From: a virus
Taxonomy: Duplodnaviria; Heunggongvirae; Uroviricota; Caudoviricetes
Length of the DNA stretch: 10,628 nucleotides
Reading direction: 5' to 3' (one strand)
IMG/VR virus record: IMGVR_UViG_2547132488_000018
Coordinates: 1-10,628 of that record
Shown: positions 1-10,628 of the stretch, piece by piece
Layout of the letters: each line of letters starts with the position of its first letter
Numbering within the stretch: the stretch's first letter is position 1
Made by a program: the position numbers and the translations under genes
The notes under the pieces: model-generated
What the model was told of the DNA's origin: nothing
Databases searched by the model: none
What the model saw: the letters and a program-made list of their open reading frames with translations, nothing else

Positions 1-127
1 CTGCAGTTCTCTGGAGTCACAGGCCCATTTCAGATCCTGTACCGCCTTAGCTTTCTTGATCATCCATTCGTAAATTTCATCATCGGTATAACCTGGCGCG
101 ATGATGACGGGTTCTGGTTTCTGCATA
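1..127 (-). CDS. Hypothetical protein, 5' portion only (start codon at 125-127, continues past window start)
   Basis: Reverse complement of 1-127 begins ATG and reads MQKPEPVIIAPGYTDDEIYEWMIKKAKAVQDLKWACDSRELQ with no stop; GAGGAA Shine-Dalgarno about 7 nt upstream on the minus strand (complement of 131-136). Not in the ORF track because it is truncated. Confidence 0.4.
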
Positions 128-315
128 TTGATTCCTCGCAGTACTGTTTCCCCTTAACGCCGGGGGGGCGGAACAAAAACCTGCTGCATAGTTAAAGTTG
201 AACCCTGCCGTCATGTTCTTACGCCTCGGGCTGGCTACTTACCCCCTGACCACTGCCTGGTAACTCGAAGTATTGCCCTGCGTTCTGTGGGGCGGGGTGG
301 GTTGGTGGAAATAAT

Positions 316-358
316 CTACAATTAAAAACTGTTTTGTGTCAACAGTTTTTAATTGTAG
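316..358. promoter_or_regulatory. Perfect 18-bp inverted repeat with 7-bp spacer; putative distal operator sharing a half-site with the repressor/cro intergenic palindrome
   Basis: CTACAATTAAAAACTGTT (316-333) + TTGTGTC + AACAGTTTTTAATTGTAG (341-358), exact reverse complements. Core AAAAACTGT / ACAGTTTTT recurs at 1354-1390. Confidence 0.4.
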
Positions 359-366
359 AGCTGGGC

Positions 367-392
367 AAAAAAACTCCCTCGAATGAGGGAGT
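367..392 (-). terminator. Rho-independent terminator for the leftward repressor-antitoxin-toxin operon
   Basis: Stem ACTCCCTC (373-380), loop GAAT, stem GAGGGAGT (385-392); on the minus strand the hairpin is followed by a U-run (complement of A-run 367-373). Lies about 17 nt past the parE-like stop at 409. Confidence 0.5.
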
Positions 393-408
393 ATGAAAAT
401 TGTTCAGT

Positions 409-696
409 TCAGATAGGGAAGGGAAATTGTCGGCGGGCATGCACAATATTTGCAATTTCAATGCTTGAAGCTGCTACTCGGTACAAAACGATATAATTAG
501 GGTGAACCACAATTTCCCGCAAACCGGATACTCGATCACTTGGCGGATATAGATATGGATGCTCGGAGAGGGCTAAAACAGACGTTTCAATACGTATTTT
601 TAGTCTGCGTGCTGCAGGAATATTTTCCTTAGCAATATAGGCTACGATCTGACGCAAATCATCGCGAGCAGATGGTAGCCATAAAATGGGTAACAT
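409..696 (-). CDS. parE2: ParE/RelE-superfamily type II toxin (ParE2-like)
   Basis: 95-aa ORF (MLPILWLPSARDDLRQIVAYI...VHPNYIVLYRV...IVHARRQ) with a ParE-like residue pattern; its start overlaps the upstream antitoxin stop by 1 nt (ATGA coupling). Family assignment is from recalled motifs, not a search. Confidence 0.75.
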   Translation of the reverse strand: MLPILWLPSARDDLRQIVAYIAKENIPAARRLKIRIETSVLALSEHPYLYPPSDRVSGLREIVVHPNYIVLYRVAASSIEIANIVHARRQFPFPI

Positions 697-887
697 TACT
701 CGCTCCTGTTAGTTACAGCAATTTGAGCAATAAGATTTTCTATTTCAGCCATTACCTCGTCATGTGGAATTGAGGGACGAGGGTCTGCAAGGCTTGACGC
801 CACTTTAGCGCGCAACCATTCGTTGTAACTGTTTTCTTGTTCGGTAGTTTCGAATTCTGAAACTATCGGAGAAAGGGCTGTACTCAT
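696..887 (-). CDS. paaA2: Small antitoxin, PaaA2-like (63 aa)
   Basis: 63-aa ORF immediately upstream of and coupled to the ParE-like gene; the size and position match the PaaA2 antitoxin of the paaR2-paaA2-parE2 module described in E. coli O157:H7. Confidence 0.65.
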   Translation of the reverse strand: MSTALSPIVSEFETTEQENSYNEWLRAKVASSLADPRPSIPHDEVMAEIENLIAQIAVTNRSE

Positions 888-914
888 GGCATAACTCCTC
901 TTCTTGTACAGTGG

Positions 915-1316
915 TCACGCCCGGCGGCTTTTTTGTGCCGCCAACCACCGGGCAATGGTTTCTTCCATTGATTTTTTCTTGTCTTTGATCTCTTGAAGCA
1001 TTTTTTCTTGGTCTTCCTCTGGAAACGCACTAAAAGCCTGAAGCAGTTCGCGTTGGCGAGGACCAATTTTCATCGTGTCAGGGGTGAAAATTTGCTCCCC
1101 CTCTTCAGGTGGCAATAAAAACCAATGCAATGGATGCCCTGTAACCTCAACCAGTTTATCCAAACTTGAGGCTTTAGGTGTAGCCTTACCGCTGACCCAT
1201 TGTTGAACAGTTTGTTGTGTCACACCAATTCTACGGGCCAGCTCAGCCTGGCTCCATCCAGTTTCCTGAAGAAGCTTGCTGATTCTGTACATAGATACTT
1301 CTAGAGCGTTCATCAT
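915..1316 (-). CDS. paaR2: XRE-family helix-turn-helix transcriptional repressor (PaaR2-like, CI-analog position)
   Basis: 133-aa ORF with a classic HTH (SQAELARRIGVTQQTVQQWVSGKATP); first gene of the leftward operon and divergent from the cro-like gene. No obvious Shine-Dalgarno upstream of the ATG at 1314-1316, so possibly leaderless. Confidence 0.7.
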   Translation of the reverse strand: MMNALEVSMYRISKLLQETGWSQAELARRIGVTQQTVQQWVSGKATPKASSLDKLVEVTGHPLHWFLLPPEEGEQIFTPDTMKIGPRQRELLQAFSAFPEEDQEKMLQEIKDKKKSMEETIARWLAAQKSRRA

Positions 1317-1337
1317 TATTCAATTTTACAGGTAAAT

Positions 1338-1413
1338 ACTGTTAAAAGCATCACAATAAAAAACTGTTGATCATATACAGTTTTTTATTGTAGGCTTTGC
1401 CTGTAGTTTTTTA
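1338..1413. promoter_or_regulatory. Divergent promoter/operator region between repressor and cro-like genes
   Basis: Inverted repeat CAATAAAAAACTGT (1354-1367) / ACAGTTTTTTATTG (1377-1390) with 9-bp spacer, plus further ACTGTT/CTGT motifs at 1338-1348 and 1401-1413. AGGAGG Shine-Dalgarno at 1414-1419 precedes the ATG at 1426. Confidence 0.5.
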
Positions 1414-1425
1414 GAGGAGGGCAAA

Positions 1426-1698
1426 ATGCTAGATAGCACTCGCGAAAAAATTAGGCAGAAATACACTCAAGCTGAAATAGGTCGTTATATGGGGGTCGCT
1501 CAACAGACTGTTTGGCAATGGTTTAGCTTTGGCGTTCCCCCAAAGCAGGTAATTCCGTTATGTCAGCTAATGAAGTGGGAAGTTACCCCGCATGAAATTC
1601 GCCCTGATATTTATCCTAACCCAACCGACGGGCTGCCTTGTGGAAATAAGTGTATGGCGAATGAATCACTGGCGGTGAACAATGAAAATCACCCCTGA
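1426..1698 (+). CDS. ydaS: Cro/YdaS-like HTH regulator
   Basis: 90-aa ORF with HTH (YMGVAQQTVWQWFSFG) and a C-terminal HEIRPDIYP motif recalled from YdaS-family proteins; strong Shine-Dalgarno; first rightward gene. Confidence 0.65.
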   Translation: MLDSTREKIRQKYTQAEIGRYMGVAQQTVWQWFSFGVPPKQVIPLCQLMKWEVTPHEIRPDIYPNPTDGLPCGNKCMANESLAVNNENHP

Positions 1699-2203
1699 AC
1701 AGGTTTGTGAGGCTCTGGATGCCTGGGTATGCCGACCAGGAATGACACAGGAGCAGGCGACGATATTAATCACGGAAGCATTCTGGGATCTGAAAGAACG
1801 CCCAAACATCGATGTTCAACGCGTCACGTTTGATGATGGCGCGGTTGATCAACGGGCGCTGGGCGTTAACCGGGTGAAGATATTCGAACGCTGGAAAGCT
1901 ATCGACACCAGGGATAAGCGTGAAAAATTCACGGCGCTGATTCCGGCAATTATGGAGGCGATCCGGTTCAGTGATTTCAGGTTGTATTGTGAAATTACTG
2001 ACGGAAAAAGCATTACATACATGATCGCCGGGTTAAACAAAGAATATGGCGATGTGGTGGAGTCCGGGCTGCTTTTTGCGGATCCAGCTGTTGTGGAACG
2101 TGAGACTGACGAGCTTATAGAAAAAGCCATTGCTTTCAAGCGTGCGTATCGTCAGCAATATCAACAAAAAGCCGGATGGAATTATGAGTCTTCTTTTTGC
2201 TGA
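1682..2203 (+). CDS. ydaT: YdaT-like protein (functional CII analog in CP-933P-type prophages)
   Basis: 173-aa ORF overlapping the cro-like gene by 17 nt; second rightward gene; the KREKFTALIPAIMEAI segment resembles what I recall of YdaT. Identity rests on recall and synteny. Confidence 0.55.
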   Translation: MKITPEQVCEALDAWVCRPGMTQEQATILITEAFWDLKERPNIDVQRVTFDDGAVDQRALGVNRVKIFERWKAIDTRDKREKFTALIPAIMEAIRFSDFRLYCEITDGKSITYMIAGLNKEYGDVVESGLLFADPAVVERETDELIEKAIAFKRAYRQQYQQKAGWNYESSFC

Positions 2204-3149
2204 ACGCCCACTGGTTATTAACACGCAGCTGGCGATGAAAATTGGTCTGAACGAAGCCATCGTGTTGCAGCAGCTGCATTACTGGTTGAGAGATACCGGT
2301 TCCGGCATGGAATGTGATGGTGTTCGCTGGATTTATAACACAACGGAACAATGGCTGGAACAGTTCCCGTTCTGGTCAGAGTCAACGTTAAAACGCGCAT
2401 TTGCAAGTCTGAAAGCGCTGGGGCTTTTGCGTTGTGAAAAGCTCAACAAATCAAAGCGTGACATGACTAATTTTTACACGATTAATTACGAGAGCGAGCT
2501 TTTAGATGGTGGCAAAGTGAGCGAATCCATCAGGTCAAAATGCGCCGCTCCATCAGGTCAAAATGACACGATGGAAGAGGCCAAAATGGCACGCTCCATT
2601 GGCTCAAAACGACCCAATGTCATCGGGTCAAAATGGCCTGATGATCTTACAGAGAATACAACAGAGATTACTACAGAGAATAAAAACACTTCTCGTCCGG
2701 AAGCTTCGCAACCGGACCAGCAGGCGGCTGAACAGGATTTTTTAACCCGACACCCTGACGCGGTTGTGTTCAGTGCGAAAAAACGCCAGTGGGGAAACCA
2801 GGAGGATTTAGCGTGTGCGCAGTGGATCTGGGGACGAATCGTGAGTCTTTACGAACAGGCTGCCAGCGATGATGGTGAGATCACGCGACCGAAAGAACCC
2901 AACTGGACTGCATGGGCCAATGACGTGCGCACAATGCGGATGCTTGATGGCAGAACTCACAGACAAATTTACGAAATGTTTGGTCGGGTACAGCGGGATC
3001 CATTCTGGGTAAAAAACGTCATGAGCCCGTCAAAGCTTCGCGAAAAATGGGACGAACTGGTCATCCGCCTGGGGCGTTCGCCTGTACAGCGTTGTGTGAA
3101 TCACATTTCTGAACCGGACACCGAAATTCCGCCGGGCTTCAGGGGGTAA
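2181..3149 (+). CDS. Phage replication initiation protein (lambda O-like / replisome organizer) with internal origin
   Basis: Winged-helix-like N-terminal domain, a low-complexity linker encoded by the iteron DNA, and a C-terminal domain. Start chosen at ATG 2181 (MSLLFAERP...) with GGATGG upstream; the ORF track's upstream in-frame start at 2130 is the alternative. Confidence 0.6.
   Translation: MMSLLFAERPLVINTQLAMKIGLNEAIVLQQLHYWLRDTGSGMECDGVRWIYNTTEQWLEQFPFWSESTLKRAFASLKALGLLRCEKLNKSKRDMTNFYTINYESELLDGGKVSESIRSKCAAPSGQNDTMEEAKMARSIGSKRPNVIGSKWPDDLTENTTEITTENKNTSRPEASQPDQQAAEQDFLTRHPDAVVFSAKKRQWGNQEDLACAQWIWGRIVSLYEQAASDDGEITRPKEPNWTAWANDVRTMRMLDGRTHRQIYEMFGRVQRDPFWVKNVMSPSKLREKWDELVIRLGRSPVQRCVNHISEPDTEIPPGFRG
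2526..2690. repeat. Replication origin: five iterons at 23-bp spacing followed by an AT-rich tract
   Basis: TCCATCAGGTCAAAATG at 2526-2542 and 2549-2565 (identical), degenerate copies at 2572-2588, 2595-2611 and 2620-2636, then AT-rich 2641-2690 with ACAGAGAAT-type repeats. Same architecture as ori-lambda inside gene O. Confidence 0.6.
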
Positions 3150-3189
3150 GTGTTAATTTCTGGTCATGAGGTAATTTTCAGGAGGGCTT

Positions 3190-3612
3190 GTGGCAAAAGT
3201 ATTTACACAAGAAGAGCGGGAAAAAATTAAGGGGCTGGTTGTTGAACTTGTACGCCAGAGCGGGCGCGAGACGTTACGACAACTGGAAGCTAAGACAGGT
3301 GCGACAAGATATTTAATAAGCGTTCTTGCCAGAGAGCTGGTTGCCAGTGGCGATGTATACAACTCTGGTTACGGGTTATTCCCGTCTGAACAGGCGCGTA
3401 AGGACTGGCAAAACGCCCGCAAAAAACTCTCGAGGGCAAAGCTGAAGAAAACATCTGTGGTTGATCCGGACCTTATCTGGTCGTTACCAGACGGAGAAAT
3501 ACGCCGCTACGACAGGCGTCAGAACATAATCTGTCGCGAGTGCCGGAAAAGCAAGGTTATGCAGCGTGTGCTGGCGTTTTATCAGGGTAATTTTCAGGAG
3601 GTGATGACGTGA
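3190..3612 (+). CDS. Hypothetical protein (GTG start)
   Basis: 140-aa ORF; GTG start at 3190 preceded by AGGAGG (3181-3186); its stop overlaps the next gene's GTG start (GTGA at 3609-3612). Confidence 0.55.
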   Translation: MAKVFTQEEREKIKGLVVELVRQSGRETLRQLEAKTGATRYLISVLARELVASGDVYNSGYGLFPSEQARKDWQNARKKLSRAKLKKTSVVDPDLIWSLPDGEIRRYDRRQNIICRECRKSKVMQRVLAFYQGNFQEVMT

Positions 3613-3908
3613 GGGTGAGAGTCTATATTGCCGGTCCAATGACCGGGTATAAAAATTTCAACCGTGAGGCGTTCCACAAGGCGGAAGAGGAACTGAAACG
3701 GGAAGGGCATACAGTCTTAAACCCGGCAGTACTTCCAGACGGGCTGACACAGCCACACTACATGGATATTTGCATGGCAATGATTCGTTGTGTGGATGCG
3801 ATTTACATGCTGAAAGGCTGGCAGCGGTCAGCAGGCGCTAAGGCAGAACTGGCGCTGGCGGAGAAACTGGGGCATGCAGTTATTTTCCAGGAGGCAAACA
3901 GTGAGTAA
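3609..3908 (+). CDS. DUF4406 / nucleoside 2-deoxyribosyltransferase-like protein
   Basis: 99-aa ORF whose N-terminal VYIAGPMTG motif is characteristic of the nucleoside 2-deoxyribosyltransferase-like fold; GTG start with AGGAGG at 3595-3600. Confidence 0.55.
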   Translation: MRVRVYIAGPMTGYKNFNREAFHKAEEELKREGHTVLNPAVLPDGLTQPHYMDICMAMIRCVDAIYMLKGWQRSAGAKAELALAEKLGHAVIFQEANSE

Positions 3909-4365
3909 CCAATGGCGACCAGATATTTGTCCTATAACCGGACGTGCATTTTTCATGTGGATTGAGCATCCGAAATTGGGCAATGTGCCGACGTATGGCG
4001 GCCCATTAGACAGTTACACCATTCCAACAAAGGACAGCGATGGTGAGTTTTCGTGTGAGCGTTACGATCATGATTTCGGTGGCTGGGTAGAAAGCGAATG
4101 TCTTGGGTTATATCTGATTGATGATAAAGAACAATGCAGAGTCTACGAACTCGAGGAACGCGTTAAAGAGCTGGAAGCGCGGGAAGTTCATTTGCCGACT
4201 CGCTACGGTCTTCGATATGGACACCCGATAAATGATGATGAACGCCACGTCATGATACCTAAAGAAAATGGCTGCTGGCTTTATCTGGCTGACTTAGAAC
4301 ATGAACTACGTGTTGCTGGCATTCATATCAAAGGAGAGGAGTATGGAAATAAAACCAGAAGATGA
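3901..4365 (+). CDS. Hypothetical phage protein
   Basis: ORF 3874-4365 trimmed to the in-frame GTG at 3901 (MSNQWRPD...), which has AGGAGG at 3887-3892 and overlaps the upstream stop by 8 nt. Confidence 0.5.
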   Translation: MSNQWRPDICPITGRAFFMWIEHPKLGNVPTYGGPLDSYTIPTKDSDGEFSCERYDHDFGGWVESECLGLYLIDDKEQCRVYELEERVKELEAREVHLPTRYGLRYGHPINDDERHVMIPKENGCWLYLADLEHELRVAGIHIKGEEYGNKTRR

Positions 4366-4699
4366 GTTAAGTAATATTGTTTTATTTCCGGCAAAAGAGG
4401 ATGACCCACGTAATCAGGTTAATTTTCTTTATGAGCCATCGGAAAGACCATATTGCCATCACGCTTCTGTCCGGGTTGACGAAAAAGAGCGTCAGGTCCG
4501 CTGTAAAATCTGCGGTGCAGTTGTGGAGCCGTTTGACTGGATGCTCTCAGTGGCGAAAAGAGAAACCAGACTGGCAGATGATGTAAGGCTATTGCGCCAG
4601 GAGGAACAGGAAAGGCGGAAAAATATAGAAAAGTTAATTCAGATTGAGCGTAACGCGAAAGCGCGGATACGCAGGGCGACAAAATCCAGAACTGAATAA
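4343..4699 (+). CDS. Hypothetical protein with CxxC pair and charged coiled-coil-like C-terminus
   Basis: ORF 4301-4699 trimmed to ATG 4343 (MEIKPEDEL...) with GGAGAGGAG Shine-Dalgarno; contains CHH...CKIC. Confidence 0.5.
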   Translation: MEIKPEDELSNIVLFPAKEDDPRNQVNFLYEPSERPYCHHASVRVDEKERQVRCKICGAVVEPFDWMLSVAKRETRLADDVRLLRQEEQERRKNIEKLIQIERNAKARIRRATKSRTE

Positions 4700-4794
4700 T
4701 TAAATTTAGCACTGTTAAAAATTTTATCCTTAACCGGAGGGATTTCTGCACCCTCAGAACATCAGGAGGCCGCCCTAAAGGGCGGTGATAAATA

Positions 4795-5271
4795 ATGCAA
4801 GACATCAAAGAAAATATCAGACAACAGCTTTACGGGTTTTATATTGCTTATGATTTGTGGCTGAGTAATGGGGCGAAACCAGGTGGGGTGTTTTCTCGAA
4901 ATTATGGTTTATGCGCCAATCTTTTCGATTATCTCACATCAATCGGTACCTCCAGCGAAGCGGCACTGGAACAATTACACGCTGATTTCAGAAGTGCCGG
5001 GCTGTATGAGGTGTTGCCATTTAACGAGAGTAATGGGCATTACCATGAAGAAAAAAGGAACAACATGTGCCATATGAACCCGTCGCGGGTGGCGTGGGTC
5101 AGGGCGCAGATGGTACAGGCAGTGCCGGACGGACTGGTTAAGGCTGTACGCTTCTATGAACAGGTAAAGTGTGAGAATCCGCCAGCTGAAACCGGAGCAT
5201 GGAAAGACGCTGTTGACTGGGTACTCAAGGAGGCCTGCCAGGCTGTAAACATTGGCAACAAAGGAGAGTGA
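4795..5271 (+). CDS. Hypothetical phage protein
   Basis: 158-aa ORF; AGGAGG at 4764-4769 and GGTGA nearer the ATG; its stop overlaps the downstream start region. Confidence 0.55.
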   Translation: MQDIKENIRQQLYGFYIAYDLWLSNGAKPGGVFSRNYGLCANLFDYLTSIGTSSEAALEQLHADFRSAGLYEVLPFNESNGHYHEEKRNNMCHMNPSRVAWVRAQMVQAVPDGLVKAVRFYEQVKCENPPAETGAWKDAVDWVLKEACQAVNIGNKGE

Positions 5272-5272
5272 T

Positions 5273-5491
5273 GTGCCTACATTATTCAGAAAAGAATATC
5301 CGCGAAAAAGTAGAGCGACAGAATTTTTGTTTCTCATTCTGTTTATCGTGTTGATGATACCGATATCCCCGCTAATTTTTGTCTGGGCAATCGGGAAAAT
5401 AATTGAGCCAGTTATTGAATTGTATAACGACGTGGTATGGGCGTCGTTCAACACACTGCACAATAAAATTAATCCGTATAAGGAAGGTTGA
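5273..5491 (+). CDS. Small hydrophobic (single-transmembrane) protein
   Basis: In-frame GTG at 5273 with AAGGAGAG at 5261-5268; hydrophobic core FLFLILFIVLMIPISPLIFVWAIG. The ORF track's TTG at 5252 is the alternative start. Confidence 0.4.
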   Translation: MPTLFRKEYPRKSRATEFLFLILFIVLMIPISPLIFVWAIGKIIEPVIELYNDVVWASFNTLHNKINPYKEG

Positions 5492-5492
5492 A

Positions 5493-5873
5493 ATGACCAT
5501 TACCACAAAAGAGCAGCAGAGATACAGTAAACAAGATTTAGGAGACGCTCTGGATTTTTATCTTTTTGAAGGTGATTTTGGTGCGCCATTCGATATTGAG
5601 TTATCGAATAAAATCGTTACCTCTCGCGGTGAATATACATGTCACATATGCGCCGGGAAAATCTCAAAGGGTGAAATACACCGCAGCACAACATGGAAAT
5701 TTGATGGCGAGCTTATGTCCTATAGATGCTGCAATGAGTGCTGTGTAGCGATGGTTAAAAGCGTCAATTATGAATATGAAGACAAAGACCCGGTAGAAGC
5801 ACGTTATGCGCTTGGGGAGGAGCGCAGGAGAGCAAAAACGCTGGAAAACCACTTGCGCACTAAAGGAGATTGA
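5493..5873 (+). CDS. Cys-rich (putative zinc-binding) hypothetical protein
   Basis: ORF 5403-5873 trimmed to ATG 5493 (MTITTKEQQ...) with AAGGAAGG Shine-Dalgarno; contains CHICAGK and CCNECC. Confidence 0.55.
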   Translation: MTITTKEQQRYSKQDLGDALDFYLFEGDFGAPFDIELSNKIVTSRGEYTCHICAGKISKGEIHRSTTWKFDGELMSYRCCNECCVAMVKSVNYEYEDKDPVEARYALGEERRRAKTLENHLRTKGD

Positions 5874-5874
5874 T

Positions 5875-6255
5875 ATGGCACTGACGAAAAAACAACGTGC
5901 AGAACTGCGCATGAAGTTCGGCGGTCGCTGTGCTTATTGCGGCTGCGAACTTGGCGAAAAGTGGCATGCAGACCATGTAAAACCGGTCATTCGTTTTGCT
6001 GGAAATATGCTTCACCAGGAACGTGACGATATATCCAACATGGTTCCGGCATGCCACCCATGCAATCTGCACAAGCATTGCAGTAGCCTGGAAGATTATC
6101 GGCGAATTATCAGTGATGGTCGTCGTGAATTCCTTGCGTCCGGGAAAGGCAAAGCGCTGGTTCGTATGGGATTGGTTGAAATGAAATCTGACCCGGTTGT
6201 GTTCTGGTTTGAAAAATATCAAGAAGGGAGGCTACAGCATGACCACTTTCACTGA
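5875..6255 (+). CDS. HNH endonuclease
   Basis: ORF 5806-6255 trimmed to ATG 5875 (MALTKKQRAEL...) with AAAGGAG Shine-Dalgarno; HNH signature CAYCGCEL...WHADHVKPV...NMVPACHPCNLHK. Confidence 0.7.
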   Translation: MALTKKQRAELRMKFGGRCAYCGCELGEKWHADHVKPVIRFAGNMLHQERDDISNMVPACHPCNLHKHCSSLEDYRRIISDGRREFLASGKGKALVRMGLVEMKSDPVVFWFEKYQEGRLQHDHFH

Positions 6256-6579
6256 CAAAGAAATGATTGAACAAAGAAACGTGGCGTTTTGATTTGCGAG
6301 TCGGGTTCAAAGAGGCTTTCCGCGTACTGCGGCCACACGGAGTTCTCATATTCAAATAGAACGATATGCAGATTTTAGCGTTCACTGACGTGAAACCAGC
6401 AATTGGCCAGCGCACCGGGAAAACGACACAATCCACTGGATTATTTTTGTTAAAGGCGGTTCGGTATGAAAATCAACTTAACAGAGTCAGCACCAGTAAC
6501 CGATAATGAACACGATCAGAGCCTATTGGCGCAGAGGGAATGATTTGAAATAGTAAGATCATTGATTGCTAAGTAAATT

Positions 6580-6603
6580 GTGCTGTAGTGGATACTACAG
6601 CAC
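6580..6603 (-). terminator. Perfect 10-bp stem / 4-nt loop hairpin at the 3' end of the minus-strand island
   Basis: GTGCTGTAGT GGAT ACTACAGCAC, 9 nt beyond the stop of the minus-strand gene ending at 6612. No clean U-run follows, so terminator function is uncertain. Confidence 0.35.
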
Positions 6604-6611
6604 TTCAGAAG

Positions 6612-7013
6612 TCACTTACTATTATTTTTCGCCTTGAGCATCGCGTTGTAGTACGCTATATGAACACTACCGAGCTTTGGATAAGGGACATTATTTTTTC
6701 TTGGTGCCTTAGAGAAAAACTCTGTAGTAAAAGGCAGGATAGATGTTCTGGCTAAGTCAAATTTAGTATCGTAGCTTAACCCAGATAGACCAAAAACATC
6801 ATCGCCATCAGCTTTTTGAATAAGAAACTCTGATGGGTAGAGTTTGTGTGTTTTTTGGCTCGTACCGAATGCAACTATGATTTCATGCTTTAGTTTCGAT
6901 ACACCTAATACCATACCTGGTCTCATTTTGGGAGTATCTCCCCCCCATTCTTCAGATGGTTGAAACCAAACAATATCGCCAGTCTTTGGCAATGGTTTTA
7001 TTTTCGAATGCAT
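6612..7013 (-). CDS. PemK/MazF-like putative toxin
   Basis: 133-aa ORF; the N-terminal GDIVWFQPSEEWGGDTPKMRPGMVLGVSKLKHEIIVAFGTSQ matches the MazF/Kid pattern (G-D/E-I, K/R-RP-x-V/L-L/V, then a hydrophobic strand ending TS). AT-rich codon usage; contains a G7 tract on the coding strand (complement of 6940-6946). Confidence 0.5.
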   Translation of the reverse strand: MHSKIKPLPKTGDIVWFQPSEEWGGDTPKMRPGMVLGVSKLKHEIIVAFGTSQKTHKLYPSEFLIQKADGDDVFGLSGLSYDTKFDLARTSILPFTTEFFSKAPRKNNVPYPKLGSVHIAYYNAMLKAKNNSK

Positions 7014-7021
7014 TTTTATAC

Positions 7022-7297
7022 CTACAATAGCATTTCGAAACTCTCATCCGGCGTTTGGTTAGTTTTCGATCTTTCATGTAGTGTCCGGAATTGAGCTTCG
7101 GTCAAGGGCCCATCATCTTGCTCATAAGCCGGGATGTATTTTTCCACTAAGTTTACGAGTGCAAAATGCATGAGGTCTGTTTTACTCATACCAGTAGCTT
7201 TCATTAGTTTTTCAAAGGATTCAGAACTGATACCGTTGATACCATCTTCTTCTTTGAATCTAAGGAGGAAGCTGTCAGGCTTTTTCATGCGTGACAT
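7022..7297 (-). CDS. Putative antitoxin / small DNA-binding protein (possible ribbon-helix-helix)
   Basis: 91-aa ORF 8 nt upstream of the MazF-like gene; AAGGAG Shine-Dalgarno on the minus strand; predicted strand-helix-helix pattern and an acidic C-terminal tail. The fold is inferred, not demonstrated. Confidence 0.45.
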   Translation of the reverse strand: MSRMKKPDSFLLRFKEEDGINGISSESFEKLMKATGMSKTDLMHFALVNLVEKYIPAYEQDDGPLTEAQFRTLHERSKTNQTPDESFEMLL

Positions 7298-7650
7298 AAG
7301 GACTCCTTAATGTTTAATTTCCGAACTGTATCTAAATCAAAAAGATAGTTATGCGTGTTTTGACCTACTTTAGACAGTGCTTTCACTTCAAGCATTTTGG
7401 ATCTTATGAGCTTATACATAATCGCAAGTTTGAAGACTATTAAGCGTGTAATTAACAAAATTAGCATAATCAATGGGATGCTAATTTTGAATTTTTCATT
7501 TTTTACTGAAACAGTTTGGGGAAGATTTTGCCCCCCCCGAACTCGAAGGAAGTCAAAGAAATGGCCATGTTTTTCAACTATATCTATTAAAAGTTGTTCA
7601 ATTCTTTCGGTGAGCATTAACATATGCTTAACATCTGTGCTTAAGGTCAT
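7285..7650 (-). CDS. Hypothetical small protein with hydrophobic segment; first gene of the island operon
   Basis: 121-aa ORF with an AAGGA Shine-Dalgarno; overlaps the next gene by 13 nt; hydrophobic stretch IPLIMLILLITRLIVFKLAIM; contains a G8 tract on the coding strand (complement of 7531-7538). Confidence 0.4.
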   Translation of the reverse strand: MTLSTDVKHMLMLTERIEQLLIDIVEKHGHFFDFLRVRGGQNLPQTVSVKNEKFKISIPLIMLILLITRLIVFKLAIMYKLIRSKMLEVKALSKVGQNTHNYLFDLDTVRKLNIKESLCHA

Positions 7651-7683
7651 AATGAATCCTTGTCGATAGAGATTTTCCCAATA

Positions 7684-7712
7684 AAGATATCAAAATGATA
7701 TCTTCTTTTCAA
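7684..7712 (-). promoter_or_regulatory. Candidate sigma70 promoter with overlapping palindromic operator for the island operon
   Basis: On the minus strand: -35 TTGAAA (complement of 7707-7712), 17-bp spacer, -10 TATCTT (complement of 7684-7689). Palindrome AGATATC-AAAAT-GATATCT (7685-7703) overlaps the spacer and -10. Confidence 0.35.
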
Positions 7713-7976
7713 GGTGGTTTTACTTTGGGAGCGAATGCAACAACTTCTTGCTATGTGTTGAGATCAATTGATACTAGGTGTCGAAAATCTTGGTATGAGG
7801 CTGTATGTTCTTTAGTTGTATATCATTGTTCAGGACTACAGCGTTAAGAAGTACACGAAAGACAAGCAAGCTGTGCGCTGCGGTCATGCTGTGCCGTCGC
7901 CGTTCGTTGGGTGTTGGTGAGGGCTAATTTGGCGGAGCTATACCAGTCGAAACGAATAGCAGCCTGACCTATAATT

Positions 7977-8002
7977 CCCTCGATAATCCGAGGGTATTTT
8001 TT
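7977..8002 (+). terminator. Hairpin plus T-run immediately upstream of the ATG at 8003; also sequesters its Shine-Dalgarno
   Basis: CCCTCG (7977-7982), loop ATAATC, CGAGGG (7989-7994), then TATTTTTT. A TATAAT hexamer sits at 7970-7975 and the GAGGG Shine-Dalgarno for the 8003 gene lies in the 3' arm. Confidence 0.4.
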
Positions 8003-8248
8003 ATGTTTGATTTCAACATCGCAGCAAAATTAAAAGAAGAGCAGGACAAGGTTAGCGTTGATCTTGCAGCGTCCGGCGTTGCGTACAAGGAGAGCCTTAA
8101 TCAGCCAGTAGTTGCCGAACACGTAGCAAGAGAGCTGCCGGAACATCTGCGCGAATACTTCATGGACCGCGTTCGCCTTAGCCTGACACTGCCAAAAGCA
8201 TCCGATCCGTGTTATCTGGATATGGCAGTGCAGAACGAGAAAAAATAA
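8003..8248 (+). CDS. Hypothetical phage protein (81 aa)
   Basis: ORF with GAGGG Shine-Dalgarno 8 nt upstream; its stop overlaps the next ATG (TAATG at 8246-8250). Confidence 0.55.
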   Translation: MFDFNIAAKLKEEQDKVSVDLAASGVAYKESLNQPVVAEHVARELPEHLREYFMDRVRLSLTLPKASDPCYLDMAVQNEKK

Positions 8249-8502
8249 TGGGCTGCCTGATTGTAAGCGGTATCAACTTTTACATCTTGGCCGAAGGCGA
8301 GGCATATCCAGACCCGAATTCTGATGATACGTATTTCGGTGCTTATGCTGTGTTCCCGTCAGAAGGTAAATGAGTAGCACAAAAATACTTCTGGACTGGT
8401 AACTGGCACGACATAACTGACCAGATATTTAACACCGAAAACGAGGCGTTTAACTTCACTTACGAATACGCATTTGCGCCGGAAAATTGCCACAAATTTT
8501 AA
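8248..8502 (+). pseudogene. Small ORF interrupted by an in-frame TGA at 8371-8373 (nonsense pseudogene or readthrough candidate)
   Basis: ATG at 8248 reads 41 codons to TGA (8371-8373); the same frame then continues open for 42 more codons to TAA at 8500-8502, directly followed by a strong terminator. Confidence 0.4.
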
Positions 8503-8527
8503 CCCGCTTTGGCGGGTTTTGTTTTTT
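8503..8527 (+). terminator. Rho-independent terminator
   Basis: CCCGC (8503-8507), loop TTTG, GCGGG (8512-8516), followed by TTTTGTTTTTT (8517-8527). Confidence 0.65.
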
Positions 8528-8599
8528 CCTGGCATTCTGGTTTACAATCCTCACGCTAGCCTGAACAACTGGCACCTGCTGCGCCAGCAGAGACAACCG

Positions 8600-8878
8600 A
8601 TGGCGCACGATACCAAATTGCACAATTCTAATGATTCTGCCGTCCTTGCCAGCAGGCACGGGCGGTGTTCTCACGCATTCAAATATGACTGGTATCAGCA
8701 TGACCCCTGCACTGAAGAACAGGCCGAATGGCTGATTCAGAACTACCGCAGACGTGGGTATGAGTTTAAGAAAGCCCTTAGTCTCGACTACCGTCACTGG
8801 ATAATCTCAGTCAGATTGCCTTACTCCGAATGCCCACCGCGTCCGTCCCGTACATTCCAGCAACGCACCTGGAGGTAA
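8600..8878 (+). CDS. Hypothetical protein (92 aa)
   Basis: ORF 8474-8878 trimmed to the first ATG after the terminator (8600, MAHDTKL...); weak Shine-Dalgarno; a possible promoter TTGTTT-17 bp-TACAAT lies at 8519-8547; its stop abuts the next gene's start. Confidence 0.4.
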   Translation: MAHDTKLHNSNDSAVLASRHGRCSHAFKYDWYQHDPCTEEQAEWLIQNYRRRGYEFKKALSLDYRHWIISVRLPYSECPPRPSRTFQQRTWR

Positions 8879-8879
8879 C

Positions 8880-9935
8880 GTGCGGGTATTACTTCGACCT
8901 GTTCTGGTACCGGAACTCGGGCTGGTGGTCGTTAAGCCGGGCCGTGAATCCATGCCGGTATTCCACAATACCCGGGTACTGGTGGAGCCGGAACCGAAAA
9001 GCATGCGTAATCTGCCGTCCGGGGTCGTTCCTGCCGTTCGCCAGCCGCTGGTGGAAGACAAAACATTGCTGCCGTTCTTCAGTAACGCACGGGTAATTCG
9101 TGCTGCTGGTGGTGCTGGTGCATTGTCTGACTGGCTGTTGCGCCATATTAAATCCTGCCAGTGGCCACACGGCGATTATCATCACAGCGAAACCGTTATT
9201 CACCGTTATGGTACCGGCGCAATGGTGTTGTGCTGGCACTGCGACAACCAGCTGCGTGACCAGACATCCGAATCACTCGAGCAACTTGCTCATCAAAACC
9301 TGTCAGCATGGATGATTGACGTCATACGCCATGCAATGAATGGCACGCAGGAGCGGGAATTATCGCTGGCTGAATTATCCTGGTGGGCGGTCTGCAATCA
9401 GGTGGCGGACGCGCTACCAGAGGCAGCATTACGTCGTTCTCTGGGGTTACGTGCGGAAAAAATTCGCTCAGTATACCGCGAGAGCGACATCGTACCGGGA
9501 GAGCAGACCGCCACCAGCATACTGAAGCAGCGCACAAAAAATCTTGCGCCGGTGCCTCACGCCCACCAGCAAAACCCGCCACAGGAAAAGACGGTGGTCA
9601 GCATTGCCGTTGATCCGGAGTCACCGGCTCAGTATCTCCAGCGCCAGAAATCACAACGAGAAGAGATGCCTGTATACACGCGCTGGGTAAAAACGCAGAA
9701 ATGCATGACGTGCGGTAATCAGGCAGATGATCCGCATCACATCATTGGTCATGGACTGGGAGGGATGGGAACAAAGGCTGATGATTTGTTTGTTATTCCG
9801 CTGTGCCGTAAATGTCATAACGAACTGCACGCCGGGGTAAAAGATTTTGAAGAAAAACACGGCAGCCAGCTGTTGTTGCTGATTCGTTTTTTAATGCACG
9901 CGAGAAATTCGGGTGTCCTGAAGTGGAAAGCATGA
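8880..9935 (+). CDS. DUF968-like phage protein (YdfU-like) with C-terminal Cys/His HNH-like motif
   Basis: 351-aa ORF; GTG start with GGAGG at 8871-8875; C-terminal CMTCGN...HHIIGHGLGG...CRKCHNELH; sits immediately upstream of rusA, as ydfU-family genes do in E. coli cryptic prophages. Confidence 0.55.
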   Translation: MRVLLRPVLVPELGLVVVKPGRESMPVFHNTRVLVEPEPKSMRNLPSGVVPAVRQPLVEDKTLLPFFSNARVIRAAGGAGALSDWLLRHIKSCQWPHGDYHHSETVIHRYGTGAMVLCWHCDNQLRDQTSESLEQLAHQNLSAWMIDVIRHAMNGTQERELSLAELSWWAVCNQVADALPEAALRRSLGLRAEKIRSVYRESDIVPGEQTATSILKQRTKNLAPVPHAHQQNPPQEKTVVSIAVDPESPAQYLQRQKSQREEMPVYTRWVKTQKCMTCGNQADDPHHIIGHGLGGMGTKADDLFVIPLCRKCHNELHAGVKDFEEKHGSQLLLLIRFLMHARNSGVLKWKA

Positions 9936-10301
9936 ATGACTGAACGGATAGAATTTGTTTTGCCTTACCCGCCGACGGTGAATACCTACTGGCGACGTCA
10001 TGGCAATACGTATTTCATCTCGGAGGCCGGAAAGCGTTATCGCCGTGATGTGGCGCTAATTGTTCGCCAGCAGCGGCTGAAATTAAACCTGTCCGGAAGG
10101 CTGGCGATAAAGATTATTGCAGAGCCACCGGATAAGCGCCGTCGTGACCTGGACAATATTCTGAAAGCACCACTGGATGCGCTGACGCATGCCGGACTTC
10201 TCATAGACGACGAGCAGTTTGATGAAATCAATATTGTGCGCGGTCAGCGCGTTCCTGGGGGGCGGCTGGGCGTGAAGATTTACAAAATTGAGAGTGAGTG
10301 A
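9936..10301 (+). CDS. rusA: Crossover junction endodeoxyribonuclease RusA (Holliday junction resolvase)
   Basis: 121-aa ORF with RusA hallmarks (LPYPPTVNTYWRRHG..., RRRDLDNILKAPLDALTHAG..., DDEQF); start directly follows the upstream stop. Confidence 0.85.
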   Translation: MTERIEFVLPYPPTVNTYWRRHGNTYFISEAGKRYRRDVALIVRQQRLKLNLSGRLAIKIIAEPPDKRRRDLDNILKAPLDALTHAGLLIDDEQFDEINIVRGQRVPGGRLGVKIYKIESE

Positions 10302-10309
10302 TCGTAAAT

Positions 10310-10628
10310 ATGATATACCCGGAAATTACAGGCAAAAGCGGCGAGCATTTACGTCTAAAAACGCTGGAAGCCGTCTGGATCCAGGGGAAATTACGGATGT
10401 GGGGGCGTTGGTCGTATATAGGTGGTGGCAAAACAGGAAATATGTTCAATCAGTTGCTGGCATCCAAAAAACTGACAAAAACCGCGATCAATGAAGCCCT
10501 GCGTAGACTCAGGGAGTCAGGGATTGATAAACCAGAGCTGGAAGCATTCTTGCGAGAGATGATCGCTGGCAGACAGAAGAGCTGGTTGTCTCACTGTACT
10601 GATGCAGAGGCGTTACGCATTGATGGGG
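10310..10628 (+). CDS. Putative late-gene antiterminator Q, N-terminal part (truncated by window end)
   Basis: ATG at 10310 is open to the window end (MIYPEITGKSGEHLRLKTLEAVWIQGKLRMWGRWSYIGGGK...); position right after rusA is where Q sits in lambdoid phages; loose WG-W and LL-SK resemblance to recalled QuuD-type Q proteins. Confidence 0.4.
   Translation, partial: MIYPEITGKSGEHLRLKTLEAVWIQGKLRMWGRWSYIGGGKTGNMFNQLLASKKLTKTAINEALRRLRESGIDKPELEAFLREMIAGRQKSWLSHCTDAEALRIDG

Follow-up and report, generated by a model that had tools for sequence, protein, structure and literature searches.

What function do two conspicuous palindromes have which lie about 1 kb apart, one on either side of a repressor gene and a toxin-antitoxin operon? 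In the window, as the whole stretch of 10,628 bp analysed here is called in the following, these palindromes are very probably the two operator-promoter modules of a lambdoid prophage immunity region of the PaaR/YdaS/YdaT type, the kind known from CP-933P and CP-933M. The genes concerned, and the terminator which the repressor, paaA and parE, contiguous on the minus strand, have in common, are as follows.

366..392, minus strand: intrinsic terminator of the repressor-paaA-parE operon, a stem-loop (392->373) and a T run, kept in relatives
409..696, minus strand: ParE-family toxin of 95 aa (PF05016; PDB match ParE2 of 5cw7, E 1e-37)
696..887, minus strand: PaaA-family antitoxin of 63 aa (PF21217; PDB match PaaA2 of 3zbe, E 4e-22)
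915..1316, minus strand: CI-like repressor of 133 aa; recognition helix TQQTVQQW in an XRE-type HTH, and a PaaR2-type C-terminal helical domain
1426..1698, plus strand: YdaS-like Cro analogue of 90 aa with recognition helix AQQTVWQW, Shine-Dalgarno sequence GAGGAGG at 1414-1420
1682..2203, plus strand: YdaT-like CII analogue of 173 aa (PF06254)

The palindromes and their 15-bp box

The sequence-only reading had described two palindromic operators with arms of 18 bp (316-358) and 14 bp (1354-1390) and a common half-site. Both palindromes exist, within slightly wider limits. The distal inverted repeat has perfect 19-nt arms (315-333 and 341-359) around a loop of 7 nt and the proximal one perfect 15-nt arms (1353-1367 and 1377-1391) around a loop of 9 nt, and with an identity of 78% as direct and 83% as inverted copies their 41-nt units are homologous over 41 nt. 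The half-site AAAAACTGT is indeed present in all four arms, its four copies in the window all being located within palindrome arms, but the unit which is repeated is a 15-bp box, ACAR-N7-YTGT, i.e. ACA(A/G)-N7-(C/T)TGT. Exactly five copies of this box occur in the 10,628 bp, two at the distal site (318-332 and 342-356) and three in the repressor/ydaS intergenic region (1328-1342, 1353-1367 and 1377-1391), where about 0.76 per window are expected by chance; five copies were reached in none of 200 shuffles. From centre to centre the boxes are 24, 25 and 24 bp apart. As read from the DNA sequence, each long palindrome is a pair of 15-bp boxes on either side of a predicted -35 hexamer. ACTGTT-type motifs had been noted as recurring at two further places, of which 1338-1348 corresponds to the end of the third box (1328-1342); the other, 1401-1413, matches no box, is not conserved in relatives and has been ruled out as a fourth operator. 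A literature search with the exact box sequences gave a single, unrelated match, and no paper found in the library searched gives these operators.

The distal palindrome embeds a predicted promoter which reads leftward into the end of the window.

315..359, no strand: distal long palindrome (OL2, PL -35 hexamer and OL1), from the inverted-repeat scan
342..356, no strand: OL2 box ACAGTTTTTAATTGT, immediately upstream of the PL -35 hexamer, with which it shares 1 nt
337..342, minus strand: PL -35 hexamer TTGACA, from the promoter scan; TTGAC(A/G/T) is kept in every class
318..332, no strand: OL1 box ACAATTAAAAACTGT, within the PL spacer and overlapping the -10 hexamer by 1 nt
313..318, minus strand: PL -10 hexamer TAGATT, from the promoter scan and relatives, with a spacer of 18 nt and an inferred start near 306
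127..306, minus strand: PL leader, the first ~110 nt nearly invariant across immunity classes
126->1, minus strand: first PL gene, 3' of the PL leader and cut by the window end

The minus-strand arrangement TTGACA-18-TAGATT is the sole site in positions 1-1800 above the promoter-scan thresholds, and the distal site is identified, by prediction, as the operator of a strong leftward promoter, i.e. PL/OL. At related loci the operon downstream of PL bears ydfA, ydfB, dicB and an exonuclease gene. A reading of the PL leader as structured RNA was rejected: it does not fold with a minimum free energy better than that of shuffled sequences (z +1.5), and alifold on 16 diverse leaders showed nearly no covariation. 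A small open reading frame within the leader is not preserved in its frame. The leader's assignment to an HK022 put-like or other phage element was also rejected, the 12 matching phage records having no annotation there. No Rfam family was found in the whole window at gathering thresholds, and a permissive Rfam scan of positions 100-420 gave just chance-level miRNA-precursor and TLS matches on the palindrome.

The proximal palindrome belongs to the intergenic region of 109 bp between repressor and ydaS (1317-1425), which holds three boxes, the hexamers of PR and the -10 hexamer of PRM.

1323..1328, minus strand: PRM -10 hexamer TAAAAT, ending 6 nt before the ATG at 1316
1328..1342, no strand: OR3 box ACAGGTAAATACTGT, within the spacer of PRM and centred at -19 relative to ATG/+1
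1353..1367, no strand: OR2 box ACAATAAAAAACTGT, between PRM and PR and centred at -44 relative to the start of PRM
1367..1372, plus strand: PR -35 hexamer TTGATC, placed as in PL; TTGA(T/C)(C/T) in nearly all relatives
1377..1391, no strand: OR1 box ACAGTTTTTTATTGT, in the PR spacer and overlapping the -10 hexamer by 1 nt
1391..1396, plus strand: PR -10 hexamer TAGGCT, its TAnnnT pattern preserved in relatives

With 8/12 consensus positions, PR falls under the threshold of the promoter scan and is not called by it; PRM is without a recognisable -35 hexamer. That the ATG of the repressor lacks a Shine-Dalgarno sequence, as had been remarked from the letters, is confirmed by the position of the TAAAAT hexamer, and in all classes where it is readable, CP-933P included, a -10 hexamer lies 6-7 nt from the repressor ATG. 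The repressor mRNA would consequently be leaderless and start at the ATG at 1316.

The repressor and its heteroimmune relatives

The repressor can be placed in the PaaR2 family through its C-terminal domain only, the C-terminal ~100 aa showing 42% identity to PaaR2 of CP-933P over 98 aa (E 7e-21) and the N-terminal DNA-binding region remaining unaligned. In Pfam the 133-aa protein has HTH-type matches, one weak sub-threshold C-terminal match (OpuAC) and no S24 peptidase domain, and in the structural model the C-terminus consists of two helices, including a long helix at residues 100-132. In the PDB the repressor of phage 434 is the best sequence match (48 aa at 40% identity); the alignment to it ends at residue 67, and its Gln28, Gln29 and Gln33 are all aligned with Gln (TQQTVQQ in the window vs TQQSIEQ in 434). 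The base contacts of these three glutamines are established from co-crystals of the 434 repressor. A fold search with the repressor model retrieved generic XRE HTH folds, Neisseria NHTF being the best match and 434 the 12th, and no match to the C-terminal helices; since the HTH is a generic XRE fold and 434 one among many matches, the fold gives no special link to 434. The recognition helices of YdaS and repressor are alike (QQTVxQW); PDB sequence searches with YdaS and YdaT gave no matches, and an alignment of YdaS with 434 Cro was not obtained.

A scan of related prophages for the motif, which had been named as a check of the two-site idea, bears it out, as box pairs are conserved at OL and OR. 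The succession of box, TGAC, box and -10 hexamer is present beyond the repressor operon at all 48 loci of this repressor class, with a spacing of 23-26 bp, and these loci reach down to 49% repressor identity (Arsenophonus). At the proximal site, all three boxes remain strict in relatives down to 69% identity, their positions relative to the start codon being -75, -51 and -26; Arsenophonus retains the outer boxes, at -82 and -33, and has a degenerate middle box. Within OR of the relatives the box ends are invariant and the four spacer bases after the PR -35 hexamer hypervariable, and the distance between OL and OR ranges from ~0.55 to 1.35 kb. This immunity type is present in ~500 complete E. 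coli genomes, with relatives in Salmonella, Klebsiella, Raoultella, Serratia and Arsenophonus; a scan with one genome per species gave one locus with a repressor relative (Arsenophonus), and a scan of viral contigs was far richer. The window locus is related to E. coli O157 CP-933P and heteroimmune to it, and is probably the CP-933M-type paralogue; one copy in O157 is 92% identical.

Common to four immunity classes and CP-933P are C-terminal domain, cargo and PL leader; their DNA-binding domains differ, and each of them possesses its own box sequence, which is identical at OL and OR. The OL and OR boxes thus change jointly with the repressor's DNA-binding domain, which constitutes heteroimmunity across the four PaaR-family classes and CP-933P. 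In class D, a Gln-to-Arg exchange at the position of 434 Gln33 goes along with a change of A/G to C at box position 4. The loci L182 and L201, with a QQSVQRW helix, were discarded as replicates of this link, as their OL boxes are like those of CP-933P and another PaaR-like gene lies upstream.

The palindromes had been described as bracketing the toxin-antitoxin operon. As a purpose of the distal site this does not hold; it is primarily the PL operator. The cargo between repressor and OL is absent from some relatives (L033, L003) and replaced by other genes in others (L044, L045), and because the OL pair persists in either case, OL is independent of bracketing a toxin-antitoxin module. On the predicted gene and operator arrangement, paaA-parE is passenger cargo inside a lambda-type switch and not self-regulating.

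Alternative readings and a proposed mechanism

It is quite unlikely that each 41-45-bp palindrome is instead a single large operator which has AAAAACTGT as its half-site and the -35 hexamer at the dyad and is occupied as a whole, for instance by a tetramer. Such an operator would be in line with the oligomeric nature of PaaR2 (PMC8630535) and with an arm symmetry which is perfect at OL (19/19) and OR (15/15) and exceeds the need of two independent operators; also, within one lineage the arms OR2 and OR1 match each other at more positions (window 15/15, L044 14/15, L045 13/15) than do orthologous boxes of different lineages (11-12/15). However, the solitary third box OR3 (1328-1342) has the same 15-bp frame, the box-to-box spacing varies from 23 to 26 bp, and in L043, L044, L045 and L003 the long palindrome at OL is lost with both boxes retained. 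The conserved positions, moreover, are the box ends ACA/TGT and not the A-run, and the half-site fits what a 434-type helix reads. A tentative idea, which we regard as rather unlikely, is that the perfect and co-evolving symmetry of the box pairs, with 19/19 at OL and OR arms which have changed jointly in L044 and L045, is functional in that a PaaR-family tetramer or octamer clamps a composite operator of dyad symmetry with the -35 hexamer at its centre. If true, this binding mode would be unlike the tandem cooperative dimers of lambda and 434, and the PaaR family would represent natural swaps of DNA-binding domains on one oligomerisation scaffold, a series which would include a 434-like helix on a 15-bp site and the Gln-to-Arg/position-4 change of class D.

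Readings in which the palindromes are not operators fare worse. That they insulate the toxin-antitoxin operon in the form of DNA cruciforms, RNA hairpins or terminators is highly improbable: a scan does list the distal palindrome among terminator-like elements of the minus strand (19 pairs followed by TTATTTCC) and, on the plus strand, a hairpin at 1387-1407, but the operon has its end already upstream of the palindrome, at a terminator of the canonical GC-rich kind with a T run (392->366), and the distal palindrome lies outside the PL transcript, as the inferred PL start is downstream of it. The distal stem is A/T-rich with 4/19 GC pairs, relatives preserve the boxes and both embedded promoter hexamers (-35 and -10) but not the pairing of the stem, and the palindrome is matched by no Rfam family beyond the chance-level miRNA-precursor hits. 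The probability is close to negligible that the 41-nt repeats serve a mobile cassette of repressor and toxin-antitoxin genes as its ends or as sites of recombination, so that prophages could exchange immunity modules. The repressor-paaA-parE block is precisely what the repeats enclose, the same flanks occur in many heteroimmune classes and class-specific sequence gives way to the invariant leader directly behind the PL -10 hexamer; yet the right-hand repeat is located inside the class-specific region, and because ydaS, to its right, co-varies with class, the repeats are not both module borders. No transposase or recombinase is encoded between them, in every class the sites fall on promoter hexamers exactly, to the base, and ordinary homologous recombination in the conserved flanks accounts for the mosaicism.

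In the operator-promoter switch which we consider very probable, dimers of the 133-aa repressor would bind OR1 and OR2 as well as OL1 and OL2 and turn off PR and PL, PR being the predicted promoter of ydaS, ydaT and the replication genes. Bound at OR2, with its centre at -44, the repressor may activate PRM, and at higher concentration it would fill OR3 and repress PRM. An OL-OR loop of ~1 kb, held by the PaaR2-type C-terminal oligomerisation domain, possibly aids this repression; such looping is plausible by analogy. YdaS, with the same recognition-helix motif, would compete for the same boxes in a Cro-like manner. paaA-parE would be co-transcribed with the repressor, on a transcript that ends at the terminator just before OL, the position of rexAB in lambda. 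The box statistics, the geometry of the promoters, the conservation and the covariation with the DNA-binding domain are observed; we infer protein binding, PRM activation, the order of occupancy and looping in the window by analogy, function being transferred from a homologue with another DNA-binding domain and other operators.

Two conspicuous palindromes hereby receive a predicted function as the operator-promoter sites of a lambda-like switch, and a predicted set of operators, promoters and a terminator is defined for this immunity type. Heteroimmune classes with a common C-terminal domain and PL leader offer a natural system for repressor-operator co-evolution, and the same classes could show whether a repressor that is not of the LexA type loops DNA like CI.

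Comparison with known systems

Like lambda, the window has three OR sites ~24 bp apart, with OR2 and OR3 centred near -44 and -19, respectively, relative to the start of PRM and with OR2 overlapping the -35 and OR1 the -10 hexamer of PR, a repressor mRNA that would be leaderless, a passenger operon between repressor and OL (rexAB in lambda, paaA-parE here) and a second operator set at PL, 1-2.4 kb off. In contrast to lambda, the boxes are of 15 instead of 17 bp and OL has two sites instead of three. The repressor lacks an S24/LexA-like autocleavage domain and RecA-mediated induction is therefore not expected; its oligomerisation domain is short, helical and PaaR2-type.

The operators of phage 434 were read from genome OL657226 as 14-bp ACAA-N6-TTGT; a literature search with the 434 OR1 sequence gave no match. 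They have in common with the window the half-site ACAA(T), with a variant ACAG as in 434 OR3, and in either case OL2 and OL1 adjoin the -35 and -10 hexamers of PL with their ends. On the other hand, the window boxes are of 15 bp (ACAA-N7-TTGT) and the 14-bp ACAA-N6-TTGT is absent from the window, the C-terminal domain differs and the OR layout relative to PR is lambda-like. Docking of a 434-like helix on the window boxes is an analogy, the boxes being 15 and not 14 bp long.

Divergent repressor and Cro-like genes are also a feature of Qin (dicA/dicC-dicB) and Rac (racR-ydaS-ydaT) of E. coli K-12. There they control the ydfA...dicB or the ydaS-ydaT operon, with repressor families and operators that differ from those of the window.

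The closest known system is CP-933P, for which OL/OR, the leaderless repressor and possible looping have been published (Jurenas et al., 2021; PMC8630535). There, as shown by EMSA, DNase I footprinting and gfp fusions, the CI-like PaaR2 and the Cro-like YdaS give footprints on OR, and PR, PRM and PL are repressed by them; 5' RACE and N-terminal sequencing showed that paaR2 is leaderless, and PaaR2 octamers were reported (PMC8630535). YdaT of CP-933P binds a different repeat between ydaS and ydaT and leaves PL, PR and PRM unaffected (PMC8630535), and on this basis YdaT is unlikely to act at the boxes of the window. Of the proposal that one set of regulators, the repressor and/or the YdaS/YdaT proteins, serves both sites, the part concerning repressor and YdaS is sustained by the covariation and by the CP-933P experiments.

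The two systems share the gene order PL/OL, terminator, parE, paaA, repressor, OR, ydaS and ydaT, the ParE and PaaA families, the C-terminal domain of the repressor, the invariant PL leader, one motif common to OL and OR in each and a -10 hexamer 6-7 nt before the repressor ATG. They differ in their DNA-binding domains, which are unrelated in sequence, and in their operators, the CP-933P consensus GTTTAGTAA having no exact match in the window and one match with 1 mismatch, at 4366, which is at chance level and far from the operators; three OL boxes are reported for CP-933P vs two in the window. The concept is already known from CP-933P (PMC8630535), and what is new here is another variant of that switch.

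Probable operator boxes and promoters at the two palindromes

The two palindromes, which a sequence-only reading had taken as operators with a common half-site bracketing a toxin-antitoxin operon in the manner of OL and OR, are very probably the OL/PL and OR/PR regions of the switch, with OR3 placed over a leaderless PRM; the observation is confirmed and its interpretation largely right. The window (10,628 bp) is a lambdoid prophage early region, in which replication and nin-region genes (DUF977, DUF4406, HNH, DUF968, RusA) follow the YdaT-like gene, and at least 80% of positions 1-1800 is present in about 500 complete E. coli genomes.

Features of the immunity region (position, strand, feature)
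342 to 337, minus, PL -35 TTGACA, in the palindrome loop (promoter scan)
318 to 313, minus, PL -10 TAGATT, 18 nt from the -35 (promoter scan)
392 to 373, minus, stem of the canonical terminator of the repressor-paaA-parE operon, T run to 366, just before OL
409-696, minus, ParE-family toxin
696-887, minus, PaaA2-family antitoxin
915-1316, minus, XRE-type HTH protein of 133 aa (repressor)
1328 to 1323, minus, PRM -10 TAAAAT, ending 6 nt before ATG 1316
1367-1372, plus, PR -35 TTGATC, same layout as PL
1391-1396, plus, PR -10 TAGGCT, 18 nt from the -35
1426-1698, plus, YdaS-like protein
1682-2203, plus, YdaT-like protein

Both inverted repeats are real and perfect, the distal one with 19-nt arms (315-333 and 341-359) around a 7-nt loop, the proximal one with 15-nt arms (1353-1367 and 1377-1391) around a loop of 9 nt. 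The proposed 9-mer core is present in the arms of both, but the homology of the two units reaches beyond it, to 41 nt (78% direct, 83% inverted), and AAAAACTGT has exactly four copies in the window, every one in palindrome arms. Shorter than the arms, the unit itself is the 15-bp box ACA(A/G)-N7-(C/T)TGT, which matches at 318-332 (OL1), 342-356 (OL2), 1328-1342 (OR3), 1353-1367 (OR2) and 1377-1391 (OR1) and at no other place in the window; chance alone would give about 0.76 matches, and five were reached in 0/200 shuffles. As the box centres are spaced by 24 bp at the distal site and by 25 and 24 bp at the proximal one, each long palindrome consists of two boxes in inverted orientation. Of the ACTGTT motifs described as recurring, that at 1338-1348 is the end of the third, solitary box, while 1401-1413 is not a box and varies freely among relatives. 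Two independent operators would not call for arms as perfectly symmetrical as these.

Within lineages, the OR2/OR1 arms match at 15/15 positions in the window (1353-1391) and at 14/15 and 13/15 in the relatives L044 and L045 (at -75/-51 relative to the repressor start), more than orthologous boxes do when lineages are compared (11-12/15). It points to the OR arms changing in concert, via gene conversion or selection for symmetry, which the OL pair in L043-L045 does not show.

In a promoter scan of 1-1800, the distal palindrome holds, on its minus strand, the sole site above thresholds. The distal site is the leftward promoter PL, with OL1 in the spacer and OL2 just upstream of the -35; the first T of the -35 is shared with box 342-356 and the first T of the -10 with box 318-332. 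Downstream of the PR hexamers follow a GAGGAGG ribosome-binding site and ydaS. Because the PRM -10 ends so close to ATG 1316, transcription is predicted to start at the A of the repressor start codon, giving a leaderless mRNA; OR3 fills the PRM spacer, the OR2 centre is at -44 from the predicted start, and the best hexamer at the PRM -35 position scores no more than 2/6. A terminator-like plus-strand hairpin with T run at 1387-1407 (ATTGTAGGC/GCCTGTAGT), straddling the PR -10 and the inferred start, is probably incidental, as it is not conserved in the relatives L043 or L044.

In the proposed switch, repressor dimers at OR1 and OR2 and at OL1 and OL2 would silence PR and PL respectively, YdaS would compete for the same boxes, and the toxin-antitoxin pair would be cargo co-transcribed with the repressor. 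Activation of PRM from OR2 and an OL-OR loop of about 1 kb would both be reasonable by analogy, with chances about even or slightly lower, and any such loop would not be length-specific, since relatives differ in the OL-OR distance (about 0.55 to 1.35 kb).

Conservation of the boxes and variation of their surroundings

The loci collected for repressor relatives comprised 49 on viral contigs, one in an Arsenophonus genome and two on E. coli chromosomes. Relatives with the TQQTVQQW helix, down to 69% identity, have three strict OR boxes at -75, -51 and -26 relative to the start codon, and in Arsenophonus (49% identity) the outer boxes are kept at -82 and -33, with a degenerate box between them. 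In 23 distinct OR variants the ends of the boxes are invariant and the four spacer bases right after the PR -35 hypervariable; the -35 TTGA(T/C)(C/T) is kept in all but one and the -10 TAnnnT in all except the O157 copy. In that copy (L002, E. coli O157 AR-0430, NZ_CP044140.1), the PR -10 TAGGCT has become TGGGCT and an A-run expansion at OL stretches the box spacing to 26 bp and the PL spacer to 20 nt, both suggestive of a cryptic prophage whose promoters are decaying.

Absence of the distal palindrome from homologous prophages had been named as evidence that would speak against the operator pair, and this evidence does not arise: the OL box pair is found beyond the repressor operon in 48/48 loci of the class (box, TGAC, box, then AGATT or AAATT; spacing 23-26 bp), and where the long palindrome is lost (L043, L044, L045, L003), both boxes are retained. 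The cargo between repressor and OL is paaA-parE in the window, unrelated ORFs of 120-123 aa in L044 and L045, and none in L033 and the Arsenophonus locus L003. The distal site is therefore part of the immunity region and not of the toxin-antitoxin module: it adjoins the end of that operon, as had been noted, but is kept without it or with other cargo.

The first ~110 nt past PL (200-306, minus) are almost invariant in 70 distinct leaders across immunity classes and retain partial conservation as far as Arsenophonus, with homologous stretches in L003-L203. Positions 147-306 match 4299/5426 complete E. coli genomes, at a median of two places per genome, and are unannotated. A coding function is ruled out by indels breaking the frame; no Rfam family matched the leader, its folding is not unusually good and covariation is slight. 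For the first gene past it (1-126, minus; MQKPEPVII..., truncated at the window end) Pfam gave no match, and most relatives have ydfA/DUF1391 there instead, so that the PL operon is mosaic in its first gene, too. Within the nin region, a low-GC island (6612-7650, minus; 34-40% versus about 48%) with three minus-strand ORFs of 133, 91 and 121 aa, the first with a weak, sub-threshold PemK/MazF-like match (E 6e-4), may be a second toxin-antitoxin or defence moron.

Immunity classes

Further classes came from loci found through ParE, whose repressors share the C-terminal ~50 residues (...LLQ.F.AFPEEDQ...ARWLAAQK.RRA) and differ in the N-terminal DNA-binding domain.

Immunity classes (loci; recognition helix or N-terminal region; box)
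A: window; TQQTVQQW; ACAR-N7-YTGT
B: L048, L111; AQQSVQKW; ACACTTTTAAAGTTA type
C: L103, L130; 166 aa, different N-terminal DNA-binding region; AATAGCAnTGCTATT
D: L095; SQQTVQRW; AC(A/T)C-N7-G(T/A)GT, also 15 bp
E: CP-933P (L134); MQKKE...; GTTTAGT-type

Each class has its own boxes at OR and OL alike, and directly after the PL -10 the sequence turns into one invariant leader in all of them. The OL layout of box, -35, box, -10 is common to classes A-D, while in CP-933P GTTTAGT-type repeats flank TTGACT. Of the computational evidence that the repressor would read both sites, their joint change with its DNA-binding domain is the strongest, and it supports the idea of one regulator for the two. 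YdaS also varies with class; that of class A has the same QQTVxQW helix as the repressor (42% identity over 57 aa, E 1e-8).

PaaR-family repressors are modular (L048/L111, L095, L103/L130, L134), with five or more N-terminal DNA-binding domains, unrelated or diverged, on a constant background of C-terminal ~50-aa helical domain, PaaA/ParE cargo and PL leader. Loci L182 and L201 apparently carry, upstream of about 1880, two tandem PaaR-like genes, a protein end ...ARWL..Q.GRRA lying directly upstream of a QQSVQRW repressor, and have CP-933P-like GTTTAGT boxes at OL.

Comparison with phages 434 and lambda and with CP-933P

Among solved structures, the repressor is matched best by the phage 434 repressor, in its N-terminal domain (E 2e-5, 40% over 48 aa), and the residues aligned with 434 Gln28, Gln29 and Gln33, which contact the ACAA half-site in 434 co-crystals, are all Gln. 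The six operators read from the 434 genome are 14-bp ACAA-N6-TTGT sites, with ACAG in OR3, and the synthetic consensus is ACAATNNNNATTGT (PMC1636474). In the window boxes the half-sites, ACAA(T)/ACAG(T), agree with these, but the centre is one base pair longer, and a 14-bp version of the box does not occur in the window. In class D, Gln is replaced by Arg at the 434-Gln33 position and box position 4 changes from A/G to C relative to class A, which, in this single lineage, fits a 434-like docking. The AlphaFold model (pLDDT 82) has a five-helix HTH domain, a disordered linker and C-terminal helices 86-96 and 100-132; a fold search gave generic XRE domains, with 434 among the matches and not on top, and no match for the C-terminal part. 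The resemblance is thus at the level of recognition helix and half-site; membership of the repressor in the 434 family was rejected, as the site length differs and the S24 domain is absent. Measured from the PRM start, the OR boxes are centred at -19, -44 and -68, compared with about -20.5, -43.5 and -65.5 in the annotated 434 genome, and relative to PR the arrangement is as in lambda, OR2 overlapping the -35 and OR1 the -10.

In the sister prophage CP-933P of E. coli O157 the phenomenon had been established before, with PaaR2 as the CI-like, YdaS as the Cro-like and YdaT as the CII-like protein (Jurenas et al., 2021; PMC8630535). There, PaaR2 and YdaS give footprints on the 97-bp intergenic region and act as repressors of PR and PRM, while PRM is activated at low PaaR2 levels. 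Both proteins also repress PL933P, which has OL operators and lies beyond the toxin-antitoxin genes, about 100-fold. A leaderless paaR2 mRNA was demonstrated by 5' RACE, mass spectrometry and N-terminal sequencing, and PaaR2 octamers led to the looping idea (PMC8630535). In place of rexAB stands paaA2-parE2 (PMC9986795). As the similarity of the window repressor to PaaR2 is confined to the C-terminal part (42% over 98 aa, E 7e-21) and no exact copy of the CP-933P operator consensus occurs in the window, the latter is a heteroimmune member of the same system, probably a CP-933M-type paralogue given the 92% identity of the O157 copy. The class A box sequences are in no paper of the literature searched. 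Beyond CP-933P, what is new here is the exact operator grammar with its phage 434-like half-site, the promoter and terminator map, and the independence of OL from the cargo.

What the first reader, a model, noticed from the sequence alone, without database searches (positions are those of the whole stretch)
409..1316. Three-component toxin-antitoxin operon (repressor, antitoxin, ParE toxin) occupying the prophage immunity-repressor position
The leftward operon HTH regulator (133 aa), 63-aa antitoxin and ParE-like toxin (95 aa) matches the paaR2-paaA2-parE2 layout described for E. coli O157:H7 cryptic prophage CP-933P. It sits exactly where lambda has cI, divergent from cro-like and CII-analog genes. 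The prophage repressor is therefore co-transcribed with a toxin-antitoxin pair, linking immunity to addiction. This is a known but notable arrangement.
Basis: partly seen in the sequence, partly recalled or inferred. Interest (0 to 1): 0.55.

Follow-up and report, generated by a model that had tools for sequence, protein, structure and literature searches.

The report
Prophage repressor operon carrying PaaA-ParE toxin-antitoxin
This is the immunity-repressor operon of a lambda-like E. coli prophage, with a ParE toxin and PaaA antitoxin behind the repressor gene; it is a close copy of the paaR1-paaA1-parE1 system of E. coli O157:H7, so it is real but ordinary.

Summary
Three leftward ORFs lie at 915-1316 (133-aa HTH regulator), 696-887 (63-aa PaaA antitoxin) and 409-696 (95-aa ParE toxin). 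They are packed as one operon and end at one intrinsic terminator.

- The nearest relative is not paaR2-paaA2-parE2 of CP-933P (proteins 37/63.5/67% identical). It is the paralogous operon of prophage Sp4/CP-933M, paaR1-paaA1-parE1 (97.7/88.9/86.3% protein identity, 90.6% DNA identity).
- Only the regulator sits where lambda has cI. The toxin-antitoxin pair sits where lambda has rexAB.

The surrounding switch is intact:
- five ACAR-N7-YTGT operators, found only at a PL/OL site (318-356) and an OR site (1328-1391);
- a PRM-like promoter with the same geometry as the mapped leaderless paaR2 promoter;
- divergent Cro-like (YdaS) and CII-like (YdaT) genes and an O-like replication gene.

The regulator is a DicA-family repressor with a 434-repressor-like recognition helix and no LexA/CI cleavage domain. 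The module matches 842 of 5426 complete E. coli genomes. The arrangement was published in 2010 and 2021.

Two minor new points: the PaaR regulators are modular, and a recombination patch is confined to parE.

The parts
313..342 (-). PL-like sigma-70 promoter reading leftward: TTGACA (342..337), 18-nt spacer, TAGATT (318..313)
   Evidence: It is the only promoter-like consensus match in 150-1800, at 10 of 12 positions. It lies inside the OL palindrome. Its position corresponds to PL933P, which was shown to be repressed by PaaR2 and YdaS in CP-933P (PMC8630535). Its activity here is inferred.
318..356 (.). OL: two 15-bp operators, 318-332 (ACAATTAAAAACTGT) and 342-356 (its inverted copy), 24 bp start to start. 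They form a perfect palindrome with 19-nt arms.
   Evidence: The motif ACAR-N7-YTGT occurs 5 times in 10.6 kb, only at OL and OR (0.76 expected; 0 of 200 shuffles reach 5). The sites are conserved in Sp4 and in strain SC407.
373..392 (-). Intrinsic terminator of the paaR-paaA-parE transcript: an 8-bp GC-rich stem with a 4-nt loop, followed by U7
   Evidence: Found by the consensus scan. The RNA fold gives -16.5 kcal/mol, z=-4.55, with 0 of 200 shuffles folding as well.
409..696 (-). parE: ParE-family toxin, 95 aa, ortholog of ParE1 of Sp4/CP-933M
   Evidence: Pfam PF05016 at 59.1 bits. PDB 5cw7 ParE2 at E=1.2e-37. It is 86.3% identical to Sakai ECs_1067 and 67.4% to ParE2. dN/dS against Sp4 is 0.06.
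696..887 (-). paaA: PaaA-family antitoxin, 63 aa, with no DNA-binding domain
   Evidence: Pfam PF21217 PaaA2 at 76.9 bits, its only Pfam hit. PDB 3zbe at E=4.4e-22. NCBIfam NF050103 at 94.1 bits. It is 88.9% identical to ECs_1068 and 63.5% to PaaA2.
915..1316 (-). paaR: prophage repressor, 133 aa, with an N-terminal 434-like HTH and the C-terminal domain of the PaaR/DicA family
   Evidence: HTH_3 at 50.8 bits and Phage_CI_repr at 26.3 bits. 434 repressor at E=2e-5, with recognition helix TQQTVQQ against TQQSIEQ. It is 97.7% identical to Sakai ECs_1069, annotated 'phage repressor protein'. The C-terminal ~45 aa are shared with PaaR2. It is a full-length homolog of DicA (28% identity, E=2e-12).
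1323..1351 (-). PRM-like promoter for a probably leaderless paaR mRNA: -35 ATGCTT (1351..1346), 17-nt spacer, -10 TAAAAT (1328..1323), then 6 nt to the ATG at 1316. There is no Shine-Dalgarno sequence.
   Evidence: Read from the sequence. The geometry is the same as in CP-933P: TTGCTT, 17 nt, GATAAT, 6 nt, ATG. There, 5' RACE placed the transcription start on the A of the paaR2 ATG (PMC8630535). Positions 1300-1371, which include this promoter, differ from Sp4 and SC407 only at 1305 and 1309, inside the paaR coding sequence. Activity is inferred.
1328..1391 (.). OR: three 15-bp operators at 1328-1342 (ACAGGTAAATACTGT), 1353-1367 (ACAATAAAAAACTGT) and 1377-1391 (ACAGTTTTTTATTGT), spaced 25 and 24 bp apart
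   Evidence: In the three-way alignment all substitutions within OR fall in the non-operator spacer 1373-1376. The first site lies in the PRM spacer, the second abuts the -35 hexamers of both PRM and PR, and the third lies in the PR spacer.
1367..1396 (+). PR-like promoter reading rightward: TTGATC (1367-1372), 18-nt spacer, TAGGCT (1391-1396). Its layout parallels the PL-like promoter.
   Evidence: Read from the sequence. The 41-nt elements that carry PL/OL and PR/OR are 78% identical direct copies (D1). It fell below the threshold of the consensus scan, so it is inferred.
1426..1698 (+). ydaS-like cro analog, 90 aa, preceded by the SD sequence GAGGAGG at 1414-1420
   Evidence: Pfam YdaS_toxin at 38.8 bits. 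phrog_35 'transcriptional repressor' at 3e-22. It is 83% identical to Sp4 ECs_1070 and 25% to CP-933P YdaS.
1682..2203 (+). ydaT-like cII analog, 173 aa, a type different from those of Sp4 and Sp12
   Evidence: Pfam YdaT_toxin at 26.1 bits. phrog_163 'CII-like transcriptional activator' at 1.2e-40. It is only 36-37% identical to the Sp4 and Sp12 YdaT proteins.
2130..3149 (+). O-like replication initiation gene, which marks the right edge of the immunity region (context)
   Evidence: phrog_391 'replication initiation O-like' at 4.8e-95.

Best explanation
Bases 147-1650 are the immunity cassette of a lambdoid E. coli prophage of the DicA/PaaR type. The leftward operon paaR-paaA-parE is an ortholog of paaR1-paaA1-parE1 of O157:H7 prophage Sp4/CP-933M.

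Repressor and switch (inferred from site positions and from the CP-933P experiments). PaaR is the CI-analog repressor. It has a 434-like HTH that most likely reads ACAA/ACAG half-sites in 15-bp operators, three at OR and two at OL. Its short helical C-terminal domain probably drives oligomerisation. Binding at the two right-hand OR sites would block PR, which drives ydaS/cro and ydaT/cII. The middle site abuts the -35 of PRM and could activate it. The left-hand site sits in the PRM spacer and could auto-repress. The two OL sites would block PL, and OL-OR looping over 1035 bp is plausible. paaR is probably translated from a leaderless mRNA that starts at its ATG.

Toxin-antitoxin pair. paaA and parE are on the same transcript. 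Packing and the single terminator are shown in the sequence; co-transcription was demonstrated for the paralog. PaaA has no DNA-binding domain and neutralises ParE by wrapping around it. This is inferred from the sequence similarity of both proteins to the solved PaaA2-ParE2 complex (4.4e-22 and 1.2e-37). In the characterised paralog PaaA is labile.

Consequence. Supply of antitoxin depends on the lysogenic promoter. Cells that lose the immunity region are therefore poisoned by the remaining ParE, a nucleoid-associated toxin that induces SOS. This couples prophage immunity to addiction.
For: - Gene identities.
- Orthology to Sp4: 90.6% DNA identity over all 908 bp, the Sakai annotation 'prophage Sp4 / phage repressor protein / plasmid stabilization system protein', and protein identities of 97.7/88.9/86.3%.
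- Sp4 is CP-933M (PMC2884950). CP-933M holds the paralog of paaR2A2E2 (PMC8630535). The two paralogs do not cross-neutralise (review PMC4803016 citing Hallez 2010).
- Operators: five sites, all in the control regions. A phylogenetic footprint places OR substitutions only between the sites.
- Terminator.
- PRM geometry is identical to that of the experimentally mapped leaderless paaR2 promoter.
- Purifying selection acts on parE (dN/dS 0.06) and paaR (0.08).
- The same context (exo, dicB, DUF1391, parE, paaA, HTH regulator, YdaT, replication genes; a divergent cro-like gene is annotated in 5) appears in six independent E. coli prophages.
- Mechanism shown in the paralog: PaaR2 and YdaS footprints over OR; repression of PR, PRM and PL; activation of PRM at low PaaR2; octamerisation; bistability; addiction (PMC8630535).
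Against: - Nothing here was tested experimentally. Every functional step is transferred from the paaR2 paralog, whose repressor shares only its C-terminal domain with this one and whose operators (GTTTAGTAA repeats) are unrelated.
- The PR-like -10 (TAGGCT) and PRM-like -35 (ATGCTT) hexamers are weak, and the consensus scan did not report them.
- No PRE or YdaT-operator analog was found.
- paaA has 7 non-synonymous against 2 synonymous differences from Sp4 (dN/dS about 1). Antitoxin function in one of the two lineages therefore cannot be assumed with certainty.
- In CP-933P neither transcriptional state released ParE2, so the physiological role beyond addiction remains open.
Confidence: 0.88

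Rival explanations
1. The toxin-antitoxin pair is mainly a lysogen-expressed anti-phage (abortive infection or exclusion) module, like lambda rexAB whose position it occupies. Addiction would be a side effect.
For: paaA-parE sits exactly where rexA-rexB sits, downstream of the repressor on the lysogenic transcript (PMC9986795; layout). Qin has the same DicA-type immunity region without the pair. The pair is therefore an accessory insertion (a 'moron'), as defence genes often are.
Against: ParE and PaaA have no hit in PADLOC-DB. The characterised paralog was shown to be addictive, and its authors proposed that it stabilises the immunity region. No defence phenotype has been reported in the papers read.
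Confidence: 0.08
2. The repressor and the toxin-antitoxin pair are independent neighbours: a canonical self-regulated two-gene TA locus with its own promoter that happens to lie next to a prophage repressor.
For: The review reports that the PaaA-ParE complex alone partially represses the operon promoter.
Against: Only 27 nt separate paaR from paaA, and they carry an SD sequence but no promoter-like match. There is one terminator, after parE. PaaA is 63 aa, and its only domain is the toxin-binding PaaA2 motif, with no RHH or HTH. Co-transcription from the promoter upstream of paaR was shown for the paralog. The three genes stay adjacent in every locus examined.
Confidence: 0.03
3. The operon is a decaying, non-functional remnant of a cryptic prophage.
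For: Many carriers are cryptic prophages. A PaaA homolog is found in only 1 of 50,697 deposited phage genomes. paaA shows dN/dS of about 1 against Sp4.
Against: All three ORFs are intact and of full family length. parE and paaR are under strong purifying selection. The operators, promoter geometry and terminator are conserved across alleles. The window also keeps intact cro-like, cII-like, O-like, DUF968 and RusA genes.
Confidence: 0.03

Closest known systems
paaR1-paaA1-parE1 of E. coli O157:H7 prophage CP-933M / Sakai Sp4 (ECs_1069-1068-1067; Hallez et al. 2010)
   Same: Gene order, lengths (133/63/95 aa), spacing, operators, terminator and flanking cro-like gene are the same. DNA identity is 90.6% over the operon and 91.5% over window 147-1650. 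The repressor is 97.7% identical, and all five operator sites are conserved. The two should therefore belong to the same immunity group.
   Different: parE is a different allele: 78.8% DNA identity and dS 1.36, against dS 0.05-0.2 in the flanking genes. PaaA differs at 7 residues, three of them (27, 30, 36) in the region that aligns to the Pfam PaaA2 toxin-binding motif (residues 16-48). The downstream CII-like gene is unrelated in type (36% identity), and homology ends at about 1650.
paaR2-paaA2-parE2 of CP-933P / Sp12 (Jurenas et al. 2021; structures 3zbe, 5cw7)
   Same: Both are three-gene leftward operons in a lambdoid immunity region, divergent from ydaS and ydaT. The PRM geometry is the same: a -35 hexamer, 17 nt, a -10 hexamer, then 6 nt to the ATG. 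The C-terminal domain of the regulator is shared, and PaaA and ParE are 63.5% and 67% identical.
   Different: The N-terminal DNA-binding domain of the regulator cannot be aligned (37% overall identity). The operators are unrelated (ACAR-N7-YTGT here, GTTTAGTAA repeats there). The Cro analog is 25% identical. According to the literature the two antitoxins do not cross-protect.
DicA-DicC immunity region of cryptic prophage Qin (E. coli K-12)
   Same: The regulator is a full-length homolog of DicA (28% identity, E=2e-12), including the C-terminal ELLxxFxALPE motif. In both cases a leftward promoter region follows the repressor gene and leads toward dicB. In Qin and in near-identical relatives of the window its first gene is DUF1391/ydfA, but the window's own left-end ORF has no Pfam hit.
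   Different: Qin has no toxin-antitoxin pair between dicA and ydfA. The match scores below the NCBIfam DicA cut-off (52.6 bits against 101). The operators differ.
Lambda cI-rexA-rexB / 434 repressor
   Same: The position and logic are the same: a repressor transcribed leftward from PRM, apparently leaderless; three OR sites about 24 bp apart; OL sites about 1 kb away; and accessory genes on the lysogenic transcript. The recognition helix keeps the three Gln residues of the 434 repressor, and the half-sites are ACAA-like. The 434 operator ACAA-N6-TTGT is cited from established knowledge.
   Different: There is no Peptidase_S24/LexA-type cleavage domain, so RecA-mediated autocleavage is not expected. 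The operators are 15 bp rather than 14 or 17. OL has two sites rather than three. The accessory genes are a toxin-antitoxin pair rather than rexAB.

Membership tests
ParE toxins (RelE/ParE superfamily, Pfam PF05016) | Full-length match to the family profile above the curated cut-off | tested here: met
   59.1 bits against a cut-off of 23, covering residues 4-91 and profile positions 1-89 of 89.
ParE toxins (RelE/ParE superfamily, Pfam PF05016) | Sequence similarity to a ParE with a solved structure | tested here: met
   ParE2 (5cw7/5cze) at E=1.2e-37 over residues 1-93. Two other ParE structures match at 2.5e-6 and 1e-4.
ParE toxins (RelE/ParE superfamily, Pfam PF05016) | Toxicity through interference with DNA topology (gyrase poisoning or SOS induction) | not testable with these tools
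   This needs expression assays. Even for ParE2 the target is stated to be unresolved.
PaaA antitoxins (Pfam PF21217) | PaaA2 toxin-binding motif above the curated cut-off | tested here: met
   76.9 bits against a cut-off of 27, covering the full 33-position profile. PDB PaaA2 3zbe at E=4.4e-22.
PaaA antitoxins (Pfam PF21217) | No DNA-binding domain, with regulation delegated to a third protein | tested here: met
   The protein is 63 aa and PaaA2 is its only Pfam hit. The NCBIfam hit is the 45-position antitoxin model only.
PaaA antitoxins (Pfam PF21217) | Neutralises its cognate ParE only and is degraded by Clp proteases | not testable with these tools
   This is known for the paralogs from the literature.
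paaR-paaA-parE three-component systems | Gene order regulator-antitoxin-toxin on one strand, packed as an operon | tested here: met
   There is a 27-nt gap, a 1-nt overlap and one terminator after parE.
paaR-paaA-parE three-component systems | Regulator homologous to PaaR1 or PaaR2 | tested here: met
   97.7% identical to Sp4/CP-933M ECs_1069. The C-terminal ~45 aa are conserved with PaaR2, while the N-terminal domain differs from PaaR2.
paaR-paaA-parE three-component systems | Located in a lambdoid immunity region, divergent from ydaS/cro-like and ydaT/cII-like genes | tested here: met
   with prophage context.
paaR-paaA-parE three-component systems | Leaderless paaR mRNA | tested here: inconclusive
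   The spacing of -10 hexamer, 6 nt, ATG is identical to the mapped CP-933P promoter, and there is no SD sequence. A transcript start has to be mapped experimentally.
paaR-paaA-parE three-component systems | Repressor binds repeated operators at OR and at a distal PL/OL | tested here: inconclusive
   Five conserved ACAR-N7-YTGT sites sit at exactly these two places. Binding itself was not tested.
Lambda CI / LexA-type repressors | C-terminal Peptidase_S24 self-cleavage domain | tested here: not met
   None of the 17 Pfam hits is S24, and the protein is only 133 aa. It is a functional analog of CI, not a family member.
DicA (NCBIfam NF007257) | Score above the curated cut-off | tested here: not met
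   52.6 bits against a cut-off of 101. It is a full-length homolog at 28% identity, so a relative and not an equivalog.

The most novel reading that the evidence does not exclude
The paaA-parE cassette is a mobile insertion into DicA-type immunity regions, and its toxin gene is exchanged by recombination independently of the antitoxin and repressor. Here a patch at about 417-673 has dS 1.36, against 0.05-0.2 in the flanks, while PaaA shows mostly non-synonymous change. This could reflect diversification of toxin-antitoxin specificity. Such diversification would let hetero-immune or even homo-immune prophages carry non-cross-neutralising addiction modules, as O157:H7 does with its two paralogs.
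Probability: 0.2. Interest if true: 0.4.

Novelty: already known. Interest (0 to 1): 0.15.

Why it matters
The locus is a clean, intact example of a prophage that wires an addiction module to its lysogenic promoter, but that principle has already been published. It can serve as a well-annotated PaaR1-type reference: operators, promoters, terminator, and cassette borders at 147 and about 1650. This type has been studied far less than the PaaR2 type. It also shows that PaaR repressors are modular, with at least four different N-terminal DNA-binding domains on one conserved C-terminal domain. It gives a concrete, testable operator prediction (ACAR-N7-YTGT, read by a 434-like helix). None of this changes current understanding.

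Tried and rejected
- CP-933P-type YdaT operator (TTGATT-N6-AATCAA). None lies at the ydaS/ydaT junction, and matches elsewhere are below chance (5 found, 8.8 expected). A scan for short inverted repeats in 1500-1800 found nothing convincing. No PRE analog could be assigned.
- Isolated phages. No deposited phage carries this immunity module at megablast level; only the PL leader (147-320) matches. tblastn with PaaA finds one record of 50,697, phage Evi, which has a PaaR2-type regulator. The idea that the window comes from a known isolated phage was dropped.
- Defence-system membership. ParE and PaaA have no PADLOC hit.
- Solved structure for the regulator's C-terminal domain. There is none; only HTH-domain hits were found.
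- First assumption of direct orthology to paaR2A2E2. This was rejected after fetching Sp12 and Sp4 from Sakai.
- The large protein-database searches, structure prediction and metagenome scans were not used, because identity was settled by Pfam, PDB and the E. coli genome collection.
Full report
**Observation**

The window holds three minus-strand ORFs at exactly the reported coordinates: 915-1316 (133 aa), 696-887 (63 aa) and 409-696 (95 aa). The sequence shows that they are packed as an operon.
- The paaR stop codon (917-915) is 27 nt from the paaA ATG (887), with AGAGGAG 7 nt upstream of that ATG.
- The paaA stop and the parE start share one base (TAATG at 696), and an AGGAG lies just upstream.
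- The only intrinsic-terminator-like element on that strand after the operon is an 8-bp GC-rich hairpin followed by seven U, at 392..373. It folds at -16.5 kcal/mol, z=-4.55.

**Identity of the three proteins**

- The 95-aa protein matches Pfam ParE_toxin end to end (59.1 bits, cut-off 23). It matches the crystallised ParE2 of E. coli O157:H7 (5cw7) at E=1.2e-37.
- The 63-aa protein matches Pfam PaaA2 (76.9 bits, cut-off 27) and the PaaA2 structures 3zbe and 5cw7 at E=4.4e-22. It has no other domain, and therefore no DNA-binding domain.
- The 133-aa protein has an N-terminal Cro/CI-type HTH (HTH_3 at 50.8 bits; Phage_CI_repr at 26.3 bits). Its closest solved relative is the 434 repressor (E=2e-5). 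It has no Peptidase_S24 domain.

**Which known system it is**

In Sakai the whole 908-bp operon matches prophage Sp4 at 90.6% identity. The genes there are annotated 'phage repressor protein', 'hypothetical protein' and 'plasmid stabilization system protein' (ECs_1069-1067). I also fetched the Sp12 immunity region (ECs_2279-2281), which is paaR2-paaA2-parE2; Sp12 is identical to CP-933P according to PMC8630535.

| Protein | Identity to Sp4 | Identity to Sp12 |
|---|---|---|
| Regulator | 97.7% | 36.9% |
| Antitoxin | 88.9% | 63.5% |
| Toxin | 86.3% | 67.4% |
| Cro-like | 83% | 25% |

Sp4 is the Sakai counterpart of CP-933M (PMC2884950). CP-933M carries the paralog of the paaR2 system (PMC8630535). 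The two paralogs coexist without cross-neutralisation (PMC4803016 citing Hallez 2010). The window therefore holds an ortholog of paaR1-paaA1-parE1.

A 99.2% identical copy sits in a prophage integrated next to ompW in E. coli SC407. Its context is int, xis, exo, dicB and DUF1391 on the left, and YdaS-like, YdaT-like and replication genes on the right. In total 842 of 5426 complete E. coli genomes have a match, and 542 have at least 80% coverage.

**The switch around the operon**

A 41-nt palindromic element occurs twice, at 318-358 and at 1353-1393. It resolves into 15-bp sites of the form ACAR-N7-YTGT. The window has five such sites and no others in its 10.6 kb (0.76 expected; 0 of 200 shuffles reach five).
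- OL has two sites, at 318-332 and 342-356.
- OR has three sites, at 1328-1342, 1353-1367 and 1377-1391.
- Start-to-start spacing is 24-25 bp, as in lambda OR.

In a three-way alignment with Sp4 and SC407, every site is conserved within OR. The substitutions in OR fall in the 4-bp gap between the last two sites, which gives a small phylogenetic footprint.

The OL palindrome contains the one consensus promoter hit of the region, reading leftward: TTGACA, 18 nt, TAGATT. The OR copy has the parallel TTGATC, 18 nt, TAGGCT reading rightward toward the SD sequence GAGGAGG and the ydaS ATG at 1426.

Upstream of paaR there is no SD sequence. The order is instead ATGCTT, 17 nt, TAAAAT, 6 nt, ATG. This is the same geometry as TTGCTT, 17 nt, GATAAT, 6 nt, ATG in CP-933P. 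There, 5' RACE and N-terminal sequencing showed a leaderless paaR2 mRNA.

The regulator's recognition helix (TQQTVQQ) keeps the three glutamines of the 434 repressor helix (TQQSIEQ). Those glutamines read ACAA half-sites in 434; this is established knowledge that was not tested here. That fits the ACAA/ACAG half-sites found.

**Mechanism, with shown and inferred steps separated**

Shown in the sequence:
- the gene identities;
- the operon packing and single terminator;
- the operator-like repeats located only at the two control regions;
- the promoter geometry.

Shown experimentally only for the paralog (PMC8630535; PMC4803016):
- co-transcription of the three genes;
- PaaR2 binding over OR;
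- repression of PR and PL, and activation of PRM at low repressor levels;
- octamerisation of PaaR2;
- YdaS acting as Cro and YdaT acting as CII;
- bistability of the locus;
- lability of PaaA2 to ClpXP/ClpAP;
- ParE2 association with the nucleoid and SOS induction;
- addiction.

Inferred for this locus:
- the regulator binds the five sites;
- the two right-hand OR sites occlude PR;
- the middle OR site, centred about 44 bp upstream of the paaR ATG, activates PRM;
- the left-hand OR site, in the PRM spacer, auto-represses;
- OL and OR loop over 1035 bp;
- loss of the cassette stops PaaA supply and frees ParE.

**Comparison with other relatives**

Alignment of regulators from six further loci shows a conserved C-terminal segment of about 45 residues (LLQxFxAFPxE...ARWxAAQKxRRA). 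It is joined to at least four unrelated or distant N-terminal HTH domains. The adjoining PaaA and ParE stay 63-89% identical to the window's proteins.

The regulator is also a full-length homolog of DicA of the K-12 Qin prophage (28% identity, E=2e-12). It scores below the NCBIfam DicA cut-off. In Qin, dicA is followed directly by ydfA (DUF1391)-ydfB-ydfC-dicF-dicB, with no toxin-antitoxin pair. paaA-parE therefore looks like an accessory insertion between a DicA-type repressor gene and its terminator and PL. That is the rexAB position, as PMC9986795 says for CP-933P.

**Mosaic structure**

Homology to Sp4 runs only from 147 to about 1650 and ends inside the 3' end of ydaS. The CII-like gene is of another type, 36% identical to Sp4 YdaT. 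No CP-933P-type YdaT operator is present.

Within the cassette, parE stands out.

| Gene | DNA identity to Sp4 | dS | dN/dS |
|---|---|---|---|
| parE | 78.8% | 1.36 | 0.06 |
| paaA | about 95% | 0.05 | about 1 (7 non-synonymous, 2 synonymous changes) |
| paaR | about 96% | 0.14 | 0.08 |
| ydaS (codons 1-72) | about 95% | 0.20 | 0 |

The window's parE allele is as far from the Sp4 allele as from alleles attached to other immunity types. This suggests a recombination patch confined to the toxin gene. The number of loci compared is small, and I did not pursue the point.

**Novelty and verdict**

The arrangement, its regulatory logic and its addictive behaviour are published (Hallez 2010 through; Jurenas 2021). 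The particular allele is 99% identical to sequences annotated in RefSeq. The nearest relative is the CP-933M/Sp4 paralog rather than CP-933P. The toxin-antitoxin pair sits in the rexAB position rather than the cI position.

I rate the finding as already known and of low interest. The small additions are an explicit operator model for the PaaR1 immunity type, the modularity of the PaaR/DicA family, the parE recombination patch, and the near absence of PaaA from deposited phage genomes (1 of 50,697) despite matches to the operon in 15.5% of complete E. coli genomes.

Noticed in passing
window 6612-7650, minus strand: Three tightly packed ORFs (121, 91 and 133 aa) are transcribed against the early-right operon in the nin region. 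They have no hit in PHROGs, NCBIfam, PADLOC or the PDB, and only a sub-threshold Pfam PemK/MazF match for the 133-aa protein (20.3 bits against 23.1). The segment 6300-8300 occurs in only 4 of 5426 complete E. coli genomes. It may be a rare accessory, toxin-antitoxin or defence cassette.
   Followed up: partly
window 417-673 (inside parE): Against the Sakai Sp4 ortholog, parE has dS 1.36 and 78.8% DNA identity, while flanking paaA, paaR and ydaS have dS 0.05-0.2 and about 95-96% identity. This looks like a recombination patch confined to the toxin gene. paaA has 7 non-synonymous and only 2 synonymous differences.
   Followed up: partly
window 147 and about 1650: Sharp mosaic junctions sit here. 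Homology to Sp4 and to other carriers starts at 147 and ends near 1650, inside the 3' end of ydaS. This delimits an exchangeable immunity cassette: PL leader, OL, parE, paaA, paaR, OR and cro-like gene.
   Followed up: partly
window 1682-2203: The CII-like YdaT protein is 173 aa and only 36-37% identical to the 141-aa YdaT proteins of Sp4 and Sp12, which are 86% identical to each other. No TTGATT-N6-AATCAA operator and no PRE analog was found at the ydaS/ydaT junction.
   Followed up: partly
window 8003-8248, plus strand: A prophage-borne homolog of the DNA polymerase III theta subunit (HolE/HOT-like; Pfam PF06440, 86.6 bits).
   Followed up: no
loci L002, L004-L008 (regulator genes): PaaR-type regulators are modular. 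A conserved C-terminal segment of about 45 aa, also recognisable in DicA of Qin, is joined to at least four different N-terminal HTH domains (123, 132/133 and 166 aa forms), while PaaA and ParE remain adjacent.
   Followed up: partly
phage collection; L009 (phage Evi, LR597642.1): A PaaA homolog is encoded in only 1 of 50,697 deposited phage genomes. By contrast, the operon DNA (window 409-1316) matches 842 of 5426 complete E. coli genomes. In phage Evi the parE gene downstream of paaA is not annotated.
   Followed up: no
window 1-126, minus strand: The 5' part of a leftward ORF (ATG at 126) has no Pfam hit. It is 84% identical in DNA to the start of Sp12 ECs_2283, not to the DUF1391 gene that follows PL in SC407, Sp4 and Qin.
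   Followed up: partly

Follow-up and report, generated by a model that had tools for sequence, protein, structure and literature searches.

The segment 2505–2690 of the phage DNA analyzed here is, judged from its sequence, very probably the vegetative (theta-type) origin of a Rac/lambda-like temperate phage, and it lies inside the linker-coding part of the gene for its own initiator. The origin is a known textbook design in a new sequence family, with iterons followed by an AT-rich tract (Table 1). By analogy, it appears to be built like ori-lambda and the RepA_N origin of pSK41. The window (the whole stretch of DNA that was analyzed) comprises 10,628 nucleotides and its source may be a prophage. 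In the literature searched, no experimental origin activity is reported for the present sequence or its close relatives.

Table 1. Features of the initiator locus, with positions in the window
Feature	Positions	Strand	Basis or remark
Replication initiator gene, mosaic O-like protein, 321 aa	2184–3149	+	ORF, ATG at 2184; PHROG 391
N-terminal winged-helix DNA-binding domain, aa 10–108	2211–2507	+	
Degenerate leftmost (sixth) iteron	2505–2527	+	13/23 consensus matches, counted by eye
Five iterons, 23-bp partly palindromic units at 2528, 2551, 2574, 2597, 2621	2528–2643	+	
AT-rich, A-rich-strand tract; predicted DNA-unwinding element	2644–2690	+	GC, duplex stability, near-invariance
Mosaic junction; downstream part common to initiators with other N-domains and other iterons	2683–2694	.	
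Helical C-terminal domain, aa 179–298, homologous to lambda O C-domain	2718–3077	+	BLASTP; AlphaFold2 pLDDT 65–80
DnaT-type C-terminal tail VQRCVNHISEPDTEIPPGFRG	3084–3146	+	phmmer, BLASTP
DUF977 gene, 140 aa, replication role only putative	3190–3612	+	Pfam DUF977, E 3e-31

The initiator gene, its iterons, and the AT-rich tract

The initiator matches PHROG 391 ("replication initiation O-like") with an E-value of 4e-95, and neither Pfam nor NCBIfam assigns a family to it. The gene is present, over at least 80% of its length, in 1849 of 5426 complete E. coli genomes (about one third), where the copies are mostly labeled "hypothetical protein." In the AlphaFold2 model, a winged-helix domain is followed by a disordered linker (residues 109–178, pLDDT 25–30), the helical C-domain, and a disordered tail. 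The best structural matches of the N-terminal domain are RepA_N plasmid initiators (pSK41 Rep and pTZ2162 RepA; PDB 4pta, 4pql, 4pt7, 5kbj), with no significant sequence match of the initiator to Pfam RepA_N. For the N-terminal half, neither BLASTP with lambda O nor Pfam gave a match; lambda O itself matches Phage_rep_O (PF04492) at E 6e-36, whereas the initiator does not, and the two DNA-binding domains are unrelated in sequence. The C-domain, on the other hand, aligns with that of lambda O over 148 aa (BLASTP E 5e-26, 34% identity). When a profile of 16 homologues was searched against the PDB, no structure was found for the C-domain, and even the match of the tail to DnaT was lost. By sequence comparison and predicted fold, the protein is thus a mosaic of a winged helix nearest to RepA_N, a lambda O-type C-domain, and a DnaT-type tail; the term "O-like" used in an earlier note on this DNA is apt for the C-domain and not for the N-terminal domain. 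The winged-helix family comprises more than 10,000 sequence clusters and has no Pfam model.

The segment 2505–2690 encodes residues 108–169, nearly all within the linker modeled as disordered, in agreement with the location first described for the repeats. The mosaic junction (megablast matches beginning at query position 500, the L002 sequence, and alignment A1) sets a module boundary directly after the AT-rich tract, so that N-domain, iterons, and tract would travel together.

The repeat search delimits iteron units at 2528–2550, 2551–2573, 2574–2596, 2597–2619, and 2621–2643. The earlier note had described five iterons at exact 23-bp phasing; there are five copies, and the spacing (23/23/23/24 bp) is only near-exact. 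Its 17-bp motif with two identical copies is found as TCCATCAGGTCAAAATG at 2526–2542 and 2549–2565. The consensus of the units is CATCAGGTCAAAATGACCCGATG, and units 2, 4, and 5 are self-complementary at 16 of 23 positions. Successive units are about 2.2 helical turns apart, each with a central A-tract. Within the 10.6-kb window, all five occurrences of the core GSYCAAAAYG belong to the array and are on the + strand; none of 200 shuffles reached this number. The lag-23 self-identity of the array is 0.645, against a maximum of 0.51 in 2000 codon shuffles of the gene and a best value of 0.44 elsewhere in the window. In homologues from Klebsiella and Citrobacter the sixth iteron is a well-preserved copy, and L007, L014, and L017 have good copies at this position. 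Searches with the DnaA-box and IHF consensus sequences found no site, and a plasmid-like, DnaA-assisted model was dropped for that reason. A search of the whole window against Rfam gave no match; a scan for sigma-70 promoters between 800 and 4000 found none and is uninformative.

The GC content is 0.33 in 2644–2695 versus 0.50 for the initiator gene, and three 12-bp ACAGAGAWTA repeats begin at 2649, 2661, and 2673 (matched in none of 200 shuffles), as expected from the initial description of an AT-rich tract with its own short direct repeats. The tract 2644–2690 is AT-rich only moderately (67%). No 40-mer of the gene forms a less stable duplex than 2647–2686 (−44.3 kcal/mol versus a mean of −55.6, sd 3.5), which ranks in the top 1.2% of the window for instability. 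Nearly the same instability is seen in a second AT-rich stretch, at 2449–2488 on the left side of the iterons, which makes 2644–2690 only the probable site of melting. Clustered CAGAGA repeats are present just downstream of the array in 33 of 41 loci examined, and they are kept across phyla and across reading frames: copies spaced by 11 bp fall in different frames (L040, L059, L064, L066, L071). A test on GAG/GAA codons in these repeats was set aside as circular, the motif itself having defined the region. One possibility is that the 11/12-bp CAGAGA repeats constitute a sequence-specific origin element, for example a single-strand site, and not merely AT-rich DNA.

Constraint on the repeats as DNA

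Successive iteron units are read in frames 2, 1, 0, 2, and 2. Among 49 unique alleles (91%–100% identity), the N-domain has a nucleotide diversity of 0.020/0.016/0.160 at codon positions 1/2/3, and the part downstream of the origin one of 0.052/0.056/0.162; the corresponding values are 0.035/0.043/0.047 for the iterons and 0.005/0.010/0.008 for the AT-rich tract. The codon periodicity of diversity is thus absent from both elements, and diversity at synonymous sites is 3–20 times below that of the flanks. Arrays also persist in diverged homologues. In 61 of 81 complete homologous ORFs (from Enterobacterales, Pseudomonas, Acinetobacter, Comamonas, Staphylococcus, Limosilactobacillus, and Clostridia), the best self-similarity lag is 22–24 bp, mostly at about 30%–48% into the gene. 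The family is not uniform in this architecture, for no clear array was seen in the Bacillus/Neobacillus branch of N-domain homologues.

Across homologues, changes in the recognition helix are accompanied by changes in the iteron core. The helix WSEST[LI]KR pairs with GGTCAAAATGACC, Staphylococcus caprae included; WSxDTVKR pairs with GGGCAAATTGCCC or GTGCAAATTGCAC; WSEKTVKR and WTGKTIQR both pair with GGACAnnTTGTCC; and WGIATVKR pairs with GGATCAAAATGATCC.

From the use of three reading frames, the lack of codon periodicity, and the persistence of the array in diverged homologues, it follows that the repeats are, as far as sequence can tell, constrained as DNA and not through the encoded peptide. 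The reverse reading, a repetitive low-complexity linker peptide with no DNA function, has next to nothing left in its favor: the region does encode a disordered linker, and the CAGAGA repeats mostly give a recurrent T-E-x-T peptide in one frame, but a period of 23 bp does not preserve the reading frame, and the copies, read in three frames, yield unrelated peptides, third positions vary far less than in the flanks, the CAGAGA motif is kept where copies 11 bp apart fall in other frames, and iteron core and N-domain recognition helix change in concert. Conservation at the protein level only, which the earlier note had named as the outcome that would speak against an origin, is therefore not what is found.

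The iterons could instead be initiator sites for autoregulation, handcuffing, or incompatibility, or melting and helicase loading could take place elsewhere, for example at 2449–2488 or beyond the gene. Plasmid iterons serve in both replication and copy control or autoregulation, and the unstable stretch to the left of the array would suit such a reading. We consider it very unlikely, since 2449–2488 belongs to the N-domain block with ordinary coding-type diversity (0.16 at position 3), whereas the right tract is nearly invariant and conserved across phyla; moreover, the iteron core is found nowhere else in the window, promoter region included, and the layout fits two experimentally defined origins, ori-lambda and that of pSK41. 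Hardly more probable is that the conservation of 2644–2694 reflects a recombination linker at a module boundary and not unwinding. The mosaic junction falls exactly there, and short conserved boundary sequences exist elsewhere in the window (e.g., GGTAATTTTCAGGAGG), but the CAGAGA repeats are kept beside the iterons in Staphylococcus, Clostridia, and Anaerolineales with unrelated flanks, and similar A-rich 11–12-bp repeats occupy the same place in lambda, in Rac ydaU, and in the "replisome organizer" type. The two roles of 2644–2694 are mutually compatible.

Helicase recruitment and the DnaT-type tail

For an origin at 2505–2690, the following sequence of events would apply. To judge from gene order, transcription from the early promoter on the cro side would yield the initiator. 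Dimers of its N-terminal winged helix would then bind the five to six 23-bp iterons, and the array would wrap into an O-some-like nucleoprotein complex, as suggested by the dyad symmetry, the fold, and the co-variation of helix and iteron. The stress of wrapping would open the duplex next to the array, at the A-rich tract of lowest stability that holds the three ACAGAGAWTA repeats, a step to which thermodynamics and the extreme conservation of the DNA point. Finally, the lambda O-type C-domain and the DnaT-type peptide would recruit the host DnaB via a DnaC-type loader, which would be the host DnaC in the present window and, in relatives with ydaV, a DnaC paralogue encoded by the phage itself. 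This last step is the weakest and is drawn from context only.

The ORFs scanned across the window include none that resembles P, DnaC, or DnaB, as the earlier note had stated for the loader; as a general trait, this does not hold, for a DnaC-like gene, ydaV, is inserted after the initiator in 28 of 84 close relatives. The loader next to the initiator is a presence/absence polymorphism. In the sequenced phages HannyBb, PhiR42_1, and mEp460_ev081, the initiator is followed by a DUF977/LygF gene, a layout which implies that the loader-less arrangement is viable. The next gene in the window, already described as coding for only 140 aa, belongs to DUF977, and its product also matches PHROG 142 ("Ren-like exclusion protein"). 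The idea that this gene supplies an unrecognized loader or adaptor in place of YdaV was rejected, as a DUF977 homologue still follows ydaV in 13 of the 28 relatives with ydaV. No solved structural relative of the DUF977 protein was found; its N terminus has an insignificant winged-helix resemblance to PerC-type proteins, which fill its place in other phages. The short conserved boundary sequence GGTAATTTTCAGGAGG occurs at 3170 and 3586.

The peptide ...VN.VSEPD..IPPGFRG stands at the extreme C terminus of the initiator. Searched against the PDB with phmmer, the initiator matches DnaT chains (2ru8, 6aep, 9zbt_D), and these only over their last 21 residues; BLASTP with host DnaT gives 14 of 20 identical residues (E 8e-8), the terminal IPPGFRG included. 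Similarity to the N-terminal domain, linker, or three-helix bundle of DnaT is not detectable in the initiator, and the NCBIfam model for DnaT (NF002770) scores 16.8 bits, from the tail only, against a cut-off of 201 bits. Because residues 301–321 alone align, the database label "Primosomal protein I" carried by relatives reflects a tail-only resemblance.

Of the 47 tblastn matches of the tail in phage records, every one falls within a gene for a replication initiator or within host dnaT. The tail is also the C terminus of unrelated phage and plasmid initiators, among them IncX6 RepA and a Serratia plasmid Rep. It occurs with a DnaC-like neighbor (Rac YdaU–YdaV, Gifsy-1, POCJ13, PSS-15, and the 28 close relatives) or without any, and it differs in two homologues followed by a lambda P-type loader, in samples that are small and phylogenetically non-independent. 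That tail and loader exclude each other (no loader at any of 25 tail loci) is ruled out by the relatives with ydaV. The last 63 nt of the gene are 95% identical across otherwise different genes, so the spread of the tail among E. coli prophages would be due in part to shared DNA and not to independent selection.

The tail may be a candidate for helicase recruitment by the C terminus, which the earlier note had suggested alongside host factors, where the phage has no loader gene of its own. We tentatively consider, at somewhat less than even confidence, that ...PD..IPPGFRG is a portable C-terminal docking signal for the DnaC-type loader/DnaB complex of Enterobacterales, used by origin-binding initiators from many unrelated phage and plasmid families and by DnaT. 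In the solved preprimosome (cryo-EM), the C-terminal domain of DnaT docks on PriA HD2/CTD through a small hydrophobic interface of 640 Å2; its authors propose the N-terminal domain of DnaT, and not the tail, for recruitment of DnaB/DnaC, and the mode of this recruitment is stated as unknown in a 2026 structural paper on the preprimosome. With the origin as proposed, the tail could accordingly dock the initiator on host PriA, leaving PriA/PriB/DnaT/DnaC to load DnaB. The binding of the DnaT C-terminal domain to PriA and the hydrophobic character of the tail (IPPGF) speak for such docking, which we nevertheless hold to be rather unlikely: the text on the preprimosome does not assign DnaT residues 160–179 to the PriA interface, the tail recurs beside DnaC-type genes (dnaT–dnaC, ydaU–ydaV, Gifsy-1, POCJ13), and an initiator on the DnaT site of PriA would compete with DnaT. 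The tail also ends plasmid initiators of families that contact DnaB directly. A literature search for loader-less, "initiator-solo" origins found nothing.

Comparison with known origins

With ori-lambda, the origin shares direct repeats with internal dyad symmetry, a central TCAAAAYGA, a location in linker-coding sequence (at 39%–48% of O and at 36%–48% of the present gene), and an AT-rich tract on the downstream side with an A-rich strand; lambda O is likewise encoded in a cro–cII–O early operon. As far as the ori-lambda architecture can be checked in silico, none of its elements is missing, in line with the first reading of the repeats, and an iteron spacing of 20–24 bp is common to both (20/24/23 bp in lambda). 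Lambda has four 18-bp units with spacers, whereas there are five to six abutting 23-bp units here; the tract is less AT-rich (GC 0.33 versus 0.26) and carries the ACAGAGAWTA repeats. Downstream of lambda O is the P gene, here a DUF977 gene and no P gene, and lambda O ends in ...TDWIYGVDL where the present initiator has the DnaT-type tail.

The Rac module ydaU–ydaV(–ydaW) of E. coli K-12, which we take to be the region of oriJ, has the same order of repressor, ydaS/cro-like, ydaT/cII-like, initiator, and DUF977/ydaW-type genes. YdaU ends in the same tail (...VNTVSLPDSAIPPGFRG), and ydaU has a mid-gene A-rich tract of the ACAGATAAAGAT type. However, YdaU is a DUF1376 protein whose N- and C-domains and repeats differ, and ydaV is absent from the present window. 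Iteron plasmids without a loader of their own also combine a single initiator gene, iterons, and an AT-rich tract with reliance on host DnaB–DnaC; here, in contrast, there is no DnaA box, the origin is inside the gene, and the element is a phage. DnaT, whose likeness to the initiator is limited to the tail, lacks sequence specificity and works together with PriA/PriB at forks.

In RepA_N plasmids, the Rep boxes occupy the middle of the rep gene, where a dispensable stretch encodes a linker, and the C-domain of pSK41 Rep binds the DnaG primase (PMC5703833). The present array is placed in the same way, but in a phage and with a lambda O-type C-domain. The DopC protein of the DopCE pair has, by HHpred, an O-like HTH N terminus and a "DnaT_C" motif replacing the lambda O C-terminal domain; it is a domesticated chromosomal gene paired with the P-like DopE, and iterons were not found in it (Brezellec et al. 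2017, PMC5509034). In contrast to DopC, the present initiator keeps the lambda O-type C-domain, has iterons, and has no P-like partner.

The assignment provides a precise and testable origin annotation for an initiator found in about one third of complete E. coli genomes. Across phyla, the co-variation of recognition helix and iteron offers a ready-made specificity code for the initiator family, and the CAGAGA element, if sequence-specific, would span Proteobacteria to Firmicutes. Since one and the same initiator allele is accompanied by a DnaC-like gene in some cases and not in others, these phages offer a simple genetic system for the partner of the tail, which bears on how DnaT hands DnaB–DnaC to the restart primosome. 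A portable docking signal, if true, would account for "solo" phage origins with no loader gene, 2505–2690 among them, and would point to the contact by which the restart preprimosome recruits DnaB–DnaC.

Iteron array and AT-rich tract in the initiator gene

The gene order around the initiator is that of a typical temperate-phage early region (see the table). The initiator matches the O-like replication initiation proteins of PHROGs (E 4e-95) and has no family in Pfam or NCBIfam. Phages HannyBb, PhiR42_1 and mEp460 carry close relatives (91% nucleotide identity), and of 5426 complete E. coli genomes, 1849 contain 80% or more of the gene.

Features of the window (nucleotide positions; residues for protein domains)
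Feature	Position	Strand	Remarks
HTH repressor	915-1316	minus
YdaS/Cro-like gene	1426-1698	+	Pfam family name "YdaS toxin"
YdaT/CII-like gene	1682-2203	+	Pfam "YdaT toxin"; PHROGs, CII-like activator
Initiator ORF (321 aa)	2184-3149		fourth gene of the early region; contains the array
Winged-helix domain	residues 10-108		AlphaFold2 model
Disordered linker	residues 109-178		AlphaFold2 model, pLDDT 25-30
Helical domain	residues 179-298		AlphaFold2 model
Disordered C-terminal tail	after helical domain		AlphaFold2 model
Degenerate sixth iteron	2505-2527		repeat search
Five iteron units (23 nt)	starts 2528, 2551, 2574, 2597, 2621		repeat search of window
AT tract	2644-2695		GC 0.33 vs. 0.50 for gene
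DUF977 gene	3190-3612		directly after initiator
DUF4406 gene	3609-3908
HNH endonuclease genes	5806-6255 and 8880-9935	+	nin-like region
DNA polymerase III theta subunit homologue (81 aa)	8003-8248	+	PHROG 1105, E 6e-27; holE-like gene carried by phage
RusA resolvase gene	9936-10301	+	nin-like region

The Pfam toxin names of the two genes at the cro and cII positions are at odds with their positional roles. Three minus-strand ORFs (133, 91 and 121 aa, at 6612-7650) lie inside the rightward early region without a PHROG match and may form a moron or cargo island. A 16-bp direct repeat, GGTAATTTTCAGGAGG, which includes a ribosome-binding site, flanks the DUF977 gene (3170-3185 and 3586-3601) and may mark a cassette boundary used in module exchange.

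The iteron units start 23, 23, 23 and 24 bp apart, so that the five copies claimed in the earlier note stand and the exactness of their 23-bp phasing was slightly overstated; the two identical 17-mers (2526-2542 and 2549-2565) are as described there. In the 10.6-kb window there are five occurrences of the core GSYCAAAAYG, all of them in the array and on the + strand, a number reached in none of 200 shuffles. Within the array, self-identity at lag 23 is 0.645, against at most 0.44 elsewhere in the window and a maximum of 0.51 in 2000 codon shuffles of the gene. Each unit is a partial palindrome (consensus CATCAGGTCAAAATGACCCGATG), with 16 of 23 positions self-complementary in units 2, 4 and 5. 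At the position of the degenerate sixth iteron, the homologues of Klebsiella, Citrobacter and Enterobacter have a good copy.

The AT tract does contain the short repeats attributed to it, ACAGAGAWTA three times, 12 bp apart. No 40-mer of the gene forms a less stable duplex than the one at 2647-2686 (-44.3 vs. -55.6 ± 3.5 kcal/mol); the tract is read as a putative unwinding element, and melting would occur within that 40-mer. A DnaA box and an IHF consensus were both sought across the window and neither was found. Together, iterons and AT tract code for residues 108-169, the disordered linker of the AlphaFold2 model (mean pLDDT 57), in agreement with the proposed location of the array.

Constraint on the repeats as DNA

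The earlier note let its reading depend on conservation of the repeats as DNA, and such conservation is seen in the reading frames, in nucleotide diversity and in diverged homologues. The units, in order, are read in frames 2, 1, 0, 2 and 2, and the encoded peptides are unrelated. Among 49 unique alleles (91-100% identity), diversity at codon positions 1/2/3 is 0.020/0.016/0.160 in the N-domain and 0.052/0.056/0.162 after the origin, the usual coding pattern. In the iterons (0.035/0.043/0.047) there is no codon periodicity, and the AT tract (0.005/0.010/0.008) is nearly invariant. A 23-bp array followed by TACAGAGAATAC-type repeats is found in mEp460_4F5 (73% amino acid identity), a Klebsiella phage (51%) and Pantoea phage AH07 (39%). 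Of 81 complete homologous ORFs, taken from one-genome-per-species and phage collections, 61 are most self-similar at a lag of 22-24 bp, for the most part at 30-48% of the gene length; these 61 include ORFs from Pseudomonas, Acinetobacter, Comamonas, Staphylococcus, Limosilactobacillus and Clostridia. Among these ORFs, the Bacillus/Neobacillus branch has no clear array.

In 33 of 41 diverse loci, among them ones from Staphylococcus, Peribacillus, Clostridia and an Anaerolineales MAG, the iterons are followed by CAGAGA repeats spaced 11-12 bp apart. At the 11-bp spacing of the copies (comparison loci L040, L059, L064, L066 and L071), they fall in other reading frames and the DNA motif is kept. 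By this distribution, the repeats are a conserved DNA motif beyond mere AT-richness. Further loci with CAGAGA repeats after the iterons are L056, L075, L078 and L087; in the window the copies lie at 2649-2682. Equivalent places are occupied by A-rich 11-12-bp repeats (ACAGATAAAGAT) in the "replisome organizer" type and Rac ydaU of E. coli prophages, and by A-rich repeats (ACAAAAGA) in lambda.

Across homologues, changes at the start of the predicted recognition helix go along with changes in the iteron core. WSEST[LI]KR goes with GGTCAAAATGACC (E. coli, Klebsiella, Trabulsiella, Xenorhabdus and Staphylococcus caprae), and WSxDTVKR with GGGCAAATTGCCC or GTGCAAATTGCAC (Pantoea, Citrobacter, Pseudomonas, Comamonas, Acinetobacter and Thermoanaerobacter). 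WSEKTVKR and WTGKTIQR go with GGACAnnTTGTCC (Pantoea MAG L030 and Mixta L033), and WGIATVKR with GGATCAAAATGATCC (Limosilactobacillus). This co-variation is evidence for reading of the iterons by the N-domain, through which the initiator would bind them.

Relation to lambda O and mosaicism

Gene O of lambda has, at 39-48% of its length, four annotated 18-bp iterons (ATCCCTCAAAACGAGGGA) whose starts are separated by 20, 24 and 23 bp, and the window array, at 36-48% of its gene, shares with them the central TCAAAAYGA. In both, an A-rich tract comes after the iterons (A 24, T 9 in the window; GC 0.26 with an A-rich top strand in lambda). By alignment, the initiator C-domain is a true homologue of that of lambda O (E 5e-26, 34% identity over 148 aa), whereas the N-terminal halves are not similar, and Pfam Phage_rep_O is matched by lambda O alone. 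Some E. coli genes share just the part from about 2683 of the window onwards and have a different N-domain with its own 15-bp repeats (TTGACCCCTCAA); in others the common part is the last 63 nt only. Compared in this way, the initiator gene is a mosaic in which N-domain, iterons and AT tract move together as a single specificity module, as they do in lambdoid phages. The ori-lambda architecture proposed earlier is supported, and the feature is a predicted lambda/RepA_N-style origin embedded in the initiator gene.

With clustering at 50% identity, the N-terminal winged-helix family (2184-2519, aa 1-112) has 10,186 representatives (E ≤ 1e-3), and no Pfam-A model matches the domain. The C-domain joined to it is of the Phg_2220_C, DnaB_2 or lambda-O type, and there are proteins with two copies of the winged-helix domain. 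The initiator family is very common yet poorly annotated.

The DnaT-type tail and helicase loading

No scanned ORF of the window resembles lambda P, DnaC or DnaB. The earlier statement that no such loader follows holds for this DNA, but not for all close relatives: the loader gene is polymorphic, and 28 of 84 relatives (L096, L101 and 26 other viral loci) have a YdaV/DnaC-like gene inserted after the same 321-aa initiator, at the counterpart of 3150-3189. In 51 of the 84, DUF977 follows the initiator directly, and sequenced phages are known in which DUF977/LygF comes next after the initiator. DUF977 as a substitute for the loader is ruled out, because a DUF977 homologue comes after ydaV in 13 of the 28 relatives with ydaV. 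In mEp460_4F5 (L006, 3439-3927) and Pantoea AH07 (L008, 2991-3425), a small wHTH and PerC-domain gene takes the DUF977 place after a loader-less initiator; the BLASTP relation of these proteins to DUF977 is insignificant (E 0.11).

The last 21 residues of the initiator, VQRCVNHISEPDTEIPPGFRG, are encoded at 3084-3146 and resemble the extreme C-terminus of DnaT (14 of 20 identical, E 8e-8), with the pattern ...PD..IPPGFRG* in common; outside them there is no resemblance to DnaT. The resemblance itself is not new, since an O-like N-terminus with a "DnaT_C" motif was noted in DopC (PMC5509034) and RAST labels relatives "Primosomal protein I." The same tail recurs on initiators whose domains are unrelated, namely Rac YdaU (DUF1376), the "replisome organizer" type, Gifsy-1 O, the SPN1S/PAT1 rep protein, POCJ13, and Klebsiella and Pantoea phage initiators. 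It also ends two plasmid initiators, IncX6 RepA and a Serratia Rep. Seven or more unrelated types of phage initiator have the tail, besides the two from plasmids (loci including L004, L005 and L170-L176), and its spread among E. coli prophages is partly that of shared DNA. In phage records, all 47 tblastn matches of the tail lie in replication-initiator genes or host dnaT.

Initiators with the tail stand alone or adjoin a DnaC-type gene, as dnaT adjoins dnaC in the host, and the two homologues followed by a lambda-P-type loader have another ending (...WNSPEAWENTL); the counts for this association are small and phylogenetically non-independent. In preprimosome structures of 2026, the DnaT C-terminal domain is docked on PriA, and the authors leave DnaB/DnaC recruitment open, favoring the DnaT N-terminal domain (PMC13377028). 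We tentatively take a DnaC-type loader or the DnaB-DnaC complex to be what the tail engages, and give this reading somewhat less than an even chance. With such engagement, DnaB would be recruited via the tail through DnaC, and host DnaC would serve the loader-less origin.

Gram-positive homologues of the N-domain have other short C-terminal tails (L086, L055, L060 and L061), ...KDDLPF* (SSB-tip-like) in a Lactobacillus MAG and ...DFRFDDET* in Bacillus/Neobacillus. The occurrence of these tails suggests that docking peptides adapted to the host are general in the N-domain family.

Follow-up and report, generated by a model that had tools for sequence, protein, structure and literature searches.

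A predicted MazF-type toxin-antitoxin operon with an additional membrane-protein gene in a variable cargo slot of a lambdoid prophage

Background

What does a compact block of three genes, oriented against all its neighbours in a lambdoid prophage, encode, and do the three genes belong to a single system? The question is raised by a 10,628-nt stretch of Caudoviricetes DNA (positions 1 to 10,628 of IMG/VR record IMGVR_UViG_2547132488_000018), referred to below as the window. The original prediction, made from the sequence letters and a list of open reading frames, had marked there a horizontally acquired island encoding a MazF/PemK-like protein, a putative antitoxin and a small membrane protein, and had proposed it as a candidate undescribed toxin-antitoxin (TA) or defence module.

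Results and discussion

Organisation and surroundings of the cassette

The three ORFs were recovered exactly where they had been placed, all on the minus strand: gene 1 (121 aa, 7650-7285), gene 2, the proposed antitoxin gene (91 aa, 7297-7022), and gene 3, the proposed toxin gene (133 aa, 7013-6612). They are tightly packed. The stop codon of gene 1 (TGA, 7287-7285) and the start codon of gene 2 (ATG, 7297-7295) are arranged in a 13-nt overlap, and the ATG of gene 3 (7013) lies 8 nt past the TAG of gene 2. Shine-Dalgarno sequences could be read on the minus strand in front of gene 1 (AAGGA, 7661-7657) and gene 2 (AAGGAG, 7308-7303). The AT-rich character of the block was borne out by a windowed GC calculation, giving 0.33-0.39 over positions 6450-7800 approximately, against 0.45-0.57 in the flanks. 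The neighbouring phage genes are all on the plus strand, including those encoding the HNH endonuclease (5806-6255), DUF968/ydfU (8880-9935) and RusA (9936-10301).

A variable cargo slot (about 6253-8548), flanked by the HNH endonuclease gene on one side and the DUF968/ydfU region on the other, could be delimited: homology to the sister prophages L095 and L096 ends at about 6252 and restarts at about 8549-8583. Besides the cassette, the slot accommodates what is left of a methyltransferase gene (about 6267-6469) and a plus-strand homolog of the DNA polymerase III theta subunit (8003-8248). In the same slot, the sister prophages carry ParD/ParE or hokD/rem, in agreement with the anticipated hotspot for this type of cargo. 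Consistently with horizontal acquisition, the cassette is present in only 4 of 5426 E. coli genomes. The comparison with sister prophages supports the view that the cassette was brought in as cargo and that its slot is a recombination hotspot of this lambdoid prophage, which is of the E. coli type. Elsewhere in the window, a PaaA2-ParE pair with an HTH gene upstream was observed at 409-1316. Searching Rfam with the entire window retrieved no match.

We considered that the three ORFs might be decaying junk, remnants in an AT-rich scar left by recombination in a defective prophage. Signs of decay exist in the vicinity and in one carrier: the methyltransferase gene adjoining the cassette is a truncated pseudogene, and in E. 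coli B4103-1 the toxin gene is frameshifted, its antitoxin gene being intact, within a host prophage whose terminase and portal genes are truncated. However, genes 1, 2 and 3 are all intact here and conserved across other genera, with dN/dS values of 0.16-0.28, 0.09-0.15 and 0.07-0.16, respectively, that correspond to purifying selection, and translation signals and operator are kept among the cassettes. Junk is therefore hardly a credible explanation. Judging from conservation and purifying selection, these are not chance ORFs, nor are they fragments of one larger gene, but three separate conserved genes.

The 133-aa protein as a predicted MazF-family toxin

Taken individually, the 133-aa protein matches the Pfam PemK_toxin profile (PF02452) over its N-terminal half only, with 20.3 bits (E = 6e-4), below the Pfam gathering cut-off of 23.1 bits. 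It is 26-62% identical to the members of its family, and these provide a clearer signal. PF02452 was matched by 43 out of 56 diverse relatives (best E = 3e-8), and 6 of the 10 relatives tested scored above the gathering threshold. The profile-profile comparison of the toxin family with E. coli MazF using hhalign yielded a probability of 86% (E = 5e-6), and the top matches of a Foldseek search against the PDB, about 44 in number, were all MazF proteins. By way of its relatives, the 133-aa protein is thus assigned to a broad and divergent PemK/MazF subfamily, which comprises 595 clusters, and the original identification of a MazF/PemK-like protein stands.

In the hhalign alignment, R31-P32 of the 133-aa protein is paired with R29-P30 of MazF, and T51-S52-Q53 with T52-T53-Q54. 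Among the 56 relatives, T51 is invariant and R31 nearly so. An Arg/Thr pair is essential for MazF catalysis, as described for R25/T48 in MazF-bs and R29/T52 in MazF-sth (PMC10893535). R31 and T51 form the putative catalytic Arg/Thr pair of the 133-aa protein, for which we predict the function of a MazF-family endoribonuclease toxin. The matches to the PemK profile all end at profile position 55-79 of 109, most of them at 62-65, so that the C-terminal half of the toxin is not accounted for. This longer and unusual C-terminus, already singled out in the original prediction, is conserved (SGLSYDTKFD...LPF...PKLG.LH) and specific to the subfamily.

The 91-aa protein as a predicted antitoxin

Homologs of the 91-aa protein were found immediately upstream of the toxin gene and on the same strand in 91 out of 94 loci of Alpha-, Beta- and Gammaproteobacteria, the two genes either overlapping or being separated by gaps of 0-9 nt. 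The protein is acidic, with a net charge of -4 overall and -5 for residues 55-91, and the toxin is basic, with a net charge of +7. Such charge complementarity is at most suggestive of a direct neutralisation of the toxin. In the sequence, a strand motif L-x-R-x-R near the N-terminus is followed by two predicted helices, an LPxYExDDGPLT segment and an acidic tail; the family consensus consists of L-x-R-x-R followed by a helix, G-x-x-E-T and an IHLAL helix. The proposal that the middle gene encodes an antitoxin is supported by its position, its acidity and the conserved operator with which it travels, and a role as autorepressor is probable. With their antitoxin-first two-gene order, genes 2 and 3 are, as far as gene content and order can tell, a real type II TA module.

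The fold of the antitoxin was searched for in several ways. The 91-aa protein has no match in PHROG, PADLOC, NCBIfam or the PDB, and its Pfam matches are all sub-threshold. Among 39 family members, sub-threshold matches to ribbon-helix-helix (RHH) families were obtained with PSK_trans_fac for 8 (best E = 0.0025), VapB_antitoxin for 2 and RHH_1 for 1, and the weak Pfam matches of the family are divided between RHH and HTH families. No family member gave a significant RHH profile match in Pfam, hhalign returned an uninformative probability of 1.5% against a genuine RHH ParD, and no match to the family was found among PDB sequences. An AbrB/MazE domain was not detected in Pfam or NCBIfam either, and the predicted secondary structure is helical. 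The AF2 monomer, built from a shallow alignment, is a poor model (pLDDT 58, pTM 0.33) with helices at 25-35 and 39-60 and a disordered N-terminus, and the fold search that used it was uninformative.

The antitoxin family is thus outside curated families, and no published description of this TA family was found in the literature on MazF/PemK, lambdoid prophages, tripartite TA systems and GATATC operators. The qualifier "undescribed" in the original prediction is nevertheless only partly true, because NCBI already names some of the toxin relatives automatically as "PemK/MazF family toxin".

Candidate promoter and operator, and downstream hairpin

A candidate sigma-70 promoter precedes gene 1 on the minus strand, with a -35 element TTGAAA (7712-7707), a spacer of 17 nt and a -10 element TATCTT (7689-7684) preceded by TG. 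A promoter scan alone detected 3 sites where 4.6 were expected, which is no better than chance. We consider the site credible because of the comparative evidence rather than the scan: the spacing between TTGnnn and the operator is constant among cassettes with otherwise unrelated upstream DNA, and TTGACA occupies the -35 position in many of the two-gene relatives.

The candidate operator (7686-7702) is made of two GATATC palindromes (7702-7697 and 7691-7686) located 5 nt apart, within a longer inverted repeat (AAGATATC-ATTTT-GATATCTT, 7704-7684). This operator shares positions with both the promoter spacer and the -10 element, which falls in the second hexamer. The paired motif precedes gene 1 in every three-gene cassette, and in two-gene relatives it precedes the antitoxin gene. 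In its strict form, GATATC-N5-GATATC, it was detected in 44 of the 86 upstream regions and at no other site in 654 kb of flanking DNA; relaxing the motif raised the count to 67 of 86, versus 5 background sites. A sigma-70-like -10 element overlaps one of the hexamers in 46 of the 63 operator-bearing regions. An operator at the operon promoter, as is expected of type II TA systems, is thus represented by a conserved motif lying over the -10 element. Since this operator is conserved at the promoter and, in its strict form, absent elsewhere in the flanking DNA, autorepression is indicated, and we infer that the antitoxin probably binds the GATATC pair and represses the operon. The geometry of the operator cannot settle the fold of the antitoxin, because YefM, which is not an RHH protein, also uses paired palindromes.

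A sequence at the 3' end of gene 1 (CTATC-TTTTT-GATTTA) was examined as a relic or internal operator. This reading was dropped after comparison with other cassettes, which conserve neither the motif nor a promoter at that place; no operator or promoter was found between gene 1 and the antitoxin gene in the cassettes compared. The hairpin that had been predicted together with the promoter is also present: a perfect 10-bp stem-loop (6603-6580, minus strand) lies 9 nt past the stop codon of the toxin gene, with a folding energy of -15.9 kcal/mol and a z-score of -3.98 that none of 200 shuffled sequences matched. Its T-tail is weak; the hairpin may mark the end of the transcript or stabilise it.

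Distribution of the TA pair

The TA pair occurs on plasmids, prophages and chromosomes, and this branch of TA systems was counted in at least 273 species-level genomes. It is found near plasmid replication and partition genes, for instance beside repA on Klebsiella IncF plasmids, and also on a 6.2-kb Aeromonas plasmid. Isolated phage genomes gave neither DNA nor protein matches to the cassette, and none of the three proteins matches a defence model of PADLOC-DB v2 at E <= 1.

Even with a MazF-like barrel, the 133-aa protein might not be a toxin, and the pair could instead serve mobile elements in regulation, by binding DNA or RNA, with no effect on growth. We find this very improbable. The catalytic Arg/Thr positions are conserved in 56 diverse relatives, and the antitoxin-first order, the basic/acidic pairing and the autoregulatory type of operator are typical of TA modules. 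The proximity to plasmid replication and partition genes, the bona fide TA systems in the same slot of the sister prophages, and the carrier that has a frameshifted toxin gene beside an intact antitoxin gene all point in the same direction, towards a toxin and its antitoxin.

The 121-aa protein and its place in the operon

Gene 1 encodes a predicted small membrane protein. A single strongly hydrophobic segment (about residues 56-79, hydropathy peak of 2.57 in a 19-residue window) contains the conserved residues R69 and K74. The protein has no match in Pfam, PHROG, PADLOC, NCBIfam or the PDB, and no HTH, RHH or SecB-like domain, as known from three-component TA systems, was detected in it. Homologs were identified in E. 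coli, Citrobacter, Klebsiella/Raoultella, Enterobacter, Phytobacter, Pectobacterium and Pantoea. They occur only beside the TA pair, and the mobile contexts are of two kinds. The position of gene 1, between the operator and the antitoxin gene, and the gene order are unchanged among them. The 13-nt overlap with the antitoxin gene was found in all cassettes examined but one, a Pantoea locus (L107) in which it amounts to 37 nt.

As had been noted from the sequence, two-gene loci offer no counterpart of gene 1: none of the two-gene relatives has it, and it is also absent from 72,556 plasmids and 50,697 phage genomes. Within the limited sensitivity of the searches, no copy of gene 1 lacking the pair was found in viral contigs or in the genome contexts of six or more genera. 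In metagenomes, the degenerate KNEKFKI DNA pattern occurred at no fewer than 120 loci, with no homolog of the three proteins among the matches listed. Gene 1 appears to be an accessory specific to an enterobacterial prophage lineage. The three-gene cassette is thus real, as was predicted, but the core module consists of two genes.

The role of gene 1 can be read in several ways. More than 270 two-gene relatives function without it, so gene 1 may be a mere passenger. It is possible, though on the unlikely side, that the cassette combines two unrelated functions under one promoter: an ordinary MazF-type TA module and an independent lysogenic-conversion gene, such as a membrane superinfection-exclusion or immunity protein which uses the constitutive, autoregulated TA promoter in lysogens. 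Small exclusion proteins of the inner membrane belong to the usual repertoire of prophage morons, the two-gene module occurs widely and lacks nothing when gene 1 is absent, and the soluble N- and C-terminal parts of the 121-aa protein evolve much faster than the TA genes. These points are countered by the fact that gene 1 was never seen without the TA pair, in searches of limited sensitivity, and by its location inside the regulated unit, where it overlaps the antitoxin start by 13 nt in every cassette examined other than the Pantoea locus (37 nt). A genuine three-component system, with the membrane protein wired to the MazF-type TA pair, is to be regarded as doubtful; the protein would act either as a sensor of phage events or as a second, membrane-acting effector under the same antitoxin. 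As a sensor, it would perceive phage-induced membrane or injection events and trigger the release of the RNase. In both cases the cassette would represent a new class of tripartite TA or abortive-infection systems coupled to the membrane. We give about even chances to the reading of gene 1 as an integral accessory, most likely a membrane link acting as a modulator or trigger in phage exclusion.

Proposed mechanism

Bringing these elements together, we regard as likely that the cassette is an autoregulated type II TA operon expressed by the lysogen, carried as cargo in a hotspot of a lambdoid prophage, and operating as follows. The sigma-70 promoter would produce one mRNA covering genes 1, 2 and 3, antisense to the early-right operon of the phage and ending near the hairpin. 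The 133-aa endoribonuclease would use R31 and T51 where MazF has its catalytic Arg and Thr, and would be neutralised by the 91-aa protein through direct binding of its acidic C-terminal part. The N-terminal part of the 91-aa protein, probably an RHH-like dimer with L-x-R-x-R as the reading strand, would bind the GATATC pair and thereby repress the operon. Should the supply of antitoxin fail, the toxin would be freed and growth arrested; failure could follow the loss of the element, a block of transcription imposed by an infecting phage, or antisense read-through upon prophage induction. As a result, the element would be stabilised or the infection aborted. In one enterobacterial lineage, gene 1 would have been inserted between the operator-promoter region and the antitoxin gene, to which it would be translationally coupled.

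Significance

The cassette is best seen as a familiar type of system that appears to combine a divergent toxin, a previously unannotated antitoxin and an extra membrane gene; current understanding is extended by it rather than overturned. If our reading is right, a large and unstudied branch of MazF-type TA systems comes into view, with 595 toxin clusters, at least 273 species-level genomes and a presence on conjugative Klebsiella plasmids. An antitoxin outside all curated families, together with an operator that is recognisable from the sequence itself, would offer a testable repressor-operator pair. The annotation of many "hypothetical" genes beside the replication genes of clinical plasmids would be improved as well. 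From the evolutionary side, the cassette would document a clean event, the capture of a new gene inside an autoregulated TA operon, and would yield a candidate membrane-linked third TA component for which we found no precedent in this analysis. Finally, besides ParDE and hokD/relBE, it would be the third type of TA cargo in one slot of Rac/Qin-like lambdoid prophages, which supports the view of such slots as exchange points for addiction and defence modules.

Comparison with known systems

Among tripartite systems, PaaR-PaaA-ParE, omega-epsilon-zeta and the HigBA-SecB "TAC" system also associate a TA pair with an extra partner in three co-transcribed genes. A transcriptional regulator or a SecB-like chaperone serves as the third component there, whereas here it is a small predicted membrane protein encoded first in the operon.

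E. coli MazEF and the Kis/Kid (PemIK) system of plasmid R1 share the toxin superfamily and, presumably, the addiction or abortive-infection logic. The N-terminal motif is nearly identical (P-x-x-GD-hydrophobic-W, then R-P-x-hydrophobic-V), its tryptophan being W14 in E. coli MazF and W16 in the 133-aa toxin. In Kid, the catalytic set differs. MazE, Kis and PemI are AbrB/SpoVT-type swapped-hairpin proteins, whereas no match of this type was obtained for the 91-aa protein, whose predicted structure is helical. The proteobacterial small antitoxins of the XF1863 family (Makarova 2009), which are also found beside MazF, have no assigned fold and are predicted to be strand-helix-helix, were tried as possible relatives and rejected, the published alignment (GMRPIQLWV.DTR…) bearing no resemblance to the 91-aa family.

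With regard to the operator, YefM-YoeB offers a parallel: it binds paired TGTACA palindromes, a motif conserved in the regulatory regions of diverse genomes (PMC1802561). Both systems have two adjacent short palindromes with a 6-bp core over the promoter. They differ in the core itself (TGTACA versus GATATC), in the Phd/YefM fold of the antitoxin and in the RelE-like nature of the YoeB toxin.

MazEF systems with an RHH MazE, such as B. subtilis MazE/EndoAI and M. tuberculosis MazE4, 6, 7 and 9, were also compared. Pairings of MazF with RHH antitoxins are common, with 81 cases reported (Makarova 2009), and the RHH antitoxin MazE6 binds at its -10 element (PMC9477884). The likeness includes an antitoxin gene placed first and a MazF-family toxin gene second, a small antitoxin that binds DNA through its N-terminal part and the toxin through a C-terminal tail (both inferred in our case), an operator over the -10 element and a conserved catalytic Arg/Thr pair. 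In contrast to these systems, the antitoxin described here has no significant RHH/MazE profile match and a long predicted strand-to-helix loop, the toxin is longer by about 20-30 residues with a conserved C-terminal half lying outside the PemK profile, the operator is a pair of GATATC hexamers, and the prophage version adds a membrane gene.

Operon organisation and genomic neighbourhood

Three minus-strand ORFs were found exactly where the original prediction had placed them, at 7650-7285 (gene 1, 121 aa), 7297-7022 (gene 2, 91 aa) and 7013-6612 (gene 3, 133 aa). As also predicted, they lie in an AT-rich block, the windowed GC content being 0.33-0.39 over about 6450-7800 against 0.45-0.57 on both sides, and run opposite to the surrounding plus-strand phage genes. 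The latter are part of a Rac/Qin-like lambdoid prophage including a cI-like repressor, YdaS/YdaT-like genes and DUF4406. The neighbours, all on the plus strand, are an HNH endonuclease gene (5806-6255), a homolog of the DNA polymerase III theta subunit (HolE-like; 8003-8248; Pfam E = 9e-25) belonging to the variable cargo slot, DUF968/ydfU (8880-9935) and RusA (9936-10301). Before the theta homolog, a plus-strand promoter-like site (TCGAAA/TATAAT, 7947-7975) has immediately behind it a GC-rich hairpin and T-run (7977-7994), placed right ahead of the gene start. This odd layout suggests an attenuator or leader, or else that an upstream unit terminates here.

Gene 1 is preceded by an AAGGA Shine-Dalgarno sequence, and its TGA (7287-7285) lies beyond the ATG of gene 2 (7297-7295), giving a 13-nt overlap, with AAGGAG located just before that ATG. 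Only 8 nt separate the gene 2 stop from the gene 3 start. The hairpin noticed originally was recovered 3' of gene 3 as a perfect 10-bp stem (6603-6580; -15.9 kcal/mol, z = -3.98) with a poor T-tract. Across genera, dN/dS values were 0.16-0.28, 0.09-0.15 and 0.07-0.16 for genes 1, 2 and 3, respectively. All three are thus under purifying selection and correspond to real, separate genes, not to fragments of one larger gene.

The putative toxin

Taken alone, the 133-aa protein matches Pfam PemK_toxin below threshold (E = 6e-4, 20.3 bits for a cut-off of 23.1, residues 10-73), with faint matches to the NCBIfam MazF model and the PHROG 'MazF-like growth inhibitor' family. A word-index search retrieved only 14 close relatives, in Enterobacterales, 3 of them named 'PemK/MazF family toxin' by NCBI. 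An exhaustive profile search widened this to 595 representative clusters at E <= 1e-3, of which 198 reach E <= 1e-10; full-length proteins of 130-150 aa make up the majority. PemK_toxin was matched by 43 of 56 diverse family members (best E = 3e-8), and 6 of the 10 members examined exceeded the Pfam gathering score. Aligning the family to E. coli MazF with hhalign gave a probability of 86% (E = 5e-6), superimposing R31-P32 on MazF R29-P30 and T51-S52-Q53 on T52-T53-Q54. Within the family T51 is invariant and R31 nearly so; MazF cannot catalyse cleavage without this widely conserved Arg/Thr pair (PMC10893535). From these profile comparisons, we conclude that the 133-aa protein is a putative toxin of a divergent MazF/PemK subfamily. 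Its AlphaFold model, of moderate quality (pLDDT 65, pTM 0.66), contains six strands and a C-terminal helix, and about 44 top PDB matches returned by Foldseek are all MazF toxins, with weak scores. The modelled fold is compatible with MazF.

All PemK_toxin matches end at profile position 55-79 of 109, mostly 62-65. The C-terminal half beyond is conserved within the subfamily (SGLSYDTKFD…LPF…PKLG.LH) and is specific to it, in agreement with the MazF/PemK signature and unusual C-terminus noticed originally. The window toxin is basic, with a net charge of +7.

Homopolymers occur in coding sequence, G8 at 7531-7538 (gene 1) and G7 at 6940-6946 (toxin), in a block of only 33-39% GC. Such runs are prone to slippage, and the single natural frameshift observed adjoins the G7 run. 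They may function as switches or simply attract sequencing or mutation errors. In E. coli O27:H7 B4103-1, at the equivalent of window positions 6939-6946, one base is lost directly after this run (TGGGGGGGAGAT becoming TGGGGGGG-GAT). The toxin is frameshifted at about codon 27, hence its annotation in RefSeq as a 104-aa product; the antitoxin and gene 1 are intact.

The putative antitoxin

The 91-aa protein has no match in Pfam, NCBIfam, PHROGs, PADLOC or the PDB sequence set. Using HMMs built from the three window proteins, we scanned 94 toxin-relative loci. Of these, 80 are species-representative genomes taken from a set of 273 confirmed matches; the others are 13 enterobacterial prophage loci or viral contigs and a single divergent viral contig. 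A homolog of the 91-aa protein was located directly upstream of the toxin, on the same strand, at 91 of the 94; 2 of the 3 other loci are cut by contig ends. Hosts of the pair include Burkholderiales, Pseudomonas, Photorhabdus, Buttiauxella, Gluconobacter and Asticcacaulis. This adjacency, the acidic character of the window protein (net charge -4 overall, -5 in residues 55-91) and the operator preceding the operon support the assignment of the middle gene as a putative antitoxin.

The family consensus begins with L-x-R-x-R, then D-S-x-T-G-V-T, a helix and G-x-x-E-T-Q-V-I-H-L-A-L, and continues with L-P-x-Y-E-x-D-D-G-P-L-T, after which come a tail that varies between acidic and basic, and S-L-F. 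The predicted secondary structure is a strand in which basic residues alternate, then two helices. Weak, sub-threshold matches to Pfam RHH models were obtained (PSK_trans_fac for 8 of 39 members, VapB_antitoxin for 2, RHH_1 for 1), with equally weak HTH matches mixed in. The monomer model was poor and a fold search with it returned nothing; comparison of the family with a ParD was uninformative. Given the strand-helix-helix pattern, the weak Pfam matches and the palindromic operator subsites, we lean towards an RHH-like N-terminal domain. The 'XF1863' family of MazF-associated antitoxins proved to be a different family.

The candidate operator

The strongest new finding is an operator formed by paired GATATC palindromes. 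Upstream of gene 1, the minus strand of the window reads TTGAAA-agaa-GATATC-atttt-GATATC-tt, with the palindromes at 7702-7697 and 7691-7686, 11 bp apart centre to centre, and a -10 TATCTT (7689-7684) overlapping the second. The promoter candidate at this place (-35 TTGAAA, -10 TATCTT), which the GATATC pair overlaps, is supported by comparison with relatives. The motif precedes gene 1 in every three-gene cassette, including where the remaining upstream sequence is unrelated, and in the two-gene relatives it lies ~38 nt upstream of the antitoxin start codon, in most cases preceded by a TTGACA -35. In its strict form it was found in 44 of 86 upstream regions and at 0 other sites in 654 kb of fetched flanks; in a relaxed form, in 67 of 86 regions versus 5 background sites. 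A sigma-70-like -10 overlaps a hexamer in 46 of the 63 distinct operator-bearing regions. Such a pair is the signature of autorepression by the antitoxin, which would bind there.

The putative membrane protein gene

The gene 1 protein, which has no match in any library searched or in PDB sequences, contains one strongly hydrophobic stretch (19-residue Kyte-Doolittle mean 2.57) with positive charges on both flanks and two conserved basic residues, R69 and K74, inside. Conservation is confined to a core, FFDF…SVKNEKFKISIPLI.LI.LI..LIVFKLAIMYK…LE.K, and the N-terminus diverges freely. Within residues 56-79 (window about 7414-7485), position 69 is R or K and position 74 is K in nearly all homologs. 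Fixed basic residues at these positions are unusual for a plain membrane anchor; they hint at a helix that oligomerises or lines a pore, or else at a transmembrane stretch with an amphipathic helix after it. The conserved C-terminal K-E-x-L-C-x-A (7285-7310) coincides with AAGGAG, the ATG and the first gene 2 codons, and is accounted for by this overlap with the Shine-Dalgarno and start codon of gene 2, needing no function of its own.

Homologs are restricted to the enterobacterial cassette, as found in E. coli, Citrobacter, Klebsiella/Raoultella, Enterobacter, Phytobacter, Pectobacterium and Pantoea; without exception the gene opens the operon and follows the GATATC operator. Among the cassettes examined it overlaps the antitoxin start by 13 nt, save in Pantoea, where the overlap reaches 37 nt, and no operator or promoter was found between the two genes. 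In Pantoea the gene also has another mobile setting, adjoining an integrase fragment and a transposase. No copy was present in any two-gene relative, in 72,556 plasmids or in 50,697 phage genomes; the first gene indeed lacks a counterpart in two-gene loci. The simplest history is that gene 1 was inserted once into a two-gene module, between its operator-promoter and its antitoxin gene. This fits the toxin identities, which are no lower than 60% among members of the cassette lineage and no higher than 48% when these are compared with two-gene relatives. Strict co-occurrence favours a coupling of gene 1 to the pair; that the two-gene module is self-sufficient speaks rather for a passenger on its promoter.

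Hotspot and distribution

Of 5426 complete E. coli genomes only 4 have the cassette DNA, each of the three genes being annotated 'hypothetical' there, and no isolated phage genome has it. The flanks are common to two sister prophages, which are homologous to the window up to about 6252 (HNH end) and again from about 8549-8583. One carries in this slot a ParD/ParE pair, also on the opposing strand, and the other hokD and rem; as cargo varies between sister prophages, the proposed reading of a moron in a toxin-antitoxin hotspot is directly supported. Between cassettes of different genera, the shared part is confined to about 6583-7518 and the operator. Next to the cassette, bounded by the HNH endonuclease gene and the toxin gene end, lies the truncated remnant of a SAM-dependent methyltransferase gene (6267-6469, plus strand), which RefSeq records as frameshifted, internally stopped and partial. 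The Phytobacter cassette locus has an intact D12-class methyltransferase as the second gene past the toxin end, beyond an Ead/Ea22-like gene.

A second toxin-antitoxin module, of three genes, is present at the left end of the window (409-1316, minus strand), so the prophage carries two within 10 kb. Its genes encode an HTH_3/cI-like protein (915-1316, 133 aa), then a PaaA2 'stability determinant' antitoxin (696-887; Pfam E = 1e-21) and lastly a ParE toxin (409-696; E = 7e-16), whose gene overlaps that of PaaA2 at ATGA; the whole looks like the known PaaR-PaaA-ParE arrangement.

Plasmids with the antitoxin number 49 and those with the toxin 55; most are conjugative plasmids of Klebsiella, and the pair is mostly annotated 'hypothetical protein'. 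One IncF plasmid has it next to repA, and an Aeromonas plasmid of 6.2 kb has it beside parA/parG. About 1.4 kb separate the two-gene version from repA on large Klebsiella, E. coli and Serratia plasmids (L110 and 54 others). L110, a K. pneumoniae IncFII/FIB plasmid locus (NZ_CP018818.1, 2486-3208), encodes a 94-aa antitoxin and, after a 9-nt gap, a 142-aa toxin, with no obvious GATATC pair within 120 nt upstream. A 1026-bp contig (QFQM01000936.1) of a MAG binned as 'Flavobacterium psychrophilum' carries the enterobacterial pair, its toxin 93% identical to that of the window, and almost certainly got into that bin as a contaminant. Mislabelling is also suspected for several freshwater MAGs that bear the name 'Bordetella parapertussis'.

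Proposed mechanism and comparison with known systems

Operon structure, homology, synteny, operator, purifying selection and hotspot rest on the data presented here. In the model we infer from them, the toxin would act as an RNase through R31 and T51, the antitoxin would neutralise it through its acidic C-terminal part and would repress the operon at the GATATC pair. The trigger of toxin release and the role of gene 1 are likewise inferred; as the cassette is antisense to the early-right transcript, prophage induction may, speculatively, lower antitoxin synthesis.

The original prediction of an undescribed module holds in part: some toxin relatives were already named by the NCBI pipeline, but no description of this family was found in the literature searched. 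Nor did we find, among three-component systems, a precedent for a membrane gene inside a toxin-antitoxin operon; specialists would be surprised mainly if the membrane protein were a working third component.

The pairing of a DNA-binding antitoxin with a MazF-family toxin is well known from MazEF-type type II systems. The present one would operate in their manner and differs from them by the subfamily-specific C-terminal half of its toxin, an antitoxin family devoid of curated model, the GATATC-pair operator and, in the enteric prophage version, the membrane gene within the operon. The operator itself resembles that of yefM-yoeB, where palindromes are likewise paired at the promoter with the core TGTACA instead of GATATC (PMC1802561), and, as for the RHH antitoxin MazE6 (PMC9477884), it is located at the -10.

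Follow-up and report, generated by a model that had tools for sequence, protein, structure and literature searches.

Two runs of G within a three-gene cassette carried by an E. coli prophage are genuine and recently formed, and are probably slippage-prone sites that act as passive hypermutable hot spots and not as a selected on/off switch. We infer that slipped-strand mispairing causes the length polymorphism of these runs, because the changes go both ways, are confined to the runs and recur on identical backgrounds, and because interrupted alleles are stable. The DNA analysed, hereafter the window, is a stretch of 10,628 nucleotides of viral origin (IMGVR_UViG_2547132488_000018:1-10628).

Results

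A minus-strand cassette in a lambdoid prophage

The window comes from a lambdoid E. coli prophage of the YdaS/YdaT type and covers its early-right region. Ahead of an island at 6612-7650 (37.5% GC) lie a cI/Cro-like pair, replication genes, DUF977 and DUF4406, and a DNA polymerase III theta homologue, DUF968 and then, at the window end, RusA follow it; in related prophages, Q lies just past the point where the window ends. The island is oriented antiparallel to the surrounding prophage genes and looks like a self-contained, autonomously transcribed three-gene cassette on the minus strand, arranged in the order promoter/operator, orfC, orfB, orfA, terminator. The first gene, orfC (7285..7650, minus strand), encodes a basic protein of 121 aa; orfB (7022..7297, minus strand) encodes an acidic protein of 91 aa, a putative antitoxin; and orfA (6612..7013, minus strand) encodes a basic protein of 133 aa, a putative toxin that is divergent and MazF/PemK-like. 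orfB shares 13 nt with orfC and comes with a Shine-Dalgarno sequence of its own (AAGGAG), and 8 nt separate the end of orfB from the start of orfA.

Upstream of orfC, a promoter-like site (TTGAAA-17-TATCTT with TG; 7684..7712, minus strand) overlaps through its -10 a perfect palindrome, AAGATATCA-TTT-TGATATCTT (7684-7704), and a terminator-like hairpin with a 10-bp stem and a 4-nt loop (6580..6603, minus strand) lies directly past the orfA stop codon. The half-sites GATATC-N5-GATATC, which overlap the -10, are kept upstream of the first gene in all lineages and persist in the most distant copies despite divergence of the sequence around them; this pattern of conservation suggests that the pair may constitute an operator. 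Several traits of type II toxin-antitoxin (TA) loci are present in the cassette, namely co-oriented adjacent small genes, an antitoxin-like gene placed first, close spacing and a palindromic candidate operator at the promoter.

Prophages of E. coli, Citrobacter, K. oxytoca and Phytobacter carry all three genes as a set, as do a short contig with an integrase (L064) and an element with TraG (L063); shared contigs on which the proteins co-occur suggest that the module is present in Pantoea and Pectobacterium as well. The island is found in only 4 of 5,426 complete E. coli genomes and is common in draft assemblies: in the collection, 1,157 blocks list orfB and 451 list orfC. Distant homologues (44% identity) are carried by 52 plasmids, mostly conjugative plasmids of Klebsiella, as an orfB-like gene paired with a toxin gene beside IncFII repA. 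Because these two-gene plasmid relatives lack orfC, the core of the module appears to be a TA-type pair, with orfC an accessory of the prophage/ICE versions. No DNA or protein match to the cassette turned up in the phage collection, so that none of its cultured phages carries the cassette. Among genome contigs, a scan based on the 133-aa peptide returned 149 pattern matches, none of them a relative, and a gapped DNA pattern spanning the G run in orfA (tract 1, below) returned 9 matches, all of them due to chance and in unrelated phyla; among metagenome contigs, 2 of the 11 matches to the latter pattern were true copies.

A divergent MazF/PemK-like protein and its neighbours

OrfA scores 20.3 bits against the Pfam family PemK_toxin (PF02452), under the gathering threshold of 23.1, and 12 of the 15 members of the OrfA family match PemK_toxin at E ≤0.01 (best 3e-7). 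The match of OrfA to NCBIfam MazF is weak (E = 0.026), and the family profile aligns to the N-terminal MazF motif of PDB entries (E = 5e-3). When an AlphaFold (AF2) model of OrfA, of moderate confidence (pLDDT 65), was compared with the PDB by Foldseek, the best ~44 matches were all MazF, each of them weak (E 2e-3 to 1e-1, TM 0.4-0.49). R31, which is part of an RP motif, and G50-T51-S52 are invariant in the family. R31 aligns to the 'HRPA' motif of MazF, and R31 and T51 would be the equivalents of MazF R29 and T52. The protein also has a conserved GDIVW strand, which would be lost from N-terminally shortened products. OrfB and OrfA form an acidic/basic pair (pI 5.1 versus 9.6), and orfB is strongly conserved. 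Together, these features point to orfA as a divergent MazF/PemK-like putative toxin and to orfB as its putative antitoxin.

Neither OrfB nor OrfC matched an entry in Pfam, PDB sequences, PHROGs, NCBIfam or PADLOC, and profiles built from the two gave no match in the PDB or Pfam. OrfC is predicted to comprise an N-terminal helix, a disordered linker and a long helix whose residues 60-78 are strongly hydrophobic; the structure model is of low confidence (pLDDT 59, pTM 0.27), and on these features OrfC is a predicted small membrane protein. None of the defence-system models of PADLOC-DB was matched by the three cassette proteins at E ≤1. Past the weak MazF hints, searches of PADLOC, PHROGs and NCBIfam returned nothing useful, and a literature search by accession found no paper naming the cassette proteins.

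Two G tracts in the window

An initial annotation of this DNA had pointed to runs of 7 and 8 G in two coding sequences of the island, both encoding Gly-Gly. Both runs are present, as C7 (6940-6946) and C8 (7531-7538) on the plus strand and G on the coding strand, and they are the only G/C runs of at least 7 within the island. The G8 run (tract 2; 7531..7538, minus strand) is uninterrupted and lies in orfC, where it encodes R38-G39-G40 (CGG GGG GGG) of the 121-aa ORF. The run in orfA exists as described and calls for one correction: the G7 belongs to a G7-A-G sequence (tract 1; 6938..6946, minus strand), a synonymously interrupted version of the G9 carried by most E. coli relatives, which encodes W23-G24-G25 (TGG GGG GGA) of the 133-aa ORF and is followed by D26 (GAT). 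Tract 1 is placed in the beta1-beta2 loop of OrfA, just upstream of the invariant R31.

These runs are as unexpected in AT-rich DNA as had been supposed: two runs of at least 7 arose in 1 of 20,000 shuffles (P = 5e-5), and the number of G/C runs expected in the island is 0.014 for lengths of at least 7 and 0.0026 for lengths of at least 8. Given the peptides and the genes' own codon pools, the probability of a run of at least 7 is 0.17-0.20 per gene, so that the amino-acid context permits the runs and does not make them expected. The prediction that a one-base change in the G8 tract would truncate the 121-aa protein at about 48 residues is borne out, since loss of one G leaves 48 aa and gain of one leaves 51 aa, and a natural copy (L074) carries exactly that 48-aa orfC ORF as a called gene. 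At tract 1, slips of -1 and +1 leave 29 and 43 aa, respectively.

Tract lengths differ among near-identical copies

We compared 25 distinct E. coli-type copies at the DNA level, all with an identity of 99.2% or more across window positions 6501-7800; some of these loci were chosen through truncated proteins, and the list of variants is thereby enriched for frameshifts. Tract length is not invariant across these homologous islands, and the assemblies range from G7 to G10 at tract 1 and from G6 to G8 at tract 2. At tract 1, 11 of the 25 copies carry an uninterrupted G9. The other uninterrupted alleles are G8 (-1) in CP024245, GCA_012831155.1, SRR1505428, GCA_018358385.1 and SRR14517489, G10 (+1) in GCA_017679105.1 and ERR4899556, and G7 (-2) in GCA_974498245.1. 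Interrupted alleles complete the set, with G7AG in the window, in L043 (a 100% match to the window), L036, L069 and L020, and G5AG3 in L076. At tract 2, G8 is found in 16 of the 25 copies, G7 (-1) in GCA_018358385.1 and SRR14517489, G6 (-2) in GCA_974498245.1, and the interrupted GGGGCGGG (G4CG3) in 6 of the 25.

A single 54-SNP haplotype extending over 2.7 kb carries three combinations of tract 2 and tract 1 alleles, G8/G9 (L001), G7/G8 (L071 and L074) and G8/G10 (L073). That a single SNP haplotype shows both a gain and a loss of one G supports the earlier view of the runs as sites of slipped-strand mispairing. One further haplotype is shared by a G7AG copy (L020) and a G10 copy (L067), and the G7AG interruption is found on two unrelated backgrounds. 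The variant lengths stand on haplotypes that are identical or 1 SNP apart. By our count, tract 1 accounts for at least 4 and at most 6 independent changes of length, and tract 2 for two. Wherever an assembly is shifted, the two tracts hold the sole indels within the 3-4 kb that it has in common with the window, and 9-12 other homopolymers of at least 6 are unaltered. No length variant occurs among the 5 G7AG copies or the 6 G4CG3 copies; the window's own tract 1 is one of these G7AG alleles. Among in-frame alleles of the two tracts, all four combinations exist.

The tracts arose in one E. coli sub-lineage

At the position of tract 1 the sequence is GGGGAGTTG (W-G-V-D), and at that of tract 2 GGGGTGGA, in the Citrobacter-type copies (more than 20, with 94-95% identity). 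A G/C run of at least 5 is present neither in the cassette of these copies nor in that of the Phytobacter and K. oxytoca copies, L063 or L064. The tract positions differ from the Citrobacter-type sequence at 5 of 17 sites, against a background divergence of 3.3% (P ~2e-4); one of the five substitutions changes Val to Gly. Because the other lineages lack the runs and the substitutions are clustered, the tracts are recent, belong to one E. coli sub-lineage and are not a conserved feature of the cassette. A test of whether all substitutions run toward G (Fisher P ~2e-4) was rejected as circular, since the tract sites had been picked for being G. Separately, one Citrobacter-type copy (L027) has its toxin inactivated by a 1-nt deletion in an A4 run.

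Measured against the traits of slipped-strand loci, the cassette has a run of at least about 7 within an ORF, length variation with unchanged flanks, and a change of frame; the trait that is absent is a tract kept across the lineages that carry the gene.

Out-of-frame alleles are rare

In a sample of contigs picked via orfC, and thus neutral for tract 1, tract 1 is frameshifted in 1 of 24. The exact 48-aa product of a -1 slip at tract 2 occurs in 3 contigs, compared with ~345 in which orfC is intact, and one of the three lies in the window's own protein background (P0062). The out-of-frame share is ~4-5% of copies at tract 1 and ~1% at tract 2, with ~95-99% in frame. Counts of truncated proteins were rejected in part as counts of frameshifts: toxin calls of 104 aa and 100 aa are often start choices made by gene callers in intact G7AG or Citrobacter-type alleles, and such short calls are found for the intact alleles L020/L068, L069, L076 and P0063.

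In the copies read as DNA, the orfC-off alleles, which come from only two independent lineages, always occur with a toxin-off allele (3/7 versus 0/8 copies, P ~0.08); the 58-kb contig of P0062 may break this co-occurrence. The pattern would fit a fuse blown by a harmful toxin, and it would equally fit a homopolymer-undercalling sequencing platform, because the shifts are of the same size in both tracts of one assembly.

Discussion

We propose that, during replication, the nascent and template strands would misalign within a run, so that one G, or rarely two, is gained or lost. A slip in tract 1 would cut the toxin after ~25 residues, ahead of the conserved Arg31 and Thr51, and a slip in tract 2 would cut OrfC at 48-51 residues; in natural E. 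coli, the outcome would be that heritable knock-out alleles reach a few percent while the DNA around them stays identical. The tracts themselves were built in one E. coli sub-lineage via five substitutions in 17 nt, and the single-base interruptions that recur (G7AG, G5AG3 and G4CG3) seem to keep the frame stable. As the likeliest consequence we see a mutational escape hatch, through which the host could rid itself of a toxin that may harm it, or of that toxin's partner. In E. coli, indels become exponentially more frequent as runs lengthen, and G·C runs of 8 bp are outliers in the K-12 genome (PMC8510543). Against regarding the runs as a by-product, it is itself odd that five substitutions should build two of them in one cassette.

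The initial annotation had also raised the possibility of stochastic on/off switching of the island. What stands of this is the existence of frame-shifting length variants; each slip hits a single gene, however, and not the island. Nor does a conserved switch agree with the data, since neither Citrobacter-type copies nor more distant ones have the tracts, and most copies are in frame. A narrower proposal would be an adaptive contingency locus, in which the tracts were selected for reversible stochastic switching of the toxin and, separately, of OrfC, with a benefit to lysogen or phage such as the toggling of an abortive-infection or addiction function. We consider this rather unlikely. Contingency loci are typically mixed on/off populations, and E. 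coli mismatch repair should hold the switching of G8-G9 runs well below classical phase-variation rates; the off alleles of the cassette amount to only ~1-5%, no off-to-on reversion is seen, the tracts are missing in every other cassette lineage, interrupted and stabilised alleles are common and recurrent (the window's included), and PADLOC gives no match to a defence system. Such a locus would nonetheless suit the presence of two long G runs in two genes of a 1-kb cassette, built via five clustered substitutions, as well as the finding of expansions and contractions on identical haplotypes and of every combination of in-frame alleles. G8-G10 is, moreover, the length range of classical phase-variable genes (PMC8355987), and the Pgl system, discussed below, offers the precedent of a G8 tract that governs a toxic defence component (PMC4365076).

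A more specific form of this idea, which we hold to be doubtful, is a contingency locus caught at birth in a mismatch-repair (MMR)-proficient enterobacterium, with two selected poly-G switches acting on a MazF-like toxin and its membrane-protein partner. If this were true, four heritable, interconvertible states of the cassette would exist in a lysogen population, and the recurrent single-base interruptions would be a counter-move that locks a state.

It is also unlikely, in our judgement, that the length differences between assemblies of these real tracts are homopolymer miscalls made in sequencing or assembly. Several sequencing platforms have their greatest difficulty with long G runs, and the initial annotation had named a sequencing-error hot spot as an alternative. 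That suggestion is weakened, and not removed, by the present data. The shift at tract 2 equals the shift at tract 1 in each assembly concerned (-1/-1 in L071/L074; -2/-2 in L065/L072), as would be expected of a homopolymer-undercalling platform; megabase contigs in some records suggest long-read data, and the CP024245 and GCA_9744982xx/83xx assemblies may be long-read only. Miscalling fits poorly, however, with variants that recur in at least 6 lineages distinguishable by SNPs or indels and drawn from different sources, with the presence of +1 besides -1 variants, and with the agreement of independent NCBI and Logan assemblies (L071 = L074, L066 = L075). No other homopolymer of at least 6 is altered in the same loci, the interrupted alleles never vary (5 G7AG and 6 G4CG3 copies), and most of the draft accessions are of a style typical of Illumina surveillance projects, which they probably come from.

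Programmed recoding, in which transcriptional slippage or ribosomal frameshifting at the G runs would yield alternative products from one allele, is highly improbable and is largely refuted by the absence of conservation: the -1 frame of tract 1 does end at a TGA that overlaps the Met30 ATG (ATGA), the G8 allele puts an ATG (A-ATG-G) in frame, the G-rich run looks like a Shine-Dalgarno sequence and Met30 is a frequent start choice of gene callers in G7AG alleles, but each alternative frame runs into a stop within 4-18 codons without encoding anything conserved, homologues do not share the runs, Met30 is Arg in some Citrobacter-type copies, and the N-terminally truncated products would be without the GDIVW strand.

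The reading of the tracts as passive slippage sites can be set beside several known systems. Homopolymer-slippage switching is rare in mismatch-repair-proficient E. coli, and Campylobacter is without E. coli-type mismatch repair. The G8-G11 tracts of Campylobacter switch at 1e-4 to 1.6e-3 per division (PMC8355987). The cassette shares with the poly-G ORFs of Campylobacter jejuni and with hmbR/hpuAB of Neisseria the same uninterrupted G8-G10 run in the 5' part of an ORF (PMC8355987, PMC3786947) and, as at those contingency loci, changes of +/-1 between near-identical strains shift the frame and truncate the protein. It differs from them in that the host is an MMR-proficient E. coli, the tracts are found in one recent sub-lineage, the off alleles make up ~1-5% and stabilising interruptions are common.

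By analogy, the closest functional counterpart of the cassette tracts is the G8 tract of pglX. In Pgl, a BREX-type phage defence system of Streptomyces coelicolor, a G8 tract lies in the toxic pglX (PMC4365076, citing Sumby and Smith 2003), and loss of the protective PglZ selects contraction of the pglX tract from 8 to 7, or its expansion, which rescues the cells (PMC4365076); Pgl switching was measured at 1e-2 to 1e-4 (PMC4365076). In both cases a G8-type tract lies in the gene of a toxic component within a multi-gene module, although a toxin role is here suggested by homology and gene arrangement. The cassette further resembles Pgl in that its orfC-off alleles occur only with toxin-off alleles (two lineages, among the copies read as DNA). 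The components are unrelated: Pgl has a methyltransferase, a kinase and a phosphatase, whereas the present cassette is MazF-like.

With MazEF/PemIK, the cassette has in common a small acidic upstream gene, a basic downstream gene whose predicted product fold weakly resembles MazF, tight spacing and a palindromic candidate operator over the promoter, and the pair is also found beside plasmid replication genes. It departs from MazEF/PemIK in that orfB could be placed in no known antitoxin family, that orfA, being very divergent, falls under the Pfam threshold, and that the prophage/ICE versions have a third, upstream gene for a predicted membrane protein, orfC, which has no known MazEF counterpart. 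Within E. coli, the neuO O-acetyltransferase gene of the K1 prophage CUS-3 undergoes heptanucleotide-repeat phase variation at a well-documented high switching rate. Like the genes described here, neuO is an accessory gene of an E. coli prophage whose reading frame is set by the copy number of a simple repeat; its repeat, however, is a many-copy 7-nt unit, whereas the runs here are mononucleotide.

Frame switching mediated by repeats is central to how Campylobacter, Neisseria and Haemophilus adapt, and to our knowledge has rarely been documented in E. coli, which uses invertible elements and methylation. That homopolymer slippage causes frameshift polymorphism is known; what is new is the instance, in an uncharacterised three-gene MazF-like cassette. 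For annotators, it means that the toxin gene of this cassette is often mis-started or called a pseudogene. Public genomes hold its no-tract ancestral state, interrupted intermediates and full G8/G9 states, together with length variants (+/-1, -2). The cassette thereby offers a compact natural system for asking how hypermutable sites arise and at what rate they fire in a repair-proficient host, and it is equally suited to the further question of whether carrying such a fuse is an advantage for a toxin gene.

Frameshifts and start calls around the first G tract

In orfA, the MazF/PemK-like putative toxin gene of the minus-strand cassette, a tract 1 that has slipped by -1 puts translation into a frame closed by a TGA, which shares bases with the Met30 start codon (ATGA; window 6920-6950, minus strand). 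The G8 allele of this tract places another ATG in frame (GA-ATG-GGG), and the annotated products that result are of 104 aa and 111 aa. Intact G7AG alleles, too, are given a start at Met30 by gene callers, and the probable reason is that GGGGGAG resembles a ribosome-binding site.

A separate orfA frameshift, independent of G-tract slips, lies at codons 28-30 of L027, a Citrobacter-type copy. This lineage lacks a G tract; the base lost is one A of the A4 run within CCCAAAATG, a short way downstream of where tract 1 would lie. The window itself holds a third G/C run of seven, GCCGGGGGGGCGG, near its start (162-168, plus strand) and outside the AT-rich island; in read data, this run could be the internal standard against which homopolymer stability is judged.

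A putative operator upstream of the cassette

At window 7684-7704, two half-sites that are both EcoRV-type palindromes form the pair GATATC-N5-GATATC and overlap the predicted -10. The pair is kept upstream of the first cassette gene in all lineages (among them L058, L059, L063 in a TraG-bearing element, and L064 on a short integrase-bearing contig), with flanks that have diverged. The pair is likely to be an operator.

Other toxin cassettes and plasmid-borne relatives

The window also carries a complete PaaR/PaaA2/ParE-type three-component toxin-antitoxin cassette on the minus strand (409-1316), comprising an HTH cI-like regulator (915-1316), an antitoxin of the PaaA2 family (696-887; Pfam E = 1e-21) and a toxin of the ParE family (409-696; E = 7e-16). 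Two three-gene toxin cassettes thus lie within one short piece of prophage. Related toxin genes are present on 52 plasmids, mostly conjugative. On the K. pneumoniae plasmid pCuAs (L086; NZ_CP006663.1), a two-gene pair of distant homologues at 2207-2929, encoding an orfB-like protein of 94 aa and an orfA-like protein of 142 aa (44% identity), adjoins the IncFII repA; there is no orfC-like gene upstream of this pair.

Flanks of the island and remodelling of the region

Next to the island on its downstream side, in divergent orientation, is a prophage-encoded homologue of the DNA polymerase III theta subunit, HolE (8003-8248, plus strand; Pfam E = 9e-25). Beyond it, at the position of window 8415, L071 and L074 share a 13-bp insertion; by this insertion the two copies, in which both tracts are one base shorter, can be told apart as a lineage of their own, rather than the haplotype of L001, a complete-genome copy, read a second time. 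The terminator end of the island abuts a SAM-dependent methyltransferase pseudogene, frameshifted and N-terminally truncated, in 4/4 complete genomes (RefSeq annotation; window about 6268-6470, corresponding to L001 4768-4970), which may be a scar of the island's insertion. In some copies the cassette is bordered by IS66-family and IS3/IS110-family insertions (L083 3887-5366; L023 321-1441 and 5239-5276), pointing to decay or remodelling of this part of the prophage in several strains.
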